Shown here: positions 1-30,582 of the stretch, one piece after another
Layout: every line of letters starts with the position of its first letter
How positions within the stretch are numbered: the stretch's first letter is position 1
Virus record (IMG/VR): IMGVR_UViG_3300030107_003216
Span: 62,001 to 92,582 of that record
DNA from: an uncultured virus (IMG/VR IMGVR_UViG_3300030107_003216)
Taxonomy: Duplodnaviria; Heunggongvirae; Uroviricota; Caudoviricetes
Length of the DNA: 30,582 nt
Strand: one strand, 5' to 3'
Program-made: the position numbers and the translations under genes
Notes under the pieces: model-generated
What the model saw: only the letters and a program-made list of their open reading frames with translations
Database searches by the model: none
Told to the model about the DNA's origin: nothing

Positions 1-397
1 CATTTACAGGATAGGAGGCTACATCTAAATAGTGAACAATTTGCTCTTTAGCATCCTCCATCTGCTGATTAAATTCTTGAATAGACATTTTACCTAATGA
101 ATCCATAATTCTATGACAAATTGCTTGAGCCAAAATACAAGCGGTAGTGGTTCCATCTCCACTACCTTCTTGTGCTTTACTTGCTAAGTTTTGTACTAAC
201 TGAATTCCCATTTGAACATAAGCATCTTCATGTGAAATATACTTAGTAATTGTAACTCCGTCATTAATTACAACAGGAGGATTACCTTGTAAAATTACAG
301 TCTTTGCTTGCGGCCCTAATGTTGGTTTAACTGTATTAGCAACCAAATCAATTCCTTGCAATAACTTCTGCTTTACTTCTTCTCCATTGATAATCAT
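1..397 (-). CDS. groEL: Group I chaperonin GroEL-like, 5' part (runs off the window)
   Basis: Manual translation from ATG at 397 gives MIINGEEVKQKLLQGIDLVANTVKPTLGP...INDGVTIT...GSGDGTTTACILAQ, with the TLGP, NDGVTI and GDGTTT motifs. The start overlaps the groES stop (ATGA). Confidence 0.93.
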   Translation of the reverse strand, partial: MIINGEEVKQKLLQGIDLVANTVKPTLGPQAKTVILQGNPPVVINDGVTITKYISHEDAYVQMGIQLVQNLASKAQEGSGDGTTTACILAQAICHRIMDSLGKMSIQEFNQQMEDAKEQIVHYLDVASYPVN

Positions 398-627
398 TCT
401 GAATCACCTTCAACTACAATTGCAAATACATTATCATAAGGCACAAACATATGTTGTCCTTGGCTTTTGTAAATATGGCTATCATCATATACTACTCGAC
501 AACCAACCAAAGTCTTGTCCTTTACACAAGATACAACTAATCCTATGTTGTTATGTTTAATTTTAATTCCACTTTCAGTGGTGTTCTCTTCTGTTTTAAT
601 AATTACATAATCTCCTACTGCTATCAT
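394..627 (-). CDS. groES: Co-chaperonin GroES-like
   Basis: GDYVIIK..EENTTESGI..GLVVS..VG.RVVY..DNVFAIV matches the Cpn10 pattern; directly upstream of groEL. Confidence 0.8.
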   Translation of the reverse strand: MIAVGDYVIIKTEENTTESGIKIKHNNIGLVVSCVKDKTLVGCRVVYDDSHIYKSQGQHMFVPYDNVFAIVVEGDSE

Positions 628-962
628 TTCTTTTCACCTCTATATTCTTCGGGTACGCCGCTTCCTAAGAAACCACCTTTTTCTCTCACCATTGCTAAGA
701 AAGCAGAATTAAACTTATTCTTTCTCGCTATTTGGCAACATACTCTAATCTTATCTGTTGAATGAAGATTCCAAAACTCTCCATTCTCCCAACCAAACTT
801 ATGTTCAATATATTGGCATAATTGTTTTCTTGACATCTTTTCAAAATCCTCATCAATTTCTATTCCAAGAATAGGGCCACCTTCATTCTTTAGAAATGAA
901 TCGAGAATAACATAAACTCGACCCATACCGTTGATTGTTTTTCTAAGCAACCACTGAATCAT
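624..962 (-). CDS. Hypothetical protein
   Basis: ORF coupled to both neighbours by ATGA overlaps. Confidence 0.7.
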   Translation of the reverse strand: MIQWLLRKTINGMGRVYVILDSFLKNEGGPILGIEIDEDFEKMSRKQLCQYIEHKFGWENGEFWNLHSTDKIRVCCQIARKNKFNSAFLAMVREKGGFLGSGVPEEYRGEKK

Positions 963-1150
963 TTCTTACCACCCTTTTTCTTTTTACCATTAAAAACCCA
1001 TTTGTTTGGGTTTGGAATGTTTTTATCATTAGGATGGTTAAGTGCATGTTGTTTCTTTCTTTCAAGAACAGTCATAGTTAAATTATAACTTGCTCTTTCG
1101 GGATATTTTCTTGCAGTTGATTGTCCTTTCTTTAATGTTCTAAATCTCAT
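959..1150 (-). CDS. Small basic hypothetical protein
   Basis: ORF with ATGA overlaps on both sides. Confidence 0.65.
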   Translation of the reverse strand: MRFRTLKKGQSTARKYPERASYNLTMTVLERKKQHALNHPNDKNIPNPNKWVFNGKKKKGGKK

Positions 1151-1404
1151 TCTTCTTCGCCTCCTTTAATAATCTCATATCGAAAACCTCCCCATGCACC
1201 CTTATCTTTGACCTTAATCCAATTAGGTTTATACTCTTCAGCAAACCAACGCTTACCTGTGATTGTTCCGTATGGTGTCTTAACAGGTTGTGTAGTACTA
1301 TTGAGTCGAGCCTTCTTACCTTGCGTTTTCAACATCTCAACATCTTGTTCAGCGAACTCTTTAGTTTCCCATTCACTGTATGCTCTCATCCAACAGCCAC
1401 TCAT
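1147..1404 (-). CDS. Hypothetical protein
   Basis: ORF with ATGA overlaps on both sides. Confidence 0.65.
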   Translation of the reverse strand: MSGCWMRAYSEWETKEFAEQDVEMLKTQGKKARLNSTTQPVKTPYGTITGKRWFAEEYKPNWIKVKDKGAWGGFRYEIIKGGEEE

Positions 1405-1934
1405 TCCTCTTCATCTCCCCATTCTTGTACTCTTTCTGGTTCAAAGTCACGATAAATTTGTAATTGTTTTGGGTTTGTATTCTCCCAAAATCCATAATGA
1501 CCTACTCCGCCTAAAACAAAAGCAGTTTCCATTAATGGTTCCCAAATACTAACTGTTCTAATATCTGTTCCACTAAAATACGCACTGCCAAATGGATGAG
1601 TATGAATCCATGTCTTAATAGGTAATTTCATACCAACAGGGTCAATCTTGAAATCAACATAACCCGAAGTACCGGATGAAATAAATATCTTATCTTCTGA
1701 ATCAATAACAACTTGTACCTCTAATTTAGGTAGTATTTCTGTGGAAGCATGCCAAATACCTATCATTAATTCATCATTATGCCATGCGTCATTCTCATAT
1801 CCATTTCTAATGAAATATTCTGCTTCTGCTCTTGCTATTTCTAAATCTGCAAGGTATTTATCATACCCATCATCACCATTTCTTTTTTCTTCTTCTCTCA
1901 TAGCCCAATCACTGCTCTTGCTCATTATCGTCAC
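1401..1934 (-). CDS. JAB/JAMM (MPN+) metalloprotease, Ubl-processing or deubiquitinase-like; true start probably ATG 1925
   Basis: JAMM motif E..(LEVQV)...WIHTHPFGSAYFSGTD, i.e. HxHx7SxxD. Confidence 0.9.
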   Translation of the reverse strand: MTIMSKSSDWAMREEEKRNGDDGYDKYLADLEIARAEAEYFIRNGYENDAWHNDELMIGIWHASTEILPKLEVQVVIDSEDKIFISSGTSGYVDFKIDPVGMKLPIKTWIHTHPFGSAYFSGTDIRTVSIWEPLMETAFVLGGVGHYGFWENTNPKQLQIYRDFEPERVQEWGDEEE

Positions 1935-2580
1935 CTCTTAAATTTTTGAGTACCGATTGAGTTAGTTTCTCAATCTTTGCTTGTAGTTTGCGTATTTTAC
2001 TCACTTTACGCTTGACTCTCCACGATTCTTCAGTTAATGCGGCCAAGTGTAACTTCTTGACTCTAATCGTGTCTGTGGCCTTCATAACCTGCATAATATG
2101 TTCGGGTTCTGTGCTATCAACAAGGTATTCTAAACGACTTGCGATTTGCCCGTAACTTCGACCATATCGTGCTTTTGCTTCATCTATGCTTAATTCATAG
2201 AAATGGATTAACAAATCCAAATCCTTTTCAGAATCCCAAAAATCATCTGAATTAGATAAAGGCGTTACAAATACTGATTCGTTATTTGCCATGTATTCAC
2301 CTATTTCTTTTGCAAATTGCTCATAGGATGAAAAAGTACCTGTTGGGAAATCTTCTTCAATGCCAAGATAATGAGCAGTTTCTTCTTGAACCTCCACACT
2401 ATTACCAATTTCAGCGATTTCTTCAATTATTCGCTTATCTATTTTCTTAACTCTGTTTTTACATGCTGGAATGCTTCTCTGTAATTCTCTTGAAATGTCC
2501 TCCCAAGATACTTCATCATTCACATATTCCAACAATTGTGTTTCTTCTTCTTTACTCCATCTGCATGTCTTGTAATTCAT
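1909..2580 (-). CDS. Myb/SANT-like HTH repeat protein
   Basis: RWSKEEETQLL...SWEDISRELQRSIPACKNR and a second repeat FWDSEKDLDLL...YGRSYGQIASRL. Confidence 0.75.
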   Translation of the reverse strand: MNYKTCRWSKEEETQLLEYVNDEVSWEDISRELQRSIPACKNRVKKIDKRIIEEIAEIGNSVEVQEETAHYLGIEEDFPTGTFSSYEQFAKEIGEYMANNESVFVTPLSNSDDFWDSEKDLDLLIHFYELSIDEAKARYGRSYGQIASRLEYLVDSTEPEHIMQVMKATDTIRVKKLHLAALTEESWRVKRKVSKIRKLQAKIEKLTQSVLKNLRGDDNEQEQ

Positions 2581-2793
2581 TTACGCCACCATCTCTTCAT
2601 TTGTTTCTTGTTTGAATTCCCAATTATGGAAATACTCATGTCTGGCCAGAAACCCGCCAGCCTCATTCATTGGGCCAATATATTCTGCTGAACATATCGA
2701 ACACCAAACGGCTACTATTTTCTCATTCCAAATACAACCGTTCTTATCCTCATATTCGAGAATTTCTCCCACATTGTCTAAACTAAATTTCAT
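2581..2793 (-). CDS. C2H2-type Zn-finger microprotein
   Basis: CSIC...HEYFH; coupled to neighbouring genes. Confidence 0.7.
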   Translation of the reverse strand: MKFSLDNVGEILEYEDKNGCIWNEKIVAVWCSICSAEYIGPMNEAGGFLARHEYFHNWEFKQETNEEMVA

Positions 2794-3347
2794 GCGTTCA
2801 TCACCATGTATTCTTTTACATCTTCGCCATTAAACCATCTTTGCACCCATTGTGCGCCAATTCCTGCAATAGCGATTTGCATAAATTGTACTCCTTTATT
2901 TGTTCCATCCCAAGAATCTCCTTGACAAGAGAATGAACCGGATGGGCCAGCCAATAAGGTATCATACATCTTAGGGTCTGCTTTATGTGACACAAGCGCA
3001 GCATTTCTGCCTTGCGCTCTCAAATCGAGCCATTTAAGACTTGTGTTATACAAGGTCTTTCTGATGCCTAAATTATCCACACAACAGATAATCAAATCAT
3101 ATCCTTTCATTTGTTGTTCACTAAGAATAGGAAATCGGTGCGTGTTTAATACGCTATCATATCTTGCAATAGCATCCACTTTCTTTTTAGATATTTCTGA
3201 CTTTGTGAAGTTCTGATATGGTATATTCTTTGCTTCAACAATGTCGGGGTCTGCTACTGTGATAGCATACATATCCACCTTATCTAAGAATTGAATCAAG
3301 AATGACCCAATTCCGCCTGTTCCTATAACTAATACTGTTCTTTTCAT
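2790..3347 (-). CDS. ThiF/E1-like ubiquitin-like protein activating enzyme (minimal adenylation domain)
   Basis: VLVIGTGGIGS, ADPDIVEAKNIPYQNF, KKKV, DLIICCVDN..IR; candidate catalytic Cys in SFSCQ. Confidence 0.92.
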   Translation of the reverse strand: MKRTVLVIGTGGIGSFLIQFLDKVDMYAITVADPDIVEAKNIPYQNFTKSEISKKKVDAIARYDSVLNTHRFPILSEQQMKGYDLIICCVDNLGIRKTLYNTSLKWLDLRAQGRNAALVSHKADPKMYDTLLAGPSGSFSCQGDSWDGTNKGVQFMQIAIAGIGAQWVQRWFNGEDVKEYMVMNA

Positions 3348-3349
3348 TT

Positions 3350-3577
3350 TTATTCCTCCTTCTTTCCATAATGCTTTTCTCTAATCGCATCGTATTTTCT
3401 TCTATACTTGATATGTGCATGTTTGTAAAGCACAACTTCAAGCCCACCGTTACTAACAGGGATTAATACTACACATTCACGGCAAGCCGGTAGTCCTGTC
3501 TTATCGCAATCAGTTACGCTTGTATTGCTACAAACAGTACATCTTGCTCTTTTACTTTCCATATTATCTAAATTCAT
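3350..3577 (-). CDS. Cys-rich Zn-finger microprotein
   Basis: CTVC...C.....ACREC. Confidence 0.65.
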   Translation of the reverse strand: MNLDNMESKRARCTVCSNTSVTDCDKTGLPACRECVVLIPVSNGGLEVVLYKHAHIKYRRKYDAIREKHYGKKEE

Positions 3578-3579
3578 TT

Positions 3580-4458
3580 TTATTCCCCTATAAAATTAAT
3601 ATCCTTTCCTTTCATTTCCTTTACTGTATCAAAACCAAGAAGGGATATAATCTTCTTAGTTTCTTTGTGGATATTCCATCTTCTGAACCCTGTTTTTTCA
3701 GAAATCAAAACCGAAGTAATATCATTTCTAACAAAGACATTTGCAGTTATCCAACAAACTGCCGCAAAATAACTCTGCGCTCTATTATGTTCTGCTCTAT
3801 TCAGAACAGGTTCTATTCTTTCTAAGACCTGTCTTGCTTGGAGATAAAACACATTGTCATCAGTAATTAGATTCAATACTCTTTGAAGGCTAAAAGAAGG
3901 ATTAGTTTGCTTTAGGATTCTATTACCATAATGCTGGTTAATCTTTCTTGTTAATCTCATTACTCTTGTTTTATTACAATCAAACTCGGAACATATCTCC
4001 TTGAAAGTATATGGTGTACCATTTTCTTTCAAAGCATAATGCACGATGGCGGCCCCTCGTTCTTCATAAGAATAGTTAGCCATTTTCTTTGCTGTATATA
4101 ATTCAAGATATATCTTCTCGACTCTTTCACCCAAATTCATTTGGGGTGCAATAGCGGCTAATGTCATATTACAGTGCATTAGCCCATTTTGCACATTCTT
4201 AGGAGTAACACTGTTCTTGCCAAACTTATTGAATTTAGAAGAACCTTTACCGCTAATTACTGAGCCTAATTTACCATTATCTGCTGAATGCACAACATCT
4301 CCTGTTTTATTCAAAATATGAACATTCTGTTCAAAGATTTCCTGTACTAAAACAAGTCCACAATCGTTGCAGATTCTTTCTCCCATTCTTTCATCAAAAT
4401 AATTCTCTGTTGCACCGCATTCATTACATTTCATTAAAATCAACTCTTTCATTGTCAT
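3580..4458 (-). CDS. tfb: Archaeal-type transcription initiation factor B (TFB/TFIIB) homologue
   Basis: N-terminal Zn ribbon CNECG...GERICNDCGLVL, a GKLGSVI linker and two cyclin-like repeats (AAIVHYA; AAVCWIT). Confidence 0.88.
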   Translation of the reverse strand: MTMKELILMKCNECGATENYFDERMGERICNDCGLVLVQEIFEQNVHILNKTGDVVHSADNGKLGSVISGKGSSKFNKFGKNSVTPKNVQNGLMHCNMTLAAIAPQMNLGERVEKIYLELYTAKKMANYSYEERGAAIVHYALKENGTPYTFKEICSEFDCNKTRVMRLTRKINQHYGNRILKQTNPSFSLQRVLNLITDDNVFYLQARQVLERIEPVLNRAEHNRAQSYFAAVCWITANVFVRNDITSVLISEKTGFRRWNIHKETKKIISLLGFDTVKEMKGKDINFIGE

Positions 4459-5662
4459 TTGGTTTTTTAATTAGGTATCTTCTTATTGTTGATACTATTT
4501 TTATTGTAAAAGTGTCATTAAGCAAGGCTAATGCTCTTGCCGCAAATTGGTCGCCTAATGGCGAATCTGAAGTCATATTATCTATACAAATCGGCCCTCT
4601 CCACTGCCAAGAGTTTTTAGGCATCTTTGGTGGAATCTCCCATTCTGACGAGTCTTTTATGGCTAATTCTGCCTCATATTCTGCTAATTCTTCTCGATAT
4701 TTAACCATCATCTCAGCGAATTCACCATCTCTATATTGAGGTTGTCGAACATAAGTCTTTACCATTTGAATTTGGGATTTGTATTTATCATTCGTTAGCA
4801 TCCAATCATATTCCTTTCCATGAACATAAATCTTTTCTAATTCGCCTTTCTCATAAACGGCTTTTAGTCGAGAACCATGTTGTAATAGCAAATCATTCAC
4901 TAATTGAATTGCTCTCTTTTCAACAAGGTCTGAAGTTCGGTTTTGTTTCAAAAACTCAATCATTAGAGTCAATTCTGAATCTGAAGGTTTTCTGCCAACG
5001 GTTCTCTCAAAAAGATTAGCAGGAGAAATGTACTTCCATCTGCTTTTCTTATGTCCTTGAACATAAAAAGAACAATAGGATTCTAACTCCTTATTTTTAA
5101 TTACTCCCCATGTACCGTCACTAACTTCAACTGCACATTCTTTAGCACTAATTTGTTGAATATTTAGACGACATTCAATCTTCTCAAAGTTATCAAAGAA
5201 ATGATAAGGCGCACGATTCTCTAAACAATACTTGATATTTTCAGATAGGGAAAGACTACTCATCAAAGTTTTCATTAGCACAGGGGCTTCTTTCTCAAAA
5301 CAAGATTTGAATGTAACTCTTGCTAAGGCATTACAAATGGTATTTAGGCTCTCAGCCTTTCCATTAATATAGTATCTAATACCTTCTTTAGAAACAATGA
5401 TAGGTAATTTTTGAATATAGATTGTATGTTCATATTCATTACTTTCTCCATAGTGATTGTAATATCCTCGGTGCTTTCTAACTGCTAATTCCTTTTTCCA
5501 CCAATTAACAAGCCCTGCATGAACAGGGTCTTTTTTGTTTCTAATGAAGTAACAATGATTGTTACTGAATCGTTTAGTTTCGCTTTTGATTTTGGTTTGG
5601 GAATATTGACCTGCATCATTTGGTTTTTGTACTTGTAAAATTATTTCTGTCATTATCATCAC
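4424..5662 (-). CDS. Hypothetical protein with a C-terminal Cys motif GPICID (possible divergent E2-like domain)
   Basis: 412-aa ORF; WRGPICIDNM resembles the E2 active-site GxICLD. The CDS is solid but the function is speculative. Confidence 0.6.
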   Translation of the reverse strand: MMIMTEIILQVQKPNDAGQYSQTKIKSETKRFSNNHCYFIRNKKDPVHAGLVNWWKKELAVRKHRGYYNHYGESNEYEHTIYIQKLPIIVSKEGIRYYINGKAESLNTICNALARVTFKSCFEKEAPVLMKTLMSSLSLSENIKYCLENRAPYHFFDNFEKIECRLNIQQISAKECAVEVSDGTWGVIKNKELESYCSFYVQGHKKSRWKYISPANLFERTVGRKPSDSELTLMIEFLKQNRTSDLVEKRAIQLVNDLLLQHGSRLKAVYEKGELEKIYVHGKEYDWMLTNDKYKSQIQMVKTYVRQPQYRDGEFAEMMVKYREELAEYEAELAIKDSSEWEIPPKMPKNSWQWRGPICIDNMTSDSPLGDQFAARALALLNDTFTIKIVSTIRRYLIKKPNDNERVDFNEM

Positions 5663-5820
5663 ATCATATACATATTAGTATTGTCTTTATCGCACCTTTC
5701 GTGCATTTCTTTATTGATTTCTTCAGCAGTCAATAACTGCCCTCCACATACCCTACATCGGGTTGCAGTGTTCTTATTCTTTCGTTTATTCTTAATATAT
5801 TTAGGGTCTTTGTCTTTCAT
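5659..5820 (-). CDS. Zn-finger microprotein (53 aa)
   Basis: Manual translation MKDKDPKY...RCRVCGGQLL...MHERCD...; fills the gap and overlaps both neighbours. Confidence 0.65.
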   Translation of the reverse strand: MKDKDPKYIKNKRKNKNTATRCRVCGGQLLTAEEINKEMHERCDKDNTNMYMM

Positions 5821-6176
5821 TAATATTCACCACATATTTTAGTCATTTGTTCATGGATAACTTGGCACACTCCGCATTCTTCTAAATCAAAAGTCCAGCA
5901 ATCTTGCAAATTCGCATCATGGTATGCCAAAGCCTCTTTTATTCTATTAGACACAGTTATCAAATAATTATCAAATCCTTGTAATACAGCCTCTTGTATG
6001 TCCCACAAACATTCCTTAAACGAGTATGTTAATCTAAATATTTTATCTGCATCTTCATTATAAGATTCGCAAACATTTATTGCATTTTTTATTTTAATCA
6101 AAGACTCTTCTTTTAGTCCTTGACACATGATTATTATTACTCTCACACACTCTTCATAATTCTTGAAGAGTTTCAT
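5820..6176 (-). CDS. Hypothetical protein
   Basis: ORF preceded by a GGTGA Shine-Dalgarno. Confidence 0.65.
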   Translation of the reverse strand: MKLFKNYEECVRVIIIMCQGLKEESLIKIKNAINVCESYNEDADKIFRLTYSFKECLWDIQEAVLQGFDNYLITVSNRIKEALAYHDANLQDCWTFDLEECGVCQVIHEQMTKICGEY

Positions 6177-6185
6177 TTATTTCAC

Positions 6186-8078
6186 CTAAATTTCACATAG
6201 TCCACCGGCACAGGCTACTTCGCCTTTCAAATCGGTGTTGTCTTGAGTTTCAACAACTCTTGTCAAATCAACATCAGTTAATGACTTAGATAGACCGTCA
6301 TAAGTTTCCTTATCACAGGTTTCAAATGGTGCTTGAACATATGTTCCACCATCATACGGTAATACAGATAGGCCATTGTAATAATGTCTATTCATCCATA
6401 ACCAATCTCCAACATCAGCCCATTCATCTTCTTTCACAGAAATAGTCGCTGAAACATTATGAGTATTCAATCCGTCTTTATGTCCTGCACGAACCCAACG
6501 AATACTGAAATTCTTTACACGCTCTAATAAATCAAATACTGACTCATGGCGAGTAATAGCATTACTTGGTGCTTGTTGAGGAACAGAAATAACTGCCGTA
6601 TCATGTGGAGAGAAGTATTCATCTTCAATCAATTCCCCATGATTGTCATAAAGATATGAGTAAATAGGCTCATTCTTTCCAACTCTAATTCTTCTTAGAT
6701 AGAATTCATCATGCCATGCGTGAATACCACTTGAAGTACCTAATACAAGAGAAGTGGTTCCTGCTGGTTTTACACAGGTTGTTCTCGCCGCAGGTTTAAT
6801 TCCAATTAACTTAGCAACCTTTTCATTCTCCTTCTTTACTTCGAGAGCCGCCATTTCTAAGTCTAAATGCTCAACAACATTTGAAGCAATACCTGTCATA
6901 GATACACCTAATAGTGCATCTTTTTCAGTATTCTTTCTCCATATCTCTCTAAGATAATGGAAATCAGTATAACCTGCTTGCAGTGTTCCTAAGAATGCTG
7001 CCGCACTAACTCTCATTTCTAAGTCTGCTTGGTCTTTTACATCAGAAGCATTTACCTCAGTTAAATTACAAAACTGATATGGTCTTAATGCTATTTCACA
7101 ACATGGGTTTGTTCCCCAATCTTTATCATTACTGAAATAAATTCCGGGTTCTCCACTACCACTTAATTCAATTCTTTTCCACAAATCCAAAAAGAATTCT
7201 TTAGTGATTCTATGTCTTAGCAATACTGCTGAATTATTTGCACGACCTCTTTGTGGGTTATTTTCCCACCAACTGCCGGATTTACATGAAATCATTTCAT
7301 TATCATCTGCTGAAAACAAACTAATCATAGCGGCTCGTCTGATACCGCCACTTAATACTGCATCAGCAATATGACACATAATATCATGTGCTTGAATAGG
7401 AGTTAATTTAGAACCATTAGTAATGTTTTGGAGTATTCCTTGAATCTTTACTAAACATTCTCTTAGTGGTTGAGGGCCGGGTGCTTTTCCACCAGAAGTA
7501 ATTAAAAGCGCACCTTTCTCTCTAATATCTGAAAAATCAAATACAGGAGTTGATGTTCTAATTCCCATATAACATTCCATTAGTATTTTAATAGAATCAG
7601 CCCAACCTTCAATTGAATCTGCAACTAAATATCTTCGTTGTCTGTTAAGATTAGGTTGTTGAATCTCATTAACTAATTCAACATGGTGTCTTTGAACAGA
7701 ATAACCTACTCCTGTTCCGCCGAGTAAAAGGAACATAGCCTCGCTAAACGCTATGTGTGAATCTATTGGCATGTATGCACAATTATAGACACGATTAGGA
7801 CTCAATTCAATTGGCTTGCCACCAAATTGCATAGAGCGCATTGAAGGTAATACTTTCTTAGGAACAACAAAATGTTCATACACATTTCTAATATCTTGTT
7901 CTAATTGAGGATATGTCTTAATGTGCATATTCATGTTTCTATCGCAAATCTCTCTCCAAGTTTCTCTTCGTAACTTTTCAGCATCGTATTTTGCATACTT
8001 CATATGTACTGTAATATCTGATAATATCTGTATATTCTTCATCATCTTTAACACCTTAGTTTTGTTCTTTTGGGCCAT
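6186..8078 (-). CDS. nrdJ: Class II (adenosylcobalamin-dependent) ribonucleotide reductase, monomeric-type; start may be near 8043-8046
   Basis: RETW, PSMR, YNCAY, GGTGVG, GGIRRAAMI, TNPCCEI, FCNLTEVN, KPAGTTS and C-terminal CAGGLCEI. Confidence 0.95.
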   Translation of the reverse strand: MAQKNKTKVLKMMKNIQILSDITVHMKYAKYDAEKLRRETWREICDRNMNMHIKTYPQLEQDIRNVYEHFVVPKKVLPSMRSMQFGGKPIELSPNRVYNCAYMPIDSHIAFSEAMFLLLGGTGVGYSVQRHHVELVNEIQQPNLNRQRRYLVADSIEGWADSIKILMECYMGIRTSTPVFDFSDIREKGALLITSGGKAPGPQPLRECLVKIQGILQNITNGSKLTPIQAHDIMCHIADAVLSGGIRRAAMISLFSADDNEMISCKSGSWWENNPQRGRANNSAVLLRHRITKEFFLDLWKRIELSGSGEPGIYFSNDKDWGTNPCCEIALRPYQFCNLTEVNASDVKDQADLEMRVSAAAFLGTLQAGYTDFHYLREIWRKNTEKDALLGVSMTGIASNVVEHLDLEMAALEVKKENEKVAKLIGIKPAARTTCVKPAGTTSLVLGTSSGIHAWHDEFYLRRIRVGKNEPIYSYLYDNHGELIEDEYFSPHDTAVISVPQQAPSNAITRHESVFDLLERVKNFSIRWVRAGHKDGLNTHNVSATISVKEDEWADVGDWLWMNRHYYNGLSVLPYDGGTYVQAPFETCDKETYDGLSKSLTDVDLTRVVETQDNTDLKGEVACAGGLCEI

Positions 8079-8434
8079 TTATCTAATGTGGTGAAGGAAT
8101 GTAACCAATCCAATCCTGTTTTTGTCACCACCCATTCTTTCTCTTCAAGAAATAGCCAATCTTGAAAATCATCTAATGCTTTAGTACCATGTTTATCAAG
8201 TAATTCCTGTGTTGAGGAATACTCTTCATCACGGTATTTTATGCGAGTATCACCACACGCATAAATATATCCCTTTTTGCTTCTCGCAATTACATAATTA
8301 TTGGGATAAAAGTCGGGTTTTACAACGGCTACGCCATCTATTAATATAGGCGTAACGAGCGACCAACCCTTAATTTCGCTCAAATATATTTTAAGTCCAT
8401 CTTCAGCAATAAAATTAACTAAATCAGTTATCAT
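8048..8434 (-). CDS. Hypothetical protein (start taken at MITDLVNF)
   Basis: ORF track 8048..8467; the upstream extension lies inside a terminator hairpin. Confidence 0.65.
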   Translation of the reverse strand: MITDLVNFIAEDGLKIYLSEIKGWSLVTPILIDGVAVVKPDFYPNNYVIARSKKGYIYACGDTRIKYRDEEYSSTQELLDKHGTKALDDFQDWLFLEEKEWVVTKTGLDWLHSFTTLDKWPKRTKLRC

Positions 8435-8439
8435 CACTG

Positions 8440-8494
8440 AAAAAAGGGGAGAGCGACTTTGCCACAATGAGCGTAAGGCAAAATCACTCCCCCC
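8440..8494 (-). terminator. 18-bp hairpin plus U-tract downstream of the Ubl gene
   Basis: Minus strand GGGGGGAGTGATTTTGCC-13nt-GGCAAAGTCGCTCTCCCC-TTTTTT; the G-U pairs fit only the minus-strand RNA. Confidence 0.8.
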
Positions 8495-8521
8495 AAAAGG
8501 GTGAAAATAGGCTTAACCTAT

Positions 8522-8737
8522 CTAACAAGAACCTCCAACAACAGCAGGGGTTAGGTCGACATTTTGTACCGTGTCCCAATTAATGTTGGCAATATCTTCT
8601 CTCGCAACCATTTCACCATCAATGAAGCACCAATGGGTCGGGTGTGAGTCAATCTGTTCGATGATTGAGTTGGACTCAAGCATCAATTCTGTGTGGCCTG
8701 TTTCGTTTAGAATTCTAATTTTAATCATAGTTTCCAT
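8522..8737 (-). CDS. Ubiquitin-like (beta-grasp, SAMP/ThiS/MoaD-like) protein with C-terminal GG plus a 2-aa extension
   Basis: 71 aa; IKIRI start, FIDGEMV, VDLTPAVVGG-SC end. Confidence 0.85.
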   Translation of the reverse strand: METMIKIRILNETGHTELMLESNSIIEQIDSHPTHWCFIDGEMVAREDIANINWDTVQNVDLTPAVVGGSC

Positions 8738-8761
8738 CTCCGTATTTTCCTATATTTTTCA

Positions 8762-8780
8762 CCCTATATTAAGGAGGACA
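8762..8780 (-). promoter_or_regulatory. Putative TATA-type promoter, copy 1
   Basis: TGTCCTCCTTAATATAGGG is identical at 15069-15087; it lies 25 nt upstream of the Ubl ATG. Confidence 0.7.
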
Positions 8781-8936
8781 TTCAACCTCATTGAAGTCAT
8801 GCCAAAATCGGCTGGCGGTGTCCGTCGCCTTCTGTTTTGTGATGTGCGTTCCTCTATTAACATTTAATAGAATAAGCCAATCAGCAATTTGCTCAATTGT
8901 ATCACCATTACTCAACATAATGTGTAATTCACTCAT
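8769..8936 (-). CDS. Small hypothetical protein (55 aa)
   Basis: Manual translation MSELHIMLSNGDTIEQIADW...VECPP; fills the gap. Confidence 0.5.
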   Translation of the reverse strand: MSELHIMLSNGDTIEQIADWLILLNVNRGTHITKQKATDTASRFWHDFNEVECPP

Positions 8937-9195
8937 TAATCCCATCATTCATCATCTCCAAATCATCTTTCTCAAATTGTCTTTGTTCTTGTAAATATCC
9001 TGTTAGAAGCATATCCATCTTCTCTTGCATATTCTCAAGAATACCTGCAATTATCTTTCTATTTAGACTAATCCATATTCTATGATATGTATTAATGACA
9101 ACCTTTGGGCCATCATTCTCCGTTTGTGTAATCACAATCGGTGGCATTTCACTTGTATTTATTACTCTAAATTCAACATTTGTTTTCATTTCCAT
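8929..9195 (-). CDS. Hypothetical protein
   Basis: ORF in the minus-strand operon. Confidence 0.7.
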   Translation of the reverse strand: MEMKTNVEFRVINTSEMPPIVITQTENDGPKVVINTYHRIWISLNRKIIAGILENMQEKMDMLLTGYLQEQRQFEKDDLEMMNDGINE

Positions 9196-9499
9196 TTTTA
9201 ATCATCTCCGATTTTATCTCGCTTAATACTAACAGGCGAGTTCTGTCTTTTGTTGTAATCAGTGGCTCAAATTGATTTTCCACTTCATTATCTTCTGTTG
9301 CATTTACAAGCATTGTAGCAACAATTTGTGCTAACTTTTGTGGACTTGCATTCACTAACAGTTTTGTTATTCTTTCCTTTACATCATCGTTGTATTGAAT
9401 AACACTTAGACAATCTAAACAATCCATCTTTGCCATATTGTCTGCATGTTTATCATACACTAAATAGTATAGATTCCCATTACATATTTCACACTTCAT
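9173..9499 (-). CDS. Hypothetical protein with an N-terminal Zn ribbon
   Basis: CEIC...CLDC. Confidence 0.7.
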   Translation of the reverse strand: MKCEICNGNLYYLVYDKHADNMAKMDCLDCLSVIQYNDDVKERITKLLVNASPQKLAQIVATMLVNATEDNEVENQFEPLITTKDRTRLLVLSEIKSEMIKNGNENKC

Positions 9500-9596
9500 T
9501 GGTATTCACCTTATCCTCTAATGCTTGGAAACAACCATAGCAATAATATCTATCTTTGCTAATTGGTTTTTCACAAGCCAAACATCTTTCTTGCAT
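9489..9596 (-). CDS. Zn-ribbon microprotein (35 aa)
   Basis: Manual translation MQERCLACEKPISKDRYYCYGCFQALEDKVNTNEV; GGAGG Shine-Dalgarno upstream. Confidence 0.6.
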   Translation of the reverse strand: MQERCLACEKPISKDRYYCYGCFQALEDKVNTNEV

Positions 9597-9598
9597 TT

Positions 9599-10252
9599 TT
9601 ATTCCTCCTTCATTATATTCATTCTATATTTAGGATTGGTAGCGTTCCATGCCTTTGCCTTAACATTATATTTCTTAGCAAAGTGAAACTTAGGCCACCA
9701 AGCCGGTTGTTCTCGCATTTTCCATTGAGCATTTTTCCATTTGCCTTGAAGATAATAATGACGATAAGATTCAATTACGAATTCCCATTCATCATTAAAT
9801 GTATTTTCTATTCTGTATAAATCATCCATAGTAATAGTTACAGGAGTCAATTCTTTGCAAGGAAAATTATGGTTTCTAAGTAATTTACCATAGTCAGCAA
9901 CATCACTAATTCTGTCATGGGAACCATGACGCTTTTTATATCTAAAAGAAAACTCTTCGCAAAGGGCTTTACCATGTGCTAAAAGCCAATTGAAGTTATC
10001 TAAAGACTCTCTCGCCCAAATAGTCGAAGGATGATTCAGCATAGCAGGTTTCATCAAATGAGATTTGATTTCTTTGTGAAATGCTTTCAATTCTTTTAGT
10101 GATGGTTCAGAATTAAACTCTGAAACATAATACATATACAAGATATTAGTATGTAACATTTGACAACTTTCCGTTGGCATTTTTACAACATGATTGTTTA
10201 TCATTTGTTGTGCCGCTTCTCTTGGACATTCCGATAATGCAAATATATTCAT
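9599..10252 (-). CDS. Pyrimidine-dimer DNA glycosylase / endonuclease V-like family protein
   Basis: MNIFAL..CP..AAQ...HVVKM..ESCQML, NHPSTIWARES..NF.WL, LCEEFSFRY...H, ESYRHYY. Confidence 0.85.
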   Translation of the reverse strand: MNIFALSECPREAAQQMINNHVVKMPTESCQMLHTNILYMYYVSEFNSEPSLKELKAFHKEIKSHLMKPAMLNHPSTIWARESLDNFNWLLAHGKALCEEFSFRYKKRHGSHDRISDVADYGKLLRNHNFPCKELTPVTITMDDLYRIENTFNDEWEFVIESYRHYYLQGKWKNAQWKMREQPAWWPKFHFAKKYNVKAKAWNATNPKYRMNIMKEE

Positions 10253-10425
10253 TCCTCTTCACCTCTAAACTCATTTATCCATTCTTCAATCCATTCATAG
10301 TCGTCTTTATGTTCGGCAACAAAGAAAGACATTTCTTGGGCGCAATCCCCAAGTATGCCATGTTCAGCACAAAACTCCAAGTATTCTATTCTGCTTAAAT
10401 TACTAATTAAATCATGTAATGTCAT
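10249..10425 (-). CDS. Small hypothetical protein (58 aa)
   Basis: Manual translation MTLHDLISNLSRIEYLEFC...; ATGA overlaps on both sides. Confidence 0.6.
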   Translation of the reverse strand: MTLHDLISNLSRIEYLEFCAEHGILGDCAQEMSFFVAEHKDDYEWIEEWINEFRGEEE

Positions 10426-10598
10426 TCTTCACCAACTCCTTCAAAGGACACTAATAAAGTCATAGCGGTATCTCTCGCACCTTCAATATTCCCTTCATCA
10501 ATTTGTTTGACAATGAGAGCAGTGAAAGACACTAAGAGTTTTCTGTGTCTATTCCATTCTTTTTCAAGACGGGCGGCCAAATCATGTACTTTACTCAT
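10422..10598 (-). CDS. Small hypothetical protein (58 aa)
   Basis: Manual translation MSKVHDLAARLEKEW...; GGAGG Shine-Dalgarno and ATGA overlap. Confidence 0.6.
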   Translation of the reverse strand: MSKVHDLAARLEKEWNRHRKLLVSFTALIVKQIDEGNIEGARDTAMTLLVSFEGVGEE

Positions 10599-10717
10599 TT
10601 TTCTGCCTCCGTTAAATCTAATCCTAATGTTTTATACAACCAATCAACGAATCCTTCATCATTCATATTTTGTTGTACGCATTCTATACATTCTATTGCT
10701 TTTTTATAATGGCTCAT

Positions 10718-10957
10718 TTAATCACCTTCTTTATTCCACCTTATTATCGGGGCAGGTAGCCCATTATTGTTATATTTAGATAATGCCTCATCTTTACAAC
10801 CGTCACAGAGTCGCAATAACACCTTAGATAATTCGTCTAAGTCTAATGACTTAACTTCTATCTGCATGTAATTAGTTGCGCTTAGAGCGCATATATCACA
10901 TTTAGGTGGTGGACTCTGTGACGGTCTTTGAAAAGAGCGTAACAGTTTTCTAATCAT
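10718..10957 (-). CDS. Zn-finger microprotein
   Basis: CDIC...LCDGC. Confidence 0.65.
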   Translation of the reverse strand: MIRKLLRSFQRPSQSPPPKCDICALSATNYMQIEVKSLDLDELSKVLLRLCDGCKDEALSKYNNNGLPAPIIRWNKEGD

Positions 10958-12269
10958 CTTGTTGCCTCTTCAATCTATTAATTTCCCAACTTGCTTGACG
11001 CTTAGTTAGTTTATCGAAATCATCTTCATAACCTAAGTCTTTGAGATAAGCGATTTGCTTTTCTGTCGCTGAATCTTGGTCTAAGATTTTTCTTAGTTTC
11101 TGTAATTGTCCGTTTGACAATTCTCTTTCTTCAGTTAGTTTCATCTTAATGTCAGCCAAGAAGTTAGTTTCCCAAGCATTAGAAGCAAAGGACTCATTGA
11201 AGTTAGGAATACCGTAATATCCACACATATTCTCAAATGTGTCGTTATTTGCACTCAAGAATCGAGCATTTTCGACTGCTCTAATTCTTTCTCTTTCTGC
11301 CTGTTTTTTAGCCTCTTCTTCTCGCTTCTTCTTCATTTTTAATCTATGAATTTCTTGAGCCGCTTCTCTTGCTGGTCTATCTCTTTCCCACTGTTCTTTA
11401 CGAAGTCTTTCTCTTTCACGCTGTTCAGCCTGTCTGCGTTCTCTTTGGACTCTCATTCTTTCTTTATGCTCAATTACCGCTTGCTTTCGTTCTTCTATCT
11501 CAGTCTTATATTTCTCATATTCAGCAATCTTCTGATTAGACATAACGAATAGATAAGACAAGTCACGCATCAAAAGGTCATTTGGATAGCCTCTTGTTGT
11601 TTGTTGATTCTTAGGATTATCAGGATGATTCCATCTCCAAACCACTGAAGCCATTTTGAAAAAGCGAGTACCGAATTCACCACTACCAACCTTTCTAATC
11701 TTAGTTACATAACGGTATCTTTCAGTTTCATTACACCAATAGGTATTATTGGTAGTATGAACATTAAAGTGCAAATCAATTTCCTTGACTTTGTTAAACA
11801 TCATCTTAAACGATTCACCGTTTTCAGCCCACCATGCTTCTGCTTTCATAGAAGCCACACGAACATTAATCCATTCTTGGATTTGTGCATCAGTAATTGC
11901 ATCAATAGGGATTCCCTTATCTTCAGCAATTGACTTCATAATCAAATAAGTATTGATATGGTCTGAACCTACACACTCAATAACGCCATTTTCAGTATTA
12001 ACTATCTCAAAATGATATACAACCGGATGGCCACAAAGACATTTACCACGGCCCATTTGAGAATTAGTTACCCAAGCAGGGGCCGCATCAGCATTACCCC
12101 ACCAAACTTGTCCTGTGGCAATCCACTCTTCTTTGGCTTCTTCATAATTATCAGCATTAGATAATTCAGTTAGTCTGCGCTTTAGGACTTTATCCCATCT
12201 GCCGTTTCCTAATTTTCTTTTAGCCACTAATGTTTCTGCCATTTCACTCACCATCTCTGTATTTAGCAT
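10950..12269 (-). CDS. Hypothetical protein: Zn-binding domain, coiled coil and small C-terminal helical domain; start may be near 12254-12242
   Basis: CLCGHPVVYHFEIVNTENG...VGSDHI; charged coiled coil; ATEKQIAYLKDLG...LTKRQASWEI. Confidence 0.75.
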   Translation of the reverse strand: MLNTEMVSEMAETLVAKRKLGNGRWDKVLKRRLTELSNADNYEEAKEEWIATGQVWWGNADAAPAWVTNSQMGRGKCLCGHPVVYHFEIVNTENGVIECVGSDHINTYLIMKSIAEDKGIPIDAITDAQIQEWINVRVASMKAEAWWAENGESFKMMFNKVKEIDLHFNVHTTNNTYWCNETERYRYVTKIRKVGSGEFGTRFFKMASVVWRWNHPDNPKNQQTTRGYPNDLLMRDLSYLFVMSNQKIAEYEKYKTEIEERKQAVIEHKERMRVQRERRQAEQRERERLRKEQWERDRPAREAAQEIHRLKMKKKREEEAKKQAERERIRAVENARFLSANNDTFENMCGYYGIPNFNESFASNAWETNFLADIKMKLTEERELSNGQLQKLRKILDQDSATEKQIAYLKDLGYEDDFDKLTKRQASWEINRLKRQQDD

Positions 12270-12489
12270 AAGCCATATCTTCTGCTTGTGCTATCAAAGC
12301 ATCTCTATCAACCCATTCAAATAGGTCTTTCGCTATTCTCATAACTTCTTCTTTAACAAAATCAACTGCATCTTGTGGACTATTAACCAAGTCCTCTAAG
12401 AAATCAGACAATTCTGCCTGTGTCATGTGGTCGCTCAGTAGGTCAAATGTGGTGTCGTATTCGCACCATTCTAATATTTCTTCTAACAT
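12244..12489 (-). CDS. Acidic hypothetical protein
   Basis: ORF preceded by a GAGGTGA Shine-Dalgarno. Confidence 0.7.
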   Translation of the reverse strand: MLEEILEWCEYDTTFDLLSDHMTQAELSDFLEDLVNSPQDAVDFVKEEVMRIAKDLFEWVDRDALIAQAEDMAYAKYRDGE

Positions 12490-12498
12490 TTTATCACC

Positions 12499-13929
12499 TC
12501 AGTTAATCTGCGGTTTAGGGCCGCAATAGAATAAGTTTTTCTTTGCTCTTGTAATTGCTACATAGCAAATGTTGTTTTCTTCGCTACCGCCCTTTGGATG
12601 AGGCATTCTTTCAGTAGCAAGAATATAGACATTATCTGCTTCAAGACCCTTAGCCTTGTGAACAGTGGAAAGCATAATCTCTCCTTCGTCATTGTTATCG
12701 AATACTCTTTTAATTTCAGAGATAATTCCACCAACGGTGGTAGCCTTGTCTGTGAAGATAGCGATACATTCTTTCTTATCTTCAAGAGCAAGTGCTTGAT
12801 TAACCTTATCTTGGCTAATCAACTTAGCATGGTTGAATTCAAAGTCAGCCATAAATAACTGCCAGAATTCTTCTGTACCCATGTGGTTGTTGCTTGTAAT
12901 CTTCTTAACTGCATTAACTAATCCAGCCGTCATATCACGGCCAAGAATATATGCTGATTTACCTTGACTAATCAAATCGTAAAATGCACTAACTAATGGT
13001 GCATTATATCGGCACAATACCATATCGTTTCGTAGTGGTGTAAATGCCGCACGAACAATTACATTTCCTTCGGGTGCATCCTCATGTGCATGATAATCTG
13101 CAACATATCGGTTTGCTTCAGAAACAACCGATTTAGGACAACGCCATGTAGTAGTTAGTGGGAAATGGCTTATTTCTCTTGAACCATTTCTAAGACGCTT
13201 CTCAAACATACCAATTGAGTTTGAATCAGCCCCACGGAATCCGTAAATTGCTTGGTTTTTATCACCGACAATAATACATCGGCCACCATTTACACATCTT
13301 GAAATCAATTCTCTTTGGACTTCATTGAAATCCTGTGCTTCATCAACGAACATAATATCGTAGTGTGGCAAAGGATAGTTATTTACAATTGGCATCCAAA
13401 CCATATCATCAAAATCAATCATATGAGTTTGAGTTTGGCACATCTGAAGAATGGTTGGCATTATTTGAATTGCCTGTTGTTCTTCTCTTTCTGATTGAAA
13501 CTGAATATTGTATTCATCAATCAAACCACGAATTGCAGTTACATTGTTTCCTTCAACCATAGCACCTTTTACAAGTGATACTAACTTCTTTAGTGGTGTA
13601 ACATAATAGTCAGCACCTAATACTTCTTTAATGATGTTATTTACCTTGTAATTATTTACTTTAGTTCTAATACCAGCATTTCTAATTGCTGCAAATCCAA
13701 ACGCATGGAAAGTCTTTGCTTCAACATTTTCTGGCAGTTTCTTTGCTAATTCAGTTGCAATAGATTTGTTAAATGCCAAGAAAGCACAATCCTTGTCTTG
13801 TACTCTATTTGCACCTTCAACAATTGTAAAGGTCTTGCCTGTTCCTGCACCAGCATTAACAAACACATGACCCTCTGTGTTCTGTATAGCGTTCCAAATC
13901 GCTTCTTGTTCTTTTGTTCCTTTTATCAT
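12499..13929 (-). CDS. SF1A UvrD/Rep-family DNA helicase
   Basis: AGAGTGKT, VDEAQD, VGDKNQAIYGFRGA, WRCP, STVHKAKGLE, YVAITRAK. Confidence 0.95.
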   Translation of the reverse strand: MIKGTKEQEAIWNAIQNTEGHVFVNAGAGTGKTFTIVEGANRVQDKDCAFLAFNKSIATELAKKLPENVEAKTFHAFGFAAIRNAGIRTKVNNYKVNNIIKEVLGADYYVTPLKKLVSLVKGAMVEGNNVTAIRGLIDEYNIQFQSEREEQQAIQIMPTILQMCQTQTHMIDFDDMVWMPIVNNYPLPHYDIMFVDEAQDFNEVQRELISRCVNGGRCIIVGDKNQAIYGFRGADSNSIGMFEKRLRNGSREISHFPLTTTWRCPKSVVSEANRYVADYHAHEDAPEGNVIVRAAFTPLRNDMVLCRYNAPLVSAFYDLISQGKSAYILGRDMTAGLVNAVKKITSNNHMGTEEFWQLFMADFEFNHAKLISQDKVNQALALEDKKECIAIFTDKATTVGGIISEIKRVFDNNDEGEIMLSTVHKAKGLEADNVYILATERMPHPKGGSEENNICYVAITRAKKNLFYCGPKPQIN

Positions 13930-14019
13930 TTTTATTCCTCCTTATTGTTATTTATAGGGAATGTGAAAAGTCCGATTTTCTCAGACGGTGAAATTGTGTA
14001 AAAATTTACACTGTGAATG

Positions 14020-14181
14020 TGGCGGGCTATGCAGGATTTGAACCTGCGACCAACGGATGTCTTTTGGGGAAATAACTGTGTAAAGATAAAAAAACACATT
14101 ACCGAAAGGAGGTGATATGTTATTATTACTCGGCAAACCCCATTAAAAGCCCGTTGCGCTACCTGACTGCGCCAATAGCCC
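14020..14181 (-). tRNA. tRNA-Lys(UUU) with an 85-nt BHB intron at position 37/38 (14059-14143) and encoded CCA
   Basis: Acceptor GGGCTAT/ATAGCCC-G-CCA, D stem GCGC/GCGC, anticodon stem ACGGG/TCCGT, T arm GCAGG-TTCAAAT-CCTGC. Canonical BHB: CTTT/AAAG helix with TAA and ACA bulges, outer helix TGGGG/CCCCA. Confidence 0.93.
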
Positions 14182-14186
14182 AAGGA

Positions 14187-14412
14187 TAGGTTTAGGGAGA
14201 ACTGTAAATTATGTCTAATTTACTTAACTTCGTTAGTTGCGCCTGTTCTGCAACCTAAACCTAAAATGAGAAGCATTGTTTGTTGTTGGTGGAATTGCTC
14301 ACGCATTCCCGCTTACTCAATCTATCCCCCCCGTACAGTATAGGTTCGCCGGTCACCCCTGCCTCGACTTCATAATCCATATGAAAAGAAATCCTAAACA
14401 ATTCACCAACAA
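14187..14412. ncRNA. Two closed stem-loop domains, putative small structured RNAs
   Basis: Inverted repeats 14187-14196/14254-14263 (perfect 10 bp, with inner hairpins) and 14283-14297/14399-14412; no ORF. Confidence 0.45.
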
Positions 14413-14438
14413 GAATTTTGACTTTAGAATTAAGTCAT

Positions 14439-14481
14439 AAAGAAAGAAAGCCTCCCATTTCCCCGAAGAGAGATGGGAGGC
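14439..14481 (-). terminator. Hairpin plus pyrimidine tract downstream of the 14541 gene
   Basis: GCCTCCCAT/ATGGGAGGC stem followed on the minus strand by TTTCTTTCTTT. Confidence 0.6.
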
Positions 14482-14540
14482 AAATTCACCGACGATTTTA
14501 TCTCACTGTCATCGGTGTACGCATGAAAAAGTTGATACTA

Positions 14541-15029
14541 TCATTCTTCTTCATCAGATGGTGTTAGGCTTTCCAAAAGGCCATCCCAAGCACCTGTCGA
14601 ATACAACTTTTGCAGTTTTGCTCGCTCTCGCTTCATAACTACATTTGCATATTCTTCTGCATTTTCATACTGTCCTCCACCGGACTTAGTGTGCTTTAGA
14701 GTAATTACACTCATAATTGGGTGGTGGTTGTAGTAATTAGTTGCGGCTTCTGTAACCAATCCACAAATCTTGTCAATTGATACTCTAACTGCGGCTGGCA
14801 CATTTGATTTTGTTCCTCTTCTGCCGAAAGGTGAACCTTCTCTGCCTTTTAGGATAGCCTTTAGTGCTTTTTCACAAGGTTCTCTCTCTTCAGCATTTGC
14901 GGTTCCAATCTGCAAATTTAATTCAACGATTTGTCGTACACCTGCCGGTAGTGCGTCAGTTGCGACATACTCGTTGACCTCTGCAACCAATCCATTCCAT
15001 GTTTCTTCATCCATATTTTTCATCTCCAT
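14541..15029 (-). CDS. Hypothetical protein, paralogue family member 1 (start taken at MEMKNM)
   Basis: Shares RRG..S..P, H.[KR]SGG..Y and WDG with 16671-17195; the longer ORF start would overlap the promoter. Confidence 0.75.
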   Translation of the reverse strand: MEMKNMDEETWNGLVAEVNEYVATDALPAGVRQIVELNLQIGTANAEEREPCEKALKAILKGREGSPFGRRGTKSNVPAAVRVSIDKICGLVTEAATNYYNHHPIMSVITLKHTKSGGGQYENAEEYANVVMKRERAKLQKLYSTGAWDGLLESLTPSDEEE

Positions 15030-15068
15030 TTTTACGGGCCTCTCTCGGCCAAAATAGCACCACTCCGG

Positions 15069-15087
15069 CCCTATATTAAGGAGGACA
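15069..15087 (-). promoter_or_regulatory. Putative TATA-type promoter, copy 2, at the head of the left arm
   Basis: 19-bp identity with 8762-8780. Confidence 0.7.
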
Positions 15088-15199
15088 ATTACCAAAATTT
15101 TGCTTATTTTCTAATCGCTATGCGGGTGAGTATTTTTCCATTTTTTCACTAAATCAAACAAACAAGTTAATCCATTTTCGCCCATGTTAAGGTCAATGA

Positions 15200-15620
15200 A
15201 AGATAACTATTATTCTCACGATTGTTCGCATTTTGAGAAATATAGGTTGTGCAACACAACCCTATCAAAACACATCGAAACCTGCAAAAACAATACTTCT
15301 CTTCTCTTCTCATGGGGGGTGTCTTTTTTCATTTATTCTGTGGGGCATAAGTCCTCTATAATGATAGGGTTATGTAAGACCACTGAAAAAAGGCCTTCCC
15401 CCCATGAGAAATGAGAAATATGAGAAATATAAAAATAATAAATAATTTATGTTACACAACCCTTCCGTTTTGGCCTCGATTCTTCTCTTCTCATTCTTGA
15501 GAAACAATGAGAAGTATTGAACACTTCACCATTATATTGTATAATATTATTATTCATATAAGGTCAATTGAAGATAAGAGTAACAAATTGTTATTCTATT
15601 ATAGGACATATTTGTTGTAT
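15200..15620. repeat. AT-rich region with TGAGAA iterons and a 13-bp inverted repeat (origin-like or terminus-like)
   Basis: TTCTCATGGGGGG 15307-15319 / CCCCCCATGAGAA 15398-15410; about nine TGAGAA/TTCTCA copies; located at the strand switch. Confidence 0.6.
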
Positions 15621-15701
15621 AATTTTGTTCTGTGTTTATAGTCGAATTAGGTATGAGTCGCTTTGTGATGAAAACCCTGTACCAAATCGGAGAGTGAAGT
15701 T

Positions 15702-16439
15702 ATGGGCATAACATACACACGCACTATGACCTTCACTTACGAGGGTGACATAAACCATACGCAAGAAGCAAAGTTAGCAAAAGACCTTCAAGACAAGGGC
15801 TTGACACTATTTGCCAGATTTGGGCCAATACAGGAGTACGGCTTCAAAGAAGTGACTGAAGAAAGAACAGTTTGGGAAATACGACAATCAGACCCTAACG
15901 GTGACACACTAATGAGATGCAAGTGGAGAAGCGATGCACAGAAAGCATATGACGCATTCCACACTTTAGTTGATATTGAATTGGTTACTATTGAAACAAC
16001 CTCCACTTCTCAGCAGTGGGTTTCTGCTCAAGGTGCTTGGCTTCACTTTTCAGACGACCTATTGGATAAGTTAAGAGGCGATAAGGACATTTACAAGGGC
16101 AACCTATTGTACCACATGGAAAACGATGAGGATAACCACATTGTAATGCGACCATCATTAGTTTTGGACACCTATGGAAAGCATGTCTTAACATTTGAAA
16201 TTACTTGGAGTCCTGAAAAGATTCAGCGTAAAGACGCTATTGAATCCGCTATGGTTGATACTGTATTCAATGACATGGTTACTCTGAAGAAGATTATCGA
16301 AGGCAGACTGAAATTGAAGAAATACGGGATTGATGTTTCAAACCCTGAAGTGGACTGCAATTTCAAGGCTCATACTCTAAATGAGTCTAAGTGTGCGCCA
16401 GACATCATTCAGAATATCAAGGATGGCAAGAAGGGCTGA
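15702..16439 (+). CDS. Hypothetical protein
   Basis: 245-aa ORF with a GAGTGA Shine-Dalgarno and a downstream terminator. Confidence 0.8.
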   Translation: MGITYTRTMTFTYEGDINHTQEAKLAKDLQDKGLTLFARFGPIQEYGFKEVTEERTVWEIRQSDPNGDTLMRCKWRSDAQKAYDAFHTLVDIELVTIETTSTSQQWVSAQGAWLHFSDDLLDKLRGDKDIYKGNLLYHMENDEDNHIVMRPSLVLDTYGKHVLTFEITWSPEKIQRKDAIESAMVDTVFNDMVTLKKIIEGRLKLKKYGIDVSNPEVDCNFKAHTLNESKCAPDIIQNIKDGKKG

Positions 16440-16456
16440 TTCAATATGTCCTCAAA

Positions 16457-16514
16457 AAAACTCTCTAAATCTCAACTTCTTTAGAGGGTTTTCCCTGTAC
16501 GGACAGGGTTTTTT
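16457..16514 (+). terminator. Tandem hairpins plus U-tract
   Basis: AAAACTCTCTAAA/TTTAGAGGGTTTT, then CCCTGT-ACGG-ACAGGG-TTTTTT. Confidence 0.65.
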
Positions 16515-16519
16515 AACTG

Positions 16520-16551
16520 CAAAGCATTACAATACCATATGGTTGGCTTTG
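16520..16551. repeat. Palindromic element 1
   Basis: CAAAG-cattacaat-ACCATATGGT-tgg-CTTTG. Confidence 0.85.
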
Positions 16552-16670
16552 CCGTATAACGAAAACCCTAATGTGTACTCCCTCTTAGAAGGGGCTTGTA
16601 TGAATGCCAGACTTATTCGTATTCATACAAGCCCCGTAAGGGAAAGGCGCAACGGGAGGAATAATTAGCA

Positions 16671-17195
16671 TCATTCCTCTTCGTCGCCCTCCGTAGCGTC
16701 TGTGGTTGCCTCTTTAACAGGAGGTGGAGTCATCAATGGCACATTACCATCCATGGAACCATCCCAACGGGAACCGTTCTTATCTTTGTGTGCGTTAAGA
16801 AGCGCACGATAAGCCTTGTTACCCATCTCTTCTGCAAGGTCGTTAATAGTTGCATAAGCACCGCCAGAGCGACCATGCGGCAAGATAACCTTCAGAATTA
16901 CATCAGCATCAGTAAGTGCAGCAAAGGCACTGATAACTGTGTTCTTCACAGAAGTCGCATTTAGCAGAACTTCGTCTGGAAGGTCTGATTCTCGGCCTCT
17001 GCGGGCTGATGGGAAATCTGAGTATTTCTTACCAAGGTTTCTAATTGCACCCCAATAAGTATCTCTCTCATCGTCGTTTTCTGCGTCGTTTCCAAGCATG
17101 ATTGATAATTCAATCGCTGGATTGACGGGGCGAGCCTCTTTCTCAAGCCACAGTGTAACTTGAGCCGTGTTCATATTCCAATTCTCTATCTTCAT
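16671..17195 (-). CDS. Hypothetical protein, paralogue family member 2
   Basis: GGTGA Shine-Dalgarno; ERDTYWGAIRNLGKKYSDFP; acidic tail. Confidence 0.8.
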   Translation of the reverse strand: MKIENWNMNTAQVTLWLEKEARPVNPAIELSIMLGNDAENDDERDTYWGAIRNLGKKYSDFPSARRGRESDLPDEVLLNATSVKNTVISAFAALTDADVILKVILPHGRSGGAYATINDLAEEMGNKAYRALLNAHKDKNGSRWDGSMDGNVPLMTPPPVKEATTDATEGDEEE

Positions 17196-17290
17196 CTTAA
17201 ATCACCTAATTATAAGTGGTCTAATGCTTCATATTCCTCCCGAAGCAACCTAACTTGGTCGTGGAGTATAGGGTTGTAATTAAACAAGCG

Positions 17291-17330
17291 CAAAGCGATT
17301 ACAACCATATGGTCGTGCGATTTATCTTTG
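17291..17330. repeat. Palindromic element 2
   Basis: CAAAG-cgattaca-ACCATATGGT-12nt-CTTTG. Confidence 0.85.
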
Positions 17331-17377
17331 TTGAGTGACCCTAAACTTGACCGAAATGGTGTTATTGAGGAAAACCA

Positions 17378-18043
17378 ATGAAGTTGGATAACTACAATGA
17401 GAAGGTTGAACTCATCGAGCCGTGGTTGCTCAAGAAAAAGGAGGTTGTTGAAGCCGAACTTCAGCAATTTGACCCTAATTCTGATGACTACGACGAAAAG
17501 GCACACGAAGCCGTCAAAAAGCAGAAAAAACTGCTTGGTGGCGTTGAAATGAGCCTTGCGATGTGTGAATACCTTGATGATAGCCCCGAAGATACGAAAG
17601 AACGCGCTACTTATTGGAATACAATGAGAATTAGCGGCTCTAAGTTTTCTGATTGGCCTATTGAGAGCAAGAACACCGGCAGTAACCTAACCACTGAGCA
17701 AAAGGTCGTCGCAAACCACCAAAAACCGCTTGTAGCGGGCATTTTCAAGGAAGTGCTTGCTATTGACGGCGCAGAAATGGTTCTAAGACGCCTTATCACG
17801 CCAAGTGCGAGAAAAGGTGGCTGGTTCCCTCTTGGTTCTCTTGAGGATGAGATGAATAAGTTACACGATAAGGTCGTGAAGGTTGCACTAACCGACAAAC
17901 TCGACCGTATTTCACTCAAAGTGGAAGAAGATGTACTTAACAACATCAAAATGCCGCCTCTAAAGCCTAAAATCGAGCGAAAGCCGAAAAAGAAGGCCGA
18001 AGAAGCACCAAAAGCACCGGAATCGGCTGAAGAAGAGGAATAA
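17378..18043 (+). CDS. Hypothetical protein, paralogue family member 3
   Basis: ERATYWNTMRISGSKFSDWP aligns with member 2; acidic tail. Confidence 0.8.
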   Translation: MKLDNYNEKVELIEPWLLKKKEVVEAELQQFDPNSDDYDEKAHEAVKKQKKLLGGVEMSLAMCEYLDDSPEDTKERATYWNTMRISGSKFSDWPIESKNTGSNLTTEQKVVANHQKPLVAGIFKEVLAIDGAEMVLRRLITPSARKGGWFPLGSLEDEMNKLHDKVVKVALTDKLDRISLKVEEDVLNNIKMPPLKPKIERKPKKKAEEAPKAPESAEEEE

Positions 18044-18094
18044 TCCTCTAAATCAGCAGTATTCACGCTTGTTACGCCCAAATATGGGATTTTT

Positions 18095-18137
18095 GCCTTC
18101 GCAGGGGGTTCGCCCCCTGTGGAGGCTCATTTTTTTT
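18095..18137 (+). terminator. UUCG-loop hairpin plus U-tract
   Basis: GCCTTCGCAGGGGG-TTCG-CCCCCTGTGGAGGC-tca-TTTTTTTT. Confidence 0.8.
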
Positions 18138-18187
18138 GGATTTTGACCTATACCCCAAAATTTTAGCCCTCCCTACCCAATATTAAA

Positions 18188-18219
18188 CAAAGATACAATA
18201 CCATATGGTAGTGGCTTTG
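18188..18219. repeat. Palindromic element 3
   Basis: CAAAG-atacaat-ACCATATGGT-agtgg-CTTTG. Confidence 0.85.
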
Positions 18220-18257
18220 TCATTACCGTATCATAGTGTATTCTCACAATAGGTTAC

Positions 18258-18494
18258 TTGGAGAGATATATTATGTCAAGGTTGCATGTAATAATGGTTA
18301 AGCAAATGTCTAAAGGAATGGAAAAATATCAATTTGAAAAGTTCCAAGATGCACTATTCCTAACTATGGAGTCTAACGGATGCGAGTCCTTTTTGGCTAT
18401 TATGGAGGCTGAAGCAAAAGGATTCATGGATTGTGTTATGAGAGAAATGACAAAAGAAGCGGTATGGCTTGTGCAAGAATTATTGGGGGAGTAA
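18258..18494 (+). CDS. Hypothetical protein (start probably ATG 18273)
   Basis: First ORF of a small coupled operon. Confidence 0.6.
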   Translation: MERYIMSRLHVIMVKQMSKGMEKYQFEKFQDALFLTMESNGCESFLAIMEAEAKGFMDCVMREMTKEAVWLVQELLGE

Positions 18495-18496
18495 AA

Positions 18497-18613
18497 ATGA
18501 ATTGGAAAGAAACAGAAAATTACAAGAATTTTATCAAGAATGTAAAGAAGTACGGTATGAGTAAAACACAGTGGCGCAGATTGCGTCATGTTCAACAGGG
18601 GGTTAAACAATGA
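18497..18613 (+). CDS. Small basic hypothetical protein
   Basis: MNWKETENYKNF...; GGGGGAG Shine-Dalgarno; ATGA overlap with the next gene. Confidence 0.55.
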   Translation: MNWKETENYKNFIKNVKKYGMSKTQWRRLRHVQQGVKQ

Positions 18614-18810
18614 CTTGGAATCCACCACAAGGAAAATCAGATTTTATGATTGATAGCGAAACAATGACGGCTCACTTTTGGGCTGATAACAAAGAGGACT
18701 TGAAAACTATGCTAAACATGCAAATGGTGAGTTTAGCATTAGGGGGTTTCAAAATCAAGTGTTATGATGTTTCAGATGTTAAACCGGAAATATTTGGAGA
18801 TGATGAATGA
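18610..18810 (+). CDS. Hypothetical protein
   Basis: ORF with ATGA overlaps. Confidence 0.6.
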   Translation: MTWNPPQGKSDFMIDSETMTAHFWADNKEDLKTMLNMQMVSLALGGFKIKCYDVSDVKPEIFGDDE

Positions 18811-18887
18811 TGAAGATATTAATGTGTGTTAAGTGTGATAATTCTGTGGGGTTCTGTGTATCATTTGGATGCGTGGAACCCCCACTA
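18807..18887 (+). CDS. Cys-rich micropeptide (26 aa)
   Basis: MMKILMCVKCDNSVGFCVSFGCVEPH; ATGA overlap with the previous gene. Confidence 0.4.
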
Positions 18888-18904
18888 ATGGGGCAAGTAA
18901 ATTA

Positions 18905-18934
18905 CAAAGCAACCATATGGTTGTAATAACTTTG
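18905..18934. repeat. Palindromic element 4 (inverted relative to the others)
   Basis: Reverse complement reads CAAAG-ttattaca-ACCATATGGT-tg-CTTTG. Confidence 0.85.
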
Positions 18935-18959
18935 GATAATGAAATGTTACAACCCTATA

Positions 18960-19500
18960 CCTGCGGCCACAGTATTTAGTGCTGGAAGTAATTAATCCGG
19001 CAGACATTGACCGAATGCACCTTTGATAGCGGTGTAAGGTAAATTGTTTCGTGTGGTGCGACATCACCCATTTACAAGGCGTAATCTTGCGTGGAGTAAG
19101 TGGTAGCGATGAAAGTCCTTGAACCTCAAAAGGGGAGTCAATTAACTGTTGGCTTGGATAACAATTGTATGCGGGCTTTCTGAACAATAGAAAGTTATCA
19201 AAGTCAGTGCGAGCCAATCGCATCCGTATTAGTGAGTAGCCAATCTCCTATGTCACCCCTTTAGGGTTTGCCAATAATAAGGTTGAAGTTACATACATGG
19301 CGTAGTGATGTAATTAAATTGATTCCTTTCCCACCCATTATATTCCTATGGCGATTAGTGGCCATAAAACCATAGTGGAACAAACCGGAAACAATGCGTT
19401 GTAAGACCGATATGAATGTAGTAGCACTTTTGAGCCATGGTGACAAAGTGTGAAACACAGGGCCGTAATACGGAGTTTGGAGTACGGGGAGTTCCATTAG
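18960..19500. ncRNA. Putative structured non-coding RNA(s)
   Basis: No credible ORF, raised GC and many short hairpins, bounded by elements 4 and 5. Confidence 0.4.
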
Positions 19501-19517
19501 GGTTCGTTTCACTGTTA

Positions 19518-19546
19518 CAAAGATAAAACCATATGGTGTGGCTTTG
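19518..19546. repeat. Palindromic element 5
   Basis: CAAAG-ataaa-ACCATATGGT-gtgg-CTTTG. Confidence 0.85.
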
Positions 19547-19680
19547 CCAATAAAATGAACTCCCTATTGGGCCACCCACTGCAATAGATTCAGTAATCCC
19601 CTTCCTAAGAGGTTTCCAAATTACCTATTACCCGTATCAAACTCTATGAACAGGATTCTATTACAGTGGGTGGTGGAACA

Positions 19681-19926
19681 TCAGTCTTTAGGCTTCCAGC
19701 CCTTCTTCCAAACCGGCAAGTGAGGATAGGGCTTAGAGCCAAGTATTCTAATAGCAGTCCAATATATGTCTTTATTATATTCCATTTCATCTTCTTCAGT
19801 TTTGAAGTATAAAACGCATGAAAAACGCATAGCAGTAATAACAGCGCATTTATCGTCTTGCTCATCTATCCAATTCAATATCCAATGGACTCTTTCATCT
19901 CTTCTTTGTGTCATTTTAATCACCAT
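19681..19926 (-). CDS. Hypothetical protein (start possibly MTQRR)
   Basis: ORF immediately downstream of 19920-20249. Confidence 0.6.
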   Translation of the reverse strand: MVIKMTQRRDERVHWILNWIDEQDDKCAVITAMRFSCVLYFKTEEDEMEYNKDIYWTAIRILGSKPYPHLPVWKKGWKPKD

Positions 19927-20249
19927 ACCTGTGGAATACCATCACCAATGTATTGATTTGTTCCAGCCCAATAAGTACCGTTTAGATACCACATATAGTT
20001 GCGTTGAACGATGTTAACATTTGGTAGCGCATTCAATCTGTTCTTGGTAGTGCGTGTCATAAATCCACTGTGACTAATCCAGAGTTGTTCGCTTCTTGGT
20101 GTAACCCATGCAATTACATTACCATGTAATAGCATTTCAGAAGATAGTCCTTCAAGTCCATCATCAAACACTTGAACTACTGTATTACCTCTCTTGAATG
20201 GTATTTTATTCATCAGTGCATAAGCCGCATCAATATCAATTTGTGCCAT
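19920..20249 (-). CDS. Conserved phage hypothetical protein
   Basis: LHGNVIA...L.IS..GF.TRTTKNRLNA pattern, recalled from small phage proteins of unknown function. Confidence 0.75.
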   Translation of the reverse strand: MAQIDIDAAYALMNKIPFKRGNTVVQVFDDGLEGLSSEMLLHGNVIAWVTPRSEQLWISHSGFMTRTTKNRLNALPNVNIVQRNYMWYLNGTYWAGTNQYIGDGIPQVW

Positions 20250-20285
20250 AATTATTCTTGGCTTTAACCTTCAGACAGGGTTTTG

Positions 20286-20308
20286 CAAAGCACAACCATA
20301 TGGCTTTG
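20286..20308. repeat. Palindromic element 6
   Basis: CAAAG-caca-ACCATATGG-CTTTG. Confidence 0.8.
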
Positions 20309-20435
20309 TTCAAAATTTTTATTTCTATCTTCTCATTCAAATATTGGGTTCTAAAGGCTCTTGTTTAGCACTTTTGGCTTTAATTATCATAGAGATTAGC
20401 CGCAGCATTTATATGATGAGCCACTTTGGACATTA

Positions 20436-20672
20436 TTGTTTGATATGGCCGATGGTGACGAGGCATTAGAGATACTGAATGATATTAATAAATACATTAA
20501 AGAAATGATAGACGATATTAAGCAAAAAAGAAAGTCACCGCAGCAAATAGACGATACCGACAATAGCAAATTAGACAAGATTACCAAACAATTAAGAGAT
20601 GCTAAAACCAAAATAACAGAATATATTAATCTAATATACAGACAAACTTCACTATCTGATTTCAAGCAATAA
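20436..20672 (+). CDS. Coiled-coil hypothetical protein
   Basis: ORF with typical composition; start uncertain. Confidence 0.5.
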   Translation: MFDMADGDEALEILNDINKYIKEMIDDIKQKRKSPQQIDDTDNSKLDKITKQLRDAKTKITEYINLIYRQTSLSDFKQ

Positions 20673-20814
20673 ATAAAACCACATAATTAAATGATATGAT
20701 TTTTATTCTGGGAATATAAATGAGAAAAATTAAAACCGGGCGCAAGTGCCAAAAAAATTCCGCCACATTTTTTGAGAGATTTTACTTATGAACAAATAAC
20801 AGGAATTGATTATT

Positions 20815-21096
20815 ATGACATGGAAAGACAGAATTAAGAAACAACAACTTAATGAAACTTTGTTGAATAGAAATCTCCTAAAAATACAAGAAGATATGGA
20901 AAATAAATTGATGAAAGATTCATCCACTATTTATGAGTTTCTTTTAGAGAAGGTTTTTTCTAATGATAGAGATAATAAAACATATAGAGAATTAGAAGAT
21001 ATGACAGAAAATCTTAGATTTGATACGCTGAATTTATTAGAGAAAAAAATGAAAGAATACATTTCAGAATTAGTGGATATAATTGAGAGTGATTAA
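20815..21096 (+). CDS. N-terminal-tag protein (MTWKDRIKK)
   Basis: Shared N-terminal motif; start reassigned to the motif ATG. Confidence 0.75.
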   Translation: MTWKDRIKKQQLNETLLNRNLLKIQEDMENKLMKDSSTIYEFLLEKVFSNDRDNKTYRELEDMTENLRFDTLNLLEKKMKEYISELVDIIESD

Positions 21097-21097
21097 T

Positions 21098-21397
21098 ATG
21101 ACATGGAAAGATATACTAAAAGAAATTTATCCTAAAGGAGAAGAACCGAGAGGGTATAAAAGAAGTCAAGAATTAAAAAGAATGGCCTATAAAATTATGA
21201 AAGATAGGTATGGGGAAAAGGAGTTTAGATTAACAAGCCCAAGAAAGCATAGTCCAAAAATGAGAGGGGAATACGAGCATTTAATTGAATTATTGAGAGG
21301 CGGTATGTCGCCTGATATGGCGGCTAAACAACCCTATGTTCCTAAACCACGCACAACTAAAGAGGAAGATGATGCAGGAGAAGGATGGGAAAGGTGA
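21098..21397 (+). CDS. N-terminal-tag protein (MTWKDILKE)
   Basis: Shared motif; GAGTGA Shine-Dalgarno. Confidence 0.75.
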   Translation: MTWKDILKEIYPKGEEPRGYKRSQELKRMAYKIMKDRYGEKEFRLTSPRKHSPKMRGEYEHLIELLRGGMSPDMAAKQPYVPKPRTTKEEDDAGEGWER

Positions 21398-21402
21398 TTA
21401 AT

Positions 21403-21597
21403 ATGACATGGAAAGATATAATTAAACAAGACGAGCAAAGCAGAATAGAAAGATTTAGAAGCCATTTAGAAAAGAACCCTTTTTTGAAAACAAAACATGG
21501 GGCAGAAGCAGAAGCACTTATTCCTCAATTACAACAAGCAATAGGAACTCCCCAATTTGAACAATTGGCTTCTTCTATTACTTGGTATAAGATTTGA
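21403..21597 (+). CDS. N-terminal-tag protein (MTWKDIIKQ)
   Basis: Shared motif; AGGTGA Shine-Dalgarno. Confidence 0.75.
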   Translation: MTWKDIIKQDEQSRIERFRSHLEKNPFLKTKHGAEAEALIPQLQQAIGTPQFEQLASSITWYKI

Positions 21598-21607
21598 TGT
21601 GATTGAT

Positions 21608-21904
21608 ATGACTTGGAAAGATGGTATTAGAAAGAATGAAAGCGAAATAGAAAACATGCTAACTGACTTAAAGGATAAACTTAGAGATGCTTTATCCTAT
21701 AAACCAGAAGAGGTAAAGAACGAACAAGGGCAGTTTATACGAGAAGAGGTTGAGCCGGTGCTTGAAGCATTTAGAGAGGCTAAAGAAGCAATAAGGTATT
21801 TAACTGAAGAATTAGCAGAATATGGTGAAACATTAGGCGTATGGGATGGTTCCTATGGTTATGATTATTTGCCATCAGGTGATTTTACTAATGAAGATGA
21901 TTAA
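21608..21904 (+). CDS. N-terminal-tag protein (MTWKDGIRK)
   Basis: Shared motif. Confidence 0.75.
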   Translation: MTWKDGIRKNESEIENMLTDLKDKLRDALSYKPEEVKNEQGQFIREEVEPVLEAFREAKEAIRYLTEELAEYGETLGVWDGSYGYDYLPSGDFTNEDD

Positions 21905-21905
21905 T

Positions 21906-22127
21906 ATGACATGGAAAGATGACATTAAAAAAGATGATTTCGGGGTTGGGCCAATTACTACTTTGAATAATCTTTTTGAGGCAATCCGAATAGCCCTAAT
22001 AACTAATAAAATGGTTATGAACTCTAAAACTTCTGAAATAAGCGAACAAGATAAAGGGCTTCTTACAAGCAGTAGCCGCTCTTTAGATAAAGCACAAAAA
22101 CAAATTGAGAGAATGATGAGGCGATAA
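21906..22127 (+). CDS. N-terminal-tag protein (MTWKDDIKK)
   Basis: Shared motif. Confidence 0.75.
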   Translation: MTWKDDIKKDDFGVGPITTLNNLFEAIRIALITNKMVMNSKTSEISEQDKGLLTSSSRSLDKAQKQIERMMRR

Positions 22128-22128
22128 T

Positions 22129-22389
22129 ATGACATGGAAAAAACTACTAAAACAAAGAAGCGATTTCAAATGGACTGTTCGTGAAAAATTAGATGATTTA
22201 ATAGAGGAACTTGCTAAAACAGAAGAAGCAAAAGAAGAAGCAGCGAGTATTTCTGATATAGACAGACTGCTGATGCCGGAAATATCTATTATTAGTAACC
22301 TAATGAAGTATATTGAAGAATTAGATAGAGATAAGTTTAATCTTTATCCTTCAATAGACCAACCTAACCCTGAAGAATATGTTGAGTGA
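22129..22389 (+). CDS. N-terminal-tag protein (MTWKKLLKQ)
   Basis: Shared motif. Confidence 0.75.
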   Translation: MTWKKLLKQRSDFKWTVREKLDDLIEELAKTEEAKEEAASISDIDRLLMPEISIISNLMKYIEELDRDKFNLYPSIDQPNPEEYVE

Positions 22390-22394
22390 TTACT

Positions 22395-22502
22395 ATGACT
22401 CGATGCACATTACTTGATACTTGGTTTGATGCTAAATCTAAAGAATTAGATAAGGCAGAAAAAGAGAAGAAGAAAGATTTGATTACAGGTGAAAAGAAAT
22501 GA
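22395..22502 (+). CDS. Small hypothetical protein (35 aa)
   Basis: Manual translation MTRCTLLDTWFDAKSKELDK...; ATGA overlap with the next gene. Confidence 0.55.
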   Translation: MTRCTLLDTWFDAKSKELDKAEKEKKKDLITGEKK

Positions 22503-22873
22503 CATGGCAAAATGTAATTAAAAATGAACCGACTATTTTAATTGAAGGTCTAAAAAATATATTAGATGAAGCACTTGATGAAATATCTGATGAAGAAGGT
22601 GCAGTATATCAAGGAAATAAAAGAATAAAACATAATGGTGGTTCTATTAGAATTACGCTTCATGTTGAATCAACCCCTCCTAATCAAATGGCAAGAGTAT
22701 CTTTTACAGGTAAAACAGGAATTGACTTTGATTACCAAATTTATAAATTAACAGAAGAAGGTAAAAAATGGGAAGGCGGTTTTGTTGGAGATAGTAATGA
22801 ATCTATAAGTGAAGAAATACAAAGAAAGATTTTATCCGTTGCAGATAAAATGCCAATATATCAATATTATTAG
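22499..22873 (+). CDS. N-terminal-tag protein (MTWQNVIKN)
   Basis: Shared motif; AGGTGA Shine-Dalgarno. Confidence 0.75.
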   Translation: MTWQNVIKNEPTILIEGLKNILDEALDEISDEEGAVYQGNKRIKHNGGSIRITLHVESTPPNQMARVSFTGKTGIDFDYQIYKLTEEGKKWEGGFVGDSNESISEEIQRKILSVADKMPIYQYY

Positions 22874-22883
22874 GTGAAAAGAA

Positions 22884-23261
22884 ATGACTTGGCAAGATAT
22901 ATTGAAGGTTGATAATATATATGATACCTCAGACCCTTTATATGATTCTGAGGCAGAAGAAAGAATTAGAGAATTAGGACAATATTTTGATGAAGATATT
23001 GATAGGCAGGAATTAGAAAAGCATTTAGAAATTGAGTATAATGTCGGAAGATTTACTGAAATTAGTGATAGAGATTTCAAAAAAGAAATGAAGAAGTTAA
23101 TGGATGATGCCCCTAATTCTCATCACATGGATTATAGGATTTTTATAGATATTGAAATGAATGATTGGTTTCAATGGCTTGCAGGAGAAATAGATTTATA
23201 TTTCCCAATTAAAAACGCATATAAAGAAATGGTCGAAGATATAAGAGGAAATACATTTTGA
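22884..23261 (+). CDS. N-terminal-tag protein (MTWQDILKV), acidic
   Basis: Shared motif; AGGTGA Shine-Dalgarno. Confidence 0.75.
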   Translation: MTWQDILKVDNIYDTSDPLYDSEAEERIRELGQYFDEDIDRQELEKHLEIEYNVGRFTEISDRDFKKEMKKLMDDAPNSHHMDYRIFIDIEMNDWFQWLAGEIDLYFPIKNAYKEMVEDIRGNTF

Positions 23262-23271
23262 GGTGAGAAAT

Positions 23272-23607
23272 ATGTCTTGGCGAGATATTATCAAAGCGTT
23301 TCCCGATGTAATCCATGATAAAAACGGCGAAGTATTTCACTTTGTTGGCAGACAAGGTAACTTAGGTAAATATTCTAACGGTGAAAAAGAAGTCCTATTC
23401 GATGAAAAGAAGGCTAAACTCAATGCGCCATCTAAAGGATTAACTATGGATGATGATGTCAAATTTCAAATAGAGGATGATACTAAAGGCACATCTTTTC
23501 AAGAATTCAAAGAGGCTATGGCTGTCGCAGTAACTACTACTTCTTCGCCAGCACTGTTTAATACTACATATAACCAGCGAAAAAAGAAAAAGGAGGATGA
23601 GGAATGA
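23272..23607 (+). CDS. N-terminal-tag protein (MSWRDIIKA)
   Basis: Shared motif; GAGGTGA Shine-Dalgarno. Confidence 0.75.
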   Translation: MSWRDIIKAFPDVIHDKNGEVFHFVGRQGNLGKYSNGEKEVLFDEKKAKLNAPSKGLTMDDDVKFQIEDDTKGTSFQEFKEAMAVAVTTTSSPALFNTTYNQRKKKKEDEE

Positions 23608-25055
23608 GTAAAAAGAAAAAGACAAGTACCACCAAGAAAAATCAGAAAGAATGGAAAGGTATGAAAATTACTCAAAACACTTCAAAGTCTGAATTTATTC
23701 AAGACTACCTTGCTTGGAAAAGAGCATGTACCGGAATCAAAAGTGGAAAAATGATGGTTCAAGGTATTCCAACATTGTATGATTTTTTGGTTGAGCATGT
23801 TACTTCGACTTCAATGAGAACAGGTAGCAGAAACCGAGGCCATGTGAATTCGGGTGCAAATAAATACATCAAGTTACTTGACAATCTATTAGAGAGAAAA
23901 TTCTATACTGTTGGTGATGAAATGATTATCAAAAATTTAGGAGATGCTTTAATGGCTCTGAAAGGTACAGGAAAAGATACTGAAGAATCACCTGCATTAG
24001 ACCCCGGTTTTATTCTATTTACTGAAAGTAAAAGAGGTCGAAGAGGACAAAAGTTAGCACCTAAGATTGTTCAAGGACATTATCGAACAGAAGCCTATGC
24101 TAAGAAAAACAAAACTTCTGCCGCACCCGACCATTGGTTCACAGGTACTAATTTACCACACAAGGCTTTGTTTAACGAAAGTGCTGATGATGAATTTAAG
24201 TCAAGAGGATTAGCAGTAATTATGCAAGATGTAAAAGGAAAACTTGCAGACATTACAAATGAAGTTGATGATATTCCTATTCCCGAAGATGATAATATCC
24301 AAGAATATGAGGCTCTTGGTGACATTGAACAATTCTTTGACAAGGTTGTTAGAAATGTAGGATTTTGGAGTAAAGATGGTCGTCTATTAGTTGGGCCTCT
24401 CAAGAGAGAATTTGAAAACACTCAATTCAAATTAGGTATTCAAGACCAAGATGTAATTAGAGAGTTTCCAAGATTAAAGCAAAAAGATGCACCCGCAGGT
24501 AAAATTACATCAGTTACATTTGAGGCTTCACCACTAACATTAGTGACTTTAGTTGATAGAGCATTGATACGACAACAGCCATCTGGCCGTAATGGTCGAA
24601 GTGCGCCTAATGATGAATTTGCTTGGCAGAATGCAATTAGAACAGGATTCGATTATAGAATAGCCGGAGAAGAAGAATTAGTGTTCCCTGTAAATAGTGT
24701 TAGAATAGCAAAAGAATTAGCAAAGATACCGGAGATTAAACGATTTGCTCAAGGTCTTTTGAGAAAGACTAACTTATACAATGGGCCTAATTTCCAAACT
24801 TCTAATGCGGCTAAACTCTTAGCAGAAAAGAAATTTAATTATTCTCCTACTTCTCAACAAGCAATTCTTAATTTGTTTAGAAAAGAAAAAGCACAACCTA
24901 AATCTATTCAGTTAAAATTAACTAAGAATGCTATGAAGGCTCTTTTGAATCAATCTGTAATTACTCGAACAAGAGATTTGCAGAGTATGAATGCGCCTAA
25001 CACTGATGAGAAAATTGTTTTGAAAGGAATGTGGCAAAGCCTTCTATGGGGTTGA
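23604..25055 (+). CDS. Hypothetical protein (483 aa)
   Basis: Long ORF with GGAGG Shine-Dalgarno; no recognised motif. Confidence 0.8.
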   Translation: MSKKKKTSTTKKNQKEWKGMKITQNTSKSEFIQDYLAWKRACTGIKSGKMMVQGIPTLYDFLVEHVTSTSMRTGSRNRGHVNSGANKYIKLLDNLLERKFYTVGDEMIIKNLGDALMALKGTGKDTEESPALDPGFILFTESKRGRRGQKLAPKIVQGHYRTEAYAKKNKTSAAPDHWFTGTNLPHKALFNESADDEFKSRGLAVIMQDVKGKLADITNEVDDIPIPEDDNIQEYEALGDIEQFFDKVVRNVGFWSKDGRLLVGPLKREFENTQFKLGIQDQDVIREFPRLKQKDAPAGKITSVTFEASPLTLVTLVDRALIRQQPSGRNGRSAPNDEFAWQNAIRTGFDYRIAGEEELVFPVNSVRIAKELAKIPEIKRFAQGLLRKTNLYNGPNFQTSNAAKLLAEKKFNYSPTSQQAILNLFRKEKAQPKSIQLKLTKNAMKALLNQSVITRTRDLQSMNAPNTDEKIVLKGMWQSLLWG

Positions 25056-25059
25056 TTTA

Positions 25060-25725
25060 ATGGCAGTCAATAGAAAGCGTTGCGGTTTGTGTCAAGCAGA
25101 CAATAGGCAAGAATTAGAGGATGCTCTTGAAAACGGTACTATGACTTGTGATGAAATAGATGCGGCTAATGGTTGGAGAAGCGGAACTGCGGCCCAACAT
25201 CAAAGAAATCATATGGGGGATTATGTTATGTCGGCTAATCCTAAATGTGTTTTATGCACAGACCCAATGAGAAAACATTACGAACAGGCATTGAGTAATG
25301 GAGAGATAGACAGTGAAGCGGTGGCTTTGGCATTAGATACTACAAAAGCACAAATTCAACGACATATGAAACACCACTTAACTCCAATCGTGCAGCAATC
25401 CGCAGCCGCCATAATTGCTAAGAAGGAGGTAAATGAAATTGATTTACTTTCTAACAATGTTGAGAAATTAGATGCGAGATTAGAGCAAGTGTTTAATGAA
25501 TTAGGAAATGACTTAGACCCTAAGATGATTGATGCTCTAACTAAGTTAGCAAGAGAAATTAGAGAGTCACTAAAGTATCTAATGGAATTCAAAGGCAAAC
25601 TTATTCATAAGCGACAAGATACTGTTATTGTTGCACAAATGCAAATTGTTCAAGAAGTGTTAGCACAGAATAATCCTGATATTTGGTTAGATATTAAGAA
25701 AAGAATGCAGGAGAAATTACAATGA
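25060..25725 (+). CDS. Tandem Zn-finger/HTH DNA-binding protein with coiled coil; possible terminase small subunit
   Basis: Two repeats of CxxC...AL.NG...HxxxH followed by an amphipathic helical domain. Confidence 0.6.
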   Translation: MAVNRKRCGLCQADNRQELEDALENGTMTCDEIDAANGWRSGTAAQHQRNHMGDYVMSANPKCVLCTDPMRKHYEQALSNGEIDSEAVALALDTTKAQIQRHMKHHLTPIVQQSAAAIIAKKEVNEIDLLSNNVEKLDARLEQVFNELGNDLDPKMIDALTKLAREIRESLKYLMEFKGKLIHKRQDTVIVAQMQIVQEVLAQNNPDIWLDIKKRMQEKLQ

Positions 25726-25850
25726 GTTGGGAAGATATAATCAAAATGAGTTTTACAGAACAGTTGATTAGACAAGCATATTCAAAAAAGACCAAAGAGG
25801 AATTAATAGATAAAATAGTTGAATTATTAACAGGAGGGGATGAAGAATGA
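25722..25850 (+). CDS. N-terminal-tag microprotein (MSWEDIIKM, 42 aa)
   Basis: Manual translation; ATGA overlaps on both sides. Confidence 0.7.
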   Translation: MSWEDIIKMSFTEQLIRQAYSKKTKEELIDKIVELLTGGDEE

Positions 25851-26170
25851 GTTGGAAAGAGATATTAAAATCGTATGAATTAAGTGAAGCGATTAAAGAC
25901 TTCATTTATAACACAGAAATAAAACCTAATATGTATGAGTTTTTACCAGAAGCAAATGATTCTGTTAGGGATTTTAAGAACAATGACCCTAAAGGATTTG
26001 AATTATATCTTAATGATATTTTTGATTACATTACTTCTAAAGTATCAAAGGAAGAATTAACTGAATTTTATAGAGAAATGTATTATGATGATGAAAAAGA
26101 TGAAGAACCGTATAACCCTCGTAAAATTCAAAAGATAATATATGAGGCTATGAATGCAAGAAAGCCATAG
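25847..26170 (+). CDS. N-terminal-tag protein (MSWKEILKS)
   Basis: Shared motif. Confidence 0.75.
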   Translation: MSWKEILKSYELSEAIKDFIYNTEIKPNMYEFLPEANDSVRDFKNNDPKGFELYLNDIFDYITSKVSKEELTEFYREMYYDDEKDEEPYNPRKIQKIIYEAMNARKP

Positions 26171-26181
26171 GAGAAATTACA

Positions 26182-26499
26182 ATGAGTTGGCAAGATATTC
26201 TTCACAAGAAAGGTAAAGCCCGAAGAAAGGCTGGCTCTAAAAAAGCAAAGAAAAAATTAGGCAAGCCCCGAAAAGGAAAAAGATTTGTTAAAAGAACAAA
26301 GTCTGGCAGAAAGGTTTCATACGGTCAATCGGGTAAAGCCAAAGATGGTGGCGATAGAATAAGGCCCGGAACTTCTAAGGGAGATGCTTATTGTGCAAGG
26401 TCAAATAAAATCAAAGGCGATTGGAGAAGTGACCCGAATAGCCCGAATAATCTAAGCCGTAAAAAATGGAAATGCCACGGAAATAAATCAAGAAGGTGA
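26182..26499 (+). CDS. N-terminal-tag, highly basic protein (DUF6321-like)
   Basis: MSWQDILHK; KVSYGQ...AYCARS...DPNSPNNLSRKKWKC. Confidence 0.75.
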   Translation: MSWQDILHKKGKARRKAGSKKAKKKLGKPRKGKRFVKRTKSGRKVSYGQSGKAKDGGDRIRPGTSKGDAYCARSNKIKGDWRSDPNSPNNLSRKKWKCHGNKSRR

Positions 26500-26503
26500 T
26501 AAT

Positions 26504-27415
26504 ATGGATTGGAAAGATGTTCTAAAAAATGATGTTGAGAAAGGACTCTTTAGTAGGTCTAAGTTTCCTGATGAAGAGTCTGAGCAATTTTATAATATGC
26601 AATTTAATAATGCCTATAATTGGAGTGGCGACCCATATAGAAAAAAGCAATTCCAAAAACAAGTAATGGCTTTACCTAAAGCACAAAGAACCGTTGATGG
26701 AATTAAAAGTGTTTTGACCGCAATTGGTTCACCTTCTAAATTTACTTCAGCGAAACCCCAACAACAAAATATTGTAACTGAAACTGTGGATAGTATTGAT
26801 AATGTTTGGTCTGAGGGTTCTGACTCCGGAAAACATTTGACTAACCCATATAAGAAATCAAATAAAATGCTGAAAGGCTCGAAGCCCATGAATAGATGGG
26901 GGCCAATTATTGATGAAATTATGTCGGATGGATATAACAGAACTTCAAGAGGCATTATTGAAAGTTTATACAGTTATCAAAACGATAAAAAGAAATCAAC
27001 AAGAAATATTCCTACTCAAAGAGCAATAAACATGTATCTTAAATCGAATCCTGAATATATTAGAATGGGTTCATCAAGTTATGGCACAGAATATAGACTA
27101 AAAGATGATGTTGCTAAATTAATGAAGGGAATGGAAACCGCAACCCGTTCAGCAGAATTATGGATTGCTAATGATTATGACTTAAATCAAATGGCACTTG
27201 GCTACATTAAAAGTTTAATTCAATCTGGACACGACAAAGCCCAAGTAATGTCTAAGTTAAGCGCATGGCTACCTAATATGATGGTTCATCACAGTGGTTT
27301 TATGGATGAGTTAGAAGGATATGGTGAAATAGACGCTATTAGTGATGTTGAATGGGCTAATGTAGCGGAAACTTTTGCAGACCATGTTGATGATTTGGTG
27401 GAGGATTTGCAGTGA
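26504..27415 (+). CDS. N-terminal-tag protein (MDWKDVLKN), apparently multi-module
   Basis: Shared motif; AGGTGA Shine-Dalgarno. Confidence 0.8.
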   Translation: MDWKDVLKNDVEKGLFSRSKFPDEESEQFYNMQFNNAYNWSGDPYRKKQFQKQVMALPKAQRTVDGIKSVLTAIGSPSKFTSAKPQQQNIVTETVDSIDNVWSEGSDSGKHLTNPYKKSNKMLKGSKPMNRWGPIIDEIMSDGYNRTSRGIIESLYSYQNDKKKSTRNIPTQRAINMYLKSNPEYIRMGSSSYGTEYRLKDDVAKLMKGMETATRSAELWIANDYDLNQMALGYIKSLIQSGHDKAQVMSKLSAWLPNMMVHHSGFMDELEGYGEIDAISDVEWANVAETFADHVDDLVEDLQ

Positions 27416-29835
27416 GTCGCAATTGGTTTCAGATTTTGAAGAAACCTGTTGGTTATCCGTACATTGACGACCCAACAATGTTTGCCTTTGACATAATTTC
27501 TGCTAATAACACCCAAGATTTGATGGACAAAATAAAAAATAATGAGATTTCTGATGCTGATTTACAAGTTTTGGCAAGAAGAATCAATCAGATTAAGGGA
27601 AATGATGAAAAAATAAAAGAAATTTTAGAAACATACAAAAATTATCCCGATAAAGACCTAAATGTTCAACAAATTAAGTCAAATTTAGAAACTCTTTCTG
27701 GCATGATGCCAAAACAAACAGGCCAAAAGCCACAAGGTAATGTTGAAGAGATTGAAAAACTCGTAAAAGAGATAAAAGAAGCATTTTTTAGTGATAAAAA
27801 GGCATTAGTCGAGAAATTAAAGAAGTTAATGCCAGCAAATAAAGACAATTGGAAAAGATACCCTGAAGCAAGAGATATTATTGCGTATCAAGAGCGTCTA
27901 AATGCTAAAAATGAGCAAAATATGATAGCATTTGAAAATAATCCTGATGAAAATGATGAAAATGTCAAAAAATTAGCAGAATATTTTGGTTCTGAGTATA
28001 AAGATGGTGTAATTTTGCTAAAAATTAGAAAAATAGGAGAATTTTCTGAAAAAATCAATCCTATTTTGTGGAAAGACGAAAATCAAAAAAATTGGGAGTT
28101 AAAAAGAATACAATCTAAAGATGGAAAGAGCGTTGATGAAATTAATCCCGATAAAAAAGAAATTGTTGAGAAAAAGAAAGAAATAAAAAAGATTTATTTG
28201 GAATTAAAGAAAAAATATGGTATTCAATTAATATTTGGTGGTAAAAAAGAAGCACTACAAGATATTAGAGGAAAAAGTTTGGAAATAGTTTATTCTGGAA
28301 TAGAATATAAAGTGAAGCCAATAAATTCTGCATCAGATGTTCAAAAGTATATTCGTGGATATGAAGCAGTTACGGGAACTCCTTCTCAATTAATACCAAC
28401 ATGGCTTTCCGGCGTATCTCCCGATAAGCAAGATTACAATAAAGTAGCATCTCAAGCAACAGTTGGTGGAACCAACATACAATTCCCAGACATAATGTTC
28501 TTAGAAAGAGGGAGTGGAAATAAAAAGAAATTAACTTTCAATCCTTATGGTTCTGCTATATTGTATCATTCTGTGTCAAGTGAAGGTTGGTTTAAGACCT
28601 ATTTTAACATGGCAAGAAAAACAGAGTTTATTTCAGAAGAAAGAGCAAAGTCTTTGATAGTGAATGATATTGTTGATACTCTTGCTGGAAAACATGGGCG
28701 CATGAAAGAGAGTTTCAAGTATGGTATTCCTCTAAGAAGGTATGCTTTAGACTCAAAAGACAGAGCGATTGACTTCACAAATGAAGAGTCGGCTAAAAGA
28801 AAAGTCAAGAAAAAAATAGAGGGGAGTCCTACTTTAGCACAGGAAATAAATGATAAAAGAAATGAGTTGAGAAAAGATACTATTGACAAACTTGAGCAGG
28901 GATGGACTCAAAAAGAAGCCGTGGCTTTCCTTGACTATTGGAAAGAAAAGAATTTAGATACCCAAGGAAAACTGAAAGTACATTGGTTTTCCACTCCAAT
29001 ATCTGAAAAAGAATTGCTTTTAGCAGAATATGACAACAACGAAACTAACATGATAGCCGATTCTGAATATGCACAGATAGAAGTGGCTTGGGCGAATAAA
29101 TGGGATGAGGACAATAACCCCGAAGAGTTTGACCCGTTTGAGTATTATACTCCCACCACAATACTTGATGAATTAGATGGGTCTTTCAAAAGAAATCCAG
29201 CATATAAGGATGGTAAATTAAAAGACACTACTAAGGAAAAAGAAAAGGAAATCAAAGAATTAGAAGCGACTCTTGAAGGCAAAAGCAGTGCTGAACAAAA
29301 AAGAATCAGAAATGCTATTGCTCAAAAGAAGGCCAACATTAAGAGATTCCAAGAAATGTCAGAAAGCAAAGGACAAATTAAAAGAGATTTACTACCACGA
29401 TTACGAGAAATCGTAAATTCAGTGGATAATTACCCTTCTATGGTTGCTCAATTAGCACAGACAAAAAAGAATGCTCTCAACTCAATTATACAAGAAGTTG
29501 ATACTAACTTTAACAAATTGGCTGTTCTTAGCGCAGATGCGGCAATAGGATTCCTTGCAATATTGGCAGAATATTATCCAAAGAAGCCGGACTTCATAGG
29601 TGAAGCATACGATAAGATAGACAAAAATCCTTCTCAAGCAAAGGAAATTGCAGAGAAAGAATTAGGTACTCAAGTGATGACTACCTTCTTAACTGATATG
29701 AAAGGTTTAATTATGAAGTCCTTTGAGAACCAACTACAACATTTGGTTAATTTCCCGACTATGTATGATAAGAGGCATTTATCCAACATTATTAAAGTCT
29801 TTACAAGCAGTGATGTTAATTTATTGGAGGTATAA
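27412..29835 (+). CDS. Large hypothetical protein with tag variant (MSRNWFQILKK)
   Basis: 807-aa ORF; GGAGG Shine-Dalgarno; GTGA overlap with the previous gene. Confidence 0.8.
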   Translation: MSRNWFQILKKPVGYPYIDDPTMFAFDIISANNTQDLMDKIKNNEISDADLQVLARRINQIKGNDEKIKEILETYKNYPDKDLNVQQIKSNLETLSGMMPKQTGQKPQGNVEEIEKLVKEIKEAFFSDKKALVEKLKKLMPANKDNWKRYPEARDIIAYQERLNAKNEQNMIAFENNPDENDENVKKLAEYFGSEYKDGVILLKIRKIGEFSEKINPILWKDENQKNWELKRIQSKDGKSVDEINPDKKEIVEKKKEIKKIYLELKKKYGIQLIFGGKKEALQDIRGKSLEIVYSGIEYKVKPINSASDVQKYIRGYEAVTGTPSQLIPTWLSGVSPDKQDYNKVASQATVGGTNIQFPDIMFLERGSGNKKKLTFNPYGSAILYHSVSSEGWFKTYFNMARKTEFISEERAKSLIVNDIVDTLAGKHGRMKESFKYGIPLRRYALDSKDRAIDFTNEESAKRKVKKKIEGSPTLAQEINDKRNELRKDTIDKLEQGWTQKEAVAFLDYWKEKNLDTQGKLKVHWFSTPISEKELLLAEYDNNETNMIADSEYAQIEVAWANKWDEDNNPEEFDPFEYYTPTTILDELDGSFKRNPAYKDGKLKDTTKEKEKEIKELEATLEGKSSAEQKRIRNAIAQKKANIKRFQEMSESKGQIKRDLLPRLREIVNSVDNYPSMVAQLAQTKKNALNSIIQEVDTNFNKLAVLSADAAIGFLAILAEYYPKKPDFIGEAYDKIDKNPSQAKEIAEKELGTQVMTTFLTDMKGLIMKSFENQLQHLVNFPTMYDKRHLSNIIKVFTSSDVNLLEV

Positions 29836-29837
29836 TT

Positions 29838-30582
29838 ATGGTAAGATTAGTACAAGAAGTTGATTATGATATTTCTGAAAATACTATTAAGGATATTGTT
29901 AAAATACCATCAGGAAGAAAAAAGAATCTTGCTTTCAAAAAAGAAGTGGATAAATTTACACAATTTATTCGAGGCGAGAACTTAGATAATCAAAGTGATT
30001 TAAGAAATAAATTCCAAAGAGAATTAAGGCAAGCAGTTGAAGAAGCGGGAAAATCAAAGTCTGGTTCTTCTGCGGAAAGAAGTCAATTAGCCACAGTATT
30101 TAGAAATATAAAAGTTGAAAATCTTAGAGGCAGTACAATTTCTCCTGCTCAATTAGCCACCACTGTAAAACTAAAAACAGGTACAGATGGCAGGTTTTTG
30201 TTTAATGTCAAAAATATACAAATGATTAATCTTGATGAACTTGAAAAAGCAATAAACTATATTGAATCATTGAAGGCATCGGAAGAGGGATTACCAGAAG
30301 GTTATGAAGTAATGGCGCATAATATTTCCTTAATGTATGATTATGTTAAAGAAGAAAAAGATGCTTTTGGTGAAGCCAAAGAAAGGCCAAAGGAAAGAGT
30401 AGGAAGATATAGAACTACCTATACTAAAGAAAAACAAGGTGTTGATATACCCCCTCTTGATTTTAATTTTATTTATGGTGCGATTGATGCTTCTAAGGGT
30501 GCTTATCGAAAAATTATTTATGAACATTGGTCGGAAACGGCAAAAAAATATACTAATTTCAAGGAGAAGTTTGATGCTTTTT
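29838..30582 (+). CDS. Hypothetical protein, 5' part (runs off the window)
   Basis: GGAGGT Shine-Dalgarno then MVRLVQEVDYDISENTIKDIVK...; the frame appears open to the window end. Confidence 0.75.
   Translation, partial: MVRLVQEVDYDISENTIKDIVKIPSGRKKNLAFKKEVDKFTQFIRGENLDNQSDLRNKFQRELRQAVEEAGKSKSGSSAERSQLATVFRNIKVENLRGSTISPAQLATTVKLKTGTDGRFLFNVKNIQMINLDELEKAINYIESLKASEEGLPEGYEVMAHNISLMYDYVKEEKDAFGEAKERPKERVGRYRTTYTKEKQGVDIPPLDFNFIYGAIDASKGAYRKIIYEHWSETAKKYTNFKEKFDAF

Follow-up and report, generated by a model that had tools for sequence, protein, structure and literature searches.

A predicted pseudoknot RNA module inside the tRNA-Lys intron of a putative magrovirus and outside tRNAs in related viruses

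An uncultured virus with the gene content of a magrovirus carries a tRNA-Lys(UUU) gene split by a bulge-helix-bulge (BHB) intron, and the 85 nt of this intron are one copy of an RNA module that is predicted to form a pseudoknot. The conserved entity is the fold, which occurs outside tRNAs too, and we regard the reality of both the intron and the RNA family as close to certain. We tentatively propose that the intron is a module copy that the host would splice out as a likely stable RNA, and that this RNA is likely a decoy for a protein binding the same module in the leaders of viral mRNAs.

The DNA analysed (30,582 nt, the window) is the final third of a 92,582-nt virus record. Pfam searches identified TFIIB-like, ThiF, JAB, class II RNR and UvrD genes within the window, and the rest of the record encodes a split PolB, two ATP-dependent ligases, and portal, protease and capsid proteins. 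The record also includes a Cpn60-family chaperonin, whose genome matches are bacterial, and the nearest named relatives of its capsid are haloarchaeal viruses. The split PolB, GroEL-type chaperonin, two ligases, RNR and halovirus-like capsid are those used as criteria for group B magroviruses (PMC5434244), an assignment made by gene content and not by phylogeny. Because these traits match, the host is predicted to belong to the Poseidoniales. Elsewhere in the window, at 1401-3347 and 8522-8737 (-), the JAB-domain and ThiF/E1-like genes and a 71-aa ORF ending in GGSC could form a ubiquitin-like conjugation set, the role of this ORF being a reading of its sequence and not a database match. Many ORFs at 20806-26499 (+) start with M-T/S-W-x-x-I-x-K.

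The tRNA-Lys(UUU) gene, which includes CCA, spans 14020-14181 on the minus strand. Rfam RF00005 matches it at 14023-14181 (-) with 53.1 bits and a long insertion in the anticodon loop, and tRNA was the sole family matched in the window by Rfam 15 at the gathering score. ARAGORN reported it as tRNA-Lys i(39,85), found only with introns allowed, and the joined exons fold into a tRNA-like structure. The 5' exon (14144-14181, -) ends in the anticodon UUU and A37, and its C32-U35 (14149-14146) form one strand of the BHB central helix; the 3' exon (14020-14058, -), delimited by Rfam and by reading of the exons, runs from A38 to CCA. The intron is exactly 14059-14143 (-), with exon ends at 14144 and 14058. 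Around it, a strict BHB is formed, in this order, by G31-U39, the AC|A bulge, the CUUU/AAAG helix, the UA|A bulge and the UGGGG/CCCCA helix, with the 5' bulge UA|A at 14145-14143 and the 3' half, in which AAAG pairs with the exon CUUU and the bulge is AC|A, at 14059-14064 (-).

Canonical archaeal BHB introns are protein-spliced elements at position 37/38 with a 4-bp helix between two 3-nt bulges (PMC4090602), and the viral intron shares this position in a complete tRNA, this bulge-helix-bulge and the flanking helices. Structurally, the element thus belongs with the canonical BHB introns. The BHB test was true for this copy and for six of the seven intron types described below; in the type found in L138, P1 was mis-picked by the script and the motif is visible by eye. 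An earlier sequence-only reading of this DNA had called the intron excisable, and that claim held, as the BHB at 14059-14143 is canonical and perfect and the host machinery should excise it. Excised archaeal tRNA introns are able to circularise (PMC3326292). Unlike usual archaeal introns, which have a median length of 12-25 nt (PMC4090602), the viral intron is 85 nt long and encloses a conserved fold that is found apart from tRNAs as well, and its carrier is a virus whose presumed hosts lack an intron in tRNA-Lys. In 3/3 genomes the host tRNA-Lys(UUU) has no intron; the host tRNAs for Met and Tyr do carry introns. Parts of the region are present in five marine RNA runs, from two studies, as contigs in which missing coverage is not evidence; no spliced or circular form appeared among them. 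One contig from a close strain covers 13625-14167 including the unspliced intron, with no joint; in such assembled RNA-seq contigs small and circular RNAs are invisible, and DNA is a possible source.

The mature tRNA-Lys likely serves AAA decoding in this AT-rich virus, or would stand in for a host tRNA that a defence nuclease has cleaved. By rough ORF counts, AAA:AAG is 1162:651 in the virus and 574:554 in a host sample. Phage T5's tRNA-Lys evades PARIS (PMC11464382). Like it, the magrovirus tRNA-Lys is virus-encoded and has an anticodon stem unlike that of the host, so that an anti-defence role may be suggested by analogy; the magrovirus gene bears an intron, which the available text of PMC11464382 does not mention for T5.

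Several other structured elements surround the gene. A long leader hairpin (14187-14263, -; -22 kcal/mol, z -2.66) ends just 5' of the tRNA, and similar leader hairpins precede the tRNA in intron types A-D. It belongs to a second recurrent hairpin module, built of an outer stem rich in purines, a small bulge, an inner stem, a large loop and an apical hairpin, which lies directly before the tRNA or the pseudoknot module (14187-14263 (-), L620, L621, L629, L571, L575, L580, L584 and the leaders of types B-D). After the upstream ORF, at 14445-14482 (-), a GC-rich hairpin followed by U-rich bases resembles a bacterial intrinsic terminator and is conserved in types A-D. Three all-helical, likely paralogous proteins without a family, which are common in related viruses, are encoded at 14541-15095, 16671-17195 and 17378-18043, and such proteins are often encoded just upstream of RNA modules. 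In L577, L578, L581, L592 and L593, a structured, possibly pseudoknotted leader lies about 100 nt 5' of tRNA-Arg(UCU) and ends 2-4 nt before the tRNA. Downstream of the tRNA-Lys is the UvrD-like helicase gene (12499-13929, -; Pfam), and a standalone copy of the pseudoknot module lies directly before this gene at three loci from relatives (L620, L621, L629).

Within the intron, at 37/38 of the tRNA, the module (covariance model R1, 58.8 bits for this copy, which is in the training set) is closed by P1, in which UGGGG (14138-14142, -) pairs with CCCCA (14065-14069) and which is at once the closing stem and the BHB outer helix. P1 covaries among introns (UGAGG/CCUCA, UGACG/CGUCA, UGGCA/UGCCA). 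It is followed by UUU (14135-14137, -), the predicted Hoogsteen strand of U-A-U triples, which appears as the invariant T7 T8 T9 in aligned introns; T8 and T9 are invariant across 29 members of the family. A helix search identified S1, pairing UUGCCG (14131-14136, -) with CGGUAA (14099-14104), and S2, pairing AAUAAC (14119-14124, -) with GUUAUU (14071-14076) and crossing S1. The linker L1 between the two 5' strands, AGUAAU (14125-14130, -), is the most conserved motif of the family, with RRUAA after S1 in 47/50 copies, and S2 begins with AA in 43/50. L2 (14105-14118, -) is a hypervariable loop, about 8 to 49 nt long in most copies and able to be a hairpin. P4, a hairpin closed by UGUGU/ACACA (14077-14098, -), is also variable and is missing in a minimal copy, L459. 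Conservation is concentrated in the stems, in the UUU and RRUAA motifs and in the A-U pairs that open S2, and not in L2 or P4. A longer stem, UUGCCGAG/UUCGGUAA, is present as the second-best helix (14129-14136 with 14099-14106), but its two innermost pairs are not conserved; a change at 14105 in strains L092, L096 and L128 and in RNA contig X1 breaks its inner A-U pair, and the real S1 stem is therefore UUGCCG/CGGUAA. S1 and S2 are predicted to form simultaneously, as a pseudoknot, and U-A-U triples stacked on P1 with the A-rich linker would give a compact core that leaves the peripheral loops free.

Pattern scans of related viruses recovered seven divergent intron types, all in viral tRNA-Lys(UUU): type A in the window, L092, L096 and L128; type B in L082, L109, L110 and L115; type C in L079, L080, L091 and L104; type D in L083 and L084; and types E, F and G in L095, L138 and L147, respectively. 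The viral tRNA-Lys is intronless in L152, L164, L180, L184 and L660. The interiors diverge strongly, yet each type folds P1, S1 after UUU, a crossing S2 and the hairpin P4. In order, S1 is UUGCCG/CGGUAA, GAUAG/UUAUC, AUCGA/UCGAU, ACCA/UGGU, UUCCA/UGGAA, UUGUUU/AAACAA and UGUCC/GGACG, and S2 is AAUAAC/GUUAUU, AAACAAAC/GUUUGUUU, AAAUGAG/CUCAUUU, AAACGAG/CUCGUUU, AACGGU/GCCGUU, AAAGAAAAA/UUUUUCUUU and GGGAAU/AUUCCC. The sister types C and D differ in S2 by a compensatory change (AAAUGAG/CUCAUUU versus AAACGAG/CUCGUUU), and the viruses with types A and B are the closest pair by their helicases (82%). Under one fixed rule, whose limits were picked after the sequences had been seen, S1, S2 and P4 together exceed dinucleotide shuffles of the interior in 7/7 types (0, 1, 1, 2, 0, 0 and 0 of 150). 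Homologue searches had a high background, with four real tRNAs among 78 matches in one search and 10 among 45 in another. In a search of 1/64 of a sequence collection, the best 80 of 121 matches included bacterial tRNAs only, and no such intron was found in phage records. A leaderless peptide from the intron AUG was considered and rejected, because its reading frames vary from 5 aa in types A, B and G to 8 aa in C and open frames in D, E and F.

Most copies of the module have no tRNA around them. Loci of related viruses were gathered by means of two conserved proteins (80 and 66 loci, in overlapping sets). A descriptor of the fold gave 35 distinct matches in 2.82 Mb and six in block-shuffled DNA, counts that are not independent because the members are related and the descriptor limits, too, were set after the introns had been seen; one doubtful match (G009 33545) was excluded. 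Four of the 35 matches are introns and the others lie outside tRNAs. For an alignment, 29 members were chosen from the descriptor matches and intron types; 80.5% of cells are paired, compared with 65.1 +/- 1.3 in shuffles (0/500 as high) and 46-54% in slid controls. Two-sided changes occur in 15/17 pairs and in all four helices, and two columns are invariant. Because of register errors, a separate alignment of the introns alone, built with a model, was left out of the counts. Model R1 added further copies, including standalone ones in L164 and L184, whose tRNA-Lys is intronless, and two genomes (G007 and G008) carry both an intron copy and a standalone copy.

The resulting count set comprises 50 copies, seven intron types and 43 standalone copies, from which near-duplicates were partly removed by eye. 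There are one to three divergent copies per locus, and the contexts include introns, leaders, tandem copies and copies without a near downstream ORF. BHB flanks are present in 1/43 standalone copies. Thirty-five of the 43 lie at most 40 nt from a Shine-Dalgarno (SD)-led ORF, just upstream of it, and this ORF encodes either the helicase or one of several unrelated small proteins. Rfam has no match for the module, and a search across two standalone copies in L546 returned no significant hit. Three magrovirus texts (10.1101/101196, PMC11706807, PMC5628999) mention no tRNA intron in their available parts, no mention of the element was found by term in the available part of 10.64898/2026.10.21.760802, and no published description was found otherwise; supplements and subscription papers could hold one. 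The RNA family is without an Rfam entry and apparently undescribed. A reduced tandem variant, with a closing stem, UUU, an A-rich strand, a long S2 and a U-rich strand, often without P4, lies ahead of many standalone copies, about 60-120 nt 5' of the module, in L616, L622, L624, L629, L548, L549, L641, L602, L597 and L599.

The window itself holds a weak second copy, at 19260-19335 (+), in a long noncoding stretch (R1 19.5 bits; E 0.03 in its own genome and 0.16 in a separate search), with P1, S1 GCC/GGC, L1 AAUAAU and S2 AAGG/CCUU. The region 18850-19700, a candidate large viral noncoding RNA, is long, rich in GC and apparently structured, and has neither convincing ORFs nor an Rfam match. 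An RNA contig with a depth of 1,450 matches around 19199-19345, and in it 24 other bases replace 103 that include the module. This hints that a relative has an abundant noncoding RNA without the module at this site, the matched sides being short (26 nt). Among 101 host genomes the module was found in one, as a clear copy in a Poseidoniales genome bin (L663:1501-1577, G050) within a 39% GC stretch of short ORFs of unknown function. This copy is probably viral and may come from a provirus or from a virus binned together with the host.

The sequence-only reading had centred on L2, and its claims survive in part. The RNA that it quoted is, as stated, the exact complement of 14105-14120, where the plus strand reads AAAGGAGGTGATATGT. 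Its likeness to the 16S rRNA tail is also borne out for this copy. The Poseidoniales tail is GGAUCACCUCCU in 61/61 loci with a tail found, among 115 probe loci, and 10 nt of L2, AUCACCUCCU at 14107-14116, are identical to it by sequence comparison; since base-shuffling the intron 100,000 times gave such identity in only 12 cases, it exceeds chance, although most module copies are without it. The supposed simple hairpin loop has to be redrawn: the stem exists and encloses a long loop, but the 5' part of that loop, AAUAAC, in which the AC of ACAU as quoted is contained, pairs with the downstream GUUAUU in the predicted pseudoknot. In a pseudoknot-free minimum-energy fold the motif is largely buried in another helix. 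The proposed anti-start-codon part fell, since its SD-AUG gap of 1 nt puts it out of register and S2 pairs some of its bases. So did the alternative of an antisense 9-codon ORF with a perfect SD; MLLLLGKPH (14117-14146, +) exists, but its AUG follows GGTGA by 1 nt, a gap seen in 0/67 viral GGTGA starts, of which 61/67 have 4-6 nt.

Across homologous introns the loop motif is not conserved as the sequence-only reading would require, and it is missing in four of the seven types. The anti-SD is strong in two types and weak in one. In types A and B, ACAU(A/G)UCACCUC is retained despite divergent stems, and each of their loops favours viral translation-initiation regions over shuffled loops (0/60 shuffles as good, each). 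The E loop prefers initiation regions weakly (1/60, with G000 as a stand-in genome), for the loops of C, D and G it is absent (27/60, 52/60 and 43/60 shuffles doing as well), and that of F reflects composition only (20/60). Among the 50 copies, 13 share at least 5 nt of L2 with the 16S tail, compared with 4.0 expected (0/500 shuffles; 14/50 after re-parsing), and these 5-mers are mostly ACCUC in related copies.

Searches for targets of L2 returned little. In six viral records, two of them partial, the longest exact cognate match is 10-11 nt, and non-cognate genomes give up to 14 nt. Host scans used exact patterns for types A-D in 101-151 genomes of the Poseidoniales, the presumed host group. 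AGGAGGTGATATG occurs in 7/151 genomes (control 3), mostly at unrelated sites. The A/B consensus GRGGTGAYATGTT occurs at 18 places in 16/101 genomes (control 8), only two of them at a plausible start, in both cases that of one small gene. The complement of the C loop occurs at 56 places in 44/101 genomes, and 12 places inspected were coding DNA, mostly of different genes and on either strand, as were the D complements that were inspected; a C/D compromise pattern was found in 10/101, below its control. Pairing of L2 with the leader or trailer of its own tRNA (no better than non-cognate), with its own downstream SD (p 0.50) and with P1 as a switch strand (p 0.90, not above shuffled loops) was rejected. 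Beyond the tail, the longest matches to rRNA are 13 nt and 11 nt and are read as chance; the longer consists of 13 A/U-rich bases common to the type F intron (L138:1530-1620) and host 23S rRNA. The idea of a regulator pairing with SD and start regions thus keeps a non-random, exposed anti-SD in types A and B, and loses generality with the C, D, F and G loops, which lack a preference for initiation regions, and with the lack of targets in these scans. The anti-SD is thus genuine in this lineage, without being universal or linked to any target that the scans turned up. It is lineage-specific content of the free loop L2 and not the core function of the family.

A module bound by a protein is the simplest single account of these observations, although we would put its chances a little short of even. 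Host splicing would free the intron module, perhaps circularised, as a likely stable RNA. A protein would bind the module in viral mRNA leaders and act there as an operator or stabiliser, and the freed intron copy would likely titrate the same protein. In leaders, the pyrimidine-rich 3' strand of the module could, with an open core, mask the SD that follows. The computed unpaired probability of the SD is 0.21 with this strand free and 0.50 with it blocked, a gain partly built into the test design, as compared with 0.56 at other viral starts; in 9/35 leaders it is below 0.15 even with the core folded. The proximity to the SD may reflect genome compaction, because tight SD spacing also follows viral tRNAs. 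Control in cis is not the sole function, since the core is kept, with compensatory change, in introns that lie more than 100 nt from start codons and would be cut out. As for the putative partner, the paralogous family of 160-220 aa encoded upstream has no Pfam or PHROG match, and its best fold match is a helical bundle with Z 7.3; a structure model of the upstream 162-aa family (pLDDT 89.7) gave no informative fold match. A pure decoy accounts neither for the 10-nt anti-SD of the copy in this intron nor for the surplus of tail-like 5-mers across L2 loops.

There is precedent for such a decoy. Type III antitoxins are protein-binding pseudoknots with base triples and tandem copies, and a phage pseudo-ToxI mimics them as a decoy (PMC5086642). 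The module is likewise predicted to be pseudoknotted and has tandem copies, with protein binding, triples and a decoy role all putative. The ToxI family consists of near-identical repeats of 34-36 nt before a toxin gene (PMC5086642), whereas module copies are 50-115 nt long and divergent, and a Pfam-type scan of the window neighbours found no toxin family. The module showed the features neither of type III antitoxins nor of box C/D RNAs, HDV-like/theta ribozymes or riboswitches. By analogy, its mode of action may resemble that of a ToxI-type decoy or of an ENE.

The rival that survives best, which we nonetheless consider doubtful, gives the leading role to L2. The core would be a nuclease-resistant scaffold displaying L2 as an antisense guide, and the freed intron would pair with SDs or mimic the 16S tail and so dampen SD-led translation. 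The exact 10-nt tail copy, the conservation of the A/B loop although its stems diverge, the preference of the A, B and E loops for initiation regions and the tail identity of 13 loops all agree with it. It sits poorly with the 36/50 copies that have no tail identity, with loops of such varied length that are sometimes hairpins, with cognate viral matches that reach 11 nt at most and with host matches that mostly fall at unrelated or implausible sites; a general anti-SD would also strike the virus's own GAGG/GGTGA-led genes. Free yeast tRNA introns, the fitRNAs, lower complementary mRNAs (10.1101/2025.11.19.689297) and resemble the viral intron in that an excised intron is proposed to act through mRNA complementarity. 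Unlike fitRNAs, which match long stretches of ORFs according to the same available text, the module gave no target longer than 11 nt in these searches, and it is the fold and not the sequence that is conserved.

In ENE and MALAT1-type U-A-U triple helices, U-rich strands beside a stem clamp an A-rich strand. As a sequence pattern only, the module resembles these in that P1 is flanked on either side by U-rich strands and that a third strand is A-rich; unlike in the ENE, the A-rich strand is internal and not a 3' tail, and it is held by a second crossing stem. An RNA-only end protector of this ENE- or xrRNA-like kind might shield processed viral transcripts, with the intron copy a passenger kept for P1 and the BHB, a reading that we find slightly less credible again than the guide. 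The usual site just 5' of an SD and the other hairpin modules adjoining tRNAs in the same clusters would suit such a protector. An excised intron has no mRNA to shield, yet S1 and S2 compensate among sister types found only as introns, and for the BHB a plain hairpin would be enough.

A more ambitious combination of these ideas is unlikely, a shade more so than the end protector. It would make the module a programmable small-RNA class in which a triple-helix pseudoknot scaffold with an exchangeable loop is expressed from leaders, arrays and the tRNA, and in which one splicing event would yield both a defence-proof tRNA-Lys and a circular 16S-tail mimic that reprograms SD-led translation or soaks up a tail-recognising host factor.

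A new kind of small self-cleaving ribozyme, cutting polycistronic viral RNA before genes, is improbable. Theta and minimal HDV-like ribozymes sit beside phage tRNAs (PMC10879173), and the module recalls them in its small size, pseudoknot, tRNA link, variable loops, tandem copies and dispensable P4, as in L459. Unlike them, it lacks a conserved P3/L3 or second pseudoknot and a catalytic C in a J4/2-like linker, its L2 has no conserved stem or sequence in 50 copies, and it sits inside the tRNA or in leaders. Moreover, the junctions have no conserved candidate catalytic C or G, the linker before the second S2 strand is only 0-3 nt (A, AA, GA, GAA), Rfam gives no ribozyme match, and cutting within an intron lacks an evident use. 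Least probable of all is a riboswitch responding to a metabolite or ion, which would open the leader SD and in the tRNA control BHB formation, and so tRNA-Lys maturation, through P1; the double use of P1 and the SD-masking 3' strand would allow it, and it is opposed by the unrelated downstream genes (the helicase and several small ORF families), by the few invariant bases and by an L2 that pairs with its own P1a or downstream SD no better than controls.

If the protein-bound module with a spliced decoy copy is borne out, it would represent a second type of functional RNA nested in archaeal tRNA introns, and one on the virus side. The main known case is a box C/D sRNA that lies within the archaeal tRNA-Trp intron and that splicing sets free (PMC4090602, PMC3326292). 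The module shares with it the nesting of an RNA in a tRNA intron; unlike it, the module is viral and a pseudoknot rather than a K-turn RNP, and no complementarity of a methylation guide was found. The C box RUGAUGA and the D box CUGA are absent from the intron, and Rfam gives no C/D match at the locus. The findings would also suggest a route by which tRNA introns are gained, in which an existing RNA module is captured and its closing stem completes the BHB. The key steps are all testable in vitro, and culture of the host is unnecessary. An RNA family without an Rfam entry is present in viruses whose presumed hosts are among the most abundant marine archaea, and its one fold, occurring in an intron, in leaders and possibly in a large noncoding RNA, would offer a natural experiment that separates function in cis from function in trans.

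Follow-up and report, generated by a model that had tools for sequence, protein, structure and literature searches.

In T4-type phages, promoter-early stem-loops (PeSLs) are short conserved regulatory motifs bordering small, mostly unknown genes in a hyperplastic region. PMC4122927 describes them as joining a promoter to the end of the preceding unit and as exchange points for otherwise unrelated sequences among related viruses; they combine bacterial sigma-70 early promoters with a terminator stem-loop and act one way. Other archaeal viruses also carry repeated early-gene regulatory sequences. In SIRV2, SMV2 and others, one such sequence precedes many small, mostly single-gene units in a variable region. 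These motifs have a canonical BRE and TTTAWATA, and in some viruses inverted repeats, which overlap the BRE, are proposed as the site of a virus-encoded repressor; PMC11065993, where these motifs are described, contains no occurrence of magroviruses or Poseidoniales. Integrons offer a further likeness, with short units, imperfect palindromes with fixed ends and content that varies between relatives.

The virus studied here is tailed, belongs to the group-B magroviruses and is assigned to Marine Group II archaea. The stretch analysed (30,582 nucleotides, the window) contains six elements of the form CAAAG-N-ACCATATGG(T)-N-CTTTG, all at the positions at which a previous sequence-only reading had placed them (Table 1). 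With at most one mismatch allowed, ACCATATGG matches 22 times where 5.67 matches are expected, a count that none of 100 shuffles attains. We searched both strands for the full pattern, CAAAG-N(3-12)-CCATATGG-N(0-16)-CTTTG, and obtained 10 strand-wise matches, which are the six elements, where 0.00 are expected. The earlier reading saw no copy elsewhere in the window, and this holds for the whole 92,582-bp record, which has no seventh full-pattern copy; bare CCATATGG occurs at two more places in the genome. Each element consists of a 10-bp dyad, ACCATATGGT, and CAAAG/CTTTG boxes 9-13 nt from the dyad centre. The arms are unequal in length and so asymmetric, and in P4 the long arm is on the side opposite to that of P1 and P3, in agreement with the asymmetry and the inverted fourth copy described before. 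The elements are intergenic as claimed, since all lie outside accepted genes and are overlapped only by short, probably spurious ORFs. They are spaced 770, 896, 712, 616 and 767 bp apart; the range first reported (616-896 bp) was right, and the regularity seen in it merely reflects the sizes of the units. Our literature search found no published description of the element.

Table 1. Features of the element array and related genes (positions in the window; arm lengths in nt, left/right).
Feature	Position	Strand	Remarks
TFB/TFIIB homologue	3580..4458	-	full-length; outside the array span
Neighbouring unit without dyad	15702..16439	+	245-aa gene; CTTTG at 15661-15665 and ACCCTG at 15674-15679, 28 nt ahead of the ATG; ends with hairpin and T6, 16493-16514
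Element P1	16520..16551		CAAAG, 9-nt arm, ACCATATGGT dyad, 3-nt arm, CTTTG; ACCATATGG from 16534; 245-aa gene terminator on one side, 174-aa gene 3' end on the other
ACCCTA box, P1 right	16565..16570	+	faces 119-nt non-coding stretch with long hairpin
Unit 1	16671..17195	-	174-aa protein, recurrent F1 family; UTR inverted repeat at ~16649-16671 and 17229-17250
ACCCTA box, P2 left	17269..17274	-	TATA-like; 24 nt ahead of the 5' repeat of the 174-aa unit
Element P2	17291..17330		arms 8/12, both long; ACCATATGG from 17304; between divergent 174-aa (-) and 221-aa (+) genes
ACCCTA box, P2 right	17338..17343	+	40 nt ahead of the 221-aa gene ATG
Unit 2	17378..18043	+	221-aa F1-family paralogue; then hairpin and T8 run, 18095-18137
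Element P3	18188..18219		arms 7/5; ACCATATGG from 18200; 221-aa gene terminator upstream, small-gene run downstream
Variant box ACC-G-TATCATA, P3 right	18225..18235	+	~48 nt ahead of the ATG at 18273
Unit 3	18273..18810	+	run of 3-4 small overlapping ORFs (to 18494, 18497-18613, 18610-18810); GGAG/GGGG (SD-like) site before each
Element P4	18905..18934		arms 2/8, long arm at right; ACCATATGG from 18912; upstream of structured RNA
ACCCTA box, P4 right	18952..18957	+	predicted start 24-29 nt on, 18976-18981
Unit 4	18978..19390	+	structured RNA, distant manA-like relative
ACCCTA box, P5 left	19498..19503	-	faces non-coding interval
Element P5	19518..19546		arms 5/4; ACCATATGG from 19528; between non-coding interval and 3' end of the 81-aa/109-aa gene pair
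Unit 5	19681..20249	-	109-aa gene, then 81-aa F1-like fragment
Variant box ACCCTG, P6 left	20276..20281	-	32 nt ahead of the 109-aa gene ATG
Element P6	20286..20308		arms 4/0, no right arm; core ends in C; ACCATATGG from 20295; between 109-aa gene (-) and start of the right-hand plus arm
Canonical TTTATATG	20408..20415		before the right arm

The five intervals each hold one self-contained unit (a gene, a gene, a small-gene run, an RNA and a gene pair) and the units point both ways, as had been reported. The F1 family is all-alpha with an acidic tail and has no known fold. The unit 4 RNA has 81 predicted pairs, 36 of them with compensatory changes among 5 homologues, and the 109-aa gene of unit 5 matches Pfam Kyano_Gp96 (46.6 bits). 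A homologue of the neighbouring 245-aa gene is flanked by two dyads in one relative.

Beyond the element, on the side or sides from which a unit leaves, there is a directional ACC-(0-2 nt)-YATAWA box at a distance of 3-18 nt. It sits 24-32 nt ahead of the first transcribed feature or ATG of the unit and, as a motif, resembles an archaeal TATA box, though not the canonical TTTAWATA. For ORFs of at least 60 aa, the ACC-YATA (ACCYTA) box is present on 44 of 76 gene-leaving sides versus 13 of 68 arriving sides (p = 3e-6), and for ORFs of at least 100 aa on 26 of 38 versus 6 of 37 (p = 6e-6). T-runs or terminator-like sequences show the opposite trend (11/76 leaving, 20/68 arriving). Most leaving sides scored as box-less bear variants such as ACCCCATATA or ACCTCATAT. 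ACCCTA occurs in 63 windows near elements versus 3 far ones, and ACCTTA in 61 versus 3. Gene calls followed a longest-ORF heuristic, which places 29 of 143 elements inside a called ORF. The orientations of flanking ORFs are near uniform, with 32 (+,+), 30 (-,-), 25 (+,-) and 25 (-,+), so many elements have at least one flank from which no protein gene departs. In 325 of 434 half-sites, CTTTG lies 9-13 nt from the dyad centre. Distances to the box are more variable (3-18 nt from CTTTG, ~14 to 50 nt from the dyad centre) and are loose for a single rigid complex; this, the near-uniform orientations, the boxes on 13 of 68 arriving sides and the non-canonical form of the box, when a canonical TTTATATG precedes the right arm, tell against the explanation favoured below.

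The box lies 24-29 nt from the start of the 5' UTR repeat in 5/5 F1 orthologues, and 28 and 32 nt from the ATG of two leaderless-type genes in the window. These spacings are typical of archaeal TATA-to-start distances, and the mRNA of the 109-aa gene would be nearly leaderless if made from the P6 box. Among assembled RNA contigs, the form in which RNA data were used, two start at 18990, 9-14 nt past the start predicted from the P4 box, which is a weak hint; the sequence of one relative diverges from 18978. The units on either side of P1, and likewise of P5, converge, and the boxes of these two elements face stretches of 120-135 nt. No ORF follows the right-side box of P1.

At least 178 stretches match the element in an IMG/VR scan. 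The motif is conserved among relatives, with 2-9 copies in 22 of the 45 IMG/VR records checked, where a reversed-pattern control gave no match. Among the matches listed (about half of all), the copies form one array per genome in a 3-8-kb stretch; one record of 184.7 kb is the exception, as it has a second array and also two TFB-like genes. The array is always between a minus-strand replication arm and a plus-strand arm, and within it the element recurs at every unit border. The description of the locus as a cassette-like array therefore holds across the family, where units vary in order, number and orientation and homology stops within the element. The genomes compared (5/5) differ in which units they carry, in how many and in which way these point, and the closest orthologues of the 174-aa unit, found in two relatives, have the opposite orientation, so the comparison of relatives bears out module gain, loss and inversion.

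The earlier reading had also asked for breakpoints at the elements. Homology blocks between relatives do end inside the element: 21% of 380 block ends are within 20 nt of a dyad versus 7% for random places, counts that are inflated because the loci are redundant. After de-duplication, 43 ends lie at most 45 nt from a dyad; 38 of these extend past its centre, and 35 terminate 5-24 nt on the far side. In a relative with 90-95 % identity (one DNA contig), segments are replaced at 18500-18548, 18613-18783 and 18978-19328, and none ends at a dyad, so recent exchange is not confined to the element. The copies share identical sequence over only 10 bp plus two 5-bp boxes, a short length for homologous recombination of the ordinary kind.

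The sequence-only reading compared the elements with attC sites. It is unlikely that a dedicated integron- or shufflon-like system crosses over at the dyad, with a recombinase of no known family that actively excises, inserts and inverts units. Relatives have gained, lost, reordered and inverted units, most nearby homology ends cross the dyad centre, and the ~10-20 bp common to copies suits site-specific or microhomology recombination better than general homologous recombination. Recombinase core sites typically have a perfect dyad, and many ORFs of the genome have no family. Against this, a search of the ~131 genome ORFs gave no family match to an integrase, tyrosine or serine recombinase, HUH nuclease, transposase or protelomerase (E <= 1e-3), which extends the earlier remark that no recombinase is visible. 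The strong link between element and outward box is explained without recombination, exchanges are off the dyad in the one near-identical relative, and BLAST blocks must end near conserved islands with differing flanks, so block ends do not place the crossover. Integrons need an IntI tyrosine recombinase and an attI site, neither of which was found here, and their cassettes are mostly promoter-less and one-way, whereas the magrovirus units have their own promoter-like boxes and run in both directions. The attC comparison also fails on the arms. Among 139 elements, own-arm complementarity is 0.63 versus 0.74 +/- 0.11 with swapped partners, and there is no arm-to-arm covariation within elements. 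The arms are no more complementary to their own partner than to those of others, so the sequence is conserved and not the fold, the reverse of attC, and what is recognised in the element is apparently its sequence and not a fold. That it acts as a hairpin, folded in RNA or single-stranded DNA and serving as a two-way terminator, processing site or insulator, is very improbable: a weak stem can be drawn because the three box pairs are mutually complementary, bases adjoining CTTTG pair in 67 % of cases versus 52 % expected, and local folds are slightly more stable than after the flanks are swapped (-0.94 vs -0.71 +/- 0.04 kcal/mol), but covariation is absent, 7 of 12 window half-sites fold at 0.0 kcal/mol (best -2.6), and terminator-like T-runs and G+C hairpins lie outside the element, on arriving sides. 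We found nothing in support of a nicking, ejection or packaging signal, which had also been proposed.

The array may resemble ORB and mini-ORB sites in having a short dyad that recurs close to a strand switch. In archaea, ORB sites contain a short CCA…TGG-type dyad, and the array is at a switch in gene direction and GC skew (cumulative skew minimum at ~15-17 kb of the window). That the elements are ORB-like recognition sites of a viral replication origin is nonetheless scarcely credible. The skew switch tracks gene direction anyway, and relatives carry anything from 2 to 9 copies. Neighbouring copies are separated by 0.6-0.9 kb that includes expressed genes, and each copy is tied to an outward promoter box; they are not close copies clustered at an A+T-rich unwinding element. 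The G+C content of the region (0.38-0.44) exceeds that of the remainder (0.31-0.39), and no Orc1/Cdc6 family match was found in the genome. It is less improbable, but still doubtful, that the dyad itself is a two-way core promoter with a symmetric TATA-like centre (ATAT) and inverted BRE-like boxes (CAACC / GGTTG), which viral TFB would read, directing host RNA polymerase both ways to promoters specific to the virus; the outer ACC-YATA boxes would then be one-way copies of the signal. The BRE sets the direction of archaeal transcription (PMC5569661 gives a general description), which counts for this possibility, and the dyad with its common arm ending (…CAA-CCATAT) looks like the outer box taken together with the flank on its left (…CAA-CCCTAT / CCTTAT). 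The genome encodes a full-length TFB homologue, a candidate reader of the unit promoters. Its profile matches 1D3U/1AIS (E = 3e-11), each of its 30 Foldseek matches at E <= 0.001 is to TFIIB, TFB or Brf, and it has the cyclin folds that in Pyrococcus TFB hold the BRE-reading helix-turn-helix. The homologue is present in 19 of 22 array-bearing records versus 3 of 23 single-hit records, but this co-occurrence is lineage-wide and shows common descent, not function, so it carries no functional weight. The first transcribed feature of F1 units is 45-65 nt from the dyad centre, not the ~25 nt that a core promoter there would give, and half of the would-be TATA is G:C pairs; CAAAG/CTTTG are also left unexplained.

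With moderate confidence, we favour the explanation that the element is a shared operator or upstream site of divergent promoters and also a recombination joint, which is close to the repressor operators named as an alternative in the sequence-only reading. It is probably the centre of a 60-70-bp intergenic control region that heads small accessory units in group-B magroviruses. On the best reading, it would work like the PeSLs of T4-type phages and the early-gene regulatory repeats of other archaeal viruses. It differs from a PeSL in its perfect 10-bp dyad, the lack of a folding signal, a much shorter shared sequence and archaeal-type TATA-like boxes on one side or on both, and it belongs to an archaeal virus. 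It differs from the SIRV2/SMV2-type motifs in that divergent units share the dyad, which precedes a non-canonical ACC-YATA box by ~20 nt.

We predict that the ACC-YATA box is a TATA-like core promoter read by host RNA polymerase, perhaps helped by the TFB homologue that the virus encodes. Located 45-65 nt ahead of each start, the dyad is a candidate site for a dimeric regulator that would turn the units on or off in concert, making them a single temporal class. Promoter box and dyad have the half-site ACC-N-TA in common, so a regulator nucleating on the dyad could spread to both TATA-like boxes and would then shut both divergent promoters. As the same ~30 bp stands at each border, recombination between copies may delete, insert, exchange or flip units, and because the palindrome is its own inverted repeat, flipping would be as easy as deletion.

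All six palindromic cores that the sequence-only reading placed within 16520..20308 are present, with ACCATATGG starting at exactly each claimed position. Allowing up to one mismatch, the core has 22 matches where 5.67 are expected, and no shuffle reaches 22. The full pattern, in which CAAAG and CTTTG boxes are separated by arms from a 10-bp palindromic core (the dyad), occurs at six places only in the window (0.00 expected), which bears out the claim that there are none elsewhere. No further full copy is found in the whole 92,582-bp record, which is rated 98 % complete; the bare 8-mer CCATATGG has two additional occurrences in the genome. The arms are asymmetric as described, with 9/3, 8/12, 7/5, 2/8, 5/4 and 4/0 nt between boxes and core (left/right, copies P1 to P6). 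The array lies at the junction of a long minus-strand arm and a long plus-strand arm, where the cumulative GC skew turns and G+C is 0.38-0.44 (0.31-0.39 elsewhere). A blastn search with 14500-21500 against 50,697 phage records gave no match, and literature on CCATATGG and archaea gave no lead on the element among the matches listed.

A pattern scan of IMG/VR recovers at least 178 stretches with the element. Among the matches listed, 63 of the 157 loci with a countable copy have at least two elements, overlapping loci from one contig being counted separately. Whole-record checks find 2-9 copies in 22 of 45 records and none with a reversed-pattern control. Among the matches listed (about half of all), copies are confined to one 3-8-kb stretch per record, except in a 184.7-kb record that has two arrays as well as two TFB-like genes. 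In 325 of 434 half-sites, CTTTG lies 9-13 nt from the centre of the dyad. Alignment on the core shows a third box pair, ACCCTA or ACCTTA, up to 30 nt beyond CTTTG, with counts in near versus far windows of 63 versus 3 for ACCCTA and 61 versus 3 for ACCTTA.

If the element worked as a fold, its own arms should be more complementary to each other than to the arms of different copies. Over 139 elements the own-arm score is 0.63, against 0.74 +/- 0.11 for swapped partners; with no covariation between arms, we dropped the arm-to-arm hairpin. We also dropped mini-hairpins with CTTTG in the loop, an effect that is real but very small: pairing of the bases next to CTTTG is seen in 67 % of 286 half-sites (52 % expected), the mean folding energy is -0.94 kcal/mol versus -0.71 +/- 0.04 kcal/mol with swapped flanks, and 7 of the 12 half-sites in the window do not fold. 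The boxes are identical between sites. From these comparisons, the element is most probably a set of sequence boxes rather than a hairpin.

The outer box has a direction. With ORFs of at least 60 aa, ACCYTA is present on 44 of 76 element sides from which a gene departs (leaving sides) and on 13 of 68 sides at which a gene ends (arriving sides; p = 3e-6); raising the minimum ORF length to 100 aa gives 26/38 and 6/37 (p = 6e-6). T-runs or terminator-like sequences show the opposite trend (11/76 leaving, 20/68 arriving). Most leaving sides scored as box-less carry variants such as ACCCCATATA or ACCTCATAT. Gene calls were made by a longest-ORF heuristic, and 29 of 143 elements fell within a called ORF. 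A looser box, ACC[CT][CT], was set aside in favor of ACCYTA: it caught the complement of G-rich terminator stems along with promoter boxes and differed little between sides (88/123 versus 81/132). We also rejected the idea that the long arm holds an upstream TATA, since the weak trend is the reverse, the long arm tending toward the side where the gene leaves (28:19 versus 19:32, p = 0.04).

In all five orthologues of the 174-aa gene of unit 1 (the units being the intervals between successive elements), 24-29 nt separate the box from the first conserved feature that is transcribed. In the window the box lies 28 nt before the ATG of the 245-aa gene in the left neighbor unit, and 32 nt before that of the 109-aa gene of unit 5. 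Such a spacing is usual between TATA box and start in archaea. A box at TATA distance puts the dyad centre 45-65 nt upstream of the predicted start. The general layout of archaeal promoters is described in the available text of PMC5569661. The form of the box is ACC-(0-2 nt)-YATAWA, not TTTAWATA, and no purine-rich BRE is evident; dyad and box have ACC-N-TA in common, often also the preceding CAA. The long plus-strand arm opens with an ATG at 20445, and 30 nt ahead of it, at 20408-20415, is a canonical archaeal TATA box, TTTATATG; the virus would thus use two or more types of promoter. Contigs of RNA libraries include parts of several units. Among the matches listed, none of 15 RNA contig pieces overlaps a dyad, and absent cover proves nothing. 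Contigs of the 174-aa unit fall some 20 nt short of its predicted start, ending at 17229 and 17233; these ends carry no weight because the contigs stem from variant strains.

The 174-aa protein and the 221-aa protein of unit 2 belong to a recurrent family, F1, of 150-230-aa all-alpha proteins with acidic tails, present in 1-4 copies per genome. F1 has no relatives in Pfam or PHROGs and nothing significant in a PDB profile search; its AF2 model (pLDDT 77.8) is all-alpha and has no Foldseek match at E <= 0.001. Inside arrays, F1 genes are bracketed by a 15-23-bp repeat in the 5' and 3' UTRs, predicted to pair as a stem enclosing the entire ORF. The 3' copy begins 1-4 nt past the stop codon, and 14-31 nt lie between the end of the 5' copy and the ATG. 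The repeat varies in sequence by gene yet stays complementary, the own 3' partner being the best of 35 in 20 of 35 genes, and no bulge-helix-bulge pattern is consistent across these 35 F1 genes in related loci. Three unit proteins were compared with NCBIfam and had no match. In PHROGs and Pfam the only match among unit proteins is that of the 109-aa protein (46.6 bits to Kyano_Gp96), a family of T4-like cyanophages and thus one common to an archaea-assigned virus and marine bacterial phages.

Features of the array and its surroundings (window positions)
Feature	Position	Strand	Remarks
TFB/TFIIB homologue, 292 aa, full-length	3580-4458	-	zinc ribbon and two cyclin folds
tRNA-Lys(UUU)-like gene	14023-14181	-	Rfam 53.1 bits; missed by ARAGORN
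UTR repeat of the 174-aa unit	16649-16671 with 17229-17250		pairing of UTR ends
Structured RNA of unit 4, ~300-400 nt	18978-19390	+	covariation; homologues in loci L199-L202 (four related loci)
109-aa protein	19920-20249	-	Pfam Kyano_Gp96, phrog_554

Unit 4 encodes a structured RNA. Of 81 pairs predicted from five sequences, 36 show compensatory changes. Pairing stands at 93.8 %, compared with 37-44 % after sliding the partners, and none of 500 shuffles attains the observed values. The single-sequence fold has a z-score of -1.48, which is not decisive (minus strand 0.20). In three of the four homologues the RNA is preceded by a dyad together with a box of the ACC-…ATA type (ACCATATAC or ACCTTAATA). 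Three homologues score 41.9-48.1 bits against Rfam manA (RF01745; E = 1e-8 to 2e-10), and the copy in the window, which has an insert of about 70 nt, scores 14.5 bits (E = 0.26). All are below the gathering score of 55.2 bits, and we do not file the RNA as a manA member; the likeness of the homologues is significant, and the RNA counts as a distant manA relative. At gathering scores, Rfam finds only the tRNA in the window, and the window copy of the unit-4 RNA is unmatched at E <= 0.1. A contig equal to 18990-19334 (345 nt, zero mismatches) is found in two metatranscriptome studies and is the deepest of their contigs here; it is only a weak hint, because contigs cannot reveal strand, ends or level.

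Gain, loss and inversion of modules had been proposed as a check. In five genomes the array has a common location, following the helicase end of the replication arm; the units differ in content, number and direction. The 174-aa gene points left; with the flanking arms as reference, its closest orthologues (62 % and 48 % identity) point right. Directions of ORFs flanking elements are nearly uniform over the four classes (32, 30, 25 and 25). The accompanying proposal, that breakpoints lie at the elements, holds in part. In 21 array regions, 21 % of 380 homology-block ends (a count inflated by reciprocal matches and overlapping loci) are within 20 nt of a dyad, compared with 7 % of random places. 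With query loci de-duplicated, 43 ends are within 45 nt of a dyad; 38 of these cross its centre and 35 stop 5-24 nt past it, so homology runs from a unit through its own side of the element and then dies inside the element. These ends would fit exchange at the element, and any conserved island between unrelated neighbors would give the same. The proposal does not hold for a 90-95 % identical relative (one DNA contig), which keeps elements 3-6 and has 18500-18548, 18613-18783 and 18978-19328 replaced: none of the three segments ends at a dyad, and the last begins at the predicted RNA start.

Two elements, P1 and P5, lie between converging units, and their outward boxes face non-coding intervals of 119 nt (16552-16670) and 134 nt (19547-19680). 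Each interval has a long hairpin and lies opposite the 3' end of an F1-family gene; these could be small RNAs or terminators of the F1-family genes. Between two units, 15096-15701 is a 600-nt stretch without a credible ORF. It has back-to-back TAGGTT/AACCCTA boxes at about 15243-15270 without a dyad, plus further single boxes, and parts of it are conserved in relatives (blastn matches of 42-55 nt).

The genome encodes a portal, a SU10-like capsid protein, an RFC-like clamp loader, an ERCC4/HhH nuclease, a family-B DNA polymerase split over two ORFs, a GroEL-type chaperonin (Cpn60), ribonucleotide reductase and two ATP-dependent ligases (domains at genome positions 12289-14802 and 58026-59552), one of them within the structural block. 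The available text of PMC5434244 describes a split PolB, two ATP-dependent ligases (one in the structural block), a bacterial-type GroEL, ribonucleotide reductase and a size of about 65-100 kb for group-B magroviruses, and assigns magroviruses, which it describes as highly abundant marine viruses, to Marine Group II, archaea that are uncultivated. By comparison with that text, the predicted gene content has the group-B traits. The best polymerase matches among deposited phage records are haloarchaeal tailed viruses (23-25 % identity), and runs containing the stretch are labelled as marine metagenomes, the best-matching run possibly being the source sample. Anticodon-loop position 37/38 of the tRNA-Lys-like gene is followed by an 86-nt insertion, which folds as helix-bulge-helix and includes a stretch resembling the 3' end of 16S rRNA (AUCACCUCCU). 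This gene with its insertion and the TFB homologue are consistent with an archaeal host.

The TFB homologue matches the TFIIB zinc ribbon with 30.1 bits (cut-off 29) and human TFIIB over residues 22-171 (E = 5e-8). A profile of 11 viral TFB homologues matches human TFIIB with E = 1.9e-12 and, over both cyclin folds, the core of Pyrococcus woesei TFB known from TBP-TFB-BRE/TATA crystal structures with E = 3e-11. The AF2 model has a pLDDT of 77.0, and all 30 Foldseek matches at E <= 0.001 are TFIIB, TFB or Brf. The gene is present in 19 of 22 array-bearing records (at least two elements) and 3 of 23 single-hit records; this co-occurrence shows shared ancestry, not function. In the magrovirus literature searched we found no mention of a virus TFB homologue. 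Adjacent ORFs at 1401-3347 (minus strand) have JAB-like (weak) and, in a 223-aa protein at 1909-2580, Myb-like DNA-binding domains, both below cut-off, and a ThiF/E1-like domain (52.6 bits), and may be a ubiquitin-like modification set in the replication arm.

The element had been likened to attC recombination sites, and we found none of four defining features of such sites here. In attC it is the folded imperfect hairpin that is conserved, with little sequence conservation; here it is the reverse, with identical boxes and arms that match each other no better than those of other copies. In an integron the array adjoins attI, Pc and the gene of an IntI-type tyrosine recombinase. Here the full genome agrees with the earlier statement that no recombinase is visible: searches of ~131 ORFs against Pfam and PHROGs (E <= 1e-3), which reach only the families within these collections, found no integrase, serine recombinase, transposase, HUH nuclease or protelomerase. 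Integron cassettes are mostly promoter-less and in one orientation, whereas these units have mixed orientations and outward boxes on most leaving sides. The genome encodes a Cas4-like PD-(D/E)XK nuclease besides the ERCC4 nuclease. That the dyad is the crossover of a dedicated integron- or shufflon-like system, with an enzyme outside known recombinase families actively shuffling promoter-carrying units, strikes us as quite improbable. If it were true, units would be flipped, excised and inserted, including the RNA gene and the end-paired mRNAs, and the virus population would be a shuffled library of accessory genes. An origin of replication was also rejected: archaeal ORB sites surround an A+T-rich unwinding element beside Orc1/Cdc6, whereas successive elements enclose genes at a spacing of 616-896 bp, G+C is higher in the region than in its flanks, and no Cdc6 family match is found in the genome.

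Closer parallels come from repeated control sequences. In the available text of PMC11065993, early genes of Sulfolobus viruses have repeated regulatory sequences, some with inverted repeats proposed as repressor sites. In that early-gene consensus as in the element, a single conserved sequence recurs upstream of several small, clustered transcription units; the consensus has a strong canonical BRE and TATA, but the putative box of the element, though at TATA distance, is non-canonical. A further trait of that class is immediate-early expression, followed by shut-off through a virus regulator bound to the repeat. The promoter-early stem-loops (PeSLs) of T4-type phages are a second published parallel (PMC4122927, in its available text): a conserved promoter and preceding terminator form a composite at the borders of variable ORFs in a hyperplastic region. 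The element shares the border position and the variable units; its promoter-like box is enriched on leaving sides, and T-run or hairpin sequence on arriving sides. In both systems homology between related genomes breaks at the motif. The putative promoter type differs, being archaeal here and sigma-70 in PeSLs. A further trait of the PeSL type is recombination between motif copies, as excised circles or deletion products.

We propose that the element would be a control region common to divergent or tandem units. The dyad is a candidate protein site, the ACC-YATA boxes on outgoing sides are putative core promoters, the terminator-like ends of incoming units would abut the control region, and the repeated ~30 bp would be the place of unit exchange. 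The sequence data are consistent with such a common control region doubling as an exchange joint; a dyad-binding protein, activation or repression by it, and general or dedicated recombination are things we only infer.

We found no published account of gene control in magroviruses, and the magrovirus literature searched contained no text on palindromes, promoters or sequence motifs. The element offers a testable grammar in which a dyad and its flanking boxes accompany a TATA-like box set at a constant distance from the start. Through it, accessory genes, possibly early or anti-defence, could be picked from sequence alone, and it marks the hyperplastic region in metagenomes. A further pointer is to the virus's own TFB, a candidate for redirecting host transcription. 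By analogy, the notion of one motif serving both in regulation and as a joint for shuffling may extend from bacterial T4-type phages to an archaeal virus.
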